Shown here: piece after piece, positions 1 through 39,213 of the stretch | How positions within the stretch are numbered: the first letter of the stretch is position 1 | How the letters are laid out: each line of letters starts with the position of its first letter | Virus record (IMG/VR): IMGVR_UViG_2562617057_000005 | DNA: 39,213 nucleotides | Reading direction: 5' to 3' (one strand) | Source: a virus | Lineage: Duplodnaviria; Heunggongvirae; Uroviricota; Caudoviricetes | Translations under genes and position numbers: made by a program | Notes under the pieces: generated by a model | The model's database searches: none | What the model saw: only the letters and a program-made list of their open reading frames with translations | Told to the model about the DNA's origin: nothing

Positions 1-1440
<1,440 letters not shown>

Positions 1441-1565
1441 TCATACAAATAAGATGACGGCATTTTACTCGCACGTTCCATGAAAATCCTTTGCAAAGCG
1501 TAATGTTTCAAATGCACAAAACTTTTATACTCTAAGAAATCAGGATTGCACCAGTACAAGCAGCC

Positions 1566-1720
1566 TGATGTTTGACGAGTTGAAGGGACGTGAGATAAAT
1601 GAATGGTGATTCGTGAGATAATTTCGAACGGGAGTGGGTTAAAACGAATGCTACCGAATAATTTTATGAAATTGTTTTGCTGTATGTGAAACGGTAGCAG
1701 TTCACAAAAAACAGAGAATA
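1566..1720 (+). repeat. putative prophage end (att-like) with Mu-type transposase-binding-like motifs
   Basis: 5'-TG at about 1566-1570, then TTGAAGGGACGTGAGATAAA resembling the Mu L1 end site (TTGAAGTACGAAAAA). Nearby are CGTGAGATAA twice (about 1589 and 1612), TTTCGAACGG and TGAAACGG. Position is ±5 bp. Confidence 0.4.
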
Positions 1721-1920
1721 TGAGTGGTAAAATTTCTAATCCGTGTTCCGTGAATGGAGAAATATTGCCCATGCCCGATAAAAATAGCAACCCATCTGAC
1801 TTTTCCGAAGATATGAAAGGATGCGTTACCTTTGAGTCAGAACGTTATGGACCATCAGGCGATTCATCAGATAACTGTTCTTCTCAGTCTGATGACGATG
1901 CACCGCCACCACGGGACTAA
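1720..1920 (+). CDS. hypothetical small acidic protein (66 aa), doubtful
   Basis: ATG ORF with a weak ribosome-binding site; acidic Ser/Asp-rich C-terminus; converges on the 214-aa gene with a 3-4 nt overlap. May be non-coding end sequence. Confidence 0.2.
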   Translation: MSGKISNPCSVNGEILPMPDKNSNPSDFSEDMKGCVTFESERYGPSGDSSDNCSSQSDDDAPPPRD

Positions 1921-2561
1921 TCTTTCTGCCGTGCGCTAATAGCTTTATTTCTGGTTCGTCTGATCCTCACCATGGCAATCTGATCTGCAGGGATATAGGT
2001 TGCCATCGCTCCCCAGCTTTTACTTTCAACATCTTTTTCAATCCATTCATCGCGCCCCGGTTTTTTTTCATGAGTGACATACATCACTATGTCTTTTTCC
2101 ACTCCTAACACAAAAGAACCGCTGGCCTGGCCTTCAAATTTCCCCGGATTTTCAGAAAGCAGCACAGTACCATTCTTCAGATAGACATACGCCTCGCTGA
2201 TATAGTATCCATGTTGATCAAACATACGCATCCAGGCAGAGGGGGTATCATCAGACCATGATATATCCTTATTTCTGAGGAATCTGTACATCCATTTACG
2301 CCCATATTTTCTCCATAATGCAGCGTATGCAAAAGCGCAAAGAAGTGTTGGAGGTGTCGCCAGCCACGAATTCAGACCTGCCCACATAACAGCCTGGTAA
2401 ACCATCATTGACAGCAAACCAAAAATCAGCGTCGAAAACGTCACCTCAATGGGTTTGTGATGGTTCTTCAGCCCCACGTTCGCAATAAAATAGCCGATAT
2501 AACCACTGGTGAGCGTCACCAGCGTTGCCCATGGCAGATTCAGCAAGGATGCATCAAACAT
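1917..2561 (-). CDS. hypothetical membrane protein, three predicted N-terminal TM helices plus a ~120-aa soluble C-terminal domain; candidate prophage cargo (superinfection exclusion or abortive infection-like)
   Basis: 214-aa ORF with GGAGG about 5 nt upstream of the ATG. Hydrophobic stretches at roughly residues 11-31, 40-63 and 68-83. Separated from the upstream mor operon by a hairpin terminator, so probably its own transcription unit. Confidence 0.7.
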   Translation of the reverse strand: MFDASLLNLPWATLVTLTSGYIGYFIANVGLKNHHKPIEVTFSTLIFGLLSMMVYQAVMWAGLNSWLATPPTLLCAFAYAALWRKYGRKWMYRFLRNKDISWSDDTPSAWMRMFDQHGYYISEAYVYLKNGTVLLSENPGKFEGQASGSFVLGVEKDIVMYVTHEKKPGRDEWIEKDVESKSWGAMATYIPADQIAMVRIRRTRNKAISARQKD

Positions 2562-2588
2562 ATTTCCTCCGGTGATATGTTTTTCTGC

Positions 2589-2628
2589 CAGAATAAAAAA
2601 AGCGCAACAGGTTATCCATTGCGCTTTT
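2589..2628. terminator. putative bidirectional rho-independent terminator
   Basis: A7 run, stem AGCGCAA...TTGCGCT, then T run (T7 when read on the minus strand). Sits downstream of the leftward mor operon and upstream of the 214-aa gene. Confidence 0.5.
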
Positions 2629-2655
2629 CATAAACCGGGAATTTATTGACGTTCG

Positions 2656-2847
2656 TTAACACTTTGGTGGCGGTGGTGGTGGGTTACGTAAAACTTTCCC
2701 GTAATACAAAACACAATTTTCATCAGGCCCGATATGCAGGCGCGAGTTGTCAATCAGCCTGTCGCATTCCCGGAGAACATATCTCGCCTCAGCAGAAGTC
2801 AGACCGTCAAAAAAAATGCCGGATAATTTCCATCGCCATATCTGCAT
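2656..2847 (-). CDS. hypothetical 63-aa protein with C-terminal Pro6 run, doubtful
   Basis: ATG ORF with weak AAGG ribosome-binding site between mor and the terminator; low-complexity C-terminus. Confidence 0.25.
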   Translation of the reverse strand: MQIWRWKLSGIFFDGLTSAEARYVLRECDRLIDNSRLHIGPDENCVLYYGKVLRNPPPPPPKC

Positions 2848-2911
2848 GGTCTGCCTTCTTCAGGGGGGGCGCTGTTGGGGGTTTTATAGCGCATTATCAC
2901 CTCGCTTTTGA

Positions 2912-3298
2912 TTAATCCCGGCTGTCATCCGGTTCATCATCGTCTTCGAATAACTGCCCCTGCAACCGGCTGATTTCTTCCTTTCTTACGCGCTTCACCA
3001 GGTTGTAAATCCAGGGAACTGAAACCCTGAATCTGCGGGACAGTTCGTGGTGGTTACGTCCGTTAAACGCCTCATAGATTTCACGGTCACGCTGGCTTAT
3101 CTTCCATCTCATCCCCATAGGAAAATAAACGTTTTGCCCGCCCCAGACCTGCATCATGCGGTTCGCGACGGCCTGACCAATCTGGTCGGCAACTTCGGGC
3201 TCAATATCAATAATCTCGCGAACGGTCTCAGAGGTATGCTGTGCCAGCTCCACCAGGAGTTCCGGCCCTTTACTTCGAAACTGATTCAGGTCGCTCAT
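2912..3298 (-). CDS. mor: Mor/C-family transcriptional activator (middle operon regulator-like)
   Basis: 128 aa; the segment GGQNVYFP...EIYEAFNGRNHHELSRRFRVS...YNLVKRVRK parallels Mu Mor (GGGQVYIP...FNGRN...). GGGAG ribosome-binding site upstream. Confidence 0.8.
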   Translation of the reverse strand: MSDLNQFRSKGPELLVELAQHTSETVREIIDIEPEVADQIGQAVANRMMQVWGGQNVYFPMGMRWKISQRDREIYEAFNGRNHHELSRRFRVSVPWIYNLVKRVRKEEISRLQGQLFEDDDEPDDSRD

Positions 3299-3722
3299 GT
3301 TTTACTCCCGCAGCTCTGTGCTGCCACTTCTTCAGTTTCTCAATAACACTGCTTGCCTGTTCAGTATTGAGCCAGCGCAGGGCGCTGATGCCCGTTTCCC
3401 GCTTGATCCACCGCGCTAATGCATTTTCTGAACGGTCACGAACAATGCCGGCAGCAGCCATTTCAAGCCATAGCGCACGGATTTTCCTGGACTGCGGATG
3501 GTTATCCAGCGGTAAACCGGAGCTGGCTTTTCCGGCAGGCTTAACGCGAAAGCCTTTCCTTTTCATGGATTCCAGCACGCAGTTTAGTTGTGTGGTATCC
3601 ATTCCTTTGGTTGAGGCTTTACCGGTCAGCCCCTGTAACATCTGGCGGTAGGTGTCTTCATCCATACCCAGTTCATTACGGGCAATATGAATGAGCTGGA
3701 TAAGACGTTGTTTAGTCATCAT
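3270..3722 (-). CDS. gemA: GemA-like regulatory protein (DUF1018 family)
   Basis: N-terminal KQRLIQLIHIARNELGMDEDTYRQMLQGLTGK pattern typical of Mu GemA-like proteins. Start placed at the first ATG of an ATG-ATG pair with AAGGAG upstream; the track ORF extends to 3761. Confidence 0.7.
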   Translation of the reverse strand: MMTKQRLIQLIHIARNELGMDEDTYRQMLQGLTGKASTKGMDTTQLNCVLESMKRKGFRVKPAGKASSGLPLDNHPQSRKIRALWLEMAAAGIVRDRSENALARWIKRETGISALRWLNTEQASSVIEKLKKWQHRAAGVKHERPESVSK

Positions 3723-3927
3723 CGTTGCTCCTTTTACCTGCGCCACCGATATAATCGACATATAAAGGAAGCGCCACAGGCCAGCACAGGAACATCACCG
3801 ACCAGCTAATCCAGTAGCTGGCACCACTGTAACGTGAATAAAACCCTGAACGGCGGTGCAGTTCAGCAGTACACCAACCGACAAAACAATACCAGAACAG
3901 GGCACATACAACAGATTCAGCAGTCAT
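3712..3927 (-). CDS. hypothetical small membrane protein (about 71 aa)
   Basis: Internal ATG of the 3712..4083 track ORF, with a G-rich ribosome-binding site. Hydrophobic segments (VVCALFWYCFVGW, WSVMFLCWPVALPLYV). Overlaps neighbours by about 11 nt. Confidence 0.4.
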   Translation of the reverse strand: MTAESVVCALFWYCFVGWCTAELHRRSGFYSRYSGASYWISWSVMFLCWPVALPLYVDYIGGAGKRSNDDD

Positions 3928-4147
3928 TCTGAATATCCCCCCAACTGATATGAATATTACGGGCAGCAATGACAGGGTCGTTATTCCACCATGCACCTGA
4001 CATGTATTTTTCAACCTGTTCGCGTCCGGCAATAATACCAATTGTGATCCCCGGCCTGACGTTCTTAAAAAAGGCGCGGGCAAAAAGGTATCTGGCAGAT
4101 ATTCGGCAGGCTTTTAATTTCCGGCTGTTACCTGATAGCGTAATCAT
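3917..4147 (-). CDS. hypothetical 76-aa protein
   Basis: Start overlaps the stop of the upstream DUF2786-like gene (ATGA-type coupling) with GGAGG upstream. Confidence 0.45.
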   Translation of the reverse strand: MITLSGNSRKLKACRISARYLFARAFFKNVRPGITIGIIAGREQVEKYMSGAWWNNDPVIAARNIHISWGDIQNDC

Positions 4148-4827
4148 CTGGCCTCCAGTTTCTGTTGTTCCTGCCCACTGACCGGGCGGTGCAGTCTGAC
4201 GTTCTGCCCTTCACGAAACCCCGCATAGCGCGAGGCGTCGCCATTGCGACTTCTTCCCGGTTTACGCGCCCTGGTGGTTTGCGTTTGCGGGTATTTATGT
4301 TCCAGCCACTGCTGCATCAGTTCACGTTCGTCATCGGTCAGGGCGAAGGACTGTATTTCACTGATAACGGCCAGCACCCAGCCTTCAGCAAACTGGTCAC
4401 CACGGCTGGTACGGGTGGCAGTTTTTATTCTTTTGTTCTGTGCGCTGATATATTGCTGACGCGCCTTTTTCAACTGGCGGGCCAGCACCTCCCAGGTGTA
4501 CGCAGCCAGTGCGGCCCGTTCCCGGTTGCCGTAGAACCCCACACCCGGATATGTGCCGGGGTGAATGATGGAGTTAACACCAAATGCCTCGCGGATGATG
4601 TTCATCAGGCCTGGCATGTAGCGCGGTGGACGGAGGCTGCCTGTCGGCCAGTAGTGACTGATGGTTTCATCAATATCACTCATGGCTATGTCGGAATGTG
4701 TGATGCCGTGAACATCCATCAGTTTACGGGCACGGCGCAGTGCAAGAGCGGCCTCGTGCGGGTTGCCGGATGCAGCCAGCGCCAGCAACTTTTTCAGTTT
4801 CTCAATGTGTTTATTCTGATCTGTCAT
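4144..4827 (-). CDS. DUF2786-like prophage early protein
   Basis: 227 aa; N-terminal IEKLKKLLALAASGNPHEAALALRRARKLM motif as seen in DUF2786 proteins of Mu-like prophages (family assignment from memory). Confidence 0.7.
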   Translation of the reverse strand: MTDQNKHIEKLKKLLALAASGNPHEAALALRRARKLMDVHGITHSDIAMSDIDETISHYWPTGSLRPPRYMPGLMNIIREAFGVNSIIHPGTYPGVGFYGNRERAALAAYTWEVLARQLKKARQQYISAQNKRIKTATRTSRGDQFAEGWVLAVISEIQSFALTDDERELMQQWLEHKYPQTQTTRARKPGRSRNGDASRYAGFREGQNVRLHRPVSGQEQQKLEAR

Positions 4828-4905
4828 TGTTCAGTATCTCCGGTATTTTTCTGCCGTTTCCATGCCCGGACAGCGTCGGACAGCTCTTTCAGGCTGTATG
4901 CTGCT

Positions 4906-5040
4906 TTAAGCTTTTCCCATAACCACTGTGTTGTTATGTGCATCAGCAGGGCAGCCAGGGCTGCCCCCCGTACTGAGGCATGTCGCCAGGCCAGTAAGAA
5001 TCAGTGTCCATGCGGTGATTTCCCTGAGTATGTCAGCCAT
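4906..5040 (-). CDS. hypothetical 44-aa protein with signal/lipobox-like N-terminus
   Basis: Not in the ORF track (under 60 aa). ATG with GGGAGG 6 nt upstream, directly after the stop of the MazG-like gene. Translation MADILREITAWTLILTGLATC... Coordinates by eye. Confidence 0.3.
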   Translation of the reverse strand: MADILREITAWTLILTGLATCLSTGGSPGCPADAHNNTVVMGKA

Positions 5041-5054
5041 TGAATGCCTCCCGG

Positions 5055-5351
5055 TTACTCGTTCGTGTAAATCACGCCCAGTCGTGCAGCCAGACGTTCC
5101 AGTTTTTTCTGTTTGTGGAAGTCAATCAGCCGGTCCATCCCCTGAAGGCGCAGTTGCTCTGTCATGATTTCCACGTCTGCCAGCTCTGCCGCGAGGTCAC
5201 TTTCGCTGCCCTGTCCGTTCAGATTGCGGGCAGCACTGGCCGCCAGTTCAGCGGCCTCTTCTGTCAGTTTCAGGGCCTGTGCGTCCGGCCCGAAACGCTG
5301 CAGGGCCAGACGGTAGAGGGCGGTGCGGGTGAGTTCGGTGTTTCGTGTCAT
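5055..5351 (-). CDS. MazG-like nucleotide pyrophosphohydrolase-fold protein (putative)
   Basis: 98 aa with an EEAAEL ... ELADVEIMTEQL arrangement resembling the MazG/HisE EExxE...ExxD signature. Confidence 0.5.
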   Translation of the reverse strand: MTRNTELTRTALYRLALQRFGPDAQALKLTEEAAELAASAARNLNGQGSESDLAAELADVEIMTEQLRLQGMDRLIDFHKQKKLERLAARLGVIYTNE

Positions 5352-5360
5352 GCCGCGCCC

Positions 5361-5633
5361 TCAGTGCTTCCGGCTGACGGTGATGTGCAGGCCGCCTTCT
5401 GCAGTGGTTTCCATCCGGTACGGCACCTCATGCTCTGCCGTGTGGGTGAGTGTGTTCACCAGTACCTGCAGGGCAGCCGCCTTTCCGTTGGTCGCCACAA
5501 TGGCCTGAGCGGCCATGCTGATTAGCGCCGTCAGGACGTGCTTCACATCGGTGAGGTCGCGGTATTCACACTCGTTGACATAGTGTTCAACAAGGGTTCG
5601 GGTGCGCTGTCGTGCTTCCTGTGGGGTAATCAT
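5361..5633 (-). CDS. hypothetical early protein (90 aa)
   Basis: ORF in the tightly packed leftward early operon; no recognisable motif. Confidence 0.5.
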   Translation of the reverse strand: MITPQEARQRTRTLVEHYVNECEYRDLTDVKHVLTALISMAAQAIVATNGKAAALQVLVNTLTHTAEHEVPYRMETTAEGGLHITVSRKH

Positions 5634-5824
5634 TGCGAGTCCTCCCTGTCAGGGCGGGAGAATTCCATGACGGGCACGTCCGCCGAAAAATGCTGGCTGC
5701 AGTACGGACAGACCAGGGTGACGCGCACTGCAGGTACGTGGTACTTACCGGACATCACGGCGATGGCGCTGTGAAAACGCAGGGCTGTTATATCCCTCTC
5801 GCACTGAATACATTTAAATATCAT
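5630..5824 (-). CDS. putative zinc-ribbon protein (64 aa)
   Basis: Two CxxC pairs (CIQC and CPYC); overlaps neighbour by 4 nt. Confidence 0.5.
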   Translation of the reverse strand: MIFKCIQCERDITALRFHSAIAVMSGKYHVPAVRVTLVCPYCSQHFSADVPVMEFSRPDREDSQ

Positions 5825-5921
5825 GATTTAATTCTCCTCTGTTTCCGGCGTGCAGAAGCCCACGGCGCTGACGCCGGAATAAAAAAGAAAATGTTTTTAT
5901 TAAATAATTAACGTGGTGTGT

Positions 5922-6452
5922 TTACTGCACATCCTGCTCAAAAGGAATTATTGAAAAATCCTCAATGTCACTTTTTATGGTAATACCGGGAATATTTTTC
6001 ACGGCGTCCTTTTCATTCAGGATAGCGTCTTTATTTATTTCCTCTTTTACACGAATAAAGCGCTCAAGCCCCAGACGTCTCAGTAGTTCAATAACATTAT
6101 CCGCTCCGCGAATGCTGACTGACGGCGGGCGGTTTCGCCACTGCACCTCGCCGGTGGTGAGGTTAGCAAACTTCACCTTCCCGTTGCCGGTCAGTTCATC
6201 ACGGTGTGCCTCACACCATGTCTGGATACCGGACTGCAGTTCGGCCATGCGTTTTTTCAGGCTCTCGGTGAGCGGGGCATAACGTGCGGTGATGTCGCCA
6301 ATGGCGTCATTCATTTCTGTTTCAGCCCTGACCAGTTCACGTTGTGCGTCACCGAGCAGTCTGATTCCCTCAATGACCTCTTCACGAGTCCCCGGCACCC
6401 AGAGTGCTGCTGCGGCCTTGATACGTTTTGCCCCTTTTGTACTTTTTGCCAT
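5922..6452 (-). CDS. gam: Gam-like host-nuclease inhibitor / DNA-end-binding protein
   Basis: 176 aa; matches Mu Gam along its length as I remember it (AKRIK...AAA, ETEMNDAI, WCEA(N/H)RDELT, PPSVSIRG, GLxRFIR, GITxKSxIEDFSIIPFEQ). Confidence 0.9.
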   Translation of the reverse strand: MAKSTKGAKRIKAAAALWVPGTREEVIEGIRLLGDAQRELVRAETEMNDAIGDITARYAPLTESLKKRMAELQSGIQTWCEAHRDELTGNGKVKFANLTTGEVQWRNRPPSVSIRGADNVIELLRRLGLERFIRVKEEINKDAILNEKDAVKNIPGITIKSDIEDFSIIPFEQDVQ

Positions 6453-6479
6453 ATTTTATGATTTCTCCGGTTGTGCTGA

Positions 6480-6749
6480 TTACCACAAAGATTCCGGCCA
6501 CACGACGCGACAGCCGTGCAGTTCGAAAACGCCCTGACGGAAATATCCCCTGTGGTCATGTCCGGTATACAGATAACAGGCCTTTCCCTGCTCAAGCATG
6601 CGCATGCAATGCGCACTCCGGGAAACGCGGATGACAGGTTTGTTACCCCTGATGGTGATGCTTTGTACATCCGTGTTCGTCGCCTTAAGTGCCATAATGG
6701 CCGACTGCACTTTGTTAATCTGCTGGCTGATAACTGTGATGGATTTCAT
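6480..6749 (-). CDS. hypothetical protein (89 aa), directly downstream of the B-like gene
   Basis: ORF at the position occupied by kil-type genes in Mu; Cys/His-rich C-terminal half. Confidence 0.5.
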   Translation of the reverse strand: MKSITVISQQINKVQSAIMALKATNTDVQSITIRGNKPVIRVSRSAHCMRMLEQGKACYLYTGHDHRGYFRQGVFELHGCRVVWPESLW

Positions 6750-6751
6750 TA

Positions 6752-7918
6752 TTAAACCCCTTTGACAACGTCAGCGTTGACCTGTGGAACCCCGATTTCA
6801 GCAGCCAGATTCATGGCGGCTATTACCAGGTTACTGACGGCCAGCGGATACAGCAGGCTGACCCTGTTTTTACGGTGACTTCCCGGATTGCTCAGGCGGG
6901 CACGTATGGCATCCACTGCGCCGGCGTCCATAATGTCCGTCAGTTGTTTACCGGCCCGTTGCAGTTTGAACGTCAGAAACTCTTCAAGGTGATTGTCCAG
7001 AGGCAGAAGTTCGACCACCTCACAGCGCTGAACGACTTCACGGACTTCCATATTGCGTTCAGACAGTTTTGTCGCCAGTTCCGGCTGGCCAATCAGCACG
7101 ATGGACAGCAGTTTTTTGAAACCGGATTCCAGCTCAAAAAAGCGTTTGAGGTGTTTCAGTGTCGGAACGGGCAGACTGTGGGCCTCCTCAATCACCAGAA
7201 CGTGGCTGAACCCCGCCTGGCTGCTGTCTTTCAGGACGCGATGCAGCTGGCGAAAGCGGGCGTCCTGACTGCGTCTGATGCTTTCCAGTGGTGCGATGGT
7301 ACTGATAATGGCTTCGGCAATTGCTGCTGCCTTCAGGGTTTTCCCTTTCACATCGTTGTCTTCCATAGCGATGATGTATGGCTCGATAACAATCACCGGC
7401 GCATTCTCGCGGTTGATACGTTCAGTCAGGTCACGGCGCAGCGTGGATTTACCCGCACCGGACTCACCGATGACAGCCATAAACCCACCATGACGGGCTG
7501 TCTGGTACAGCGCCTCACGCACGTAGCGAATGTCCGGGGTGGTGAACACATCATCAGAACCCTGCATGGCTTCATCGGCGAACGGGTCACGGAAAAGACC
7601 AAACGCTTTTTTGGTTGCCGGGAATAACACCTGTTTTTTGAGTAACATGTTCTCTTCCTCACTGAGGTTCGTTTTATCTGTGGTACCCGCTGTACGGGGC
7701 GTGGCCGCGCCCTGTACAGCATCAAAACTCTTCGTTGTATCAATCCCCTGAGTTTCCAGCCAGGACGCAAGACGCCGGCGTACTTCTCCGGGACTGGTGC
7801 GGGGCCACGCGTTATGATTCACAATCTGGGCCAGCGTGGCCTCAGAAACATCGACGGCTCTCGCCACCACCGCCTGTGGAATACGGGCCTCTTTCAGTTG
7901 CTGCTTCAGTACCAGCAT
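6752..7918 (-). CDS. MuB-like transposition ATPase (AAA+), N-terminal HTH
   Basis: Walker A GESGAGKS and Walker B-like VLVIEEAH. The track ORF starts at a TTG at 7945; I place the start at the ATG at 7918, which has GAGGAGGG upstream and lies 10 nt after the transposase stop. Confidence 0.9.
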   Translation of the reverse strand: MLVLKQQLKEARIPQAVVARAVDVSEATLAQIVNHNAWPRTSPGEVRRRLASWLETQGIDTTKSFDAVQGAATPRTAGTTDKTNLSEEENMLLKKQVLFPATKKAFGLFRDPFADEAMQGSDDVFTTPDIRYVREALYQTARHGGFMAVIGESGAGKSTLRRDLTERINRENAPVIVIEPYIIAMEDNDVKGKTLKAAAIAEAIISTIAPLESIRRSQDARFRQLHRVLKDSSQAGFSHVLVIEEAHSLPVPTLKHLKRFFELESGFKKLLSIVLIGQPELATKLSERNMEVREVVQRCEVVELLPLDNHLEEFLTFKLQRAGKQLTDIMDAGAVDAIRARLSNPGSHRKNRVSLLYPLAVSNLVIAAMNLAAEIGVPQVNADVVKGV

Positions 7919-7928
7919 GTTTCCCTCC

Positions 7929-9698
7929 TCAGTTGCCGTTAACAATGCTGATAACGCTGCTGCGGGCCGGCGTGGTCAGCGTGGCCATGACTTCATCCAG
8001 TGCGGCTTCCGGTACGCCGTCCGGGTACTGTGCCGTTAACTGGCGGTAATGTTCCGGCGTCCAGGTAAGGCCGTCGGCGCTGAACTTATCGCGCAGGGCT
8101 TTCGCGGCCTCCACATGAGTCATGGGACGTTGTTCAGTGCGCGGCCCGCGTACGTCAGAGGCCTGACCGCGCTTCGGTATACAGGCCGGAAGCGTGGTGT
8201 CATCGATATGTTTATACGGGTCAAGCCGCCCGCCGAACGGCAGCGCCTTCGCCTTGCGTGCAGCAGCTGCATCTGCGGCGTTGTCTGTACCGGTGACCAG
8301 CGCTTCGGTTTCTTTTGCCGCCGCCTGCGCCGGTGTTTCCGGCAGGGTTTTGTAACTTTCGCCAAATACCGCCGCGCTTTCAGCAAAGCCAAACTCGTTC
8401 TTTCTGACCTCTTCGACCAGGAAGAACGTCTCGTGGCCGTCCTCACCGGTCAGAACCACCTGTGCCACATCGCTGCGCCACGGGTTACGGGTAATCATCA
8501 GTTTTTCACCGACCAGTACGCCCGGTACCGTTGATACGTCAAATTCAGTGCCCCGGAACGAGACACGAAGTTTTGGCGTGACTTTGCGGAGTTCTGGTGC
8601 CGCCACAGCCAGTTCACGGCATACCTCAACGGAAGGCGCTTTTTTCAACTGGTCAGCAGTAATCTTCAGCCAGATATCCGTGCGGGTTTTACCGTGGCGG
8701 CTGTGAACAGCCGTGGCGTTAAAGTGGCTGCGCCATTTTGCGGCCAGCGCGTTGAGTTCTTCCAGACTGTGAACCGGCCGGAACTTCAGACCCGGCTCCA
8801 GCCTGCGTTCGATAATGTCACGCGCCTTTTCCACCTGTCCGGTGGCGCGGGCGTTATGCGGCTTGTGCGCTATCAGGTCGATGCCCAGTGAGCGGCACAT
8901 GTTTTTCGTCATACCCGCGGTGTTTGCCGAGCCGGGGTCGAGATAGAGTATTTTCGGCACGCCGTGCAGCACGTCTGCGCCGCCACGCTCCTGCATGGCG
9001 TTGATAAGCACAGAACACAGGTTCTCACCGGATTCCGCACCCGTCACATACTCAACGTAAATCCAGCCGCTGGCATGGTCGGTAATCTCGTAACTCCACA
9101 CGCGGTCACTGGCGATACGGGCAAGATTAGCGGGTTTGTTCTTGTAGAACTTCGCGCTGTCCATCACCTGCAGCCCTTTGTGTCCATTGCTCAGGTAGTA
9201 AAGCGTGCAGAGAGAGGCATCAATCTGCCAGACATGATTGGGATGCAGGCTGGCCACTTCGGTATGCGGCGCAGGGGCATCCAGTTGTTCCGGGTGCAGG
9301 CCATAGTTACGCAGGGCACGACTGATGGCATCTTCGGACAACGGGAAAAACTCACCGGTGGTTTCATCTGTTCTGCCTGCGGAGATAAAGCCGTTAGCCC
9401 GCAGGGTTTCCACTGCATCCGCGATGGAATAGAGACGCTTACCGTTCTTGCGGGTGGCCTCACGCAGTGTGGCAGATATCAGCGCGGCTTCGTCGCGGGT
9501 CAGGGTGCTGCGTCCGGCATCGGCGCGTTTTTTGCGTTTATCAGTCACAGAGACCTCCTTCAGCCTGCGCAGCAGAGTGGCGCGGGACATGCCAAGTTCA
9601 GCACAGGCAGCGTCGTATACTGCACCGCGCTTACCATGCCCCGCGTCACGTGCCGCGCGGGCTGTTTCAACCAGTTTTTCAGTCAGTGCCGGGGTCAT
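7929..9698 (-). CDS. Mu-type DDE transposase (MuA-like)
   Basis: 589 aa; N-terminal HTH region and an integrase/rve-like core (WQIDAS ... YLDPGSANTAG), immediately upstream of the B-like ATPase as in Mu. Confidence 0.9.
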   Translation of the reverse strand: MTPALTEKLVETARAARDAGHGKRGAVYDAACAELGMSRATLLRRLKEVSVTDKRKKRADAGRSTLTRDEAALISATLREATRKNGKRLYSIADAVETLRANGFISAGRTDETTGEFFPLSEDAISRALRNYGLHPEQLDAPAPHTEVASLHPNHVWQIDASLCTLYYLSNGHKGLQVMDSAKFYKNKPANLARIASDRVWSYEITDHASGWIYVEYVTGAESGENLCSVLINAMQERGGADVLHGVPKILYLDPGSANTAGMTKNMCRSLGIDLIAHKPHNARATGQVEKARDIIERRLEPGLKFRPVHSLEELNALAAKWRSHFNATAVHSRHGKTRTDIWLKITADQLKKAPSVEVCRELAVAAPELRKVTPKLRVSFRGTEFDVSTVPGVLVGEKLMITRNPWRSDVAQVVLTGEDGHETFFLVEEVRKNEFGFAESAAVFGESYKTLPETPAQAAAKETEALVTGTDNAADAAAARKAKALPFGGRLDPYKHIDDTTLPACIPKRGQASDVRGPRTEQRPMTHVEAAKALRDKFSADGLTWTPEHYRQLTAQYPDGVPEAALDEVMATLTTPARSSVISIVNGN

Positions 9699-9713
9699 AG
9701 TTCGTTTTCCCTG

Positions 9714-10031
9714 TTATCCGATTCTGGCGGCAATTTTTCTGGCGAGGTCGCACAGTGTTTCGCCATCGCAGGTTTTCACCACGGTATTTACCGGTTGCGG
9801 TGCAACTACCGGGCGTAATGCTGACTGATTCTGCAGACGTCTTATCTGCTGCATCAGCATCACCTCCATCGTCAGTACAAACGGGTGCGTCTCCTGTGCG
9901 GGTACGCAGATTTCACCGGAAGGAGTCACCACGCGGAAACCCTGCACCATTTCCGGTACCAGATTACACAGTGCGTGCCCCAGCGCCTCCGGGCTGTCCA
10001 TCAGGATATTTTGTGTGTTATTCGTATTCAT
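9714..10031 (-). CDS. hypothetical early protein (105 aa)
   Basis: ATG overlaps the stop of the upstream gene (TAATG); GGAGG upstream. Confidence 0.55.
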   Translation of the reverse strand: MNTNNTQNILMDSPEALGHALCNLVPEMVQGFRVVTPSGEICVPAQETHPFVLTMEVMLMQQIRRLQNQSALRPVVAPQPVNTVVKTCDGETLCDLARKIAARIG

Positions 10032-10948
10032 TACTGCATGTCCTCCGGGCAGTTGATTTCAGGTTCCGGCTCGGTCAGCCAGGCAGGGATATCGTTACCT
10101 GATGGTGCGGCATCAAGGTCAAACGTCTCACGCAATGCATGAACACTGCGTTCAATCTGACAGACCAGACCGGCCATGAAATCTCTGGGGGTATCAATCA
10201 TGTGTTCAGCACAATATGCGCACAGTGTCTCAAACGCGCCGGACAGCCGGACGGCGACAGCAGATTCCGCCTCAACCGCTAATGCCGTCACTTCCGCCCG
10301 CAGCTTCTTCACCTCTTCATCAGGCTCAGGTGGCTGAATACGGGATTTCTTCTCCAGTCTGGTGGAGAGTGAGTCGATTTTTTCATTTTTGTCGGCGAGA
10401 ACACGCTGTTGTGCTGCGTTGGTTTCGCGCGCTTCACGCAGGGCCTGGCGAAGTTCGCGTACTGACATGCGATCAACGTCGTCAAGCGTCAGATCGGCAA
10501 CTGTGCCGCCGTCGGCCAGTTCGGCAAGGTCTTCATCATCCTCTAACATCAATTCGTACAGTTTTGATCTTCCCAAATGCGAAAACGTTTTCGCTTTTGA
10601 TGTCAGCTCTGGAGATAAAAACTTCAGAGCAGCTTGGGCCATTTTTTGGGCTATTCGTGGCTCAAGGTTCAGCTGTTCTTTGACGATTTGTACGTATTCT
10701 CCATGAGGTTCATTTTCCTTCAGGATAACCAAACGTTTACCTGCCTCCAGCATAGCCTCCGCACTCTGGTCCATATAAAACCGAGTTTCGTGAACGATAC
10801 GATCACGTTCATAGGGCAGGCCGTCGCCGAACTGCTGCATGATCTCCATACGATGCTGTGTCATGACATTCAGGCTGACGTTGAGATCATCAGACAGTGG
10901 CACCTCAGCATTCAGATCAGTGGTCATTGGTGATTTTGTGCGTCCCAT
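10031..10948 (-). CDS. hypothetical early protein (305 aa), acidic central region with predicted coiled coil
   Basis: ORF with AAGGAG ribosome-binding site; acidic stretch EDDEDLAELADGG and heptad-like charged region. No family recognised. Confidence 0.65.
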   Translation of the reverse strand: MGRTKSPMTTDLNAEVPLSDDLNVSLNVMTQHRMEIMQQFGDGLPYERDRIVHETRFYMDQSAEAMLEAGKRLVILKENEPHGEYVQIVKEQLNLEPRIAQKMAQAALKFLSPELTSKAKTFSHLGRSKLYELMLEDDEDLAELADGGTVADLTLDDVDRMSVRELRQALREARETNAAQQRVLADKNEKIDSLSTRLEKKSRIQPPEPDEEVKKLRAEVTALAVEAESAVAVRLSGAFETLCAYCAEHMIDTPRDFMAGLVCQIERSVHALRETFDLDAAPSGNDIPAWLTEPEPEINCPEDMQ

Positions 10949-10958
10949 TGATTACTCC

Positions 10959-11279
10959 TTACAAACGACTACCTGAAATAACACGTTGGTTGATTTCGTT
11001 AATACGATCCTGCGCTCGTGCCATCTCGTTACTGTGGGCCATGGCGATCTGTAGTAACTGGATGCCAGGAGCAAAACGTCCGTTCTCCAGTTTCAGGGCC
11101 AGTCCTTCTTCGATGAGGGTGTTGAGTGCTCGGTTGATGTTTGCCGGTGACTCGTGCAGTGCTGCCGCCAGTTCACCGTTAGAAATACCGTTCAGGGCAT
11201 GACCGCGCAGCGCTTTGAGTACCCGGAGGATGCGACTGCCGGAGCTTGAAACATTCGTCTTACTCATCTTCATCTGCAT
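10959..11279 (-). CDS. putative winged-HTH DNA-binding protein (106 aa)
   Basis: ILRVLKALRGHALNGISNGELAAALHESPANINRALNTLIEEGL resembles MarR/IclR-type wHTH N-termini. Confidence 0.55.
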   Translation of the reverse strand: MQMKMSKTNVSSSGSRILRVLKALRGHALNGISNGELAAALHESPANINRALNTLIEEGLALKLENGRFAPGIQLLQIAMAHSNEMARAQDRINEINQRVISGSRL

Positions 11280-11325
11280 ACCTCTTTTGCGATATGTGAT
11301 AACCTTTTACAAAGACTCAAAATCT

Positions 11326-11514
11326 TTAGGCTGCCTGAGCCGTTGATTTCAGTCCCAGTTTCACGGCGATTTCATGGGATTTACCGTAACGGGCTTTGGT
11401 CTGCCCGTTGAGAACGCGGTATACCTCATTGCGGTTGTAGCCGTTCTCTTCTGCCCAGCGGGTGAAAGTGATCCCGCGCTGGCGGAAGAGAGCTTTGACT
11501 TGTTCTGCAGTCAT
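11326..11514 (-). CDS. Ner-like small DNA-binding regulator (Cro analogue)
   Basis: 62 aa, first gene of the leftward operon, divergent from the repressor; AAGGAG ribosome-binding site; pattern resembles the Mu Ner/Nlp family. Confidence 0.65.
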   Translation of the reverse strand: MTAEQVKALFRQRGITFTRWAEENGYNRNEVYRVLNGQTKARYGKSHEIAVKLGLKSTAQAA

Positions 11515-11614
11515 CGTTGTCTCCTTTGTTGATGCAATGATGTTTGCCTTATGTGTGATAGATTATGGTGCAGATTACCTCACCAGTCAACTTAAAGAGT
11601 GCAGAAAAACTTAC
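11515..11614. promoter_or_regulatory. divergent early/repressor control region (putative operators and promoters)
   Basis: 100-bp gap between the divergent ner-like and repressor genes; contains GTGCAGA twice (about 11568 and 11600). Confidence 0.45.
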
Positions 11615-11953
11615 ATGATCGGGTTACGTATTAAAGAAGAAAGAGAGCGTCTATCTCTTACACAGCAAGGGTTGGCTGATGCTATAGGTGTGGCAAAGAG
11701 AACTTTCATTGATTGGGAAAAAGATCGCACTTCTCCTACTGCAGTGCAGTTATCTGCACTATCAGAAATCGGTGTAGATGTTTTGTATGTAGTTACTGGG
11801 GTGCGGAATCAGCCTGTTGTTGCACCTTATGTGTCACAAGAAAAAAAAGAGTTAATGGATGCATTCGACGAAATGAGCCCCGAACAACGGAGGGCAATTC
11901 TTGAAGTTGGCAAAGTCTTCATTCAACCCAAACCAAGCAAACTCGCAGGCTGA
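11615..11953 (+). CDS. XRE-family HTH repressor (immunity repressor candidate)
   Basis: Internal ATG of track ORF 11462..11953. LSLTQQGLADAIGVAKRTFIDWEKDRTSP is a classic XRE/Cro-C1 HTH. Divergent from the early operon. Confidence 0.75.
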   Translation: MIGLRIKEERERLSLTQQGLADAIGVAKRTFIDWEKDRTSPTAVQLSALSEIGVDVLYVVTGVRNQPVVAPYVSQEKKELMDAFDEMSPEQRRAILEVGKVFIQPKPSKLAG

Positions 11954-12039
11954 TTCTGACCTGGACACAAAGGACAGGTGGTTGATCTGGACGCTTTCAG
12001 AAAGCGCCGTCAGTAGCATGGCAGAAATAGGCTGGCTTA

Positions 12040-12070
12040 CCGGAAAGCATTGCGCTTTCCGGTTCTGTTT
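12040..12070 (+). terminator. putative rho-independent terminator at the repressor/dam convergent junction
   Basis: Stem CCGGAAAGC / GCTTTCCGG with a 5-nt loop, followed by TTCTGTTT; ends at the dam stop codon. Confidence 0.5.
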
Positions 12071-12834
12071 CAGAAGTTGCAGATTACCAGTTCACGGCGC
12101 GGCGTGGGTTTACCTGCCAGACTGTAGTTTATATTCACCGTCTGTATATTCAGTTCAGTGAACACCTCTCGCATCTGTGGGATATCGTTCACCGAAATTA
12201 TCATCTTTCCTTTGATACACCGGGCCAGCTCTGCCAGTCGCGAGTAGTTCCCTTCAGGAAAATCCACACCATAGCCTTCCGTACCCAGGTACGGTGGGTC
12301 GCAGTAGAACAGCGTGTGCGGATGGTCATAACGCTCAATGCACTGTTGCCAGTCCATGTGTTCTATCACCGTTCTGGAAAGTCGCAGGTGTGCCGCTGAG
12401 AGCTCTTCCTCAATACGCAGCAGGTTGAAGCGTGGCGGGGATGTGGTGGAGGTGCCGAAACTATGCTCTGCCACCTTGCCACCAAACGCCTGCTTCTGGA
12501 GGTAGTAGAACCGTGCTGCACGCTGGATATCCGTCAGGGTTTCCTCCGGGGTGATCTGCAGCCATTTGTAGATCTGCCGGCTAACCAGCGCCCATTTGAA
12601 CTGGCGGACAAATTCCTCCAGGTGATGTTTTACCACCCGATACAGATTCACCAGCTCACCGTTGATGTCGTTAATGACTTCGATCCTGCCGGGTGACTTA
12701 AGAAAATAGAGCGCTGCTGCCCCACAGAACGGCTCCACATAACATTCATGCGCCGGAAACAGCGGCAGAATGTGTTTTGCCAGGCGGCGTTTGCCCCCAA
12801 TCCATGGAACGATGGGTAATGTCTGCATTTTCAT
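12070..12834 (-). CDS. DNA adenine methyltransferase, Dam family (orphan, phage-encoded)
   Basis: 254 aa; N-terminus WIGGKRRL...ECYVEPFCGAAALYF parallels E. coli Dam (WAGGK...ECLVEPFVGAGSVF); catalytic DPPY present. Confidence 0.9.
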   Translation of the reverse strand: MKMQTLPIVPWIGGKRRLAKHILPLFPAHECYVEPFCGAAALYFLKSPGRIEVINDINGELVNLYRVVKHHLEEFVRQFKWALVSRQIYKWLQITPEETLTDIQRAARFYYLQKQAFGGKVAEHSFGTSTTSPPRFNLLRIEEELSAAHLRLSRTVIEHMDWQQCIERYDHPHTLFYCDPPYLGTEGYGVDFPEGNYSRLAELARCIKGKMIISVNDIPQMREVFTELNIQTVNINYSLAGKPTPRRELVICNF

Positions 12835-12881
12835 AATCTGTAAGCCTTTTACAATTATTAAAAATATGGCAGGCTAGTCTG

Positions 12882-12893
12882 GTCTCGCGAGAC
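12882..12893. promoter_or_regulatory. perfect 12-bp palindrome GTCTCGCGAGAC in the dam / 89-aa divergent intergenic region
   Basis: Read directly from the sequence; flanked by partial AGTC/GACT symmetry; lies in the 234-bp gap between two divergent genes. Confidence 0.4.
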
Positions 12894-13068
12894 TGACTGA
12901 ACCCTGGTCGGCTCACAGCGCATTCCTGTGGGACGATGGCCAGCCCGGTGGGTCCGAAGCACCGGGCTGGTCGTTCTTTCATGATGCGGCAGGGATAGTG
13001 GGATTTCTGTTGAAGTGGTTTAAGAGTTTGTTGCATGCGGGTAAAGCACCGGAATACCGGAGGTGACC

Positions 13069-13338
13069 ATGAAGGTAACATCTGTCGAAGAGTACATTGA
13101 AATCTGGAGAAAGATGAAAAAACGTGAGGGCAGCCTGTTAGCCAGAGCTGCGCCCTCTATGATACCAGCAGTACTGGGGAATGCAGTAGTCACTCTGATT
13201 AGCCAGAACCAGGCAGTGACAACAGAAAGTATTATCAACTATCTGGAAGAGACAGCTCAGAAATCTCAGGGTACTTTACCTGATAGCTGGTACCAAACGG
13301 CACTGGATTTCCTGAAGGATTCAGTTTCGCAGCAATAA
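13069..13338 (+). CDS. hypothetical 89-aa protein
   Basis: ATG at 13069 with GGAGGTG 5 nt upstream (the track ORF begins at a GTG at 13063). Its 3' end overlaps the convergent 84-aa ORF by about 100 bp. Confidence 0.5.
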   Translation: MKVTSVEEYIEIWRKMKKREGSLLARAAPSMIPAVLGNAVVTLISQNQAVTTESIINYLEETAQKSQGTLPDSWYQTALDFLKDSVSQQ

Positions 13339-13489
13339 TTTCTGTTGCGAAAACCAGCAGGCACAGCCAGTCTTCATCTGCTGCGGTGTATGCAGCATCA
13401 GACATGCACCGCTTCAGTGCTTCCTCGTAAGGTTCATCTACATGGCGGATAAACTGCCATTTTCCGTTTTCTGCCTGTTTCCAGCTCAT
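13235..13489 (-). CDS. hypothetical 84-aa protein
   Basis: ATG with GAGGA 7 nt upstream, downstream of the P-loop gene; C-terminal 30 aa are low-complexity and overlap the + strand ORF. Confidence 0.4.
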   Translation of the reverse strand: MSWKQAENGKWQFIRHVDEPYEEALKRCMSDAAYTAADEDWLCLLVFATEIIAAKLNPSGNPVPFGTSYQVKYPEISELSLPDS

Positions 13490-13564
13490 GGGTATATCCT
13501 CATTCTGCTACCGATGGTAATGACGGGAAAACTTTACTGTTTTCACCTGTTGATGTGGGTGTCT

Positions 13565-13990
13565 TCAGGTTTTGTCCTGGCCCACAATCTTGCGCAATTC
13601 CGCCATCAGGAGTTCCTGGTCGTAAATCGTCATCAGTGCCGCAATGGTGGCATGCAGTGCGTCGGGCAGTGTCCATGGGTTCTGGCCTGTGGGGCATATA
13701 ACATCCAGCAGTGCATTCGTCCGGAGAATGCATCCCTCGCTGTATGACATCGGAGTTTTTTCTGTGTATTCCTCCAGTCGGATAAGTGTACCTGCCCGTG
13801 GTTTCTGCCATGTGCTCAGATCATCCCCACTCATACAGCGCTCACCGTCCACGTCTGCGGCATCGACAATGACGCTGCCTCCGAATTCCTGTTTCACCAC
13901 TTCTTCTATCCGCGCCAGTACGTAACTTTTACCGCTGCCCACAGGACCGGACACGGTGACAGTGATGACCGGATTCGGTGTCTGCGTCAC
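13565..13990 (-). CDS. small P-loop NTPase / kinase-like protein (141 aa)
   Basis: GTG start with AGGAG 8 nt upstream. Walker A GPVGSGKS and Walker B-like VIVDAADVD. Divergent from the late operon. Confidence 0.65.
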   Translation of the reverse strand: MTQTPNPVITVTVSGPVGSGKSYVLARIEEVVKQEFGGSVIVDAADVDGERCMSGDDLSTWQKPRAGTLIRLEEYTEKTPMSYSEGCILRTNALLDVICPTGQNPWTLPDALHATIAALMTIYDQELLMAELRKIVGQDKT

Positions 13991-14120
13991 ATCGTATTCT
14001 CCTCTGTGAATAATTCATCGTTTATCCTGCACATCCCGTATCCCCGGCTCTCTTAACGCGCTTTAAAATCCTTTGCGCCCTGTATTTGTGATGCTGTCTC
14101 CACCAGACAAGGAGACATTC

Positions 14121-14471
14121 ATGAAAAACCTGAAAAAATTCATTCCCCCTGTTAAAAAACCTCGCCTCAGCGGCTGGCTGATGACCTCAGTGCTGTTGCT
14201 GGGCACCATCGCTCTGGTCTCGCCACAGCAGTTGCCTGTTGTGATCTACAAGCTGGCACTCATCACGCTGGCAGCAGTGCTGGGTTACTGGCTTGACCGT
14301 TCGCTCTTCCCCAAAGCCCGTCCCGGTCAGTACCTGAAACATGACGACAGGCTGATGGCTGATGGGCGTTTCCCTGTACAGACCGGCCTTCACCTGGTGT
14401 TTTCTGCTGCGTTAATCCGCCGTGCACTGATTGTTGCAGCGGTCTGTCTGGCTGTTGCGATGGGGCTTTAA
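14121..14471 (+). CDS. putative holin / lysis membrane protein
   Basis: Internal ATG with GGAGA upstream; about 116 aa with three hydrophobic segments; immediately upstream of the endolysin. Confidence 0.55.
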   Translation: MKNLKKFIPPVKKPRLSGWLMTSVLLLGTIALVSPQQLPVVIYKLALITLAAVLGYWLDRSLFPKARPGQYLKHDDRLMADGRFPVQTGLHLVFSAALIRRALIVAAVCLAVAMGL

Positions 14472-14473
14472 TC

Positions 14474-15214
14474 ATGAACTGGCCGCAGATCACCTGGATT
14501 GTATGCATGTCCCTGAAACTGGCTTTCGAAGCCTTTCGGGTCTTCATCAGAACCGAACGCCTGTCAGTCCGCGCAGTGACCTTTCTGGTTCATATGGCAT
14601 GGGTATTCTTTGTCGCAATGTTGCTCTGGTGTGGCGGCTTTTTCAGTCAGGCATCCGCAGCACAGCCTCCGCGAGCTGCCCTGCAGTATCGCGATGATGT
14701 GATCCGTAATGCCCGGCTTGAATGGGGACTGTCTGCGCCGGTGGCCGACTTTGCCGCGCAACTGCATCAGGAAAGCGGCTGGCGACCTGATGCGGTCTCG
14801 CCGGCTGGCGCTCAGGGACTGGCGCAGTTCATGCCTGCCACTGCCGACTGGATAAGCCAGATCGTGCCCGCCCTGCGTAGCCGTCAGCCGTTTAATCCGT
14901 CCTGGGCCATCCGGGCGCTGGTCAGCTATGACCGCTGGCTGTGGGAGCGTGTCAGCGCCGCCAGCGACTGCGAGCGTATGGCCATGACACTGTCAGGCTA
15001 TAACGGTGGCCCGGGCTGGGTGCGTCGTGACCAGCGGCTCGCCGCACATCTGGGGCTGGACAGTCAGCGCTGGTTCGGACATGTCGCCACGGTGAATGCC
15101 GGACGCAATGCGGCCAGCTGGCGGGAGAACCGTCATTATCCGCAGCGCATCCTGCGTGAGCTGGCACCGCGATATCTCACATGGGGGGGCAGCAGCTGTG
15201 TGGCATCTGGTTAA
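14474..15214 (+). CDS. endolysin, lytic transglycosylase (SLT domain) with N-terminal signal-anchor/SAR-like segment
   Basis: QESGWRPDAVSPAGAQGLAQFMP is an SLT catalytic-region motif; hydrophobic N-terminal stretch VTFLVHMAWVFFVAMLLWCGGFF. Exact start uncertain. Confidence 0.8.
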   Translation: MNWPQITWIVCMSLKLAFEAFRVFIRTERLSVRAVTFLVHMAWVFFVAMLLWCGGFFSQASAAQPPRAALQYRDDVIRNARLEWGLSAPVADFAAQLHQESGWRPDAVSPAGAQGLAQFMPATADWISQIVPALRSRQPFNPSWAIRALVSYDRWLWERVSAASDCERMAMTLSGYNGGPGWVRRDQRLAAHLGLDSQRWFGHVATVNAGRNAASWRENRHYPQRILRELAPRYLTWGGSSCVASG

Positions 15215-15848
15215 AAAGCTGCCGTGGCGCGGCATTCTGCTGGCCATTCTTATCAATGCCTTTCTGATCGGCCTGTATGCCATGGGATACAGCAGTGGTC
15301 ATGATGCGGCAAAGCGTGACGGTGATACCGCGCTCAGTCAGTTGCAGTCAGCATTTGACGCGTACAAAACGGAGCAGGTAACGCTTGAGAATGCTGCACT
15401 GCGGGCCTGGGCCAGACGGTATCAGGAGCAGGTAACTGCCGGGCAGCAGGCTGAGGCCGGTTATCTTGAGCAGATTGCTCAACTGGAGAGCCGGAACAAA
15501 CAACTACAGGGGCAAATTAACGATGTCACACAGCGCTGGATTGATGAAAAAGGTAAGAACCATCCCATTGAGTGCGTGTTTACTCGCGGTTTCGTGCGCC
15601 AGTACAACGCCGCGCTCGGATATGACAACGCATCCGTCGACACCGGTCATTCAGACTCAGCTGCCGCCGCTGGCACCGGCACTGGCGCAGCGTCCGGGCA
15701 ACCTGAAACCGCTGACGCCTGGCTACGCGACTCCGGCGTTTCCCAGCGTGACGTCCTCGCCAACATCATCGACAACGCAGGGCAATGTCGTCGCTGGCGA
15801 AACCAGATAAACGCACTGCTGGATGAACGGGAAGGATTACAGAAATGA
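15198..15848 (+). CDS. Rz-like i-spanin
   Basis: GTG start overlapping the endolysin end; N-terminal TM segment then Gln/Ala-rich coiled coil; contains the nested Rz1-like ORF. Confidence 0.7.
   Translation: MWHLVKKLPWRGILLAILINAFLIGLYAMGYSSGHDAAKRDGDTALSQLQSAFDAYKTEQVTLENAALRAWARRYQEQVTAGQQAEAGYLEQIAQLESRNKQLQGQINDVTQRWIDEKGKNHPIECVFTRGFVRQYNAALGYDNASVDTGHSDSAAAAGTGTGAASGQPETADAWLRDSGVSQRDVLANIIDNAGQCRRWRNQINALLDEREGLQK
15544..15810 (+). CDS. Rz1-like o-spanin (lipoprotein) nested in the +1 frame of Rz
   Basis: MKKVRTIPLSACLLAVSC lipoprotein signal with lipobox, then a Pro-rich mature region; wholly embedded in the Rz-like gene. Confidence 0.7.
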   Translation: MKKVRTIPLSACLLAVSCASTTPRSDMTTHPSTPVIQTQLPPLAPALAQRPGNLKPLTPGYATPAFPSVTSSPTSSTTQGNVVAGETR

Positions 15849-16171
15849 CACTGCAGGTTGAATTCTGGACGGTGGTGAGTTTTCTGCTCACCTTCATGGG
15901 GTTTGTGGGAGGGCTCGCCAAATGGTTGTTCAGTAAAACAGAAGAACGCCAGGCGGCACGATTCGCCTCCCTTGAACAGGCCCTGCAACAGTCCGCCTCC
16001 AACTGGGGCGAGCTGGAAAAAGAATTTATGCGATTTAAAGCGGATTTACCGCTGAATTATGTCCGTCGGGAGGATTATATCCGTGGCCAGACAGTTATTG
16101 AGGCCAAACTGGACGCGCTTTACAACAAACTGGAAGTGGTACAGCAGTACCGCAATACCGGAGGTCAATAA
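15845..16171 (+). CDS. hypothetical membrane-anchored protein (108 aa)
   Basis: N-terminal hydrophobic segment FWTVVSFLLTFMGFVGGLAKWLF; AAGGA ribosome-binding site. Confidence 0.55.
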   Translation: MTLQVEFWTVVSFLLTFMGFVGGLAKWLFSKTEERQAARFASLEQALQQSASNWGELEKEFMRFKADLPLNYVRREDYIRGQTVIEAKLDALYNKLEVVQQYRNTGGQ

Positions 16172-16482
16172 TGGTCGATATTACCCGTGTGCGTCGCGAA
16201 TCTCTGCGCTGGAGTTTGTTGGTTGCCCTGAACAAGACCCGCCCTTACACCGCCAGCGAGACGCTGCTGCTGGACGTATCCCGCGCCATCTACCCGGACA
16301 CCACGCAACTGGAGCTGCGCAGGGAGCTTGATTACCTGGCAGATCGCAAAATGGTGGAACTGGAGAGGAGACCTTCCGGTGACTGGTTTGCCGATCTGAG
16401 TCGCCTTGGTGTGGATATTGTGGAATACACCGTGGAATGCGGCCCCGGTATTGCCCGTCCGGAAAAATACTGGAGTGAGTGA
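16171..16482 (+). CDS. hypothetical protein (103 aa)
   Basis: GGAGG 6 nt upstream of the ATG; precedes the terminase genes. Confidence 0.6.
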   Translation: MVDITRVRRESLRWSLLVALNKTRPYTASETLLLDVSRAIYPDTTQLELRRELDYLADRKMVELERRPSGDWFADLSRLGVDIVEYTVECGPGIARPEKYWSE

Positions 16483-16484
16483 TT

Positions 16485-17033
16485 ATGGGACGTCGCAGCA
16501 GTATTGATACCCTCCCGACAGAAGTACGCCGCTGGCTGGAGCGGGCGCTGACAGAGAATAACTTCAGTGGATATGCCCGGCTGGAAGCCCTGCTGAAGGA
16601 AAAAGGGTACGTCATCACCCGCTCTTCCCTGCAGCGGTTCGGATACAAAATGGAGCGACAACTGGCCCGCATCCGCGCCGCCACCGAGGCCGCACGTCTG
16701 ATGGCGCAGGAAGCCGGTGACGAGGCGGACGATCGTTCTGCCGGGATGATGGCACTGATTCAGACCGAGATGCTGGATGTTCTGATGCGTCTGCAGGAAA
16801 TCGGGGAAAATGATGATCCTGCAAAACGCGCAAAACTGCTGGCCACTGCTTCGGAAAGTATAGCCACACTGGTACGGGCTTCGGTGACCCACAAGCGATT
16901 CCGGGCCGAGGTGCTGGCAAAAATTGAGGCGCGGATGAATGCTCTGGAAAAACAGGCGAAGTCCGGCGACACCCGCCTGAGCCTGGAAACCCTGAAGATG
17001 GTGCGGGAACAGATTTACGGGGTGATCTCATGA
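16485..17033 (+). CDS. putative terminase small subunit (Mu gp27-like)
   Basis: Position directly upstream of the large terminase; start set at the ATG two codons after the track's GTG. Confidence 0.6.
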   Translation: MGRRSSIDTLPTEVRRWLERALTENNFSGYARLEALLKEKGYVITRSSLQRFGYKMERQLARIRAATEAARLMAQEAGDEADDRSAGMMALIQTEMLDVLMRLQEIGENDDPAKRAKLLATASESIATLVRASVTHKRFRAEVLAKIEARMNALEKQAKSGDTRLSLETLKMVREQIYGVIS

Positions 17034-18346
17034 CAGCAGCCATTCAGCTGTATCCCTACCAGCAGGCGTGGTTTCTGGATCGTGCCCGTTTCAAGATTGG
17101 TATGTTTGCCCGCCAGACGGGCAAGACGTTCACCACCACGCTGGAACTGGTTGACGACTGTTTTGAAACAGAGGCATCAGGGGGACGCACTCGCTGGGTG
17201 ATCCTCTCGCGCGGGGAACGTCAGGCAAAAGAAGCCATGGTGGAGGGGGTGAAAAAACACTGCAGCGCCTACCGGATGGCGGCCCGTGAAATGGAGAGTT
17301 ATTACAGGGCCGAAAGTGGCGAACGCTACACCATGCTTGAGGTGGAGTTACCCGGTGGCTCCCGTATCACGGCCCTGCCGGCAAATCCCGACACGGCCCG
17401 TGGTTTTGCAGCTAACGTCTTTCTGGATGAGTTCGCCTTCCATGCTGACAGCCGCAAAATCTGGACCGCCCTGTTTCCGGTCATTTCCAACGGCTACAGA
17501 CTGCGTGTGACATCGACGCCGAACGGCAAGGGAAACAAGTTTTATGAACTGATGACCAGCAACGCCCTTGAAAATGTCTGGTCACGTCACATCGTGGATA
17601 TTTACCGTGCCGTGCGCGACGGCCTTCCGCGTGACATTGCACAGATGCGACAGGCGCTCAACGATGATGACGCCTGGGCACAGGAGTTTGAACTGAAGTG
17701 GCTGGATGAGGCATCGGCCTGGCTGACGTTTGAACTGATTGACGGCGTGGAGCACGATGCTGCCGGGTTGCCGGTGCACTATACGGGTGGCCCCTGCTTT
17801 GTGGGGGTGGATATTGCTGTCCGTAATGACCTGTTTGTGATCTGGGTGCTTGAACAGGTGGGGGATGTCTACTGGACCCGGGAAATCATCACCCGTAAAC
17901 GGGCCACCTTTGCTGAGCAGGATGCTTTGCTGGATGACGTATTTTTCCGTTATCGCGTGCTGCGCTGCTGTATGGATCAGACAGGAATGGGGGAAAAGCC
18001 TGTGGAAGATGCTCAGGAGCGCCACGGCAGGAGTCGTGTGGAGGGGGTGATATTTAACAGCCCGAACAAGCTCACCCTCGCGACCCGTGGCAGGGAGATG
18101 TTTGAGGACCGCCGCCTGCGTATTCCGGCGGGAGATGTGGTACTGCGCAGTGATCTGCATAAACTCCGTAAGATCACCGGACCTACCGGAGCGCCTCGCT
18201 TTGTGGCGGAAAGTGATGCAGCAGGTCACGCCGACCGTACATGGGCCTGTTTTCTGGCTATTAACGCCACTGACGGACCGTCAGGGCCGGTGGTGGCGCG
18301 TTCGCGGCGCCGCCGTGAAGCCGCCCACATGCTGGAGGGATTCTGA
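17030..18346 (+). CDS. terminase large subunit (Mu gp28-like)
   Basis: 438 aa with ATPase-like N-terminus (ARQTGKTF) and a C-terminal nuclease-like region; start overlaps the small-subunit stop. Confidence 0.8.
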   Translation: MTAAIQLYPYQQAWFLDRARFKIGMFARQTGKTFTTTLELVDDCFETEASGGRTRWVILSRGERQAKEAMVEGVKKHCSAYRMAAREMESYYRAESGERYTMLEVELPGGSRITALPANPDTARGFAANVFLDEFAFHADSRKIWTALFPVISNGYRLRVTSTPNGKGNKFYELMTSNALENVWSRHIVDIYRAVRDGLPRDIAQMRQALNDDDAWAQEFELKWLDEASAWLTFELIDGVEHDAAGLPVHYTGGPCFVGVDIAVRNDLFVIWVLEQVGDVYWTREIITRKRATFAEQDALLDDVFFRYRVLRCCMDQTGMGEKPVEDAQERHGRSRVEGVIFNSPNKLTLATRGREMFEDRRLRIPAGDVVLRSDLHKLRKITGPTGAPRFVAESDAAGHADRTWACFLAINATDGPSGPVVARSRRRREAAHMLEGF

Positions 18347-19842
18347 TGGCAAAAGGTATCTGGGTTTCACCCGATGAATTTGTTGCTTTTTCTGAGCCTC
18401 AGAAATCACTGACCGCGCAGATTGCCTCCCGCAGCCGCGCGATCGACTTTTACGGACTGGGCATGTATCTGCCCAATCCTGATCCCATTCTCAAGGCTCA
18501 GGGACGGGATATCCGTATCTACCGCGAACTGCGCACCGACCCGCTGGTCGGGGGCTGTATCCGCAGACGTAAAGCAGCGCTCAAATCACTGGAGCGTGGA
18601 CTGGAGCGCGGTCACGCTTCTGCCCGGGTCTTCCGTTTCATCCGCGACATGCTCGACGATCTGGATCTGTCCCGCATCATCGGTGAGATGAGCGATGCCG
18701 TGCTCTACGGGTATCAGCCCTGTGAAATCATGTGGGGGCGTTCGGTCAGGGCGTGGGCGGTGACGGATATTGTCGGCAAACCGCCTGAGTGGTTTCAGTT
18801 TGATACAGACAACTGCCTGCGCTTCCGGGCACGTGATGCGGGTGTGGAGGGTGAGCTGTTGTCACCGTCAAAATTCGTGGTGCCGGCACAGGATGCATCC
18901 TATGACAATCCTTACGGTTTTCCGGATCTGTCCATGTGCTTCTGGCCGGTCGCCTTCAAGAAAGGCGGGATGAAATTCTGGCTCCGCTTTGCCGAAAAGT
19001 TTGGCTCCCCGTGGGTGATCGGTAAGCACCCGAGGGGTGCAAATGATGCAGAGATTGAAAAACTGCTGGACTCCATGGAGCAGATGGTGGAGGACGCGGT
19101 GGCCGCCATCCCCGATGACAGCAGCATCGAACTCAAAGCCGCGGATGGCAAGGCGGACAGCAGCGAGGTATTCCGCGAGCTGATCACGCTGTCACGCAGT
19201 GAGATCTCCATTGCATTACTCGGTCAGAATCAGACCACGGAAGCGAACAGTAACAAGGCCTCTGCACAGGCCGGGCTGGAGGTAACGGCTGATATCCGCG
19301 ATGCGGATGCGGACATCATTCAGGCGGCAGTGAATCAGGTCATCAGAACGGTGGTCACCCTGAACTTCGGCGATGTGCCGTGTCCGGTCTGGGCCATGTG
19401 GGAACAGGAGGCCATTGATGACACCCGTGCCACCCGCGACGAAAAACTCACCCGGGCGGGTCTGCGTCTGACCCCGCAATACTTTAAGCGTGAGTACCAG
19501 CTGCAGGACGGCGATATTGACGAGACACCACCGTCAGAACGCGAGAAGAACATGTTGCCGCTGTCATTTGCCGAGGCGATTGATGCCGATATTCAGGCTC
19601 AGCAGCAGCTTGACGACGCGCTGGACATTCTGATGAACGGAGGCGCGTTAAATGGCACGCTGGAACCCGTCCTGGCACCTCTGTTTAAGCGGGTCGAAAA
19701 TGGGGTTAACCCGTCTGAGCTGCTGGGCGAACTGGCGGAGCTCTACCCTCAGATGAACACGGACGATCTGCAGGAACGGCTGGCCCGCATTCTCTTTGTG
19801 GCAAATATCTGGGGGCGTCTGCATGAGCGTGACAACGGCTGA
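18346..19842 (+). CDS. portal protein (Mu gp29-like, DUF935 family)
   Basis: 498 aa directly after the terminase, GGAGGG upstream; size and position typical of Mu-like portals. Confidence 0.8.
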   Translation: MAKGIWVSPDEFVAFSEPQKSLTAQIASRSRAIDFYGLGMYLPNPDPILKAQGRDIRIYRELRTDPLVGGCIRRRKAALKSLERGLERGHASARVFRFIRDMLDDLDLSRIIGEMSDAVLYGYQPCEIMWGRSVRAWAVTDIVGKPPEWFQFDTDNCLRFRARDAGVEGELLSPSKFVVPAQDASYDNPYGFPDLSMCFWPVAFKKGGMKFWLRFAEKFGSPWVIGKHPRGANDAEIEKLLDSMEQMVEDAVAAIPDDSSIELKAADGKADSSEVFRELITLSRSEISIALLGQNQTTEANSNKASAQAGLEVTADIRDADADIIQAAVNQVIRTVVTLNFGDVPCPVWAMWEQEAIDDTRATRDEKLTRAGLRLTPQYFKREYQLQDGDIDETPPSEREKNMLPLSFAEAIDADIQAQQQLDDALDILMNGGALNGTLEPVLAPLFKRVENGVNPSELLGELAELYPQMNTDDLQERLARILFVANIWGRLHERDNG

Positions 19843-20644
19843 ACTGGCGTACTGCATGACGCTTCCCCCGAAGCGGGCAATCAGCTACCTGAAGTCCAAA
19901 GGGTATCAGATTACCTGGGACTGGGAAGAAATGTGGCAGGAAGCCCATGCCCGCGCCTTTACCGTCGCTAAAGTGACCCGCCTGGATATCCTGGAAGATA
20001 TTCGTGGGACACTGCAGCAGGCTGTCGATGAAGGAAAAACCGATCGCTGGTTCCGGCAGGAGCTGGAGCCGGCGCTGAAGCGCAGGGGATGGTGGGGACC
20101 GAGTGACACGACTGACCCGGTAACGGGTGAGCCGGTCACCATTCAGCAGGGCAGTTCGTGGCGGCTCGATACCATCTTTCGCACCAATATGTCCGTACTC
20201 TACAGCGCCGGTCGTTGGGCGGAACAGATGGAAAACGTCGACGACAGGCCGTACTGGATGTATACCGGCATCAACGACAGCCATACCCGCAGGAGCCATC
20301 TGGCGCTGCATGGTCTGGTGCTGCGCTGGGATGACCCGTTCTGGCAGGCATTTTACCCGCCGAACGGCTGGCGCTGCCGCTGTAGTGTGATTGCCCTGAG
20401 TGCGGCGGATGTACGTGCCCGTGGCCTGAAGGTTATCAGCTCCGGCTCTGCCATGGGCCATGAACTGAAACTGGTCTCAGAGAAAACCGGCGAAATGCGG
20501 AACGTGGCCACCTTTAATACCGGCACCACGAAGGTGACCACCGACGTCGGCTGGTCTTATGCACCGGGGGCAGCATACCGTCCCGACCTTGCCCGCTATC
20601 AGGGTACGCTTCAGCCACTGGCACAACAGGAACTGAGAGGATAA
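19823..20644 (+). CDS. head morphogenesis protein (Mu F-like)
   Basis: Start at the ATG overlapping the portal end; WRCRC motif; position after portal. Confidence 0.8.
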   Translation: MSVTTAELAYCMTLPPKRAISYLKSKGYQITWDWEEMWQEAHARAFTVAKVTRLDILEDIRGTLQQAVDEGKTDRWFRQELEPALKRRGWWGPSDTTDPVTGEPVTIQQGSSWRLDTIFRTNMSVLYSAGRWAEQMENVDDRPYWMYTGINDSHTRRSHLALHGLVLRWDDPFWQAFYPPNGWRCRCSVIALSAADVRARGLKVISSGSAMGHELKLVSEKTGEMRNVATFNTGTTKVTTDVGWSYAPGAAYRPDLARYQGTLQPLAQQELRG

Positions 20645-20646
20645 CA

Positions 20647-21105
20647 ATGGCTTCCGACAATCTGGTCAGTATCTCCATTAACGATGACTCCCTGCGCCGG
20701 AGCCTCCGTGCGCTGGATCTTGCTGCCACAGACATGGAGCCCGCGATGCGCAAAATCGCCGGAACCCTGCTGGCGGAAACACAGTTTAACTTTCTTGATG
20801 AGGGGCGTCCGGGGTGGATGCCCTCGCTGGCAGCGGAAGAACGTGACGGACAGACACTGCAGGATACCGGGCGTCTGATGGGGTCAGTATCAACCGACCA
20901 TGACGACCGGCAGGCTGTTGTGGGGACCAACGTTGTTTACGGTGCCATTCACCAGTTCGGGGGTAAAACGGGGCGTAATGAGTCCGTTGAACTTCCGGCC
21001 CGCCCGTTCCTGCCGGTGACGGGGGATGGAGAACTACAGCCTGAAGTGGTAATCCCCATCCTCGATACCATTGTCCGCCATCTTGAATCAGCGGCCCGTC
21101 GCTGA
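20647..21105 (+). CDS. virion morphogenesis protein (Mu G-like)
   Basis: 152 aa at the Mu G position; GAGAGG ribosome-binding site. Confidence 0.75.
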   Translation: MASDNLVSISINDDSLRRSLRALDLAATDMEPAMRKIAGTLLAETQFNFLDEGRPGWMPSLAAEERDGQTLQDTGRLMGSVSTDHDDRQAVVGTNVVYGAIHQFGGKTGRNESVELPARPFLPVTGDGELQPEVVIPILDTIVRHLESAARR

Positions 21106-21319
21106 GGTTTCTCCCTTCAGGCGGGTGATTTATCATTGCCAGCAACTGAGGGGCTGTATTACCTTTATAAAGGCTTTACAGCCTCTGTTTTATAACCGCC
21201 TCCGGTTCACCGCATTGCTTTCCCTGTCCTTCTCCCCTGATGTTTTCTAAAGCAGATTAAAATCGCCGGGCCTGCATTTCTCACAAACTGTCTCCGACAA
21301 CATAACGCGGGACAGCAAA
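21106..21319. promoter_or_regulatory. G-I intergenic region: candidate late promoter and/or central gyrase-site-like element; contains a dyad
   Basis: 214-bp non-coding gap in an otherwise tightly packed operon. Dyad GCTGTA-TTA-CCTTTATAAAGG-CTT-TACAGC at about 21153-21182 with a perfect 12-bp core. Confidence 0.35.
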
Positions 21320-22435
21320 ATGTCAGCCATTCACATTTTTAAAGCCGGTACTCATACCGATATGCACGGCAAAAAACTGCCGTTCACGCCAGACGATCTT
21401 GCCGCCTGCGTGAAAGCCTATGACCCGTCCGTCCATGAAGCACCACTCGTGATTGGTCATCCCAGAACGGAAGACCCGGCGTGGGGCTGGGTGAAAACCC
21501 TGTCGCTCAGCGGCGTCGATCTGATGGCAGAGCCTGCCCAACTGGACCCGCAGTTTGCTGAGATGGTCACCGACGGACGATTCAAAAAAGTGTCCGCCTC
21601 TTTTTACCTCCCGGATTCACCGTCCAATCCGAAGCCCGGCGTACTCTACCTGCGCCATGTGGGCTTTCTCGGGGCACAGCCACCTTCCGTCAAAGGGCTG
21701 AAACAGGTGTCCTTCAGTGAGCAGGAAGAAGGTGTGGTGGAGTTCGCCGACTGGCAGGCCATCACGAATGCCTCACTGTGGGGAAAGCTGCGCGATTTTC
21801 TGATCGCCCGCTTCAGTCTGGACGAGGCAGAAAAAGTCCTGCCGGAATGGCAGCTCAACAGTCTGCGCGAAGAGGCGTACCGCGACACACCGTCGCAGGA
21901 TGCAGCAGGTGCGCAATTCAGTGAGACAGGCCAGGTGCCGTCTTCCGCAAGTAACGAGGAATCATCGATGACAAAAGAAGAGATTGAAGCCCTTCAGGAG
22001 GAGAACCGCCACCTGAAGCAGCAGGCTGCTGATCGCGATGCGCGTGATGCACAGGCCAGACAGGAGCAACTGCATAAGGACAATGTGGCCTTTGCAGAAA
22101 AACTGGTCGCAGAGGGTCGTCTGGCTCCCCGCGCCTCCTCCGTGGTGGTTGCCCTGCTGGATGCCGTCGCCGGTGGCGACAAGCCGGTGGAGTTTGCTGA
22201 GGGGGAAAGCCGCACACCGCTGGCCACCGCCTTCCGTTCATTGCTCTCCGACGGGGAGCCGGTGATGAACTTCGCCGAACAGGCCACAAAGGATCGTGTC
22301 GGCGACGCGGTGAAGGTGGATGTGGCGGAGTTTGCGGAAGCCGATCCTGAGCGTCTGGCCCTGCATCAGAAAGCAGTGGCCCTGTCGAAAAAAGAAGGCA
22401 TCAGCTATGAGGCTGCTGTCGCACGCTGCCTGTAA
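21320..22435 (+). CDS. head protease/scaffold protein (Mu I-like)
   Basis: 371 aa; Glu/Ala-rich C-terminal half consistent with a scaffold domain; located between G-like and major capsid genes as in Mu. Confidence 0.8.
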   Translation: MSAIHIFKAGTHTDMHGKKLPFTPDDLAACVKAYDPSVHEAPLVIGHPRTEDPAWGWVKTLSLSGVDLMAEPAQLDPQFAEMVTDGRFKKVSASFYLPDSPSNPKPGVLYLRHVGFLGAQPPSVKGLKQVSFSEQEEGVVEFADWQAITNASLWGKLRDFLIARFSLDEAEKVLPEWQLNSLREEAYRDTPSQDAAGAQFSETGQVPSSASNEESSMTKEEIEALQEENRHLKQQAADRDARDAQARQEQLHKDNVAFAEKLVAEGRLAPRASSVVVALLDAVAGGDKPVEFAEGESRTPLATAFRSLLSDGEPVMNFAEQATKDRVGDAVKVDVAEFAEADPERLALHQKAVALSKKEGISYEAAVARCL

Positions 22436-22449
22436 TTTAAGGAGAGAGC

Positions 22450-23403
22450 ATGTCTGATTACTTAAAAGGTAAACGTGTCGTTGATCCGGTACTGACCAGT
22501 ATCGCCCGTGGCTATAAAAATGCTGCATTCATCGGCGAACGTATTTTCCCCGTCGTGCTGACGGACAAGGAAGGCGTGCGTGTACCGACCTTCGGAAAAA
22601 CCGCCTTTGTGGAATATGACACCGAGCGTGCCGTCGGGGCGGACAGCAACGTTCTGGTCCGTGAGAAAACCGGCACACTGGACCTGGTACTGGGTGAGCA
22701 CGATCTGGCTGCACCGGTGGACTATCGCGAGCAGGCGGAGTCCATGTTTAACGAGGAGAGCAAGGCCATCCGTCGCGCCACGAATGGCGTGAACCTGCGC
22801 CGTGAACTTATCGCTGCCCGTCTGGCTCAGGATGAAAAGGTCTACCGTACCGGCCATGTAAAAAAACTGACAGCCAGTGAGCGCTGGGCCGGTGGTAAGG
22901 GTAACCCCATCGGGGTGATTGAAGCCGGTATGGAAGCGGTCCGTACGGCCACGGGGCTGCGTCCTAACCTGATGACCATGGGTGCCGGCGTGATGGCGCT
23001 GCTGAAATTCCACCCGGCACTTCAGGCGGCTATAGGGGCCAACGAACGCAAGCGCATCACCACGGAGATCCTGCAGGACCTCTTTCAGATCGAAGAGATC
23101 GTCATCGGTGCCCCTGTCTCCCTGCCATCCATGAAAGCGGCGATGGATAAGGACAGCGTGCCGGCGGATATCTGGGGAGACAACCTGATGCTGCACTACG
23201 TCGGCAAGCCGCAGCCGGGGGCGGACAGCGCGGACGAGAACGAGCCGTCCTTCGGCTACACCCTGCGTCGTAAGGGGATGCCTGTTGCAGACAAATACGA
23301 CGGGGCCGGCGGCAAGGTGAAGTACTGCCGTTATACCGATATCTACAAAGTCGCCGTGGTGGGTGGCGATGCCGGGTATCTCATCACCGGTATCAGTAAA
23401 TAA
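22450..23403 (+). CDS. major capsid protein (Mu T-like)
   Basis: 317 aa after the protease/scaffold gene; AAGGAG ribosome-binding site; size typical of Mu major head subunit. Confidence 0.85.
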   Translation: MSDYLKGKRVVDPVLTSIARGYKNAAFIGERIFPVVLTDKEGVRVPTFGKTAFVEYDTERAVGADSNVLVREKTGTLDLVLGEHDLAAPVDYREQAESMFNEESKAIRRATNGVNLRRELIAARLAQDEKVYRTGHVKKLTASERWAGGKGNPIGVIEAGMEAVRTATGLRPNLMTMGAGVMALLKFHPALQAAIGANERKRITTEILQDLFQIEEIVIGAPVSLPSMKAAMDKDSVPADIWGDNLMLHYVGKPQPGADSADENEPSFGYTLRRKGMPVADKYDGAGGKVKYCRYTDIYKVAVVGGDAGYLITGISK

Positions 23404-23412
23404 GGAGGCGTT

Positions 23413-23751
23413 ATGGGAACCACTCAGCAGGTCATTCTGATCACAACCGTAACGGCAGGGGCAGAACTGGCACAGCAGCGTTTTGTCGGGGCAGATAATA
23501 CCCCCTGTAAAGCCGGTGCCGCAGCGCTCGGGGTTGCCGAAGTGGATGCTGTTACCGGCGACAGTACGCCGGTTAGCGTTCTGGGCATTATTGCTGTTGA
23601 GGCCGGTGCTGCGGTCAGCAGTGGTGTGGCTGTTCAGTCAGATGCTCAGGCCAGAGCCGTGCCGCAGTCCGGCGACGGTAAATCCTGTGGTATTGCACTT
23701 GATGAAGCCGGGGGTGAAGGCGACGTCATTCGTATCCTGCGCGGGGTGTGA
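23413..23751 (+). CDS. hypothetical head protein (112 aa, Gly/Ala/Val-rich; DUF2190-like?)
   Basis: AAGGAGG ribosome-binding site; follows the capsid gene. Confidence 0.6.
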   Translation: MGTTQQVILITTVTAGAELAQQRFVGADNTPCKAGAAALGVAEVDAVTGDSTPVSVLGIIAVEAGAAVSSGVAVQSDAQARAVPQSGDGKSCGIALDEAGGEGDVIRILRGV

Positions 23752-23752
23752 C

Positions 23753-24199
23753 ATGTACTGCACCCTGGAGGATTTGCTTGAGCAGGTGCCGGAACGAACG
23801 CTGATCGAGCTCACCAGTGAAGAGATGGACTTCGACTCGCCTGCGACAGTGAATACCCGTGTGGTGGAGAGCTGTATCCGCTATGCCGACGAGCTGATTG
23901 ATGCCCATCTGCGCGGACGCTATATCCTGCCGCTGGCGGAGATACCGACCGTTCTGCGGGACATTGCCATCACGCTGGTCCGTTACCGGCTCTACGCCCG
24001 CCGCCCGGAAGGTGACCTCCCGGATACGGTGAAGGATGACCACAAAGAAGCGCTGCGGCAACTGAAGGAGTTACGTGATAACAGGCTTACGCTGGGGCTG
24101 CCGTCCACTCAGAAAGATGTGCCTGAGCCAGGAGAGTTTCGTGTACGCAGCCGCCCGGCCACTTTCGGCGGTCGTGACGGCTTACTGGAGAAATACTGA
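23753..24199 (+). CDS. head-completion/connector-like protein (Mu gp36-like)
   Basis: Internal ATG of track ORF 23483..24199, beginning right after the upstream stop. Confidence 0.6.
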   Translation: MYCTLEDLLEQVPERTLIELTSEEMDFDSPATVNTRVVESCIRYADELIDAHLRGRYILPLAEIPTVLRDIAITLVRYRLYARRPEGDLPDTVKDDHKEALRQLKELRDNRLTLGLPSTQKDVPEPGEFRVRSRPATFGGRDGLLEKY

Positions 24200-24663
24200 T
24201 GAATGTTCTGCCCGTCCTTGATGCGGTACTGGCCCGGTTACGCGAGAAGCTGCCTCAGCTGCAGGTTGAGTACTTCCCGGAAAAGCCGTCCGAATATCGC
24301 CTCAATCATTCTGTCGGGGCGTTGCTGCTGAGCTATGCAGGATCGCGTTTCGACAGGCCGGATGATACCGGTGCGGTGATCCAGCCTCAGACTATCCAGC
24401 TCTGCGTCACGGTGGTCTTCCGCCAGCTCAACGGTAAAAAAGGGGCGATTAATGTCCTGGATGCTGTCCGCCGCATTCTCGGTGGCCACACTCCGCCCGG
24501 CTGCCGCCGCCGTATCTGGCTGACCCGCGAGGTGTTTATCGGTGAAGTCAGGGGGCTTTGGCAATACGCCCTCGACTTCGCGACTGAAAGCGTCTTTATC
24601 GAAGACAGCGATTTACCGTCCGGCCCGCTGTTAACCGAAGTGAACTATGAGGAAAGCGAGTGA
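24199..24663 (+). CDS. hypothetical virion protein (Mu gp37-like)
   Basis: 154 aa; start overlaps the upstream stop. Confidence 0.6.
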   Translation: MNVLPVLDAVLARLREKLPQLQVEYFPEKPSEYRLNHSVGALLLSYAGSRFDRPDDTGAVIQPQTIQLCVTVVFRQLNGKKGAINVLDAVRRILGGHTPPGCRRRIWLTREVFIGEVRGLWQYALDFATESVFIEDSDLPSGPLLTEVNYEESE

Positions 24664-24914
24664 TGAAAGAATACCGCTATTCCGGCCCGGCCAGCGGCGT
24701 CACGCTGTCGGACGGAACCGAAATCCTGCTCTGGCCGGGGAAGACTGTTTCCCTGCCGGAGGAGCATGACTACGTGAAGGTACTGGTGGCGCTGAAGCAT
24801 CTGACGCCGGTATCTGAAGAAACTAAACCCGCCGGCACACCGGCTGTGCAGTCACCAAAGCGCAGGAACGGCGGTGACAGCGAGGTGAAAACGGAGGATG
24901 CCCATGTCAGCTAA
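24660..24914 (+). CDS. hypothetical virion protein (84 aa)
   Basis: Small ORF between head-completion genes and the sheath gene. Confidence 0.55.
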   Translation: MMKEYRYSGPASGVTLSDGTEILLWPGKTVSLPEEHDYVKVLVALKHLTPVSEETKPAGTPAVQSPKRRNGGDSEVKTEDAHVS

Positions 24915-26331
24915 CTATCTGCATGGTCCCGAAACCATTGAAGTGGAAAACGGTGCCCGCCCGGTTAAAACGGTGAAATCTGCCGTTATTGGCCTGATTG
25001 GTACCGCACCAATGGGGGATGTCAATACGCTGGTACAGTGCCTGTCTGAGAAAGACGCTGCAGCATTTGGCAGCCAGTTCAACGGCTTTACCATTCCGCA
25101 GGCGCTGGATGCGATTTATGACCATGGTGCAGGCACCGTTCTGGTCATTAACGTACTCGATCCGTCTGTGCATAAAACCGCTGTGGTCAGTGAGAATGTG
25201 TCGTTCGACAAGGCGACAGGCAGAGCCCGGCTGGCTAATCCGGTGGTCGCGCAGCTGGTACTGAAACCGGACAGCGACGGTCAGCCTTATGTTGAAGGTC
25301 AGGACTACTCGCTTGATGCACAGACCGGGGTGATTACTAACCTGGGTAAAAGCATTGCTGCAGATGCAACGGTGAAGGCCAGCTATAACTATGCTGATCC
25401 GACCAGAGTCACCCCGGCTGATATCATCGGTGCCGTTAACGCGGCGGGCAACCGTACCGGCATGAAGCTGCTTAACGACAGTTTTAACCTGTTTGGCTAC
25501 TTCGCCAAAATCCTGATTGCGCCGGTATTCTGCACCCAGAACAGCGTCTCGGTTGAGCTTATCGCCATGGCTGAGAAACTGGGAGCAGTAACCTATATTG
25601 ATGCGCCGGTTGGTACCACTTTTGCGCAGGCTCTGGCGGGACGTGGCCCGGAAGGCACCATTAATTTCAATACCAGCTCTGACCGTGTCCGCCTGTGCTA
25701 CCCGCATGTGAAGGTATATGACCCGGTGACAAACACGGAGCGTCTGGAGCCACTGAGCCAGCGTGCGGCGGGCCTGCGTGCCAGAGTCGACCTGGACAAA
25801 GGGTACTGGTGGTCATCCTCCAATCAGGAAATTCTGGGGATCACCGGCGTGGAGCGCCAGCTGTCGGCAATGATTGACGATCCGCAGAGCGAGGTGAACC
25901 TGCTTAACGAACAGGGGATCACCACGGTATTCAGCAGTTACGGCAGCGGCCTTCGTCTGTGGGGTAACCGGACGGCAGCATGGCCAACGGTCACCCATAT
26001 GCGTAACTTTGAGAACGTTCGCCGCACCGGTGATGTGATCAACGAGTCCATTCGTTACTTCAGCCAGCAGTACATCGACATGCCGATTACTCAGGCGCTG
26101 ATTGATGCACTGACGGAGTCGGTCAACGCCTACGGTCGCAAAATGACTGGTGATGGTGCGGTACTGGGCTTCCGTTGCTGGTTTGATCCGGCCCGCAATC
26201 CGGAGACGGAGCTGGCCGCCGGTCACCTGTTGCTGAGCTACAAATACACGCCGCCGCCACCGCTGGAGCGGCTGACGTATGAGACGGAGATCACCTCGGA
26301 ATACCTGTTAACCCTGAAAGGGGGCAACTGA
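24904..26331 (+). CDS. contractile tail sheath protein (P2 FI / Mu L-like)
   Basis: Start at the ATG 8 nt after GGAGG; N-terminal MSANYLHGPETIEV...SAVIGLIGTAP and C-terminal YKYTPPPPLE parallel P2 FI (YDYTPVPPLE). Confidence 0.9.
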   Translation: MSANYLHGPETIEVENGARPVKTVKSAVIGLIGTAPMGDVNTLVQCLSEKDAAAFGSQFNGFTIPQALDAIYDHGAGTVLVINVLDPSVHKTAVVSENVSFDKATGRARLANPVVAQLVLKPDSDGQPYVEGQDYSLDAQTGVITNLGKSIAADATVKASYNYADPTRVTPADIIGAVNAAGNRTGMKLLNDSFNLFGYFAKILIAPVFCTQNSVSVELIAMAEKLGAVTYIDAPVGTTFAQALAGRGPEGTINFNTSSDRVRLCYPHVKVYDPVTNTERLEPLSQRAAGLRARVDLDKGYWWSSSNQEILGITGVERQLSAMIDDPQSEVNLLNEQGITTVFSSYGSGLRLWGNRTAAWPTVTHMRNFENVRRTGDVINESIRYFSQQYIDMPITQALIDALTESVNAYGRKMTGDGAVLGFRCWFDPARNPETELAAGHLLLSYKYTPPPPLERLTYETEITSEYLLTLKGGN

Positions 26332-26852
26332 TGTCAAAGATTGAGATAAACCGAATCACGAATGCCAACATCTATCTGGATGGTACTAACCTGCTGGGAC
26401 GGGCTGAGGAAGTTAAACTCCCCGATGTCTCCATGATTATGCAGGAACACAAGGCACTGGGGATGGTGGGTAAGGTGGAACTCCCGGCTGGTTTTGACAA
26501 ACTGGAAGGCGAAATCAAATGGAACAGCTTTTACCGCGATGCGATGCTGTCTGCCGCGAACCCGTACAGGTCGCTGGCGCTGCAGTGTCGCTCAAGCGTC
26601 CAGCGCTACAGTTCGCAGGGGCTGATCGACGAAATCCCGCTGGTCACCTTCCTGACGATTATGTTCAAGAAGAACCCGCTGGGGACGTTCAAACAGCACG
26701 AGAACGCCGAGTTCTCCAGTAGCTTCACCTGCACGTATATCAGACAGGTACTGGATGGTGAAGAGCTGCTGCAACTGGACTATCTGGCCAACATCTTCCG
26801 GGTCGGTGGCGTTGACCAGCTGACTGACTACCGTATCAATATCGGGGGCTGA
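26331..26852 (+). CDS. tail tube protein (P2 FII / Mu M-like)
   Basis: 173 aa directly after the sheath gene with overlapping stop/start. Confidence 0.85.
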   Translation: MSKIEINRITNANIYLDGTNLLGRAEEVKLPDVSMIMQEHKALGMVGKVELPAGFDKLEGEIKWNSFYRDAMLSAANPYRSLALQCRSSVQRYSSQGLIDEIPLVTFLTIMFKKNPLGTFKQHENAEFSSSFTCTYIRQVLDGEELLQLDYLANIFRVGGVDQLTDYRINIGG

Positions 26853-27131
26853 CGGTGAGCGTTGAACTGACTGACAAAGGGGGGGCGCTGTGCGTCACCG
26901 GGCATGTCAAATGGTACGTGGTTTACCCTCCTTGATATTCCGGGGGGTAACCCCCGTAAAACCAATGACCCGATTGACTGCACACGTTCAAAGGCCCGCA
27001 AACTGGCCGATTTGATTGAAGCATGGGAGCCGCCCGACCACTGGTTCTCCGGCACAGGCAAAGCGGAGGGAAAGACGCTTCTCATCGCTTTCCTGCGTAA
27101 CTGCAAGGGTTTTCGCACTTGCTGACATCAC

Positions 27132-27160
27132 AGGGGCTCCGGCCCCTTCTTCTTAATCTC
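27132..27160 (+). terminator. possible hairpin terminator/attenuator between tube and chaperone genes
   Basis: Stem AGGGGC / GCCCCT with a 4-nt loop, followed by TCTTCTT. Confidence 0.3.
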
Positions 27161-27221
27161 CTTTAATATCCGTCACGCGCTTCTCCCGACATACTGCCCT
27201 GAACTTACACAGGAGCACATC

Positions 27222-27557
27222 ATGTCACAGACCTCATCCGATATTTTTACGCTGTCTTATCCCTTCACCACTGCTGCAGGCACCAGAATTGAGCTGGTTG
27301 AACTGAAACGTCTGACGGTCAAAGACCTGAAGCAAGTACGTAAAATCAGCAAAAACCCGGCTGACTGGGACGAACCGCTGATTGCCCGCAGTACTGGTCT
27401 TCTCCCGGAAGATCTCGACAATATGGACCTGGCTGATTACCTGCAGTTGCAGAAACGATTTCAGCTCGTCACGGGGATGGGTGAGAGCAACGAAGGCGCT
27501 GACGCAGGCGCAGGGGCTGCTGGCAAGGTGGTTCAGGTTTCAGCCGGGGGAGATTGA
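27222..27557 (+). CDS. tail assembly chaperone (P2 E-like), frame-0 product
   Basis: 111 aa between tube and tape-measure genes; AGGAG ribosome-binding site; ends GKVVQVSAGGD. Confidence 0.75.
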   Translation: MSQTSSDIFTLSYPFTTAAGTRIELVELKRLTVKDLKQVRKISKNPADWDEPLIARSTGLLPEDLDNMDLADYLQLQKRFQLVTGMGESNEGADAGAGAAGKVVQVSAGGD

Positions 27558-27639
27558 TGCCCTCGATACTGACGATCTGGAGATGTGGCTGGAGCAGGCT
27601 GAAGAGCAAATCAGAAGCGAGTACGGCGACAAATCATAG
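27222..27639 (+). CDS. predicted frameshift-extended tail assembly chaperone (E+E'-like); shift near the G run at about 27546-27550
   Basis: An overlapping ORF in the +1 frame has a protein-like C-terminal part (GEIDALDTDDLEMWLEQAEEQIRSEYGDKS) while its upstream part is junk-like. Exact shift site not determined. Confidence 0.5.
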
Positions 27640-27714
27640 TACAGACAGCCGCCAGCAGCGGCTGTTCTGCGTTATCCCCCCACGTCTTTTCACCTTCCCC
27701 GGAGGTTAACCACT

Positions 27715-30192
27715 ATGTCGGGACAGTTTTCAGTCGGCGTTGTTATCGGCGGGATGATTGGCAGCACATTCCGTTCTGCAATGAGCGGTACCCGCCGTGC
27801 GCTTGATTCCCTGAGCGATACCTCACGCCGCCTGCAGGAACGTCAGAACGCTTTAACCCGTGCAACAGAACGTTATGGTCAACTGGGTTCTTCCCGGATG
27901 CAGCGTCTCAACAGCGAGCTGCTGCGGGTAAGCCGCACCATGGAGCAAATTGAGCGCCAGCAGCGCCGCCTGTCAGCGGCATCAGCGACCAGTGATGCGC
28001 TGAAAGCTAACCGCATGGCGCTGTATGGTCAGGGACTTGAAGCGTATGGCATGACACAGACTGTTTATCATACGGTTTCCCCGGCCGTTCAGCAGTCCAT
28101 GTCTTTTCAGGACAAAATGATTGATATGTCGATCACCGCAAAATATGACAATAAAACGCGGGATGCACTTGCCGGACAGATAAAAGGCTGGGCACTTAAA
28201 TACAATCAGTATCAGGATGAGCTGCAGGAGGCGGTGGGTTCGCTCATCAGCGACAATATTGATAACTTGTCAGATATCGGTTTTCTGATGCCGGATATTG
28301 CCCGCGCGGCAACGGCAACACGCACGTCATCTCAGGACTGGGCAAAAGTGGCCGCTGTCTGGCAAAACTCCCTGAAAGGTGCCGCCAGAGATTTTGGTGC
28401 CGTCCAGAATATTATGGCTTATGCCGGTGATCAGGGGTCATTTGAAATTCCGGATCAGGTCAAATGGATGCAGTCCCTGGCCCCAATGATGGCGGGCGTT
28501 GCCAGTGGAAAAGAGGCTGTTGCTGAAATCGGGGCCAGTCTCCAGATAGCAAAAATCGGTGCGGGCTCCACCGACGAAGCGGCCAATAACTTTAAAAACT
28601 TTCTTACCAAAATTTTTGCCCGCGATACTCAGAAACAGTTTGCTGACCTGGGTATTGATTTGCAGGGATCTATTGCGAGTTATAAGGCTGCGGGGATCTC
28701 TCCGATTGAAGGGATGTTGAGTGTTATAGAGCGTTACCTCAATACAAAAAGCCCCGAAGCTCTGGCCGGGTTCAAATCCGCCATGAAAATAAAAAATGAT
28801 ACGGCAAGAGATGAGGCACTTCAGGCTCTGGCAAAAAACTTTGGTCTGGGCGATATGTTCGCGGATATGCAGGTCATGGCGTTTATCCGCCCGATGCTGG
28901 CCAACATGGACAGGTACCGCGAGATTCGTGCCGGTGCCCTCAGGGCTGCGGATAACGATTTGCTTGCCAGTGCTTACGATCAGCGGCTGAAATCTCCCTC
29001 TGAAGCCACTAAAGCGCTTATGGTCAGCAGTCGCGATCTGGCTATTACGCTGGGCGATCAGCTCGCCCCCTCTTTTATTTCTCTGGCACAGGAGTTGATC
29101 CCACTCATTCAGGGGGCAAAACACTGGGTGGCGACTCACCCGCAATTTGTCAGTGGGGCTTTTAAGCTCATCAGTGCGCTCCTTGCGATTAAGATAGCGA
29201 CTATTGGCCTCAAACTGGGGCTGAATCTTCTTATTTCCCCCTTTGTGAACGTCTGGAAAACTGCTGTTTTACTCCGGACCAACTGGCGTCGACTGACTAC
29301 CGCACTCGGAGAAGGTGGCAAATTACGCTGGCTTGTCACTGGATTCAGCCGACTGACCCGCGGAGGACTGAAACTCAGCAAAGTTCTGACGGGCAGCCTC
29401 GTTCGCGGTTTTATGATTGCTGCACGCGCCGTTCTCTGGATTGGCCGGGCGCTGATGATGAATCCCATCGGTCTCGTTATCACCGCCGTTGCGGCAGCAG
29501 CTTACCTTATCTACCACAACTGGGGCGCAGTCAGTAGCTGGTTTAAACAGCGCTGGGCTGACATTCAGGAAGCCTTTAACGGCGGCATCGCGGGAACTGG
29601 TAAACTGCTGGTTAACTGGTCTCCGGCGGGGCTGCTTTATAAAGCCTTTGCGGCTGCGCTGAAATATCTCGGCGTTGATCTGCCGGCGAAGTTCACCGAC
29701 TTCGGTGGTCATCTTATCGACGGGCTGATAAATGGCATCAGAAACAAATGGGAGTCGCTCAAAACCAGCGTAACCGGAATGGGTGACAGCATCAGTGACT
29801 GGTTCAGCGAAAAGCTGGGCATCCATTCGCCGAGTCGCGTGTTTATGGGCTTTGGTGACAATATCGCGCAGGGTGCCGCCATTGGCCTGCAGCGAACCAC
29901 TCCGCTTGCTGCACTGGCCGGGCAGCGCCTGGCCGCTGAAATGACACCGGATGTTCCCCGTATCCCGTCGCCGGAAATCATGGCTGCCGGATATTCAGGC
30001 CGTGGCGCAACTGCAACTGGCGGTGGAGCGTCTGGCGGTATCCAGGTCAGCTTTAATCCTCAGTTTTTCCTCAATGGTAAGGAAACCGCAGCGCCTGCCG
30101 GGCTGACTGGAGCCCTGAATATGAGCCTGCATGAGCTGGAAAAAATGCTGGAGCGTCTGCTGGCTCAGAAACAACGTAAGGAGTACCGCTGA
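27715..30192 (+). CDS. tail tape measure protein
   Basis: 825 aa, helical/repetitive, with hydrophobic segments; GGAGG upstream; position after the chaperone. Confidence 0.9.
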   Translation: MSGQFSVGVVIGGMIGSTFRSAMSGTRRALDSLSDTSRRLQERQNALTRATERYGQLGSSRMQRLNSELLRVSRTMEQIERQQRRLSAASATSDALKANRMALYGQGLEAYGMTQTVYHTVSPAVQQSMSFQDKMIDMSITAKYDNKTRDALAGQIKGWALKYNQYQDELQEAVGSLISDNIDNLSDIGFLMPDIARAATATRTSSQDWAKVAAVWQNSLKGAARDFGAVQNIMAYAGDQGSFEIPDQVKWMQSLAPMMAGVASGKEAVAEIGASLQIAKIGAGSTDEAANNFKNFLTKIFARDTQKQFADLGIDLQGSIASYKAAGISPIEGMLSVIERYLNTKSPEALAGFKSAMKIKNDTARDEALQALAKNFGLGDMFADMQVMAFIRPMLANMDRYREIRAGALRAADNDLLASAYDQRLKSPSEATKALMVSSRDLAITLGDQLAPSFISLAQELIPLIQGAKHWVATHPQFVSGAFKLISALLAIKIATIGLKLGLNLLISPFVNVWKTAVLLRTNWRRLTTALGEGGKLRWLVTGFSRLTRGGLKLSKVLTGSLVRGFMIAARAVLWIGRALMMNPIGLVITAVAAAAYLIYHNWGAVSSWFKQRWADIQEAFNGGIAGTGKLLVNWSPAGLLYKAFAAALKYLGVDLPAKFTDFGGHLIDGLINGIRNKWESLKTSVTGMGDSISDWFSEKLGIHSPSRVFMGFGDNIAQGAAIGLQRTTPLAALAGQRLAAEMTPDVPRIPSPEIMAAGYSGRGATATGGGASGGIQVSFNPQFFLNGKETAAPAGLTGALNMSLHELEKMLERLLAQKQRKEYR

Positions 30193-31076
30193 TGTTTGCC
30201 GTACTGGGTGATATTGAGTTTGAGCTGATTACCTACTGGGACGGCTTCGAGGCCACGTCCGGCGTCGATTATGCGGAGCATGCCCGCATCGGGGGTAAAC
30301 CCGGCCTGCAGTTCGTCGGCGACAGGCTGGACGAAATCCAGATAAGCCTGGTCTTCCATCAGCATTATTGTGTGCCCGACGTGGAGCTGGCGAGAGTGCG
30401 AACAGCCATGAAGGCCCATCAGGCACTGGCACTGGTCTTCGGCAACGGTGACTATCGCGGCTGGTTCGTGATTACCGATGTGACCGCAACCAGTGAGCAG
30501 ACAGACAGCACCGGTAACGTGCTGGCTGTCAGTGCCACCGTGTCTCTCCGGGAATACACCGGTGACCCGAAAAATCCTCTGCAACCGCCGGCAATACGCA
30601 GGCAGGTTCCCGGTGCCGGGGCCGTATCTGGTGCTGTTCCATCGCCTTCCGGGGTGGCGCAGTTCGTCCGTAACGGCGTCAACTGTGCGAAACAGGCGCA
30701 GTCTGTACTCCAGACCACTATCAGTGCTGTTCGGGTGGCGCAGAAAATGAAGGGTAACCCCGTTGTCGCACTGACCCGTGTGCCGGGACTGATGAGCGGA
30801 CTGGGTAATATATCCGGAGCTCTGGGGAAAAGTGTTCCGGCATTTAATGCACTCTCTGAATCCATGCCCGAAGCCATCAGTCTGGCCAGAACAGCCAGTG
30901 AGGCAGCCACGTATGTACAGCAGGCGCAGTCTGCGCTGAGTGGTGTGGACAAAAGAAATATTGCAGGTGCTCTGGATACCGTTTCCGGGCAGCTTAACGC
31001 CGCTGGCACAGCATTCAACCGCATGTCTCCGGGATTAAGTGCAATGGCCGCCAGAATACTGACGAGGAGTGTGTGA
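30192..31076 (+). CDS. tail protein, P2 gpU-like N-terminal domain with C-terminal extension
   Basis: MFAVLGDIEFELI ... GGKPGLQFVGDRLDEIQISLVF parallels the P2 gpU N-terminus. Confidence 0.7.
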   Translation: MFAVLGDIEFELITYWDGFEATSGVDYAEHARIGGKPGLQFVGDRLDEIQISLVFHQHYCVPDVELARVRTAMKAHQALALVFGNGDYRGWFVITDVTATSEQTDSTGNVLAVSATVSLREYTGDPKNPLQPPAIRRQVPGAGAVSGAVPSPSGVAQFVRNGVNCAKQAQSVLQTTISAVRVAQKMKGNPVVALTRVPGLMSGLGNISGALGKSVPAFNALSESMPEAISLARTASEAATYVQQAQSALSGVDKRNIAGALDTVSGQLNAAGTAFNRMSPGLSAMAARILTRSV

Positions 31077-31288
31077 TGTTTCTTGAACATATTACCCGTG
31101 ACGGAGAGCGCTGGGATTCGCTGGCATGGCAGTACTACGGTGACCCGCTGGGCTATCCCCGGATTATTGCCGCCAATCCGCACGTGGCCATTACGCCGGT
31201 GCTGCCCTCCGGGGTGTTGTTACTGATCCCGGTTATTGAGGCTGAAGATGCCCGCACAGAAGAGGATATTGCCCCATGGCTGAGATAA
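31076..31288 (+). CDS. tail protein X-like (LysM-like)
   Basis: About 70 aa; RDGERWDSLAWQYYGDP...IIAANPHV resembles P2 gpX. ATG at 31076 after a GTG at 31073. Confidence 0.7.
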   Translation: MFLEHITRDGERWDSLAWQYYGDPLGYPRIIAANPHVAITPVLPSGVLLLIPVIEAEDARTEEDIAPWLR

Positions 31289-32430
31289 ACAGCACTGCGC
31301 AAGCCACATCAGCGTTAACCGGCGTCAGCGAGGTGCTGACGCCGGTGTTCACGCTGTGGTATCTGCAGAAAAATATCACCTCTGATATCGCGCCTTATGT
31401 CACCCGTGTGGTCTGGAGCGATAACATCAAAAATGAGTCCGATACCATTGAGGTGGAGCTGGACGACACCGATGGCCGCTGGCTGGATAAGTGGTATCCG
31501 GGCAAGGGTGACACGCTGACGCTGAAAATGGGTTATCAGGGCGAGAAACTGCTGTCCTGCGGTACATTCTCAATAGACGAGATCGAAGTGAGTTCGCCCG
31601 CGTCCGTTGTCGCTATCCGTGGGGTGGCCACCTCGGTTAACAGTGCTCTGCGGACTAAATCCAGCCGTGGTTTTGAGAACACCACGCTGGCAGCTGTTGC
31701 GGGGCGGATTGCCAGAAAGCACCGACTGAAACTGGTGGGCAGCATTGAGTCCATCAGAATCGACCGGGTGACCCAGTATGCTGAAACCGACGTGGGTTTT
31801 CTGCGCCGGCTGGCCAGCGGGTATGGTTATGCAGTGAAAGTGGTCAGTGACCAGTTGATTTTTTCTCATCTGGCCACATTGCGCAGTCAGGAGCCGGTCA
31901 GGCAGTTAAAACCGCAGGATGTGGCCCGCTTTTCCCTGCGTGACACCATCAACCGGGTCTATAAATCTGCAAAGGTAAAACACCAGAAAAGCAGCAGTAA
32001 AAAACTGATCGTCTACGAAGCTGATGGTGGTACCCGTGAAAGCGACAAAAAGCTCAAAGGCGGTAAGGTTACCAGCGCTGACTCACTTAAAGTTAACAGC
32101 CGCGTCAGCGACCCGGACAGTGCCCGGATTAAAGCGGATTCAGCACTGGCCAGACATAACGAATATCAGCAGAACGGCTCCCTGACGCTGACGGGAACGC
32201 CTCAACTGACAGCAGGCAACAAAATTGAACTGGTGGGCTTTGGACAGTTATCCGGGCCATGGCTCATAACCACTGCCCGCCATGCGTTTGAGCGTAACAG
32301 CGGCTACACCACCGAGCTGGAAGTGGCACGGGGGCCAGTCACAAGAGGGAAAAAACAAAAAACTCAGAAACTCACGGTTTATCACCCGGATGGCAGTACA
32401 TCGACGGTGATTAAGGAGAAGAAAAAATGA
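31276..32430 (+). CDS. tail late-control/hub protein, P2 gpD-like
   Basis: 384 aa after the X-like gene; size and position match P2 D. Confidence 0.8.
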   Translation: MAEINSTAQATSALTGVSEVLTPVFTLWYLQKNITSDIAPYVTRVVWSDNIKNESDTIEVELDDTDGRWLDKWYPGKGDTLTLKMGYQGEKLLSCGTFSIDEIEVSSPASVVAIRGVATSVNSALRTKSSRGFENTTLAAVAGRIARKHRLKLVGSIESIRIDRVTQYAETDVGFLRRLASGYGYAVKVVSDQLIFSHLATLRSQEPVRQLKPQDVARFSLRDTINRVYKSAKVKHQKSSSKKLIVYEADGGTRESDKKLKGGKVTSADSLKVNSRVSDPDSARIKADSALARHNEYQQNGSLTLTGTPQLTAGNKIELVGFGQLSGPWLITTARHAFERNSGYTTELEVARGPVTRGKKQKTQKLTVYHPDGSTSTVIKEKKK

Positions 32431-32939
32431 CAGGTGTCACCCGTCAGGTCGGTACGGTCAGTGCCGTTGATGCCGACAGGGTTCAGGCCCGCGTTCGTCT
32501 GCCTGAATGCGATAACCTGCGCACAAACTGGCTTAACGTGCTGCAGCGCAATACCCAGGATAACAAGGATTACTGGCTCCCTGACGTGGGGGAGCAGGTT
32601 GAGGTGCTGCTCGATGCCAACGGCGAGGATGGTGTCATTCTGGGCGCGGTGTACTCAGACGTCGATAAACCGCCGTTCAGTGATAAAAACGTCCGGGGCA
32701 CGAAATACGCGGATGGCGCGGAGTTCAGTTATAACCGCGCGACCCATACGCTGACGGTCAAAGGAGGTATTGAGCATGTGGTGATCGAGGTTGCAGTGGG
32801 TATCAGCCTGAAGGGGAAAACCATTGATTTGACTGCTGACACCACCACGGTGAATGGCGACCTTGAAATTAACGGTAATGCCCACTCGACAGGTAGTATG
32901 CTGTCTGATGGTCAGAACTCTAATCATCACTCGCACTGA
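32427..32939 (+). CDS. baseplate spike protein, P2 gpV-like
   Basis: 170 aa with an OB-fold-like N-terminus and a His-rich C-terminal tip (NSNHHSH); AGGAG upstream. Confidence 0.8.
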   Translation: MTGVTRQVGTVSAVDADRVQARVRLPECDNLRTNWLNVLQRNTQDNKDYWLPDVGEQVEVLLDANGEDGVILGAVYSDVDKPPFSDKNVRGTKYADGAEFSYNRATHTLTVKGGIEHVVIEVAVGISLKGKTIDLTADTTTVNGDLEINGNAHSTGSMLSDGQNSNHHSH

Positions 32940-32995
32940 GATTTCTTAAACGCCTTTAATATCGGCGTTCCCTTCCGGGGGCAATACTGCCCCCC

Positions 32996-33343
32996 ATGAA
33001 AACGACCTCAGTATTCTGGCAACCGGCTCTGCAGGCTCCCGGCGAAATCGTCCGGGGGCTGGATGATATCCGGCAGTCCATTCAGATCATCCTGCGGACT
33101 CCCCGCGGCAGCGACCCGCATCGCCCGGAGTTCGGCAGTAATCTGCACCTTTATATCGACTGGCCTGTCGACCGGGCCATTCCGCATGTGGTTCGCGAAT
33201 CCGTCGATGCCATCAGGCGCTGGGAACCCCGCTGCCAGCTTATGTCGGTTAAACCCGCCGTCGACGGCGAACATCTTACGCTCCGGGTGAGCTGGAAAGG
33301 CTCAGACGGACAACCCCGTACTCAGGAACTGCTATGGCGCTGA
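32996..33343 (+). CDS. baseplate protein, P2 gpW-like
   Basis: 115 aa; IRQSIQIILRTPRGSDPHRPEFGSNL is characteristic of the gpW/gp25 family. Confidence 0.85.
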   Translation: MKTTSVFWQPALQAPGEIVRGLDDIRQSIQIILRTPRGSDPHRPEFGSNLHLYIDWPVDRAIPHVVRESVDAIRRWEPRCQLMSVKPAVDGEHLTLRVSWKGSDGQPRTQELLWR

Positions 33344-34437
33344 CAGAACCCGATTTTATTGAACGCGATGCCGATAAAATCACGGCAGAAATGATTGCGA
33401 AGTATGAAGCGGATACCGGCAAAACGTTGTATCCGGCACAGGCAGAACGTCTGCTGATAGACCTGTGGGCCTATCGCGAAATGCTGGTCAGGGTGGCGGT
33501 ACAGGAGGCGGCGAAGCTGAATCTGGTCGCCTTTTCCCGGGAGCCGATGATTGATTACCTCGGAGAACTGGTTGGTGTATACCGCCTTGCCGCGCAGCCT
33601 GCCACCACCACACTTCAGTTCTCTGTGGATGAGGCACTGGCCATTGATGTGCTGATCCCGGCAGGCACCCGCGTCAGCGCTTCCGACAGTATTATTTTTG
33701 CCACCGATACAGATGTGGTGCTGAAGGCCGGATTGCTGCTGGTCAATGCCCCGGCCACCTGTACCGAACCGGGTACCTCTGGCAACGGCTGGCAACCTGC
33801 GCAGGTCAGTCAGTTGCTTGATGAGATTGATAACGTTGACCTGCTGGTGACCAATCTGACGGCCAGCTCTGGCGGTTCAGAGCAGGAAGACAATGACCGG
33901 CTCCGGGAGCGTATCAGGCTGGCCCCGGAGTCATTCACCAATGCCGGAAGCCGTGGTGCATACCGTTTTCATGCTATGGGGGCGCATCCCAGCATTGTTG
34001 ACGTCGCTGTTCTTTCTCCCGCTCCCGGCACTGTCGAGCTGTATCCGCTGCTCAGCACTGGTCTGCCGGACAGCGGTATCCTCACTCTGGTAGAGAGTTT
34101 CTGTTCTGACGAAAAAGTCAGACCACTCACTGATACCGTGCGGGCTAAAACACCTGTTCAGGTGGATTACACCATTGAAGCCAGGATTACGATCTATCGT
34201 GATCAGGATGCAAGGTCGGTAAAGGACAACGCTAACAGCGCCATACAGAACTGGGTGGCATCACGTGCCGCCACGCTGGGGCGCGATATTGTCCCCAGCC
34301 AGATTATCAGTGCATTGTCCGTTTCCGGGGTGTACCAGGTTGAACTGGTGACACCGGCACTGCGGGTGGTTGCAGAAAACGAATGGGCAAACTGTACGGC
34401 GATCACTCTTAACATGACAGGGGTGTCCGATGGCTGA
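33334..34437 (+). CDS. baseplate protein J-like
   Basis: 367 aa following the W-like gene, with overlapping start. Confidence 0.85.
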   Translation: MALTEPDFIERDADKITAEMIAKYEADTGKTLYPAQAERLLIDLWAYREMLVRVAVQEAAKLNLVAFSREPMIDYLGELVGVYRLAAQPATTTLQFSVDEALAIDVLIPAGTRVSASDSIIFATDTDVVLKAGLLLVNAPATCTEPGTSGNGWQPAQVSQLLDEIDNVDLLVTNLTASSGGSEQEDNDRLRERIRLAPESFTNAGSRGAYRFHAMGAHPSIVDVAVLSPAPGTVELYPLLSTGLPDSGILTLVESFCSDEKVRPLTDTVRAKTPVQVDYTIEARITIYRDQDARSVKDNANSAIQNWVASRAATLGRDIVPSQIISALSVSGVYQVELVTPALRVVAENEWANCTAITLNMTGVSDG

Positions 34438-35008
34438 GGCGCTACAACTCCCGCCACCGCTTGAGGGTGATATCAGTCTCAGAACGCTGGGAAGACTGGC
34501 CGGACGGCTGGATAACATCGACCTGAGCGTACTGATGGTCTGTCTCGTCGATATCGTCGACAGTTCCGCGCTGCCATGGCTGGGCGAGCAGTTCTCGCTG
34601 TTCGGCGATGGCTGGGAACTGGCGGAATCTGACGATGTACGCCGCATGCTTATCAAATCCGCTATCGAGCTACACCGCTATAAAGGAACACCGTGGTCAA
34701 TCCGGGAAATTATCCGCCGTTTTGGCTTCGGCGAAGTGGAGCTGATTGAAGGGACAGGGCAGATCGGCTACGACGGTAAACACAGTTACAACGGACTTTT
34801 CGTCCACGGCGATGCACAAGCCTGGGCTGTCTATCGGGTCATCCTTCAACAGCCCATCACTAATGATCAGGCGGCGCTGTTACGTCAGACGCTTGCTGCC
34901 TTTGCTCCGGCTCGCTGTCATCTGGCAAGTCTGGAATATCAGTCTGTCGCCATTCGCTACAACAGTACTACCCGTTATAACGGTAGTTACAACCACGGGA
35001 GCAGTTAA
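34430..35008 (+). CDS. tail protein I-like (baseplate wedge)
   Basis: 192 aa between the J-like and tail-fibre genes. Confidence 0.8.
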   Translation: MAEALQLPPPLEGDISLRTLGRLAGRLDNIDLSVLMVCLVDIVDSSALPWLGEQFSLFGDGWELAESDDVRRMLIKSAIELHRYKGTPWSIREIIRRFGFGEVELIEGTGQIGYDGKHSYNGLFVHGDAQAWAVYRVILQQPITNDQAALLRQTLAAFAPARCHLASLEYQSVAIRYNSTTRYNGSYNHGSS

Positions 35009-35010
35009 TT

Positions 35011-36456
35011 ATGGCAAATCTACCCGAAACCCCGCAGTGGGAAAACGGCATCTACCAGATTGAGGTCTCTGACCCCGTTCTGGGCGGACCTGACGGAATT
35101 TCTAACCGTCAGGGTAAACAACTGGCCAGCCGCACGCTGTACCTGAAGCAACAGGTTGAAAAAGGCGGGGCTGACCTTGCGAAACACATCGCGGCAGCAG
35201 ACCCGCATACCCGGTACGCACAGAAAGCCAGTCCGGCATTCACCGGCACACCAACAGCACCTACACCTGCAAATGGCGATAACAGCAAAAAGCTGGCGAC
35301 AACGGAGTTTGTGGCCAAAGCACTTGCGGCACTTGCAGGCAGCGCCCCTGAGACACTGGATACGCTTAAAGAGCTGGCTGACGCTCTCGGTAATGATCCA
35401 AACTTTGCGACTACGGTACTGAACAAGCTGGCGGAAAAGCTGGCTAAAGACCAGAACGGCGCAGATATTCCTGATCCTGCGCTGTTTGTCAAAAACCTTG
35501 GTTTACAGGAAGCGATAAATCAGGCTTCTGGCGCATTACAGAAAAACCAGAACGGCGCAGATATTCCGGGGAAAGATACCTTCACCAAAAATATTGGTGC
35601 CTGCCGCGCATATAGCGCATGGCTGAATATTGGTGGCGATAGTCAGGTCTGGACAACCGCGCAATTTATTTCGTGGCTGGAGAGTCAGGGAGCATTTAAC
35701 CATCCTTACTGGATGTGCAAAGGCTCATGGGCTTATGCAAATAATAAGGTCATTACAGATACAGGTTGCGGAAATATTTGTCTTGCAGGTGCTGTGGTGG
35801 AAGTTATTGGCACTCGCGGCGCAATGACCATACGCGTTACCACGCCGGGCACGTCCAGCGGTGGCGGAATTACTAACGCTCAATTCACTTATATTAATCA
35901 TGGTGATGCTTACGCTCCTGGCTGGCGACGAGACTACAACACGAAAAATCAACAACCTGCATTTGCTTTAGGGCAAACAGGAAGCACTGTCGGAAATGAT
36001 AAAGCTGTTGGCTGGAACTGGAATAGCGGGGTCTATAACGCAAACATTGGTGGCGCATCGACATTAATCCTCCACTTCAATATGAATACGGGGAGCTGCC
36101 CTGCTGTACAGTTCCGCGTGAATTACAGGAACGGCGGTATTTTTTATCGTTCAGCGCGTGATGGTTATGGCTTTGAAGCTGACTGGTCAGAGTTTTACAC
36201 CACAACCCGCAAACCCTCTGCGGGAGATGTTGGTGCATATACGCAGGCAGAATGTAACTCAAGGTTTATTACAGGTATTCGCCTTGGTGGTCTGTTATCT
36301 GTTCAGACATGGAATGGTCCCGGATGGTATGACAGGTCAGGTTATGTCGTTACGGGTTCAGTTAACGGAAACCGTGATGAATTAATTGATACAACTCAGG
36401 CAAGGCCAGTTCAGTATTGCATTAATGGGACGTGGTATAACGCGGGGAGTATTTAA
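35011..36456 (+). CDS. tail fibre protein (Mu S-like): constant N-terminal part plus variable C-terminal part inside the invertible segment
   Basis: 481 aa; crosses the gix-like site at about 35490-35511; C-terminal motif INGTWYNAGSI is shared with the inverted alternative copy ([12 protein letters not shown]). Confidence 0.9.
   Translation: MANLPETPQWENGIYQIEVSDPVLGGPDGISNRQGKQLASRTLYLKQQVEKGGADLAKHIAAADPHTRYAQKASPAFTGTPTAPTPANGDNSKKLATTEFVAKALAALAGSAPETLDTLKELADALGNDPNFATTVLNKLAEKLAKDQNGADIPDPALFVKNLGLQEAINQASGALQKNQNGADIPGKDTFTKNIGACRAYSAWLNIGGDSQVWTTAQFISWLESQGAFNHPYWMCKGSWAYANNKVITDTGCGNICLAGAVVEVIGTRGAMTIRVTTPGTSSGGGITNAQFTYINHGDAYAPGWRRDYNTKNQQPAFALGQTGSTVGNDKAVGWNWNSGVYNANIGGASTLILHFNMNTGSCPAVQFRVNYRNGGIFYRSARDGYGFEADWSEFYTTTRKPSAGDVGAYTQAECNSRFITGIRLGGLLSVQTWNGPGWYDRSGYVVTGSVNGNRDELIDTTQARPVQYCINGTWYNAGSI
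35451..35471 (+). repeat. 21-bp perfect direct repeat, copy 1 (CCAGAACGGCGCAGATATTCC)
   Basis: Identical to 35547..35567; encodes QNGADIP in the fibre gene. Confidence 0.6.
35490..35511. repeat. gix-like recombination site, left (CAAAAACCTTGGTTTACAGGAA)
   Basis: Inverted repeat of the site at about 38561-38582 (20 of 22 positions); resembles the Mu gix core (TTCCTGTAAACCGAGGTTTTGGATAA) as I remember it. Confidence 0.7.
35547..35567 (+). repeat. 21-bp perfect direct repeat, copy 2
   Basis: Identical to 35451..35471; lies inside the invertible segment, copy 1 outside. Confidence 0.6.
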
Positions 36457-36458
36457 CG

Positions 36459-36992
36459 ATGATGCACTTAAAAAACATTTCTGCTGGTAATCCTGAAACA
36501 AAAGAGCAATACCAGCTAACAAAGCAATTTAACATCAAATGGCTTTATACAGAGGATGGGAAAAACTGGTATGAGGAGCAAAAGAACTTTCAGCCTGATA
36601 CGTTGAAAATGGTCTATGACCACAACGGCGTTATTATTTGTATTGAAAAGGATGTTTCAGCAATTAATCCGGAAGGCGCAAGCGTCGTTGAGGTTCCTGA
36701 TATTACAGCAAATCGCCGGGCTGATATTTCAGGTAAATGGATGTTCAAAGATGGCGTAGTGATAAAGCGAACTTATACCGGGGAAGAGCAGAGGCAACAG
36801 GCGGAAAATGAAAAGCAAAGCCTGCTACAGCTCGTCAGGGATAAAACCCAGCTGTGGGACTCACAGCTACAGCTGGGCATCATTTCCGCCGGGAATAAGC
36901 AGAAATTAACCGAGTGGATGCTCTACGCGCAGAAGGTCGAATCCACAGACACCTCCAGTCTGCCAGTAACGTTTCCCGAACAACCAGAATGA
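36459..36992 (+). CDS. tail fibre assembly protein (Mu U-like)
   Basis: 177 aa; homologous to the inverted 37021..37548 gene (both begin MMHLKNI.AGN). Confidence 0.85.
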   Translation: MMHLKNISAGNPETKEQYQLTKQFNIKWLYTEDGKNWYEEQKNFQPDTLKMVYDHNGVIICIEKDVSAINPEGASVVEVPDITANRRADISGKWMFKDGVVIKRTYTGEEQRQQAENEKQSLLQLVRDKTQLWDSQLQLGIISAGNKQKLTEWMLYAQKVESTDTSSLPVTFPEQPE

Positions 36993-36996
36993 AACA

Positions 36997-37016
36997 AGGC
37001 CCGATATCGGGCCTTA
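36997..37016. terminator. bidirectional rho-independent terminator between convergent fibre-assembly genes
   Basis: Perfect 20-bp palindrome AAGGCCCGATATCGGGCCTT followed by AATTTTT; A-rich on the other side. Confidence 0.6.
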
Positions 37017-37020
37017 ATTT

Positions 37021-37548
37021 TTACTCAGGCTTTTGTGGCCATTCTGGCTTTGCCGTATCCACACGGCTGACCAGAACACTGTAGCGTTCCCATGCTTCCA
37101 GTCGTGTGCGTTCCTCGTCCGTCGCCATATTCAGCCTGACAGCGCGTTCCAGCGGCTGGATGACTGATTCAGCTTCGGAAAGCAATGCGGCCTTTTGTGA
37201 TTCGGCCTGTTGTTGCTGTTCGTCAGCCGTATAAATCCGTTTAACCACAGCTCCGTCCTTAAACATCCACTTACCGGAATCATCAGCACGACGATTAGCT
37301 GTAATATCAGGAACCTCAACGACGCTATAACCTTCAGGGTTAAGCGTGGAGGCATCTTTGGTGATGGCGACAATAATATTATTTGCATCGTAAACAATCT
37401 TTATTGTGTCTGGCTGAAAGTTCTTCACTTCCTCATACCAGTTTTTTCCGTCCTCAGAGTAAAGCCAGATGACTCCGTGCTTCTTTGTTAACTCATACTG
37501 CTCCACTGTTTTAGCATTACCTGCTTTTATGTTCTTTAAGTGCATCAT
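37021..37548 (-). CDS. alternative tail fibre assembly protein (Mu U'-like)
   Basis: Start at the [10 protein letters not shown] Met pair of track ORF 37021..37581; paralogue of 36459..36992. Confidence 0.8.
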
Positions 37549-37549
37549 A

Positions 37550-38560
37550 TTAAATACTCGCCACATTATACCAGGTGCCATTTATATACTTTTGCACTGG
37601 CCTGTAATGAACGCCTGCAATATTATCGGCAGAGTTTTTTCCGGTATCCTGTACGTTAATCCCCGTCAGTACATAGCCTGACGGGCACTGAAAATTCCAT
37701 GTTTGCCAGTTGTTCACTCCATAATATTGCTGTGAACCAAGCCGGACATCTTTCACATATCTGGAATCAAAATTGCCATAGTTGCCGGGAATAACTTGCG
37801 AGCCGCAAAGCCAGTTCCCGTTATTATCCATGTACGCCTGACCATCGGTGCCATTGGCTGTCCTTGAGTTATTAATCATGTAGATGCCAAATTGCTTATT
37901 TCCCAGACCGCCAATCATAAATTTGCGGTCGGCATGGTCCTGACGGAGCAAAGCCTGAGCACCATCAGTGGATACCGCATTACGGCCCAGAATAACATTC
38001 TGGTCACGCATATGAATCCACATGCCGGTACTACTGTTAATTGCAAAACGGTTTGCAAATATATCCCCTGTAACATCAAGACCATGCCCCATGCTTATCC
38101 GGCCAGTTCTGAGATTAAGCGTAAAGGGGCGTAGTGGCCCTATATTACCATTTTCCCCTTCATTCTCTCGTGTAGGGATGATATGCAGGCATTCTTCAGA
38201 ACGACGAAAAATGGCACCAAAAGATGAATTAAATATCCTCAGTGCATTGACTGTCGATATTTTCACTTCACTGCTGAAAAGGGCTTCAACAAGAACAGAC
38301 AAAGCATTCCATTTAAGATTCATCAGGTCTTTAGGCCGGGTGCCAATGATGCGGTGTCTCCATTTGAAATATTCATTGCCGTTGTTGCCTGTTTCAAACC
38401 ACATGTAGGAATCGGTGTCTGCATCCGAATTATTTTTAAACCCAATCTTTGCCCAGTCAGTATTTCGAATCCAGGCAAGGATTGAGTCGTTTTCAAAAGT
38501 AAGTCCACCGGACAAGGTATCGCCTGTCTTTTGGACAGCGTTATCAGCCTTGTTTACCGT
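37550..38560 (-). CDS. alternative tail-fibre variable C-terminal segment (Mu S'v-like); no own start, expressed after inversion
   Basis: Open frame runs through the right gix-like site in the same phase as the fibre gene through the left site (both read GLQE across the core); ends [12 protein letters not shown]. Confidence 0.8.
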
Positions 38561-38582
38561 TTCCTGTAAACCAACGTTTTCG
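38561..38582. repeat. gix-like recombination site, right (TTCCTGTAAACCAACGTTTTCG)
   Basis: Inverted copy of the left site. Confidence 0.7.
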
Positions 38583-38631
38583 TCTTTATCCCTACCTATA
38601 CCAACTATGTATTTTTCACGAAACAAAGAGG

Positions 38632-39213
38632 ATGTTTTTTATGCAAATTGGCTATATTCGTGTGTCAACAAATGACCAGAACACGGATTTACAACGCAAT
38701 GCACTGAACTGCGCAGGATGTGAACTGATTTTTGAAGATAAAATCAGCGGAACGAAATCAGCCAGACCGGGATTGAAAAAACTGCTCAGAACGCTATCAG
38801 AAGGAGATACGCTGGTTGTCTGGAAGCTGGACAGACTGGGCAGAAGTATGAAACACCTGATCACGCTTATTGAGGAATTGCGGGAAAAAGGTGTTAATTT
38901 CCGTAGTCTGACGGACAGCATTGACACATCAACACCCATGGGGCGTTTCTTTTTTCACGTCATGGGGGCTTTAGCCGAAATGGAACGTGAATTAATTGTA
39001 GAGCGTACACTGGCCGGACTGGCAGCAGCACGTGCACAGGGGCGTATTGGTGGACGTCGTCCGAAACTGACAAAAGAGCAACATGAACAAATAGCAAGGC
39101 TGATCAAAAATGGCTATAGCAGGAAACAGTTGGCAATTATTTACGATATCGGTATATCGACGATTTATCGTTATCACCCTGTAGAGGAACTTCAAACTCA
39201 AGCTGAGTTGTAA
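38632..39213 (+). CDS. gin: serine recombinase DNA invertase, Gin/Pin/Cin/Hin family
   Basis: 193 aa, complete (stop at 39211-39213). MQIGYIRVSTNDQNTDLQRNAL...VVWKLDRLGRSMKHLI...GRFFFHVMGALAEMERELI..GRIGGRRPKLT matches Mu Gin closely as I remember it; catalytic Ser in YIRVST. Confidence 0.95.
   Translation: MFFMQIGYIRVSTNDQNTDLQRNALNCAGCELIFEDKISGTKSARPGLKKLLRTLSEGDTLVVWKLDRLGRSMKHLITLIEELREKGVNFRSLTDSIDTSTPMGRFFFHVMGALAEMERELIVERTLAGLAAARAQGRIGGRRPKLTKEQHEQIARLIKNGYSRKQLAIIYDIGISTIYRYHPVEELQTQAEL

Follow-up and report, generated by a model that had tools for sequence, protein, structure and literature searches.

A YnaE-like gene and an overlapping convergent orphan gene in a mobile module of BcepMu-like prophages

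The locus and its two genes

The window, by which is meant the whole 39,213-nucleotide stretch of viral DNA that was analysed, is a nearly complete BcepMu-like transposable prophage, and its nearest annotated phage is Escherichia phage PhiKM of the genus Bcepmuvirus. Two small convergent genes, here called Y (plus strand) and X (minus strand), lie in a slot between a D12-class Dam methylase gene and a P-loop gene, shortly ahead of the holin with which the late operon begins.

13059-13065, plus strand: Shine-Dalgarno site of Y, GGAGGTG
13069-13338, plus strand: gene Y, from ATG at 13069 to TAA at 13338, 89 aa
13489-13235, minus strand: gene X, from ATG at 13489 to TGA at 13235, 84 aa
13497-13501, minus strand: Shine-Dalgarno site of X, GAGGA
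13235-13338, both strands: antiparallel overlap of 104 bp, holding Y codons 56-89 plus stop and X codons 51-84 plus stop

A GTG at 13063 would give Y an alternative start and 91 aa. Within the overlap the first codon positions of the two genes face each other, the second position of Y faces the third of X and the third of Y the second of X, the frame relation named sas11 in OLGenie-type terms. The first-pass annotation had described two convergent reading frames of 89 (plus) and 84 (minus) residues, overlapping by about 100 bp and each with a strong ribosome-binding site; the coordinates agree with this, both motifs are present, and Shine-Dalgarno sites precede both genes in all the lineages in which the pair was found. 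By themselves the two reading frames prove nothing, since the window holds 137 ORFs of at least 80 aa and frames of this size are common by chance. What lifts the pair above chance is the conservation of the frames, their Shine-Dalgarno sites and their overlap in 12 distinct cassettes.

Recurrence of the pair

The cassettes were gathered from the loci that lie behind the X cluster proteins and from further homologues of Y. The 12 distinct complete ones fall into about five lineages, with nucleotide p-distances of up to 0.48, and come from E. coli/Shigella, Salmonella, an Enterobacteriaceae bacterium and metagenomes. In all 12 the overlap measures 104-107 bp and has no indels inside it, Y is 86-89 aa long, and the sole indel among the cassettes is one of 9 nt at the Y N-terminus; X is 84-85 aa in these cassettes and, over all 13 versions known, 81-85 aa. 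In the other lineages the Shine-Dalgarno site of Y reads AAGGAG or TAAGGAG, and that of X reads GAGG, GGAG or AGGAG, at the same distance in all lineages.

The pair is rare. A word search of 5.8 billion proteins returned only X itself for X, and for Y a 67%-identical homologue, and an exhaustive HMMER scan of 1.84 billion representatives placed X in three clusters only, bringing in P0004 and P0005. Three long repeat proteins that the same scan matched to X (P0006-P0008) were set aside, their similarity being one of low complexity. GTDB species genomes were scanned twice with X profiles and metagenomes once with a Y profile; none of the pattern matches that came up was confirmed, and tblastn of X against 50,697 phage records gave no match. 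X stands beside every complete Y gene found and Y without X was not seen, the base being some twelve distinct cassettes and a search by word index; the apparent absence of a lone Y could be a sampling effect. Judged across these cassettes the X-Y pair is a real, conserved and rare unit of Mu-like prophages in enteric bacteria.

Coding evidence outside the overlap

Substitutions were counted as Fitch changes per site on a neighbour-joining tree, and a second, OLGenie-style test split the sites into NN, NS and SN classes. Outside the overlap each gene could be read by itself, with the following results.

Y-only region: Y positions 1/2/3, 1.02/0.90/1.96 changes per site (position 3 against 1 and 2, p=2e-7)
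X-only region: X positions 1/2/3, 1.10/0.82/1.96 changes per site (position 3 against 1 and 2, p=1e-5)
Y-only region: Y frame dNN/dSN 0.45; X frame dNN/dNS 1.08
X-only region: X frame dNN/dNS 0.49 (CI 0.38-0.62); Y frame dNN/dSN 1.17

The second test behaves correctly, because each non-translated frame lies at about 1.1-1.2 and the translated frames at 0.45 and 0.49. A check of codon-position conservation in homologous loci had been proposed in the first-pass annotation, and once run it gave a third-position excess for each gene outside the overlap. These substitution patterns show X and Y both to be genuine protein-coding genes under purifying selection.

It follows from the purifying selection on both genes that the reading of X as a spurious antisense frame, with Y the only gene, is refuted. 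That reading could draw on X having no database annotation or family, on the NCBI pipelines skipping it in several records, and on the abundance of chance frames of such size in the window. Set against it are the signature of the 50 non-overlapping X codons, in which the Y-strand frame stands at 1.17, the conservation of the Shine-Dalgarno site and start codon, 37-58% identity of X across lineages with 23 invariant residues, and the survival of an intact X where Y has been destroyed (below). It is therefore to be regarded as extremely improbable.

Selection within the overlap

Inside the overlap the two frames fare differently. Changes per site at the three classes of position (Y1X1, Y2X3 and Y3X2) are 1.16, 0.97 and 1.42. 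Y is constrained there as elsewhere in its length (dNN/dSN 0.47, CI 0.30-0.71, P(>=1)=0.001), whereas X has a dNN/dNS of 0.83 (CI 0.52-1.31, P(>=1)=0.22), made up of 0.66 in the proximal and 0.88 in the distal half, neither of them significant. Second codon positions of X are looser in the overlap than in the X core (p=0.015). When Y codons were shuffled synonymously, the X frame was open as far as is observed in 39-58% of shuffles per lineage, the product of these chance probabilities over four lineages being about 0.05. HMMER alignments of X stop at residues 70-72, the tail aligning poorly between lineages, and the last 28 or so residues of X, noted early on as low in complexity, are rich in P, S and G and are predicted to be disordered.

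Only Y is thus shown by the substitution tests to be clearly under purifying selection within the overlap, and the X tail is at most weakly constrained. The selected core of X seems to end at about residue 58, a few codons past the Y stop, with the remaining 26 or so codons being mostly a tolerated run-on that is predicted to be disordered. The tail is taken as mostly incidental because of its dNN/dNS of 0.83, its looser second positions, the predicted disorder and the 0.39-0.58 chance of openness. A suggestion in the first-pass annotation that this part may be incidental is borne out in that sense. Its further reservation, that homologues might conserve one frame only at the protein level, holds inside the overlap, where Y alone is demonstrably so conserved, but fails outside it, where both frames are.

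The tail is not entirely free either, going by some weak hints. Wobble sites of Y vary less inside the overlap than in the rest of the gene (p=0.018-0.036), the X frame is open in all lineages, and both of the events that destroyed Y left the X ORF complete. Of the two halves of the overlap the proximal one stands out.

13288-13338, both strands: proximal half of the overlap, X residues 51-67 and Y residues 74-89, with all three positions at their most conserved (0.69/0.81/1.06 changes per site)

This stretch is a candidate for true dual constraint. In it the invariant X residues I52, L56 and P58 lie opposite the invariant L82, D84 and S85 of Y. Conserved tail residues G66 and S68 of X are opposite the invariant S/W motif of Y, and their conservation may be a by-product of that motif. 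Between the window and L009 two substitutions in the overlap are non-synonymous in Y and silent in X. An inverted repeat that brackets the overlap (13220-13233 / 13334-13347) was considered as a conserved RNA stem and rejected; it decays to 9/20 matches in L016 and reflects a common TTE/ATE peptide motif.

The two proteins

X is an acidic, non-hydrophobic protein with no matches in Pfam, PHROG, PADLOC, NCBIfam or PDB sequences. Its AlphaFold model is of low confidence (pLDDT 60) and has a beta-hairpin and two helices over residues 2-56, followed by a disordered tail in which residues 72-84 fall below a pLDDT of 50. By these searches X forms a family of its own, an orphan that occurs nowhere outside the module. 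An origin of the pair by inverted duplication was rejected, X and Y not being homologous (hhalign 0.1%).

Y matches phrog_2718 (E=3.6e-7), and a profile of eight Y sequences aligned by hhalign to E. coli K-12 YnaE (b1375, of the Rac prophage) with 94.4% probability and E=8.8e-8 over 53 columns, Y residues 34-86 pairing with YnaE 19-71 at 30% identity. The YnaE copy in phage Tritos gave the same result; by tblastn alone the link from Y to YnaE is weak (E=0.2). The Pfam copy that was searched holds no PF27475 (YnaE/YdfK), so that even the 99%-identical Tritos copy of YnaE gets no Pfam match there, and among precomputed matches PF27475 is listed for P0002, marked 'faint'. An AF2 model of Y (pLDDT 79) predicts a soluble three-helix bundle, the C-terminal helices, which lie in the overlap, being confidently predicted; the hydrophobic stretch of Y holds K, R or H in other lineages. 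In a Foldseek search the top PDB match of the model is 2oxl_A, YmgB/AriR (prob 1.00, target-normalised TM 0.84, rmsd 1.1 Å, 56 columns, E=0.052). Against the corresponding Pfam family PF10798, Y stays below the gathering score at 12.3 vs 22.3 bits (E=0.16), the best of the eight members reaches E=1.3e-3, and hhalign to YmgB gives E=7e-4, in the same register as the Foldseek match. Matches of Y to Cas10d/Csc3 in PADLOC and NCBIfam were dismissed as noise (13.8 bits, with a cut-off of 60). From the hhalign link to YnaE and the Foldseek and sub-threshold YmgB matches, Y is a distant homologue of YnaE for which a YmgB/AriR-like three-helix fold is predicted.

YnaE and YdfK, from the Rac and Qin cryptic prophages of E. 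coli K-12, are like Y in being prophage accessory proteins of some 77-90 aa and in having a long structured 5' leader ahead of their genes. Identity between YnaE and Y is low, and the N-terminal helix of Y differs. ynaE has no X-like partner either, an 83-aa frame antisense to it being unrelated to X, with a TTG start and a different phase. The best structural counterpart of the Y model is YmgB/AriR (2OXL, PF10798), a small Hha-like protein that regulates biofilm and acid resistance, but ariR, which sits in the co-directional chromosomal operon ycgZ-ymgA-ariR, lacks the convergent overlapping arrangement.

Prophage context and loss of Y

The surroundings of the pair are as follows.

12070-12834, minus strand: D12-class Dam methyltransferase gene (PF02086, E=1.7e-28), downstream of X on the same strand
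12862-12981, plus strand: structured leader or sRNA-like element of about 120 nt, with three hairpins and an intrinsic terminator at its end, immediately upstream of Y
13023-13603: X-Y cassette, a window-specific mobile module of about 580 bp, delimited by blastn against L002
13565-13990, minus strand: truncated P-loop gene, 141 aa, upstream of X on the same strand (relatives 242-247 aa)

X, Y and Dam occur in the same order in L016, L017, L020-22, L031 and L032. Against L002, the E. coli relative nearest to the window, homology breaks off at 13022 and is taken up again at 13604, and the P-loop protein, which matches positions 1-139 of the 242 of phrog_3787, is 92% identical to the 247-aa protein of L002 over residues 1-138 only. 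That X might be the missing C-terminus of this truncated protein was ruled out. Relatives hold unrelated cargo in the slot between Dam and the lysis genes. The prophage flanks are matched in 635 of 5,426 complete E. coli genomes, which match the flanks only; the cassette DNA itself had no match in those 5,426 genomes or in 72,556 plasmids. The homology break with L002, the truncation of the P-loop gene and the unrelated cargo of relatives together mark the pair as a mobile insert of about 580 bp in an accessory slot prone to recombination. The window and L005 are homologous from the Shine-Dalgarno site of Y to just past that of X. The cassette is, then, a mobile two-gene module of BcepMu-like prophages, carried in a variable slot between the Dam methylase and lysis genes.

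Natural variants show an asymmetry. In Salmonella (L024/L025) Y is interrupted by an IS3-family element about 15 nt outside the X stop, and X is intact. A viral contig (L030) is about 97% identical to L016 through X, its homology ending within about 6 nt of the X stop, and the rest of its Y has been replaced. A one-base loss in the A8 run of Y frameshifts the gene in L023, a draft assembly, and was left out of the reliable losses because an apparent deletion in such a run may come from the assembly. Y has thus been lost at least twice with X intact each time, and the reverse was not seen, which means that Y can be spared where X is present and that it does not act as a required antidote to X. 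That Y is harmful and X protective is allowed by this loss pattern, which consists of very few events.

Leader, terminators and transcription

The element ahead of Y has a promoter-like site at 12828-12855 and ends in a terminator-like hairpin, and it includes an 11-bp perfect stem (12940-12950 / 12960-12970). RNAalifold over ten loci gave 39 pairs, nine of them with compensatory changes, and many of the pairs are G.U, which would mismatch on the other strand and make the structure specific to the plus strand. A search of 11000-15000 of the window against Rfam gave no match to the leader at E<=1. The leader is also found in relatives that carry different cargo. It holds the sole conserved terminator of the locus, which lies upstream of Y and whose T-run ends about 15-20 nt before the Y Shine-Dalgarno site in five cassettes, and so Y in those should be transcribed by read-through only. 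L005 and L015 lack the leader and in them Y follows a repressor operon, so that the control of Y is not uniform. For the 5' UTRs of ynaE and ydfK a role as riboswitch-like leader RNAs that bind Hfq has been proposed (PMC4152368).

On the other strand, X lies close to the gene upstream of it, 75 nt from the P-loop gene in the window and 16 nt from its neighbour in L005/L015, and in L026 the X start overlaps the stop of that gene. The P-loop gene at 13565-13990 is the probable co-transcription partner of X in the window, and Dam lies downstream of X in most lineages. In a terminator scan across lineages no conserved terminator recurred inside or after X or Y; a terminator-like hairpin on the plus strand within X (13442-13460) is specific to the window and is not conserved in other lineages. 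With no conserved terminator between or after the genes the X and Y transcripts should overlap, unless Rho-dependent termination, or terminators that a simple scan misses, could separate them. A mutually exclusive or reciprocal antisense control of X and Y is plausible in that it fits the DNA.

Interpretation and alternatives

The arrangement is one of an orphan protein gene, X, converging on and overlapping a YnaE-like gene, Y, in which the overlap is largely run-on coding. The reading preferred here, with a probability of roughly 0.55, is that of a mobile X-Y module in which X has a selected core and a mostly unconstrained tail, and in which the two genes are expressed reciprocally by antisense interference. 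As judged from the DNA, transcription of the X strand, running from the upstream gene through X and on toward Dam, would be antisense to all of Y, and Y transcripts arising by read-through of the leader terminator would be antisense to X; transcriptional interference and RNA duplex formation could then make expression of X and Y reciprocal, with X as the dominant and retained partner and Y as a tightly restrained accessory effector. A more elaborate form, a previously undescribed two-layer prophage switch, would have the YnaE/AriR-like effector Y expressed by read-through only and antagonised by X both as antisense transcript and as protein, with the overlap as the exclusion device and the proximal X tail dual-coded; this seems quite improbable.

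Coupling between the genes may be absent altogether, X and Y being independent accessory ('moron') genes that merely abut, their overlap a neutral by-product of compaction and of Y lacking antisense stops. The X frame being open by chance in 39-58% of synonymous shuffles, the lack of significant purifying selection on the X tail, the persistence of X without Y in L024 and L030 and the unrelated cargo that relatives carry in the slot would all suit such independence. It has to contend with the co-occurrence of X and Y in every lineage and the presence of the X family nowhere else among 1.84 billion representatives, with a module that moves as a unit whose boundaries fall at the two Shine-Dalgarno sites, and with the lack of any separation or overlap indel in any lineage at nucleotide divergences of up to 48%; moreover, convergent genes that no terminator separates can, on physical grounds, hardly escape some interference. 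Independence is on balance rather unlikely. Genuine dual coding, in which the 34 C-terminal residues of X are functional and selected and about 100 nt encode two proteins on opposite strands, is a quite unlikely rival to the preferred reading. The X value of 0.83 in the overlap and 0.88 in its distal half, second positions looser than in the core, a tail that aligns poorly and is predicted to be disordered, and the chance that G66 and S68 echo the S/W motif of Y speak against it; the suppressed wobble of Y, a proximal half tight at all three positions with I52, L56 and P58 of X invariant, the 81-85 aa length kept by X in all 13 versions, the two Y-destroying breakpoints 6-15 nt outside an X ORF spared whole, and the two changes against L009 that alter Y and are silent in X speak for it.

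A toxin/antitoxin-like arrangement was also raised in the first-pass annotation, and it has to be asked whether the pair is one of addiction, with Y, of Hha/AriR-like fold, harmful when over-expressed and neutralised by X as a protein, as an antisense transcript or as both. Strict co-occurrence, the loss of Y with X kept and never the reverse, the expectation of low expression for a Y that lies behind a terminator and an X-strand transcription that would be antisense to Y are what such a pair should display. The YmgB/AriR fold, too, has been likened to that of Hha, which acts as the toxin in the Hha/TomB pair. However, no match was obtained to toxin, antitoxin or defence families, the convergent orientation sets the pair apart from operons of types II and VII, both partners are conserved proteins predicted to be soluble, unlike type I, and the loss asymmetry amounts to two or three events only. 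An addiction pair is in consequence distinctly doubtful, and a classical system, given the lack of a small hydrophobic toxin, a partner that is protein-coding and no toxin/antitoxin or defence family matches, is unsupported.

Relation to known systems

Type I toxin/antitoxin loci with convergent transcripts that overlap at their 3' ends include txpA/RatA and bsrG/SR4 of B. subtilis. The X-Y pair is like them in convergent layout, in about 100 nt of 3' complementarity and in prophage location, and the DNA geometry would allow complementary transcripts whose antisense pairing should govern the partner. Type I antitoxins are non-coding RNAs and the toxins are short hydrophobic peptides of the membrane, whereas Y is predicted to be a soluble three-helix bundle, X is acidic and non-hydrophobic, and both have coding signatures (dNN/dNS 0.49 for X, dNN/dSN 0.45 for Y). 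The pair fits no better with systems of type II and type VII (Hha-TomB), X and Y being convergent and having no toxin/antitoxin family matches in Pfam, NCBIfam or PADLOC, and X having no match to TomB/YbaJ.

The excludon type of antisense organisation in Listeria and the convergent-promoter interference of the temperate phages 186 and P2 come nearer. They too have opposed neighbours with no terminator between them, so that a long transcript from one strand runs antisense to the gene on the other, and the prediction is that expression of one excludes that of its neighbour. Mapped transcripts define those cases, and X-Y differs also in that its overlap includes about 100 nt of the coding sequence of both genes. 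As an analogy, an excludon-like organisation or convergent-promoter interference may serve as the closest working model for X-Y. Antiparallel overlapping genes of the OLGenie type share with X-Y the opposite-strand reading frames with common codons, and the same NN/NS/SN logic applies to them. Long antiparallel overlaps of two genuine protein-coding genes are rare and often disputed, and in X-Y only the reference frame Y is significantly constrained in the overlap, the X part behaving mostly as a run-on extension of a gene that has its selected core elsewhere.

Significance

The reality of both genes and the limit of their dual coding could here be shown from evolution alone. The locus places the uncharacterised YnaE/YdfK family in a genomic setting for the first time and offers X as its candidate partner; X in turn defines an orphan protein family that current annotation pipelines often miss. 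A structured leader or sRNA that is conserved but lacks annotation is indicated as well, in BcepMu-like prophages of E. coli, Shigella and Salmonella. Should the reciprocal-expression model prove true, the pair would show in compact natural form how genes on a mobile element can be controlled through antisense coupling.

Variation and disruption within Y

Y, the 89-aa YnaE-like gene, carries a poly-A run at about codons 17–19, and in one locus of the Enterobacteriaceae BIT-l23 / Salmonella Gaminara lineage (L023) its Y differs from that of L015 solely by the absence of one A from this run, which shifts the frame of Y. The missing A could reflect slipped-strand variation or a homopolymer sequencing error. 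Insertion of an IS3-family element interrupts Y in two further loci (L024 and L025), after about codon 47 and some 15 nt beyond the stop codon of X, the convergent 84-aa orphan gene; X is undamaged there.

Window 13117–13122, poly-A run, A6 (A9 in L005 at 6049–6057, A8 in L015, also present in L023)
L024 (Salmonella enterica GCA_013506315.1) 3144–4343, IS3-family insertion sequence encoding a 346-aa transposase with HTH_28 and rve domains (also in L025)

At the ynaE locus of E. coli K-12 MG1655 (L028) an antisense ORF overlapping the gene's 3' end echoes the geometry of X and Y but is unrelated to X. Given that lack of relationship, its AT-rich composition and a codon phase different from that of X and Y, this ORF is probably a chance occurrence.

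L028 3849–4100, plus strand, 83-aa antisense ORF with a TTG start, 109-bp overlap with the ynaE 3' end

Repeats around the overlap

The X/Y overlap is bracketed exactly by an inverted repeat, which arises because Y and X have a similar short peptide motif (TTESII and ATEII respectively), each lying just ahead of the point where its gene enters the overlap; homology between X and Y is not detectable. The repeat's pairing shows one apparent compensatory change in L005 but decay in L016. On the Y strand a terminator-like hairpin lies within the N-terminal coding region of X, and transcripts of Y in the window cassette could, judging by this sequence, stop there, although the hairpin is not conserved across other lineages. 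The insert specific to the window has a direct repeat close to each of its two edges, but this is not significant, as chance alone would give roughly 0.6 pairs of this kind in the region (a rough estimate).

Window 13220–13233 / 13334–13347, 14-nt inverted repeat, 93% complementary
Window 13442–13470, plus strand, hairpin ATGGCGG-ATAAA-CTGCCAT followed by TTTCCGTTTT
Window 13007–13018 and 13547–13558, 12-nt direct repeat, CTGTTGAAGTGG / CTGTTGATGTGG

Cargo and possible recombination in the slot

The P-loop gene of the slot, the variable cargo site next to the Dam methylase gene, is truncated in the window, at 141 aa versus 242–247 aa in relatives, with homology stopping at residue 138. In L005 and L015 the genes upstream of X, of 149 and 187 aa and otherwise unrelated, end in the P-loop protein's conserved C-terminal motif too, LPDA.HA..AAL..YDQ.L..ELRK, a pattern suggestive of mosaic recombination at the motif. 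Alternative cargo occupies the slot in E. coli relatives, and in the closest of these (L002) it converges on the P-loop gene with a 25-bp overlap at the latter's 3' end, so that convergent overlap seems a recurring trait of the slot.

Window 13565–13990, minus strand, P-loop gene ('ABC transporter ATPase' / KAP-like, phrog_3787)
L002 2677–4014 and L003 2919–4005, plus strand, alternative cargo encoding 134-aa and 182-aa hypothetical proteins

Transcriptional context of Y and the candidate leader RNA

Both the Dam gene and the leader are absent from the BIT-l23 / Gaminara lineage, where a CI-like repressor and a 325–329-aa protein with a weakly Flk-like N-terminus (NF007987, E=1.9e-8) directly precede Y on the same strand. 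From this gene order, Y may belong there to a lysogenic transcript.

L005 4554–5959 and L015 1982–2959, neighbourhood of Y (also in L023)

In the window Y is preceded by a structured RNA element, divergent from the start of the Dam gene and also found in L001, L002, L003, L016, L017, L019, L020 and L026.

Window 12828–12981, plus strand, RNA element of about 120 nt; promoter-like site, three hairpins, strong intrinsic terminator

The element keeps 88–95% identity in BcepMu-like prophages of E. coli, numbering in the hundreds, as well as in phages KP12 and Phi06_2974 B, including where the cargo downstream is different. It has no existing annotation, and a search of window 11000–15000 against Rfam (E<=1) gave no family matching it. 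It has nine compensatory pairs and strand-specific G.U pairs. The element may be a phage sRNA or the leader of an attenuator.

Follow-up and report, generated by a model that had tools for sequence, protein, structure and literature searches.

The 214-bp gap between the G-like and I-like genes of a BcepMu-like transposable prophage is best explained as the junction of two late operons, at which a candidate terminator hairpin, built around a conserved 16-nt core that we call Box A, is followed downstream by a predicted Mor-type late promoter (P_I). The feature in the gap is real and functional. We put a probability of about 0.6 on the whole model, in which P_I would depend on Mor and Box A would contribute a terminator hairpin together with a probable protein-binding role. 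The model was built from sequences, their conservation, their recurrence, and their geometry, and from these we infer binding, transcription start, termination, Mor dependence, and any role of Box A.

The window, that is, the whole stretch of 39,213 nucleotides analyzed here, carries a BcepMu-like (Bcepmuvirus) transposable prophage that is syntenic with BcepMu. Escherichia phage PhiKM (Bcepmuvirus) is 98.4% identical to the region, Klebsiella phage KP12 and Escherichia phage Phi06_2974 B match it at ~86%, and the I-like gene matches BcepMu, phiE255, and further transposable phages. RefSeq annotation of two E. coli relatives follows the BcepMu layout, which comprises a leftward early operon with a Mor-family gene at its far-left end, transposase A and B, a repressor region, and a rightward lysis/head/tail block with an invertase at the right end. 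The G-I gap region was found in 637 of 5426 complete E. coli genomes, ST131 strains among them. By comparison with a copy inserted in sgbU (NZ_CP146564), the left prophage end was placed at window position 1581 (TGAAGGGACGTGAGATAAAT...) and the right end just outside the window; this near-identical sister prophage occupies 2385-40535 (38.15 kb). The left-end sequence (1581-1625, TGAAGGGA...) contains two presumed transposase-binding repeats, CGTGAGATAA(A/T)T, at 1589 and 1612, and the end motif G[CT]G[AC]GATA[AT][AT]T also occurs in BcepMu and at the right end of the sister prophage. Between the left end and the Mor gene lies an orf of 214 aa (1917-2561, minus strand) with no assigned function; a further short minus-strand orf, likewise without an assigned function, sits at the position annotated in the sister prophage (L070 3460-3696). 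At the other end, positions 37021-39213 form an invertible tail-fibre segment, in which minus-strand tail-fibre and assembly genes (37021-38626) adjoin a gene for a Gin-like recombinase, which begins at 38632 and continues beyond the window. The tail-fibre region is unlike that of otherwise near-identical prophages.

The G-like orf ends with a TGA at 21105 and the I-like orf begins with an ATG at 21320, which leaves a gap at 21106-21319 (Table 1). It is the sole gap of the late region longer than 160 bp and the sole sizeable one among the head genes; the other late-region gaps, of 85, 157, and 56 bp, all lie among tail genes. No reading frame across the gap was conserved in diverged lineages, and the original prediction of a single sizeable, non-coding gap among the head genes was thus borne out, with exact coordinates. 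Several other identities for the gap were considered and rejected. A hidden small gene was dismissed, since the lineages share neither a frame nor a peptide there and the orf of 59 aa at 21071-21250 gave no hit in Pfam, and a known RNA family was dismissed for want of any Rfam match in the gap. A central transposase-binding site was also discarded: the end-repeat motif YGYGMGATAWWT, of which 1589 and 1612 hold perfect copies, had no match in the gap at up to 2 mismatches, and its window-wide matches were at chance level. A by-eye check of the gap for IHF and Fis consensus sites gave no convincing match. The dyad that had been described there is exact in all its parts, with GCTGTA (21153-58), TTA, CCTTTATAAAGG (21162-73), CTT, and TACAGC (21177-82), and a repeat search lengthened it to 19-nt arms (21149-67 and 21168-86) that are 79% complementary. 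The window contains 12 perfect 12-bp palindromes, versus 9.9 ± 3.5 in shuffled sequences; the 12-bp palindrome alone is unexceptional, and the signal that matters is conservation.

Table 1. Coordinates of genes, promoter elements, and structural features in the window
Feature	Position	Strand	Remarks
Mor/C-family activator gene	2912..3298	-	Pfam PF08765, E 5e-41
Predicted promoter P_lys: CTTAA-CGCGCT-TTAAA, 22 nt, GATGCT	14052..14095	+	ahead of holin gene
G-like virion morphogenesis gene	20647..21105	+	last gene of lysis-to-G late operon; Pfam PF05069, E 1e-22; Mup31/G in PhiKM annotation
Block GGCGGGTGATTTATC	21120..21134	+	conserved among enterobacterial lineages only; GC hairpin in its place elsewhere
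Hairpin: 10-bp outer stem AGGGGCUGUA/UACAGCCUCU, internal loop, inner stem CCUU/AAGG	21149..21186	+	from folding
12-bp perfect palindrome CCTTTATAAAGG	21162..21173	.	two outer left bases differ between lineages (CC, TC, GC, TT)
Box A, 16-nt core TTTATAAAGGCTTTAC	21164..21179	.	invariant in 10 lineage representatives; one base missing in group 2
U-rich tail GTTTTATAA	21187..21195	+	after hairpin, which is followed by GUUUUAU
Predicted P_I, Mor box TCTAA-AGCAGA-TTAAA (5-bp halves, 6-bp spacer)	21246..21261	+	core invariant across lineages
Predicted P_I, −10 hexamer CAAACT	21284..21289	+	22 nt after Mor box
Dyad CTGTC(T)CCG/CGGGACAG	21288..21315	+	overlaps −10/+1 region and ribosome-binding site of I
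I-like head maturation protease/scaffold gene	21320..22435	+	first gene of next late operon; annotated peptidase or head maturation protease in relatives
Hairpin AGGGGC-TCCG-GCCCCT	27132-27147		upstream of tail promoter
Predicted tail promoter: CTTAA-TCTCCT-TTAAT, 22 nt, CATACT	27152..27195	+	ahead of tail assembly and tape-measure genes
Predicted baseplate promoter: CTTAA-ACGCCT-TTAAT, 22 nt, AATACT	32945..32988	+	ahead of baseplate W gene

G-I gaps were gathered from 46 loci, which gave 25 distinct sequences, and a pattern scan added more lineages. In an alignment of 10 lineage representatives, ranging from E. coli-type prophages to BcepMu and with a mean column identity of 59%, the invariant columns fell into three clusters: TTTATAAAGG.TT, which is Box A; T..TAAA....ATTAAAA; and A...TG.C, ~22 nt further on. 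The invariance of the Box A and Mor-box columns across lineages indicates that the gap is under selection, in keeping with the conserved element that had been suggested there. One of the relatives, L133 (IMGVR_UViG_2574179710_000003, minus strand, ~1-700), keeps the Mor, transposase, and lysis genes, lacks the head block equivalent to window 16.5-24.2 kb, and has the cassette of Box A, Mor box, and −10 fused directly before a gp37-like gene; L133 is possibly a tailocin-like remnant without heads.

P_I is a predicted Mor/C-activated late promoter before the I-like gene, with a predicted transcription start near 21296. The second and sixth bases of its −10 hexamer (A2 and T6) and the G that follows are invariant in the 10 lineages, and no −35 or sigma-70 consensus promoter was found on the + strand of the gap. 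Mor/C promoters lack a −35 but have a recognisable −10 and, centred at −43.5, a 16-bp dyad; in the Mor site of Pm, a GC-rich spacer of 6 bp separates two inverted repeats of 5 bp (PMC4390567, PMC2582627). The prophage matches the Mor/C promoters of Mu in each of these respects: it encodes a Mor/C activator (PF08765), its 16-bp 5-6-5 element lies 22 nt before the −10 and near −43 without a −35, and four such promoters head its lysis/head, head, and tail operons. The pattern TYYTAA-N5-WTTAAWATC, which was derived from these four sites of the window, occurs there exactly four times (14051, 21245, 27151, and 32944; 0.02 expected), always on the + strand and in the gaps before holin/lysis, I, tail assembly/tape measure, and baseplate W. 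BcepMu independently carries near-identical 20-mers (19/20 bases), (C/G)TAAAGCCGATTAAAAGACC, at two sites only, before holin and I. In the window, BcepMu, and a Salmonella relative, exactly 22 nt separate each 5-6-5 promoter box from a hexamer that has A2 and T6 (CAAGAT and GATGAT in BcepMu, TATTGT in the Salmonella relative), and all four window promoters have a −10 of the form xAxxCT and then G. The geometry relative to the −10 in the four window promoters, the two of BcepMu, and the one of Salmonella is the same as in Mu Pm, which reads AGTAA-AGCCGG-TTAAT, the same 22-nt spacing, and TATCCT. On an alternative reading, the −10 would lie inside the 20-mer (TAAAAT), which leaves the fixed downstream xAxxCTG unexplained. 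A late promoter before I had been suggested for the gap; a predicted one of the Mor/C type does precede the gene, located outside the palindrome and 75-125 bp downstream from it. A tblastn search with the prophage's own Mor-family protein, Mu Mor, and Mu C revealed no second Mor/C copy in the prophage, and the single Mor/C-family protein presumably acts on all four Mor boxes.

The dyad that covers the −10/+1 region and ribosome-binding site of I (Table 1) resembles one at the lysis promoter before the holin gene (GTCTCC/GGAGAC, 14096-14117). If transcription starts as predicted, only the 3′ arm of these dyads is transcribed, and the dyads might act on read-through transcripts.

Upstream of P_I, the hairpin that contains Box A is probably the intrinsic terminator of the lysis-to-G operon. 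Folded as RNA, the whole hairpin had a free energy of −19.6 kcal/mol (z −3.3), and 0 of 200 shuffled sequences were as stable. On the transcribed strand, a stable G+C-rich hairpin is thus followed by a U-run, albeit a short one, and the opposite strand of the hairpin has none; a simple terminator scan listed the inner part of the hairpin plus CTGTTTTATA. Hairpin and GUUUUAU together would most likely terminate the lysis-to-G transcript. Flanking arms fold Box A into a hairpin of 9-13 bp in four lineages (window, KP12-type, L199, and BcepMu), three of which (window, L199, and BcepMu) also have a U-rich tail after it; in BcepMu, a 13-bp hairpin formed from the same core is succeeded by UUUGGUU. 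Retention of hairpin and U-run is mixed: BcepMu and L199 retain both; the KP12-type lineage, whose U-tail is not conserved (CGCTTTGC / CGCUUUGC), and L218, which has neither extended arms nor a U-run, have lost the U-run; and the arms are lost in group 2 (left arm deleted), L133, L144, and L158. Several lineages have a separate hairpin upstream of Box A (group 2, L206), in L206 a canonical terminator 45 nt upstream. Termination by Box A would be lineage-specific at best.

The conservation of Box A goes further than that of the hairpin. Box A is identical in the L218 lineage and in BcepMu, a Burkholderia phage that is otherwise unalignable, and phiE255 has a single change (TAT for TAC). One enterobacterial lineage has lost the outer arm GGGGCTGTATTA, and there a different 12-bp GC hairpin abuts Box A; several other lineages lack this arm too. 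Since this arm can be deleted and the outer left bases of the palindrome vary, the conserved unit is the asymmetric 16-mer TTTATAAAGGCTTTAC and not the dyad as it had been drawn. Read on the minus strand (21165-21180), Box A is Mor-box-like, TGTAA-AGCCTT-TATAA; in BcepMu it reads CGTAA-AGCCTT-TATAA, versus CGTAA-AGCCGA-TTAAA for the promoter box of that phage. The 8-mer GTAAAGCC occurs at only 2 sites in the 36.7 kb of BcepMu, Box A and the P_I Mor box, and 4 of the 5 BcepMu copies of TAAAGCC are at such elements. At the Box A position, the Salmonella relative has a regular Mor-box-like 16-mer, TCTAA-ACCGTT-TTAAA. The right half of Box A is TATAA, versus the TTAA core of all promoter boxes, and on neither strand is Box A followed, at the canonical spacing, by a hexamer with A2 and T6; Box A itself is therefore not a promoter of the Mor type. 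From Box A to the Mor box the distance is 82 bp in the window; spacings of 56, 66, 76, and 86 bp in four lineages suggest helical phasing, a hint weakened by the further spacings of 72, 78, and 82-85 bp.

Within the window, Box A is unique except for a 14/16 copy in the tape-measure gene. There, a second perfect palindrome, GCTTTATAAAGC (29634-29651), matches Box A together with its flank (TTTATAAAGCCTTTGC, 29636); the 98% lineage alone has this copy, which the 74% lineages lack, so a coding coincidence is the probable explanation. A role for Box A as a general late-activator site was rejected, as it is absent from the other three late promoters.

What, then, maintains Box A? Conceivably it is the core of an intrinsic terminator and nothing else, with no protein bound and with its conservation due to RNA-level constraints or shared ancestry, but we consider this unlikely. 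It would account for the stable hairpins around the core in the window, KP12-type, L199, and BcepMu and for the U-rich tails in the window, L199, and BcepMu, and a terminator is expected at this operon boundary; another precedes the tail promoter (27132-27147). However, what terminators normally preserve is structure, and a stretch of 16 nt shared by phages of Burkholderia and E. coli is not expected of them. Group 2 has lost the left arm, L133, L144, and L158 have no arms, neither the KP12-type lineage nor L218 has a U-rich tail, and L206 has its own canonical terminator upstream. With the arms or the U-run missing in some lineages, or a separate terminator upstream, termination cannot explain the invariance of Box A. 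A core that is invariant beyond the needs of a terminator and resembles a Mor box suggests an additional protein-binding site. Most likely, then, Box A serves to bind a protein, and a number of lineages have put it to additional use within a terminator hairpin; among possible binders the Mor homologue comes first, and Mor binding is a guess. We regard it as very improbable that Box A is the activator site of a promoter of its own, be it a leftward one, which would give RNA antisense to the 3′ end of G, or a second rightward one. Its minus strand does read as a 5-6-5 Mor-like box, group 2 relatives have TAAATC exactly 22 nt beyond it, and the window lineage has TATAAC (21191-21196) near the canonical distance on the + strand; yet the hexamers at the canonical spacing itself are CTGGCA (minus) and TAACCG (plus) in the window and GCGCTG and CCTGCT in BcepMu, all four lack the A2/T6 signature, which the real promoters show without exception, and each candidate −10 is restricted to one lineage.

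The gap had also been proposed as an analogue of the Mu strong gyrase site (SGS), from which a centrally placed gyrase would supercoil the prophage processively and aid end synapsis for replicative transposition. The geography agrees. The palindrome lies at 50.8% of the NZ_CP146564 prophage, ~52% (an estimate) of that in the window, and 51.0% of BcepMu, and the annotated gyrase cut in Mu is at 48.7% of the genome, 20 bp after G (Mu record), so the claim of a central location between G and I holds in all three relatives. The gap is, moreover, strongly conserved non-coding DNA, it resembles the Mu SGS in having A/T-rich dyad elements beside the I promoter, and for one transposable phage of Pseudomonas a candidate SGS at the centre has been put forward (PMC5977238). 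In the right arm of the Mu SGS there are TTTAA-type repeats, comparable to what some relatives have at the Box A position, and a perfect 5-6-5 dyad, TTAAA-CCGGTA-TTTAA (17916-17931; L073, NC_000929), without a −10-like hexamer at the canonical spacing. This promoter-less dyad raises the possibility that A/T-rich Mor-box-like elements upstream of the I promoter are an old shared feature, used by Mu for gyrase wrapping.

The sequence comparisons argue in the other direction. In a Smith-Waterman alignment of the gap with the Mu SGS (Mu 17815-17945), the score was 17, versus 17.2 ± 2.3 in shuffles, and against the whole Mu G-I gap 32 of 300 shuffles scored equally well; the comparison with Mu that had been put forward as a check thus revealed no similarity beyond shuffles. 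The gyrase motif is 130 bp long, and the Mu SGS has a value of 14.3 on the published matrix (Sutormin et al., PMC6379681). As a proxy for the motif, we used the GC-normalised correlation with the S/W pattern of the 133-bp consensus from the same paper. This proxy is too weak to settle the question; it ranked the Mu SGS itself ~10th in 36.7 kb and gave 0.10-0.18 at the palindrome, a best value for the gap of 0.31 at 21300 (rank 31), and rank 122 for the BcepMu gap. The raw match to the 133-bp consensus misses even the Mu SGS, and A/T phasing, by which the gap was not outstanding, is uninformative in that it fails to single out the Mu SGS either. Unlike the Mu SGS, the gap has no outstanding predicted gyrase motif by the proxies used. 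In addition, the left arm of the dyad is deleted in a sister lineage, and the central position follows from the conserved gene order. In the replacement experiments of Pato, only the site from a close Mu relative in E. coli O157 Sakai substituted for the Mu SGS and promoted Mu replication (review PMC10052514). The head-less L133 keeps its cassette before a tail-region gene, which fits a transcriptional role. The prophage of S. Typhi CT18, which we take to be BcepMu-like, was reportedly also tested as a replacement by Oram and Pato in 2004, and failed. A functional Mu SGS analogue is, on balance, quite improbable. As the outer dyad is lineage-specific and the similarity to the Mu SGS does not exceed that of shuffles, the analogy has no support from sequence; gyrase binding depends on DNA shape, so it stands as unsupported rather than refuted. 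We hold equally doubtful a broader version, in which Box A would be a family-wide central cis element that acts on DNA, with gyrase or an architectural protein of phage or host organising the prophage domain and promoting end synapsis, as a counterpart of the Mu SGS with an unrelated sequence.

Our preferred reading thus remains a Mor-dependent P_I preceded by a Box A hairpin that serves as terminator and probably binds a protein. Under this model, the single Mor/C-family activator (2912-3298) would bind 21246-21261, centred ~43 bp upstream of the start, and recruit sigma-70 RNA polymerase to the −10 CAAACT, which lacks a −35, so that transcription of the I-to-head/tail operon would begin near 21296. 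The same promoter design would drive the lysis/head operon and the two tail operons. The Box A hairpin with GUUUUAU would terminate the lysis-to-G transcript, and the same activator may sit on Box A without a promoter, where it could tune read-through or the activity of P_I.

The nearest parallel to this arrangement is Mu Pm, whose box, AGTAA-AGCCGG-TTAAT, is nearly that of BcepMu, CGTAA-AGCCGA-TTAAA. As with Box A, the Mor box at Mu Pm overlaps a terminator-like hairpin and T-run, AAAGCCGG-TTAA-TCCGGCTTTTTTT, at an operon boundary, and Box A shares its Mor-box-like start, GTAAAGCC; the hairpin that overlaps the Mor site at Mu Pm is presumably the Mu early terminator t9.2. The two differ in that the Mu box serves a promoter with a canonical −10, whereas Box A has none and the true promoter box is 82 bp further on. 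The half-sites of the prophage are of the Mor type (TTAA), unlike the C sites of Mu (TTAT/ATAA). In contrast to the Mor-then-C cascade of Mu, the prophage has one activator and the middle step seems to be missing; its early region is inverted relative to that of Mu, and its promoters are predictions from sequence, unlike those of Mu.

A regulon of four predicted Mor promoters offers a way to predict late gene expression in a phage family present in 637 of 5426 E. coli genomes, and a single activator with no separate C suggests a cascade simpler than that of Mu. Box A, unchanged between Burkholderia and E. coli phages, lends itself to testing whether a central cis site is needed by transposable phages beyond Mu; should it serve only as a terminator or as an auxiliary site for the activator, the region would be phage regulatory DNA of an ordinary kind.

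More distant relatives have a different sequence at this place. In L010 (from a Thermomonas sp. genome; I protein ~36% identical), L057, and L058, the G-I gap holds another palindrome that shares the TTATAA core, CGCGTTATAACGCG. Across Xanthomonadales relatives, the half-sites of Box A and the Mor box may co-vary (CGCGTTATAACGCG versus CACGC-N6-GCGTG); the pattern is suggestive, not clean. The candidate activator box of L010, L057, and L058 is GC-rich and reads CACGC-GCGCCC-GCGTG, followed after 22 nt by GAGATG or GAGACT.

Follow-up and report, generated by a model that had tools for sequence, protein, structure and literature searches.

The tail module and its two overlapping frames

The region described here is part of a 39,213 bp window (the whole stretch of viral DNA analysed, from IMG/VR record IMGVR_UViG_2562617057_000005), and is the tail module of a BcepMu-like (Mu-type transposable) prophage with P2-like tail genes, in the order sheath, tube, chaperone, tape measure, gpU, gpX and gpD. 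Among phage records Escherichia phage PhiKM (Bcepmuvirus) is the closest, at 96% identity across this stretch, and a close copy is present in 641 of 5426 complete E. coli genomes. The tail sheath gene (24898–26331; plus strand, as are the other assigned genes and the frameshift elements below) matches Pfam Phage_sheath_1 (E=1.4e-29) and Phage_sheath_1C, the FII-like tail tube gene (26331–26852) matches Phage_tube (E=2.9e-53), and the tape measure protein gene (27715–30192) matches PhageMin_Tail (E=2.2e-20). Two overlapping open reading frames sit between the tube and tape measure genes, which is the arrangement of a chaperone frameshift locus.

The first of these (27222–27557) codes for 111 aa and ends GKVVQVSAGGD-stop, as the initial annotation had it. 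The identification there as a tail assembly chaperone holds up well; the gene lies between the tube and tape measure genes, and residues 9–83 match PF10109 Phage_TAC_7, the family of the E, gp41 and gp14 chaperones, with 74.3 bits against a cut-off of 25 bits (E=8e-21). There is also a match to phrog_166 ('tail protein'), and this frame-0 gene is the E-like chaperone of the P2 E / Mu gp41 family ('E, or 41 or 14'). The second open reading frame (27382–27639) ends ...GEIDALDTDDLEMWLEQAEEQIRSEYGDKS-stop, also given as ...EIDALDTDDLEMWLEQAEEQIRSEYGDKS, and the sequence bears out that it is in the +1 frame (equivalent to −2) rather than −1. We refer to its part downstream of the proposed shift as E' (27463–27639; 58 codons plus a stop, SSSRGWVRATKALTQAQGLLARWFRFQPGEIDALDTDDLEMWLEQAEEQIRSEYGDKS), and this includes a conserved GpE-like core (LARWFRFQPGEIDALDTDDLEMWLEQAEEQ) at 27520–27609. 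With the extension in the +1 frame, the overlap does not offer a canonical −1 heptamer (X_XXY_YYZ) arrangement. A G run (CCGGGGGAG) is at 27544–27552, with five G at 27546–27550, and frame 0 there reads GCC GGG GGA GAT TGA.

Several other features flank the pair. A conserved small open reading frame (26904–27125) between the tube and chaperone genes matches phrog_1239 (unknown function; E=2e-34) and is labelled as a hypothetical protein in PhiKM and KP12; the profile is matched only from position 20 of 96 onward, and the gene may therefore begin further upstream than called. Between the small upstream reading frame and the chaperone start is a terminator-like hairpin (AGGGGC TCCG GCCCCT, 27132–27147) followed by TCTTCTT. 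An 8 bp GC-rich hairpin (ACAGCCGC / GCGGCTGT) is at 27645–27665, immediately after the E' stop and ahead of the tape measure gene. Its stem is kept in KP12-type relatives while the loop differs, and there is no T run after it.

Conservation and selection in the +1 frame

We gathered 170 related loci from phage records, genomes and IMG/VR, and located E' in them with an HMM made from eight peptides; a scan of genome contigs with the protein as a single query had yielded just 2 loci. Taking the chaperone as frame 0, the E' peptide is read in the +1 frame at 166 of the 170, from Enterobacterales to Burkholderia, Ralstonia and Pseudomonas, so by this comparison the conservation signal of the +1 peptide is far above chance; the counts are of related loci, uncorrected for phylogeny, and overstate independence. 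Conservation of the +1 frame in homologues, which the initial annotation had named as a check on its proposal, is thus present. The exceptions are Pasteurella phage AFS-2018a (see below), one truncated locus without a match, and two IMG/VR contigs with 1 nt indels, which put either all of E' (L109, at 930–960) or its C-terminal half (L014, at 1001–1040, at the G run) into frame 0. In-frame 138 aa database proteins (P0001–P0011) were also considered as evidence for the site and set aside. Their junctions vary, with several at the G run, and they come mostly from raw-read assemblies; we read them as indels or errors that are silent on the ribosomal site. These proteins and the two indel contigs may be either sequencing errors or natural fused variants.

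Searches by tblastn with the +1 peptide find phages and prophages of Salmonella and Ralstonia (about 55–59% identity), Pseudomonas (49%) and Pasteurella (42%). The matches begin well upstream of the G run, and the most conserved part of the family is the segment LLARWFRFQP. E' matches phrog_8286 (E=7e-34), and its core has a weak match to PF06528 Phage_P2_GpE, over profile positions 4–33 of 37 and below the cut-off (17.1 bits versus 23 bits; E=0.004). Four of eight relatives match the same Pfam family at E≤0.01, the best at 7.5e-5. A profile of the hypothetical fusions aligns by hhalign with P2 E+E' over 123 columns with a probability of 85% (E=6e-6). The chaperone frameshift signature that was proposed from the sequence stands as regards a conserved +1 extension homologous to P2 E', but not as regards a slip site at the G run.

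The pattern of substitutions changes along the gene. Between 27222 and 27458 the pN/pS ratio is 0.25 in frame 0 and 1.41 in the +1 frame, whereas it is 1.49 and 0.34 respectively at 27492–27533, and 25 and 0.04 (over all pairs) at 27534–27554. The tail of the chaperone beyond Phe80 is thus poorly constrained in frame 0. The upstream part of the +1 frame had been described as junk-like, which is mistaken; it reads ...GWVRATKALTQAQGLLARWFRFQPGEIDAL..., and is conserved and under purifying selection from at least 27492. At 27462–27491 the two frames are similarly constrained (0.73 in frame 0, 0.52 in +1), and for this reason the selection data alone do not fix the site to a codon. On these comparisons the locus is real and conserved and belongs with the chaperone frameshift loci already known from P2 and Mu, its extension being in the +1 frame.

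The +1 reading frame is conserved as protein with no conserved start codon of its own, as in a chaperone frameshift. This bears directly on a simpler explanation, that there is no frameshift and E' is a separate small protein translated from an internal +1 start such as the GTG at 27481. That GTG comes after a GGGGA string, and both phrog_8286 and several records treat the E' reading frame as a gene in its own right (e.g. BcepMu gp42 and Komp_PAO1_1 CDS0016). However, KP12-type relatives have GCA at the position of the GTG, and in the Pseudomonas and Ralstonia relatives the +1 reading frame opens only three codons ahead of a conserved phenylalanine (Phe80 of the chaperone), with no start codon. 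Moreover, the homologous E' of P2 is made only as an E+E' fusion, and independent initiation leaves unexplained the invariance of a TTT_C motif and of the wobble base of a CGA codon described below. We regard separate initiation of E' as very unlikely.

Proposed position of the frame change

The initial annotation placed the slip site at the G run, which is located exactly as it stated (27544–27552). On GCC_GGG_GGA_GAU_UGA (27543–27557), slipping by +1 (GGG to GGG) or, as in Mu, by −2 (GGA to GGG) would yield a product ...VVQVSAG(G)EIDALD..., with the junction VVQVSAGEIDALD (+1) or VVQVSAGGEIDALD (−2). The idea is reasonable by analogy with Mu, as the run permits perfect re-pairing, adjoins the frame-0 stop, is kept in 46 of 57 close relatives, and resembles both the verified Mu −2 site CGG_GGG_CGA and the C_GGG_GGA_GAA motif of Ralstonia YO107_2, but it is not supported by the comparative data. 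Frame 0 ends upstream of the run in 30 of the 57 unique close relatives, 29 of them at the equivalent of 27534 and one at a TAG matching position 27492; KP12, Phi06_2974B and a Mixta prophage, for example, have their frame-0 TAG at the 27534 equivalent, five codons ahead of the run. The 21 nt ahead of it evolve as +1 coding sequence (the ratios of 0.04 and 25 given above), and the three differences between the window and PhiKM at 27525–27536 leave the +1 peptide (A R W F R F) unchanged, whereas each of them alters the frame-0 protein.

There is no G run at the equivalent position in Brenneria, Salmonella, Ralstonia and Pseudomonas relatives (CCG AGT GAA, Pro-Ser-Glu) or in BcepMu (CCG TCC GAG), as compared to CCG GGG GAG here, and the run can be explained as the Pro-Gly-Glu codons of E' in the lineage of the window. 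A fusion made at this point would contain the GpE-like domain only from about profile position 13 onward, so that LLARWFRFQP would be lost and the domain halved. The locus therefore does not have the Mu type of −2 site, a conserved G run with −2 re-pairing of tRNA-Gly, since 27546–27550 is downstream of the frame-0 stops in 30 of 57 relatives and is preceded by +1 coding sequence. We reject the G run as the slip site because of the frame-0 stops of the relatives and the substitution pattern, and consider a shift there highly improbable.

Stop codons in the relatives bound the shift on both sides. In addition to the stops at the 27534 equivalent, frame 0 of L035 and P0018 is closed by a TAG matching position 27492, resulting from a change of ACC to ACT that is synonymous in the +1 frame, and their chaperones end ...GMGESN-stop; P0018, a 90 aa variant, is on at least 914 contigs. 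The frame-0 stop is 10 codons past the conserved phenylalanine in Pseudomonas phage Bise, and only 6–9 codons after it in L110, L111, L112 and L116. On the upstream side, no fewer than 12 sequences, those of Ralstonia YO107_2 and Pseudomonas Komp_PAO1_1 among them, have a +1-frame stop four codons before the phenylalanine. Because of these stops the shift would be confined to an interval from about three codons before Phe80 to six codons after it, provided that the site is positionally conserved.

Two glycine quadruplets closer to Phe80 than the G run also need to be considered. A +1 shift could occur on GCA_GGG_GCU (27510–27518, GGG to GGG) or on ACG_GGG_AUG (27471–27479, GGG to GGA), with the respective junction peptides ...GADAGAGLLAR and ...QLVTGWVR. 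The first of these, GGG_G at 27513–27516, has perfect re-pairing, is just ahead of LLARWF and is found in 47 of the 57 close relatives, but the other ten have GGGC, GGGT, GGGA or no GGG, and we reject it because the widespread 90 aa variant ends frame 0 at the 27492 equivalent, upstream of it. At the second the base following GGG (27477) is variable. Salmonella, BcepMu and Pseudomonas relatives and L110–L116 lack the quadruplet site altogether, and frame 0 ends earlier in them. A shift at either quadruplet thus seems very unlikely.

A different part of the interval is strongly conserved at the nucleotide level. Among the 57 unique relatives, an entropy profile has variation at position 3 of the frame-0 codons until about 27450 and at position 1 from about 27465. 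Frame-0 position 1 is the wobble position of the +1 frame, and this switch in phase coincides with a near-invariant block, CGA TTT CAG (27456–27464), in which the third positions are invariant (TTT) or nearly so (CGA and CAG), unlike almost every other codon of the gene. TTT followed by C (27459–27462) is present in all 126 unique sequences with phenylalanine at the Phe80 column (137 were compared), and is the sole feature common to the relatives inside the shift interval. Other conserved phenylalanine columns are mixed (83 TTC and 11 TTT; 20 TTT and 29 TTC; 52 TTT and 12 TTC). The motif also holds in GC-rich hosts, where by a rough count TTT makes up about 25% of phenylalanine codons, and two insertion loci (L140 and L164) keep TTT_CAG or TTT_CGG just ahead of E'. 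The codon after TTT is most commonly CAG (65), followed by CGG (31), CGC (22), CGT (3), CAA (3) and CTG (2). The codon preceding it is CGA in 56 of 57 unique Enterobacterales sequences, with a nearly invariant wobble base, and is GTG, TCC or GCC in other clades.

Grouped at 60% identity, 13 of 15 clusters have TTT followed by C, the other two being Pasteurella phage AFS-2018a, with E' in the −1 frame, and a clade with TTG. The TTG clade comprises nine loci (L138, L141, L143, L153, L159, L160, L162, L166 and L171) that have GTG TTG CGG GAA ATG, at about locus position 917–925, where the remaining +1-type relatives all have TTT-then-C, so TTT_C is not a universal feature. In these nine loci the stretch enclosed by the stops offers no evident site for perfect +1 or −2 re-pairing. 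AFS-2018a (L010, about 1420–1435) has a canonical A_AAG_GGA heptamer that directly precedes its frame-0 stop, and this phage is the only −1 user among the relatives examined; members of a single protein family thus differ in the direction of the shift.

The invariance of TTT_C could partly reflect dual coding. A frame-0 UUU followed by a pyrimidine, where tRNA-Phe can re-pair with UUY, is present within 27456–27464, and the slip site is most likely UUU_C at 27459–27462, which precedes the G run by about 28 codons. The CGA_UUU_CAG cassette (27456–27464) is proposed as the site from the wobble invariance in the relatives, the TTT_C motif, the bounding stops and the alignment with P2.

Comparison of the relatives supplies the conservation of the +1 frame, the limits on where the shift can be and the invariance of TTT-then-C, and it is from these that we infer the frameshift fusion itself, the slip of tRNA-Phe, its efficiency and the roles of the proteins. 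The explanation that we favor, and consider probable, is that the short and long products arise through a +1 P-site slip of tRNA-Phe from UUU to UUC at CGA_UUU_CAG, giving a 138 aa E+E' fusion. Most ribosomes would stay in frame 0 and make the short 111 aa chaperone, the functional part of which would end near Phe80, and a minority would shift to +1 when tRNA-Phe is in the P site on UUU (27459–27461). The tRNA would re-pair with UUC (27460–27462), and translation would resume at AGC (27463). The anticodon of tRNA-Phe is GAA, and the re-pairing would swap a G-U wobble for a G-C pair. The predicted fusion consists of MSQTSSDIFTLSYPFTTAAGTRIELVELKRLTVKDLKQVRKISKNPADWDEPLIARSTGLLPEDLDNMDLADYLQLQKRF joined to SSSRGWVRATKALTQAQGLLARWFRFQPGEIDALDTDDLEMWLEQAEEQIRSEYGDKS, with the junction ...YLQLQKRFSSSRGW. 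If the products work as in lambda G/GT and P2 E/E+E', the N-terminal part common to both would attach to the tape measure protein and the E' part would recruit the tube subunit, with the ratio of long to short product fixed and low. The CGA preceding UUU, which is invariant in Enterobacterales, may act via the E site, although this is speculative.

The predicted fold of 27450–27570 is no better than those of shuffled sequences (z=−0.39), so there is no sign of a stimulatory RNA structure in that segment, and Rfam has no match within 27150–27750. With neither a structure nor an Rfam element, and with a common CAG rather than a rare CGN as the A-site codon, the efficiency of the shift may be low. 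Two other routes to the same frame were discarded. A −2 re-pairing at the UUU site is impossible, as the triplet 2 nt upstream is GAU, and transcriptional slippage was rejected by inference, the runs (T3 and G5) being too short.

Annotation and comparison with known systems

The E+E' event is annotated in none of the public records examined. RefSeq (PGAP) calls only the short protein, there is no joined CDS in PhiKM, KP12, phiE255, Bise or Komp_PAO1_1, and PHROGs places the E' reading frame in phrog_8286 with 'unknown function'. In 16 phage records that match the BcepMu fusion, E and E' are separate or orphan entries and no frameshifted E+E' product is listed, with the join flags inspected in a minority of these records. 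In the BcepMu record (AY539836; L013, 4603–5364) gp42, the +1 reading frame corresponding to E', is given as the analogue of lambda G, and gp43 as its frameshift extension. We see no homology for gp43, a GC-rich frame-0 reading frame, in this comparison, and the comparative data would pair gp41 (the TAC_7 protein) with gp42, not gp42 with gp43. No account of a +1 shift on UUU_C in chaperones of the BcepMu or P2 type came up in a literature search of incomplete coverage.

The chaperone frameshift is a conserved textbook feature of long-tailed phages. To our knowledge, nearly all of the characterized examples are −1 shifts, and Mu is the verified −2 case. The evidence on balance leans towards a large P2-tail/BcepMu-like clade that makes its long chaperone by a +1 shift on a bare UUU_C (UUU_CGN or UUU_CAG), encompassing phages of Enterobacterales, Burkholderia, Ralstonia and Pseudomonas and prophages in hundreds of E. 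coli genomes, with the site at the domain boundary where P2 shifts −1. If so, this would be a simple, sequence-defined bacterial +1 site conserved across classes of Proteobacteria, and an example in which the position of a shift, at a domain boundary, is conserved while its direction and mechanism change. A gene pair that is very common in E. coli and Salmonella prophages would also need re-annotation, since the records now label the first gene 'phage tail assembly protein' and leave the second reading frame unannotated or as an orphan, and the UUU_C motif could be used by gene-finders for this class of chaperone.

The closest parallel is P2 gpE/gpE+E'. The Pfam families are the same (TAC_7 plus a GpE-like E'), as is the order of sheath, tube, E, tape measure, U and D genes, and the total lengths are the same to within a few residues (138 aa for the fusion predicted here and 142 aa for that of P2). 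Record AF063097 gives the verified −1 site of P2, GGT_TTT_TTG, at Phe84-Leu85; the TAC_7 match of P2 E spans residues 7–85 (profile positions 2–78), and the GpE domain starts 18 residues after the shift. In the window the TAC_7 match spans residues 9–83 (profile positions 2–77) with Phe80 near its end, and the GpE-like match starts 17 aa after Phe80. In the hhalign alignment Phe80 is opposite P2 residue 86, the first after the P2 −1 junction. Both shifts would thus be at a phenylalanine codon at the end of the TAC_7 domain, 17–18 aa ahead of the GpE domain, and because Phe80 aligns with the P2 junction and the spacing to GpE is so similar, the comparison indicates that the position of the shift is conserved between P2 and this family while the direction is different. 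The departures from P2 are that the shift here would be +1 and not −1, that it would use a P-site slip of tRNA-Phe on UUU_C rather than the T_TTT_TTG heptamer of P2, and that the identity is only about 24%.

Mu gp41 resembles the window in a different way, in that Mu is likewise a Mu-type transposable phage with a TAC_7-related chaperone and an extension in the +1/−2 frame. A −2 frameshift in the Mu chaperone is said to have been described by Xu, Hendrix and Duda in 2004, and the GenBank record of Mu gives a verified −2 frameshift (PMID 15469818) where the sequence is CGG_GGG_CGA, close to the frame-0 stop. Mu shifts on this G-rich string, whereas the analogous G run of the window is not the conserved shift site, −2 re-pairing is impossible at CGA_UUU_C, and the Mu extension has no GpE domain match. 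Lambda gpG/gpGT occupies the same place, with the major tail gene on one side and the tape measure gene on the other, and likewise pairs a short with a long product (PMC5009743); it has no sequence similarity, and its shift is −1 at G_GGA_AAG.

The proposed site itself is best compared to UUU_Y sites elsewhere. [quoted passage not shown] The window has the same minimal motif as these and the UUU_Y sites of E. coli, with the same proposed P-site slip from UUU to UUC. The next codon is CAG here and not CGN as in the PA-X and amalgavirus sites, and the putative site is in a tail chaperone gene of a dsDNA phage. BcepMu, however, reads UCC_UUU_CGC, and many of the other relatives have UUU_CGG or UUU_CGC.

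Follow-up and report, generated by a model that had tools for sequence, protein, structure and literature searches.

The window, by which we mean the whole analyzed stretch of 39,213 nucleotides, starts in the E. coli chromosome (positions 1–1580, with clcA and yadX) and continues into a transposable prophage, whose right part carries a tail-fibre gene, two assembly chaperone genes, an alternative fibre end on the opposite strand and, as the last gene of the prophage, a DNA invertase gene (Table 1). The flanks were 100% identical to E. coli K-12, on the left up to position 1580 and on the right from 79 bp past the invertase stop codon. The prophage ends 78 bp after the invertase, has TG...CA ends and is bordered by the target duplication ACGAGT. 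Its backbone was 93–95% identical to Escherichia phage PhiKM (Bcepmuvirus according to GenBank), and the genes for Mor, GemA, Gam, an AAA ATPase, an rve transposase, Dam and terminase are present. An assignment to Muvirus (Mu proper) was rejected because the early genes lie on the strand opposite to the late genes, the backbone is PhiKM-like, the baseplate is of the P2 J/I type instead of Mu gp45–48, the constant fibre part Sc is unrelated to that of Mu, and com/mom are absent downstream of the invertase. The original prediction of a Mu G-segment-like cassette was correct for the architecture and homology of the cassette. Only the cassette interior is of the Mu G type, and the carrier phage is BcepMu-like, not Mu.

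Table 1 Features of the fibre cassette, the invertase gene and the carrier prophage (positions in the window)
Feature	Position	Strand	Basis
Complete BcepMu-like transposable prophage, ~37.7 kb	1581–39213 plus 78 bp past the window end		Ends, target duplication, backbone
Sc, constant N-terminal part of tail-fibre gene S, 162 aa	35011–35497	+	ORF; fuses to the variable part facing it
S, whole fibre in the present orientation, 481 aa	35011–36456	+	ORF
Left gix-like recombination site, 26 bp, crossover core TT at 35498–35499	35486–35511	+	TTGTCAAAAACC-TT-GGTTTACAGGAA
Sv, variable fibre C-terminal part, currently expressed	35500–36456	+	ORF, homology, weak Pfam gp37_C match
U, assembly chaperone expressed with Sv, 177 aa	36459–36992	+	Pfam Caudo_TAP, E = 1.7e-35
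Bidirectional terminator hairpin between convergent U and U'	36996–37015		Terminator-like on both strands
U', alternative assembly chaperone, silent now, 175 aa	37021–37548	-	Pfam Caudo_TAP, E = 2.5e-37
Sv', alternative variable fibre C-terminus, silent now	37550 to ~38572	-	ORF without own start codon
Right recombination site, 26 bp, core at 38573–38574	38561–38586	-	AAGACGAAAACG-TT-GGTTTACAGGAA
Ribosome binding site AAGAGG of the invertase gene	38626–38631	+	Read directly from the sequence
DNA invertase, 190 aa, small serine recombinase of the Gin/Cin/Hin (Din) group	38641–39213	+	Pfam Resolvase, HTH_7
Putative recombinational enhancer in the invertase 5' end	38662–38725		Two 15-bp Fis-core motifs (G-N13-C)

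A search of the whole window with the 20-mer AAAACCTTGGTTTACAGGAA retrieved one copy without mismatches (35492–35511, plus strand) and one with a single mismatch (38561–38580, minus strand). No further copies were found elsewhere in the window at up to three mismatches, and none of 100 dinucleotide-preserving shuffles contained any match. The predicted pair of inverted 22-bp sites is therefore unique and beyond chance, but the arms are identical at only 20 of 22 positions and the full sites extend over 26 bp, each consisting of two 12-bp half-sites around the same TT core. The stretch between them, originally given as about 3.1 kb, measures exactly 3,049 bp, and no third site occurs in the window. 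The inner half-site GGTTTACAGGAA is identical to that of Mu gix in both sites, and the outer half of the left site is, together with the TT core, common to the backbone relatives. The right outer half-site is strongly diverged: it departs from the Mu half-site at 6 of 12 positions, among them the base adjoining the core, which is G instead of C. The right site was the same in all sister copies of the prophage, inverted ones included. An imperfect inverted repeat of 52 nt with 75% identity reaches inward around the sites.

The gene layout between the sites agrees with the prediction of a fibre C-terminus with its assembly gene in one orientation and a start-less alternative fibre end with its own assembly gene in the other, as judged from the ORFs and the Caudo_TAP matches. 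As in the Mu G segment, Sc lies outside the segment, followed by two convergent 3' parts with their own chaperones, and both fusions are in frame. GLQE spans the core in both fibre frames, as had been noted originally, and in silico inversion of the window converted the present 481-aa fibre into an in-frame Sc-Sv' fibre of 503 aa, with the U' start located 1–4 nt past the fibre stop. A 503-aa fibre with a Gp34_trimer domain has also been called in an inverted sister copy (L010). The hairpin between the two chaperone genes folded with −17 kcal/mol (z = −4.4), and none of 200 shuffled sequences folded as well.

Sc shared 88–96% amino acid identity with the fibre N-termini of backbone relatives from Pantoea, Mixta, Erwinia and Limnobaculum, and the DNA similarity between the window and Klebsiella phage KP12 extends up to the left site. 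Relatives of the prophage hold other cassettes at this same left site. The comparison of the variable domains suggested along with the original prediction identified the S/U/U'/S' proteins of phages Mu and SfMu as relatives (66–98% identity). Sv shared 97% identity with Mu Sv', which belongs to the G(-) form, and 94% with SfMu ORF49; for U, the identity was 96% with Mu U' and 98% with SfMu ORF50. For the silent genes, the values were 90% (Mu U) and 93% (SfMu ORF51) for U', and 66% (C-terminal part of Mu S) and 98% (SfMu ORF52) for Sv'. Based on these matches to the Mu proteins (Sv' 97%, U' 96%, U 90%, S 66%), the cassette is in the "G(-)" state. At the DNA level, its identity was 89–95% with the Mu and SfMu G segments and ~91% with the P7 C segment.

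The invertase contains the Pfam domains Resolvase (E = 1.5e-51) and HTH_7 (E = 1.3e-13). Its best matches among solved structures were those of Mu Gin (4M6F and 3UJ3; E ~1e-91 over residues 1–183), and the match to the gamma-delta resolvase structure was far weaker (E ~1e-32). The protein was 72% identical to both Gin and Cin, and 83% identical to the invertase of P2-like prophages. Of the catalytic residues, it has kept Y6, R8 and the nucleophile S10 as well as G139 and R140 (all in Hin numbering). At the basic positions of helix B (Hin 47, 48 and 51) it carries K, K and R, and at Q151, R154 and L155 (Hin numbering) it carries Q, R and L. These helix-B basic residues and Q151/R154/L155 are the Fis/enhancer contacts that are conserved in invertases but not in resolvases (PMC3798978). 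The view of an intact Gin-family invertase is hence well founded, but the predicted length of 193 aa was not confirmed. Almost certainly, translation starts at the ATG at 38641, which yields 190 aa, since a ribosome binding site lies 9 nt upstream, the N-termini of Gin and Cin align from there, and public gene calls are 190 aa long. The 193-aa ORF is only a mechanical reading from the ATG at 38632, to which the AAGAGG motif has a spacing of 0 nt, and a 193-aa invertase product has no public record. As predicted, the gene adjoins the right site on its outer side; the exact gap is 55 bp rather than about 50 bp.

The distance from the centre of the right site to the start codon is 67 bp, the same as in Mu, with an unrelated spacer sequence. 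Our promoter scan yielded no sigma-70-like candidate for the invertase. The two Fis-core motifs (38662–38676 and 38711–38725, corresponding to nt 22–36 and 71–85 of the gene) are spaced 49 bp centre to centre, the first starting 88 bp from the right-site centre. Both motifs are at the positions they have in the Mu gin gene, from which each deviates by 1 nt, a conservation partly forced by the protein code, and both lie within the interval annotated as enhancer in P1 cin (nt 19–90). For comparison, the Hin enhancer is 65 bp long with a Fis site at either end and lies ~100 bp from hix (PMC3798978).

According to published work, prophage segments of such type undergo continuous inversion in cultures of E. 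coli (PMC4272514). We compared the orientation of the segment across a handful of assemblies. One sister prophage (L007) was 100% identical to the window. Another (L006) has the orientation of the window and two (L009 and L010) are inverted; the flanks and invertase genes of these three were 100% identical to those of the window. When L006 was inverted in silico at the TT cores, it matched both L009 and L010 without a single mismatch over 3,221 bp. As the outer half-sites stay in place upon inversion, the exchange must have occurred within the 14 bp TTGGTTTACAGGAA. Moreover, L006 and L009 share the same IS insertion in Sc despite their opposite orientations, and inversion was therefore very recent relative to sequence divergence. 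The original prediction had named two observations that would speak against a functional switch, a single orientation in deep long-read data and disrupted gix cores in closely related copies. In favour of the switch, both orientations were found among prophages with identical flanks and invertase gene, and the TT cores were undisrupted in the closely related copies. The occurrence of both orientations in public sister genomes indicates that the segment inverts by exchange at the core.

The G segment of Mu is the textbook case of a 3-kb cassette in which a recombinase flip swaps the fibre tip and hence the host range. The anatomy of the locus, its homology to the reference phages, the in-frame fusions and the natural two-way orientation with exact breakpoints at the sites point to a switch of the same kind, and the predicted Gin/gix-type reading is supported by sites, cores, in-frame fibre ends with their chaperones, invertase and putative enhancer motifs that are all intact. 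We consider it highly likely that the locus works as a host-range switch of the Mu G-segment type, in which an invertase toggles between two states, and that its carrier is a complete BcepMu-like transposable prophage of E. coli. By analogy with the Gin, Hin and Cin literature, dimers of the 190-aa serine invertase would bind the two inverted 26-bp sites, and host Fis, once bound to the putative enhancer within the invertase gene, would promote assembly of the invertasome. Both sites would then be cut at the central TT, one half rotated by 180 degrees and the ends religated, so that the segment is flipped. Sc would thereby be joined via GLQE to one of two ends, Sv for the 481-aa fibre, which is paired with chaperone U, and Sv' for the 503-aa fibre, which is paired with chaperone U'. 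With these alternate Sc fusions, we propose that a lysogen population may release virions with two receptor-binding tips. A real difference in host range between the two forms would be expected from the Mu precedent, where G(+) phages infect E. coli K-12 and G(-) phages infect E. coli C, Citrobacter, Shigella sonnei, Erwinia and others; the SfMu tips, which are 94–98% identical to those of the window, conferred a single host range in reported tests (PMC4406740).

Three other explanations were weighed. The best of them, which we nevertheless regard as improbable, holds that the flips in the sister copies were catalyzed in trans by co-resident invertases (P2-like, Mu-like or e14-type), with the prophage's own enzyme being dispensable, poorly expressed or inactive on the right site. 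Gin, Cin, Pin and Hin are interchangeable in function, and P2-like prophages that have near-identical cassettes and their own invertases co-occur with a BcepMu-like copy in the same genomes (GCA_900448215.1 contains L009 plus L104 and L105; GCA_031665545.1 contains L101 plus L102). The presence of P2-like prophages with Gin-like invertases in some genomes with inverted copies makes flipping in trans possible, and the lack of a consensus promoter upstream of the invertase would fit poor expression. However, the flipped copies have an intact, 100% identical invertase ORF, with every catalytic and Fis/enhancer-contact residue kept. In addition, other E. coli backbone relatives, at their right end, and a phage-like plasmid have retained the same invertase lineage and right outer half-site with 92–96% DNA identity, which argues for selection on a working enzyme-site pair.

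Clearly less probable still is that the copy is a frozen relic, which looks intact but inverts at no useful rate, so that the differences between strains reflect rare historical events. The right outer half-site, in which just 6 of 12 positions agree with the Mu half-site and G replaces C beside the core, would be in line with this scenario, as would the small number of assemblies compared. The same concern was voiced by the authors of the SfMu study, who suspected that a change of this kind might block inversion (PMC4406740). On the other hand, one cassette allele is found here in both orientations between flanks that are 100% identical, and the IS insertion in Sc is common to both orientations. 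Finally, RecA-dependent homologous recombination between the imperfect inverted repeats around the sites, or an assembly error, can practically be dismissed as the source of both orientations, because the exchange is confined to a perfect 14-bp stretch centred on the core, which is shorter than the usually quoted minimum of ~25 bp identity for RecA-dependent exchange and also below assembler k-mers, and the breakpoints coincide with a canonical crossover site adjoined by a dedicated invertase.

The invertase-driven switch proposed here resembles the Mu (and D108) G segment with Gin and gix in its arrangement of Sc outside convergent Sv-U and U'-Sv' pairs, its inverted 26-bp sites, the invertase just outside the right site, the position of the putative enhancer in the invertase 5' end, the 67-bp spacing and the identical inner half-site, with 89% DNA identity in the cassette interior. 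It differs from Mu in the core (TC in Mu, TT here), both outer half-sites, an Sc part with only 33% identity over 60 aa, and an invertase sharing only 72% identity with Gin; the invertase gene is the final one before the phage end, and com/mom are absent. Among named phages, the closest cassette alleles occur in the Shigella phage SfMu (95% DNA identity, same recorded orientation), which also has a C-to-G change beside the core in one site. SfMu is, however, a true Muvirus with Gin, com, mom and TC cores, and inversion has not been demonstrated for it, whereas both orientations are seen in the lineage of the window. The C segment of P1/P7 (Cin, cix) and the cassettes of the P2-like E. coli prophages P88, PhiR68_1 and L096 share 88–93% DNA identity with the cassette but have different Sc parts. 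P1 has the TT core in cix and the enhancer at the place of the window motifs, but its inner half-sites are GGTTTAAGAGAA and its invertase gene flanks the opposite end of the segment. The P2-like prophages have TC cores. Cassettes of the backbone lineage (Klebsiella phage KP12, prophages of Pantoea, Erwinia and Limnobaculum, and E. coli A31) share the same Sc, the invertase as last gene, and the left outer half-site TTGTCAAAAACC with the TT core at the same codon, but are short (1.6–2 kb) or multi-fragment and have other inner half-sites. Outside E. coli, these backbone relatives have a different invertase lineage, which is 67–72% identical to that of the window at the amino acid level, and the right outer half TTTCCAAAAACC. 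Seen against these systems, the proposed switch is an ordinary, intact copy of the known Mu G-segment kind that resides on a different type of phage.

The fibre region at the right end of the window is very probably a working invertible switch of the Gin/gix type. The expressed fibre gene S, composed of a constant 5' part (Sc) and the variable Sv, is followed by the assembly gene U, and a silent module (U'-Sv') lies in the opposite orientation between the same two gix-like sites, in agreement with the layout originally predicted. A strong bidirectional terminator hairpin is predicted between the convergent genes U and U'. Across the core, GLQE is read in both fibre frames, and in silico inversion of 35498-38574 yielded the expected in-frame fusion, a 503-aa Sc-Sv' fibre with U' following 1-4 nt later. 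No specific model for the fibre parts or the invertase was found in NCBIfam, where all matches remained under the cut-off.

Features of the invertible fibre cassette and the adjacent invertase gene
Feature	Position	Strand	Description
S	35011-36456	+	481 aa, expressed fibre
Left 26-bp site	35486-35511	+	TTGTCAAAAACC-TT-GGTTTACAGGAA
U	36459-36992	+	177 aa, Caudo_TAP
U'	37021-37548	-	175 aa, Caudo_TAP
Sv'	37550 to about 38572	-	fibre C-terminus without start codon
Right 26-bp site	38561-38586	-	AAGACGAAAACG-TT-GGTTTACAGGAA
DNA invertase	38641-39213	+	190 aa; ATG at 38641
Fis-core motif 1 (putative enhancer)	38662-38676		15-bp G-N13-C, GTGTCAACAAATGAC; gene nt 22-36
Fis-core motif 2 (putative enhancer)	38711-38725		15-bp G-N13-C, GCGCAGGATGTGAAC; gene nt 71-85

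In the mechanism that we propose, dimers of the invertase would bind both sites and Fis would bind an enhancer inside the invertase gene. Both strands would then be cut at TT, one half would rotate by 180 degrees, and the ends would be religated. The prophage would thus alternate between the 481-aa Sc-Sv fibre with chaperone U and the 503-aa Sc-Sv' fibre with chaperone U', and two receptor specificities, presumably with a real difference in host range, would be expected in induced lysates.

The invertase contains the domains Resolvase and HTH_7, and its nearest solved structures are those of Mu Gin (4M6F and 3UJ3; E about 1e-91 over residues 1-183). Its identity is 72% to each of Gin and Cin (phage P1) and 83% to the corresponding enzyme of a P2-like prophage of E. 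coli. Y, R and the nucleophile S occupy the positions corresponding to Hin 6, 8 and 10, and G and R those corresponding to 139/140. As judged from its sequence, the protein is a Din-family serine recombinase. The original prediction of an intact Gin-type gene was thus correct, but the proposed length of 193 aa was not, since an AAGAGG ribosome binding site 9 nt ahead of the ATG, the start of the alignment with Gin and Cin, and public 190-aa calls all place the start codon at 38641. An exact look-up of the 193-aa product in public assemblies returned no match, and gene callers take the 190-aa start. In the spacer between the right site and the start codon (38587-38640), no sigma-70-like promoter for the invertase passed the scan. 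The sequence of this spacer is unrelated to that of Mu, SfMu (a Shigella phage) and a P2-like prophage, and the distance from the centre of the right site to the start codon is exactly 67 bp in the window and in all of these.

The 5' end of the invertase gene likely contains a Fis-bound recombinational enhancer. The two Fis-core motifs are spaced 49 bp from centre to centre, and 88 bp separate the right-site centre from the start of the first. Mu gin has its enhancer motifs at the same gene positions, each differing by one base from its counterpart in the window, and both window motifs fall inside the annotated enhancer interval of P1 cin (nt 19-90). The nucleotide conservation of the motifs is partly imposed by the protein sequence, and the enhancer is therefore regarded as likely only. 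The invertase has K, K and R at Hin positions 47, 48 and 51, and Q, R and L at 151, 154 and 155. In Hin, these residues contact enhancer DNA and Fis, and they are kept in enhancer-dependent invertases but not in resolvases; the Hin enhancer comprises 65 bp with a Fis site at each end and is located about 100 bp from hix (PMC3798978).

The 20-mer AAAACCTTGGTTTACAGGAA was found at 35492-35511 (+) with zero mismatches and at 38561-38580 (-) with one mismatch, confirming the predicted pair of inverted sites. It had no further match with up to three mismatches in the window, and no match in any of 100 dinucleotide-preserving shuffles. A looser 52-nt inverted repeat (75%) extends from the sites into the segment. 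As a degenerate search of the window for the palindromic core retrieved only the left and right sites, the arrangement is a simple two-state system rather than a shufflon. The weakest point of this anatomy is the right outer half-site, which equals the Mu half-site at 6 of 12 positions and has a G replacing the C beside the core. A 26-nt direct repeat (35446-35471 and 35542-35567; 96% identical, 96 bp apart) lies astride the left site, with one copy in Sc and the other in Sv, the copies encoding KDQNGADIP and KNQNGADIP. Recombination between them would remove the left site without a frameshift, and the fibre would then be locked in its current form.

Sister prophages were retrieved by an exact look-up of the upstream baseplate protein (34430-35008). 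One locus, L007 (AAKB02000001.1), was 100% identical to the window in flank, segment, and invertase. The orientation of the segment was that of the window in L006 and L008 and the reverse in L009, L010 and L012 (a contig end). On both flanks of the segment (2,152 bp on the left; 627 bp, with the invertase gene, on the right), the complete loci L006, L007, L009 and L010 were 100% identical to the window and L008 was 99.8-100% identical. With the change of orientation the outer half-sites stayed fixed and the sequences inside swapped sides, and L006 inverted in silico between the TT cores reproduced L009 and L010 with 0 mismatches over 3,221 bp. The exchange was therefore confined to the shared 14 bp TTGGTTTACAGGAA, which is exactly where Din invertases cut. 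The original prediction had named two observations that would speak against it, a single orientation in deep long-read data and disrupted cores in close relatives. Public sister prophages show both orientations, and the TT core was intact in every window-lineage copy examined. Although the authors of the SfMu study suspected a one-sided change beside the core of blocking inversion (PMC4406740), the natural inversions in this lineage indicate that it does not. Using sequencing and PCR, Goldberg et al. showed ongoing inversion of the fibre segments of Mu, P2-like and e14 prophages within clonal E. coli cultures (PMC4272514), and by analogy the same is expected of the window prophage.

Several sister copies are altered in other ways. 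An IS of ~1.3 kb (DDE_Tnp_1 transposase, 11-bp duplication) is located inside Sc at the equivalent of 35167-35177 in L006, L008, L009 and the BcepMu-like copy L102, and inactivates the fibre gene; the invertase of L008 is split into 110 and 77 aa. The short-read contigs L012, L013 and L014 end at or a few bases from the left site (equivalent to 35474-35529). We dropped the reading of these ends as mixed orientations within a sample, because these genomes contain the cassette again in further prophages, and such repeats interrupt assemblies in the same manner. Among RefSeq complete E. coli genomes, none carried the window Sc and cassette together.

The main alternative to inversion by the prophage's own enzyme is catalysis in trans by the invertases of co-resident prophages. 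Din invertases cross-complement, and near-identical G-type cassettes (94-98% DNA identity) occur in three unrelated backbones (BcepMu-like, P2-like and Mu-like) in E. coli and Shigella-type genomes. Moreover, an identical 177-aa U protein is encoded by BcepMu-like, P2-like and com/mom-bearing Mu-like prophages (L100-L106), some of which reside together with a BcepMu-like copy in one genome. Trans-catalysis would change the driving enzyme, not the identity of the element; we consider that the adjacent invertase probably acts on its own sites. The cassette is unlikely to be a frozen relic, as L006 and L009 share the IS in Sc and yet differ in orientation, so that flipping must have gone on after the IS insertion. 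RecA-mediated exchange and an assembly artefact are unlikely too, because a shared stretch of 14 bp is too short for RecA-type recombination or to confuse an assembler.

Besides changing orientation, the cassette appears to have changed its carrier. The backbone relatives (KP12, E. coli A31, and Pantoea, Erwinia and Limnobaculum prophages) have Sc, the left outer half-site TTGTCAAAAACC and a TT core at the same codon in common with the window, but past the left site their cassettes are very different, mostly shorter, and have other inner half-sites. The similarity of KP12 to the window ends at the left site, and that of E. coli P2-like prophages begins there. On the other side, the invertase and the right outer half-site AAGACGAAAACG are found again, 92-96% identical, in a phage-like plasmid and at the right end of the backbone's E. 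coli relatives. From these breakpoints, the sites are hybrids, with outer halves, core and invertase from the backbone lineage and inner halves and interior of the Mu G type. The pattern is that of modular fibre-cassette exchange, long described for Mu, P1, P2 and p15B. The locus of E. coli A31 (L099; NZ_CP028744.1, 2509-6646) has the same backbone, an invertase of this lineage (94%) and several reverse-strand fibre fragments, one of them annotated without an N-terminus, and may represent a multi-segment, shufflon-like form of the switch.

Compared with the window at 35500-38500, L006, L008, L009, L010 and L102 showed 88-104 substitutions and no indels, all inside the invertible segment, with flanks (2,152 bp left, 627 bp right) 99.8-100% identical. 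The window allele is closer to the cassette of the P2-like prophage L101 (98.1%) than to those of the sister prophages. Together, these patterns suggest that co-resident prophages have exchanged cassettes or undergone gene conversion with each other. For E. coli ST131, a preprint already describes how homologous fibre segments invert and move between P88-like and phiE255-like (BcepMu-type) prophages (10.1101/2022.05.07.487787). Among the copies examined, the cores of BcepMu-like prophages were all TT and those of P2-like and Mu-like prophages TC. Productive exchange needs matching cores, so this difference could insulate co-resident prophages from invertase-mediated recombination with each other. 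That co-resident phages swap cassettes at or near the sites and that core dinucleotides serve as an orthogonality code is a speculation which we regard as rather improbable; if true, trans-acting invertases could be shared and inter-prophage recombination, with large chromosomal inversions or deletions, prevented.

The carrier, judged by its backbone, is not Mu. Window positions 1-1580 are E. coli chromosome (clcA, yadX; 100% identical to K-12). Mapping of the two flanks to E. coli genomes free of the prophage placed its start at 1581 and its end 78 bp past the window end (L007 junction 10862/10863), giving a length of about 37.7 kb. The prophage is inserted between clcA/yadX and hemL, and its TG...CA ends together with a 6-bp target duplication (ACGAGT) indicate a complete transposition product. 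CGTGAGATAA(A)T motifs are repeated near both ends; a short-word BLAST for terminal inverted repeats gave nothing useful. Escherichia phage PhiKM (Bcepmuvirus in GenBank) matches the backbone with 93-95% identity, and Klebsiella phage KP12 with 84-88%. Mor, GemA, Gam, an AAA ATPase, an rve-type transposase and Dam are encoded on the - strand, and late genes with a P2-type J/I baseplate on the + strand. The adenine methyltransferase of the early region (12070-12834, -) is of the D12 class (Dam-type).

The importance of the switch past annotation is small: the annotation of the fibre gene should show a switchable pair, and assemblies of lysogens may legitimately differ in segment orientation. The prophage is also a clean natural case of a host-range cassette of the Mu type transferred to a transposable phage of the BcepMu type. 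For the engineering and typing of temperate E. coli and Shigella phages, the implication is a receptor specificity that is modular and bistable in this lineage.

As a system, the switch is textbook, its cassette alleles having 94-98% protein identity to the published phage SfMu. The DNA of the segment interior is 95% identical to SfMu, 88-93% to the C segments of P1/P7 and the cassettes of P2-like phages, and 89% to Mu, where it matched the opposite strand of the reference record. By homology, the interior is a Mu-type G cassette, in the G(-) state relative to that record. Accordingly paired, the expressed Sv and U of the window share 97% and 96% identity with Mu Sv' and U'; for the silent pair the values are 90% (U', with Mu U) and 66% (Sv', with the C-terminal part of Mu S). 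SfMu shares the allele set (94%, 98%, 93% and 98% to ORF49-52), and the same pattern of identity to Mu was reported for it (PMC4406740). Mu and SfMu carry com/mom after the invertase, whereas in the window prophage, which lacks com/mom, the invertase is the last gene.

What the first reader, a model, noticed from the sequence alone, without database searches (positions are those of the whole stretch)
35451..35567. Perfect 21-bp direct repeats bracketing the left gix-like site
CCAGAACGGCGCAGATATTCC occurs at 35451-35471 (constant part) and 35547-35567 (variable part), on either side of the crossover site, giving a duplicated QNGADIP peptide. The alternative variable copy near the right site lacks this repeat. 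It may be a footprint of a past recombination or duplication at the invertase site, and could allow RecA-dependent deletion of the crossover site, locking the orientation.
Basis: seen in the sequence. Interest (0 to 1): 0.35.

Follow-up and report, generated by a model that had tools for sequence, protein, structure and literature searches.

The report
Conserved tail-fibre joint motif, present twice
The two identical 21-base stretches are two neighbouring copies of a short protein motif that many phage tail-fibre genes carry where the fibre shaft meets the receptor-binding part, and phage Mu has the same layout, so the feature is real but ordinary.

Summary
CCAGAACGGCGCAGATATTCC occurs exactly twice, at 35451-35471 and 35547-35567. 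The copies are 96 nt (32 codons) apart, in frame, on either side of the left gix-like site. The alternative cassette has no copy.

It is not a recent footprint of recombination at the invertase site. The copies are the cores of two adjacent 32-residue units: VLNKLAEKLAKDQNGADIPDPALFVKNLGLQE and AINQASGALQKNQNGADIPGKDTFTKNIGACR. Both are instances of a widespread tail-fibre junction block, L-x-K-x-QNGADIP-x4-F-x-x-N-x-G. I found 93 instances in 67 of 80 related loci (Photorhabdus, Xenorhabdus, Pantoea, Erwinia, Salmonella and others), with free synonymous variation.

Phage Mu's G(-) fibre S' (PDB 8JU3) and SfMu have the same double layout at the same spacing. So do 20 of 150 protein clusters at 50% identity.

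Each copy belongs to its own module. Unit 1 closes the constant shaft and holds the crossover site. Unit 2 is the native N-terminal edge of the Mu Sv'-type receptor-binding module. The 21-mer is simply the commonest coding variant of the peptide.

A deletion between the copies would be in frame and would remove the site. No such variant was found, and 21 bp is marginal for RecA. Low interest.

The parts
35011..36456 (+). Tail-fibre gene as currently expressed (481 aa): constant shaft (Sc) up to the crossover site, followed by a Mu G(-)-type Sv' receptor-binding part
   Evidence: ORF. Residues 137-481 match PDB 8ju3, 'Tail fiber protein S, S'' of Mu, at E = 7.7e-228. The invertible part is about 91% identical to the Mu, SfMu, P1 and P7 segments.
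35416..35511 (+). Unit 1 of the 32-residue joint block (VLNKLAEKLAKDQNGADIPDPALFVKNLGLQE). It forms the end of the constant part, and its last 26 nt are the crossover site.
   Evidence: unit boundaries; 14/32 identical to unit 2. The consensus block in 94 instances has invariant L-4, F+11 and N+14, and K-2 in 93 of 94.
35451..35471 (+). Repeat copy 1 (CCAGAACGGCGCAGATATTCC), encoding QNGADIP of unit 1
35486..35511 (+). Left gix-like crossover site TTGTCAAAAACC-TT-GGTTTACAGGAA (central TT at 35498-35499), encoding FVKNLGLQE
   Evidence: (I5). Aligns with Mu gix TTATCCAAAACCTCGGTTTACAGGAA. Homology to other genomes breaks here.
35512..35607 (+). Unit 2 of the joint block (AINQASGALQKNQNGADIPGKDTFTKNIGACR). 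It is the first 32 codons of the invertible Sv' module.
   Evidence: It is always present at the start of Sv'-type modules, whatever the N-terminal shaft (117 of the 120 top homologues have unit 2 only).
35547..35567 (+). Repeat copy 2, encoding QNGADIP of unit 2
   Evidence: The identical 21-mer is in Mu Sv'.
36459..36992 (+). Tail-fibre assembly gene of the expressed cassette
   Evidence: Pfam Caudo_TAP, E = 1.7e-35
37021..37581 (-). Tail-fibre assembly gene of the silent cassette
   Evidence: Caudo_TAP
37550..38560 (-). Silent alternative variable fibre part. It has no NGADIP motif.
38561..38586 (-). Right gix-like crossover site AAGACGAAAACG-TT-GGTTTACAGGAA, with the same central TT as the left site
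   Evidence: (I5)
38641..39213 (+). Serine DNA invertase (190 aa)
   Evidence: Resolvase (E = 1.6e-51) and HTH_7 domains. About 71% identical to Mu Gin and P1 Cin (136/193 and 137/190 aligned positions). Gene call of 190 aa.

Best explanation
The two 21-bp copies are the most conserved cores of two adjacent, in-frame copies of a 32-residue tail-fibre 'joint' unit. The unit is a short segment x-N-x-A-x-x-x-L-x followed by K-(D/N)-Q-N-G-A-D-I-P-x4-F-x-K-N-(L/I)-G.

This block is a widespread, protein-level-conserved element that marks the boundary between fibre shaft and receptor-binding modules in enterobacterial myophage, tailocin and prophage fibres.

Unit 1 belongs to the constant shaft module. 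Its C-terminal half, FVKNLGLQE, is encoded by the near-palindromic DNA that serves as the Gin-type crossover site. Unit 2 is the native N-terminal boundary of the Mu Sv'-type receptor-binding module and travels with that module.

In this orientation of the invertible segment the two modules abut, so the fibre carries the block twice. After inversion it carries it once. Phage Mu behaves the same way: S' has two blocks and S has one.

Shown:
- the anatomy of the two units;
- the distribution of the block across genera;
- the independence of the two copies;
- the synonymous drift of the coding sequence.

Inferred:
- the block has a structural role in the trimeric fibre;
- it doubles as a homologous-recombination joint for swapping modules;
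- the two units descend from an ancient duplication or from juxtaposition of two modules.
For: - Similarity goes beyond the 21 nt. The units share 14 of 32 residues. Outside QNGADIP they share 7 of 25, which only 0.1% of window pairs within the same protein reach. At DNA level they share 40 of the first 57 nt.
- Mu (Sc ...LAKDRNGADIPNKPLFIQNLGLQE plus Sv' ...QQNQNGADIPGKDTFTKNIG) and SfMu have the same two blocks at the same 32-residue spacing. In Mu the DNA copies differ at 2 of 21 nt.
- In the genome scan, 93 NGADIP-type instances occur in 67 of 80 loci across Photorhabdus, Xenorhabdus, Pantoea, Erwinia, Mixta, Arsenophonus and Salmonella. Almost all read L(A/E)-K(N/D)QNGADIP-(D/N)KxxF(V/I)KNLGLxET, and third codon positions vary.
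- Among the 150 best representatives of 50%-identity clusters, 20 have two blocks exactly 32 residues apart, on several different shafts. P0228 has a second unit that is a full copy, including FIDNLGLRD.
- Unit 2 is present in all 120 top homologues. In 117 of them it is the only block, and the N-terminus is P2-H-like or P1-S-like.
- The Salmonella fibre in L012 (KDQNGADILDRDLFVHNIGAARAY) is intermediate between unit 1 and unit 2.
- The copies are independent. The exact unit-1 21-mer occurs in relatives with other cassettes and no unit 2. Only 10 of 29 metagenomic copies of this shaft end have the exact 21-mer, and the rest differ synonymously. The close relative L092 has 20/21.
- Homology breakpoints in E. 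coli genomes fall at the crossover site.
Against: - The structural role of the block is not shown. The AlphaFold2 monomer model was unusable (mean pLDDT 32.8), and I could not inspect which residues are ordered in 8JU3.
- No paper in the searchable library describes the motif, so its status as a named element rests on this survey.
- The loci were retrieved with patterns that include KNQNGADI and EKLAKDQN. The survey is therefore enriched for the motif and cannot give its frequency among all fibres.
- Ancient duplication cannot be distinguished from independent acquisition of two related blocks.
Confidence: 0.85

Rival explanations
1. A recent local event, either a duplication or gene conversion between the two sides of the crossover site, created the perfect repeat as a footprint of aberrant recombination at the invertase site.
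For: The identity is perfect over 21 nt, whereas Mu has 19/21 and L092 has 20/21. The copies flank the site symmetrically enough to suggest a link.
Against: Both 21-mers pre-exist separately. Unit 1 is identical in at least 7 genomes without unit 2, and unit 2 is identical in Mu. Identity collapses immediately outside the peptide core, with 15 of the next 36 nt identical. The 21-mer is the commonest coding variant of the peptide. The double layout is old and spans diverged clusters.
Confidence: 0.04
2. The direct repeats act as a substrate for an in-frame 96-nt deletion, by replication slippage or RecA, that removes the left crossover site and locks the fibre in the Sv'-type state. On this reading the deletion is a biologically used or recurrent route.
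For: The deletion would be in frame and would give ...LAKDQNGADIPGKDTFTKNIG.... Natural fibres with exactly this single-block architecture exist, including ones with a similar shaft: P0183 and P0189, and also L011 and L012. Such a product would therefore probably fold.
Against: No junction was found in E. coli complete genomes (0 places covering at least 80% of a synthetic junction), IMG/VR or metagenomes. No 449-aa variant appears among the top homologues from 5.8 billion proteins. The denominator is small, because this module combination is rare: 3 proteins, and none of 29 metagenomic shaft ends carries unit 2. From my own knowledge, 21-26 bp is marginal for RecA. The single-block fibres are only 60-70% identical and may equally be ancestral.
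Confidence: 0.07
3. The 21-mers are DNA-level accessory sites, for example for the invertase, Fis or another protein, that flank the crossover site and influence inversion.
For: They lie 15 nt upstream and 36 nt downstream of the 26-bp site.
Against: The right site has no such flank. Orthologous copies vary at synonymous positions. The block occurs in many fibres without any invertase context and in tandem same-strand genes. From my own knowledge, Gin-family sites need only the 26-bp sites plus the enhancer inside the invertase gene.
Confidence: 0.02

Closest known systems
Phage Mu G-segment tail fibre S' (Sc + Sv', gp49N/gp52; PDB 8JU3, Mori et al. 2024, Virology 593:110017, as cited in PMC11915804), and SfMu and D108
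   Same: The invertible segment is the same, about 91% identical in DNA. The Sv' part is the same (residues 137-481, E = 7.7e-228 to 8ju3). The layout of two NGADIP blocks 32 residues apart, straddling gixL in the G(-) orientation, is the same. The invertase is of the same type (about 71% identical).
   Different: The constant shaft upstream of LAKD is unrelated to Mu's and resembles P2-H-type shafts (SPAFTGTPTAPTP...LGNDPNFATT). Homology with SfMu starts only at 35440. The central dinucleotide of the crossover sites is TT rather than Mu's TC. The two DNA copies are 21/21 identical here and 19/21 in Mu. The prophage has no com/mom after the invertase.
P1/P7 C-segment fibre S' and P2-H-like fibres carrying the same receptor-binding module
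   Same: They carry unit 2 (LQKNQNGADIPGKDTFTKNIGACRA) at the start of the same domain.
   Different: They have only this one block. It is preceded by EYLGLQETVNQASGALQ in P2-like fibres and by EDLNLEQTVELAAGALQ in P1-like fibres, and there is no unit 1.
Conserved-motif recombination joints in fibre genes: T-even 'His boxes', and the conserved segments around the Min/Cin crossover sites described by Sandmeier and by Haggard-Ljungquist in 1992-1994. Recalled from memory, not read here.
   Same: A short conserved peptide-coding block lies at module boundaries, where unrelated N- and C-terminal fibre parts are joined.
   Different: The sequence motif is different.

Membership tests
Gin/Cin/Pin-type invertible tail-fibre switch (Mu G segment type) | Serine invertase (resolvase catalytic domain plus HTH) encoded next to the segment | tested here: met
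   Resolvase E = 1.6e-51 and HTH_7 E = 1.3e-13. About 71% identical to Gin and Cin.
Gin/Cin/Pin-type invertible tail-fibre switch (Mu G segment type) | Two 26-bp crossover sites in inverted orientation with the same central dinucleotide, one of them inside the fibre ORF | tested here: met
   Sites at 35486-35511 (+) and 38561-38586 (-). The right halves are identical and the central dinucleotide is TT in both.
Gin/Cin/Pin-type invertible tail-fibre switch (Mu G segment type) | Two opposed cassettes, each with a variable fibre part and its assembly gene | tested here: met
   About 91% DNA identity to Mu G, SfMu and P1 C.
Gin/Cin/Pin-type invertible tail-fibre switch (Mu G segment type) | Fis-dependent enhancer in the 5' part of the invertase gene, and actual inversion | not tested
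   The enhancer sequence was not examined. Inversion cannot be observed from one assembly.
Fibre joint block L-x-K-x-QNGADIP-x4-F-x-x-N-x-G (defined here, not a curated family) | Positions that do not vary, or nearly so, across 94 instances: L-4, K-2, F+11 and N+14 around the QNGADIP core | tested here: met
   Both units have all of them: LAKDQNGADIPDPALFVKNLG and LQKNQNGADIPGKDTFTKNIG.
Fibre joint block L-x-K-x-QNGADIP-x4-F-x-x-N-x-G (defined here, not a curated family) | Location at the boundary between a conserved shaft and a variable C-terminal module | tested here: met
Collagen-like or other long tandem periodicity | An array of many short head-to-tail repeats (G-X-Y or similar) spanning the region | tested here: not met
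   Tandem Repeats Finder finds only a 9-nt, 2.3-copy repeat at 35320-35341. There are just two 32-residue units.
Recent DNA duplication or gene-conversion footprint | The copies are each other's closest relatives and are not found separately elsewhere | tested here: not met
   Each 21-mer is found on its own in other genomes.

The most novel reading that the evidence does not exclude
The 32-residue block could be a general 'universal joint' of enterobacterial contractile-tail fibres that does two jobs. It would be a structural connector, and it would also be the DNA substrate both for homologous module swapping and for Gin-family site-specific inversion, through the palindromic coding of KNLGL. 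Where two blocks sit in tandem, slippage between them would occasionally fuse shaft and receptor-binding module, erasing the crossover site and converting a switchable fibre into a fixed one. The natural single-block fibres (P0183, P0189, L011, L012) would be products of that route.
Probability: 0.1. Interest if true: 0.35.

Novelty: new member of a known kind. Interest (0 to 1): 0.1.

Why it matters
It matters little for this locus. The repeat is a by-product of how mosaic fibre genes are built. It is not a new element and not a scar of invertase activity.

The survey has a modest practical use. The block K(D/N)QNGADIP...FxKN(L/I)G gives a recognisable landmark for the shaft-to-receptor-binding boundary, and for Gin-type crossover sites, in prophage, tailocin and Mu/P1/P2-type fibre genes. 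That can help annotation and the design of chimeric fibres.

Tried and rejected
- Structure prediction. The AlphaFold2 monomer model of the fibre, built from an 18-sequence alignment, had mean pLDDT 32.8. It was unusable, so I did not run a fold search.
- Literature. I searched for the peptide (NGADIP), for crossover-site or conserved-motif work and for the Mu fibre structures. Nothing describes the motif, and Mori et al. 2024 is not held.
- Tandem Repeats Finder. It does not see the two units, because DNA identity is only 43/96.
- Deletion variants. I looked with a synthetic-junction megablast in E. coli genomes and with degenerate junction patterns in IMG/VR and in metagenomes. All were negative. 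The positive control found 29 shaft ends on 28 stretches of DNA, none with unit 2, so the negative result is weakly informative.
- Context of the fused-architecture protein P0183. I tried to fetch it, but it is not on record.
- Unit 2 as a second, cryptic crossover site. TTCACCAAAAATATTGGTGCCTGCCG matches only the left half-site and the centre of gix, and the right half does not match. Rejected.
- Chance. Rejected.
- Collagen-like periodicity. Rejected.

Full report
**1. Observation**

The 21-mer CCAGAACGGCGCAGATATTCC occurs exactly twice in the window, at 35451-35471 and 35547-35567 on the + strand. No additional match appears with up to 3 mismatches, and none occurs in 100 shuffles. The repeat extends to 26 nt with one mismatch (D5).

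The copies are 96 nt apart, which is 32 codons. Both lie in the frame of the 481-aa fibre ORF 35011-36456 and both encode QNGADIP.

They bracket a 26-bp gix-like site, TTGTCAAAAACC-TT-GGTTTACAGGAA, at 35486-35511. Its inverted partner, AAGACGAAAACG-TT-GGTTTACAGGAA, lies at 38561-38586 on the minus strand, next to a serine invertase gene at 38641-39213. The silent alternative cassette has no copy.

**2. Context**

The window holds a Mu-like transposable prophage. It is 95% identical to Escherichia phage PhiKM from about position 2975. The window is found in assembly GCA_000167915.2, record AAKB02000001.1.

The invertible segment is about 91% identical to the Mu G segment, SfMu, D108 and the P1/P7 C segments. 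It lies in the orientation that corresponds to Mu G(-). The expressed fibre matches the solved Mu S' fibre (PDB 8ju3) over residues 137-481 at E = 7.7e-228. According to the reference list of PMC11915804, that structure comes from Mori et al. 2024.

The constant shaft is not Mu's. Homology to SfMu starts only at 35440. In E. coli genomes, homology to either side breaks at the crossover site. The same shaft, at 99-100% identity, is joined at that site to quite different cassette sets in E. coli 3-72, A33, 2014C-3075 and ATCC 43896.

**3. What the repeat is**

At protein level the similarity extends well beyond seven residues. Residues 136-167 (VLNKLAEKLAKDQNGADIPDPALFVKNLGLQE) and 168-199 (AINQASGALQKNQNGADIPGKDTFTKNIGACR) are two directly adjacent 32-residue units that share 14 identities.
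- Outside QNGADIP they share 7 of 25 positions. Only 0.1% of window pairs in the same protein reach that.
- Unit 1 occupies 35416-35511 and ends exactly with the crossover site.
- Unit 2 occupies 35512-35607 and is the first 32 codons of the invertible module.

Phage Mu and SfMu have the same two blocks at the same spacing...LAKDRNGADIPNKPLFIQNLGLQETVNQASGALQ(Q/K)NQNGADIPGKDTFTKNIG.... In Mu the DNA copies differ at 2 of 21 positions.

**4. How general the block is**

I scanned one genome per species with the junction region as query. This returned 80 loci. Of these, 67 contain 93 NGADIP-type instances, from Photorhabdus, Xenorhabdus, Pantoea, Erwinia, Mixta, Arsenophonus, Salmonella and others.

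Almost all instances read L(A/E)-K(N/D)QNGADIP-(D/N)KxxF(V/I)KNLGLxET and sit between a conserved shaft and a variable C-terminal part. Across 94 QNGADIP instances, L-4, F+11 and N+14 are invariant and K-2 is present in 93. Both window units have all four. Third codon positions vary freely, so selection acts on the peptide.

The retrieval patterns included the motif, so these numbers show breadth, not frequency.

An unbiased HMMER scan of 1.84 billion cluster representatives gave 516 hits. Among the best 150:
- 20 have two blocks exactly 32 residues apart, on several unrelated shafts;
- 68 have one block;
- P0228 has a second unit that is a full copy, including the FIDNLGLRD part.

Single-block fibres fall into two kinds.
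- In the first kind, unit 2 is preceded by a crossover-type LGLQETVNQASGALQ. This is the P2-H-like and P1-like arrangement, seen in 117 of the 120 closest homologues.
- In the second kind, a shaft helix runs directly into KDQNGADIPGKDTFTKNIGA. Examples are L011, P0163 and others, and the Salmonella L012 form KDQNGADILDRDLFVHNIGAARAY, which is intermediate between units 1 and 2.

In Xenorhabdus the block flanks both sides of the Sv'-like subdomain.

**5. Why the DNA is identical**

Each copy belongs to its own module and exists without the other. The exact unit-1 21-mer is in relatives that lack unit 2. The exact unit-2 21-mer is in Mu Sv'.

The 21-mer is the commonest coding variant of the peptide, found in 12 of 95 instances, although several of these share one lineage. 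Among cross-locus pairs, 3.5% are identical.

There is no sign that identity is maintained.
- In metagenomes only 10 of 29 copies of this shaft end have the exact 21-mer. The others differ synonymously.
- In the close relative L092 the two copies differ at one position.
- Immediately after the 21-mer, identity drops to 15 of 36 nt.

There is therefore no evidence for a recent duplication, for gene conversion, or for DNA-level constraint.

**6. Mechanism (inferred)**

The block is most simply a structural connector of the trimeric fibre. Because it is conserved, it also serves as a joint at which modules are exchanged.

The peptide KNLGL is naturally encoded by the near-palindrome AAAAACCTNGGTTTR, which forms the core of the Gin-type site. 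Of 67 KNLGL instances, 30 have AAAC[CG]NNGGTTT.

In switchable fibres the crossover lies in the C-terminal half of the shaft's block. An Sv'-type cassette brings its own complete block. The fibre therefore has two blocks in one orientation and one in the other.

I could not confirm the structural role. The monomer AlphaFold2 model was unusable, and the 8JU3 coordinates could not be inspected.

**7. The deletion or locking idea**

Recombination between the copies would delete 96 nt, remove the left site and leave a 449-aa in-frame fibre...LAKDQNGADIPGKDTFTKNIG.... Natural fibres with this fused architecture exist, even on a similar shaft (P0183, P0189). Such a product is therefore plausible.

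No near-identical deletion derivative was found in any of these searches:
- 5,426 complete E. coli genomes;
- IMG/VR;
- metagenomes;
- the top homologues from 5.8 billion proteins.

This module combination is rare, so absence is weak evidence. Only three proteins have it, and none of 29 metagenomic shaft ends carries unit 2.

From my own knowledge of E. coli recombination, the minimal efficient processing segment is about 20-27 bp. Short, close direct repeats are deleted mainly by RecA-independent replication slippage. The 'RecA-dependent' qualifier is therefore unlikely.

**8. Verdict**

The interpretation as a footprint at the invertase site is not supported, because the repeat is part of a longer unit common to these fibre genes. 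The deletion idea is possible but has no evidence behind it.

This is a new combination of known modules in a known kind of system, and it is of low interest.

Noticed in passing
L082 (1889, 4120, 5103, 6830, 8564, 10081, all + strand); also L080, L057, L070, L084, L063: Photorhabdus loci carry three to six fibre genes in tandem on the same strand. Each has its own K-x-Q-NGADIP...FxKNLGL block, so the block is not tied to invertase-controlled cassettes.
   Followed up: no
L097 (metagenome contig OGTR01000283.1), 1321-1364 (+) and 3252-3295 (-): Two copies of the window-type shaft end lie in inverted orientation, symmetrically placed in a 4.6-kb contig, and each is joined to a different cassette. 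This is either an assembly artefact of a mixed-orientation population or long inverted repeats as in P1.
   Followed up: no
window 35492-35506, and fibre loci L011-L090: The conserved peptide KNLGL is encoded by the near-palindrome AAAAACCTNGGTTTR, which is the core of the Gin-type crossover site. Of 67 KNLGL instances, 30 carry AAAC[CG]NNGGTTT.
   Followed up: partly
window 38632-39213, and L091 9204-11446: The prophage ends right after the invertase gene, and the next gene is a host aminotransferase. There is no com/mom module as in Mu and SfMu. The invertase more likely starts at ATG 38641 (190 aa, as called in the source record) than at 38632.
   Followed up: partly
L019 (Sulfoacidibacillus, 2.6-kb contig), L027 (Micromonospora, 383-nt contig), L011 (Bacillota MAG): Enterobacterial-type fibre genes with the NGADIP block sit on short contigs assigned to unrelated phyla. 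This is probably contamination or misbinning.
   Followed up: no
window 1-2975: The window starts with about 3 kb of host DNA. Positions 33-1529 are 77% identical to a Salmonella chloride-channel gene region. The Mu-like prophage, 95% identical to phage PhiKM, follows. Its tail and baseplate genes are P2-like (GpU, X, D, V, W, J, I).
   Followed up: no
L006 4051-5517 (E. coli PEC422): A Mu-type prophage in the G(-) orientation has the same two-block fibre, but the fibre gene is annotated as a pseudogene with an internal stop.
   Followed up: no
window 35320-35341: A small 9-nt repeat of 2.3 copies (GCACTTGCAG) encodes ALAALAG in the shaft. It is the only repeat that Tandem Repeats Finder reports in the fibre gene.
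   Followed up: no
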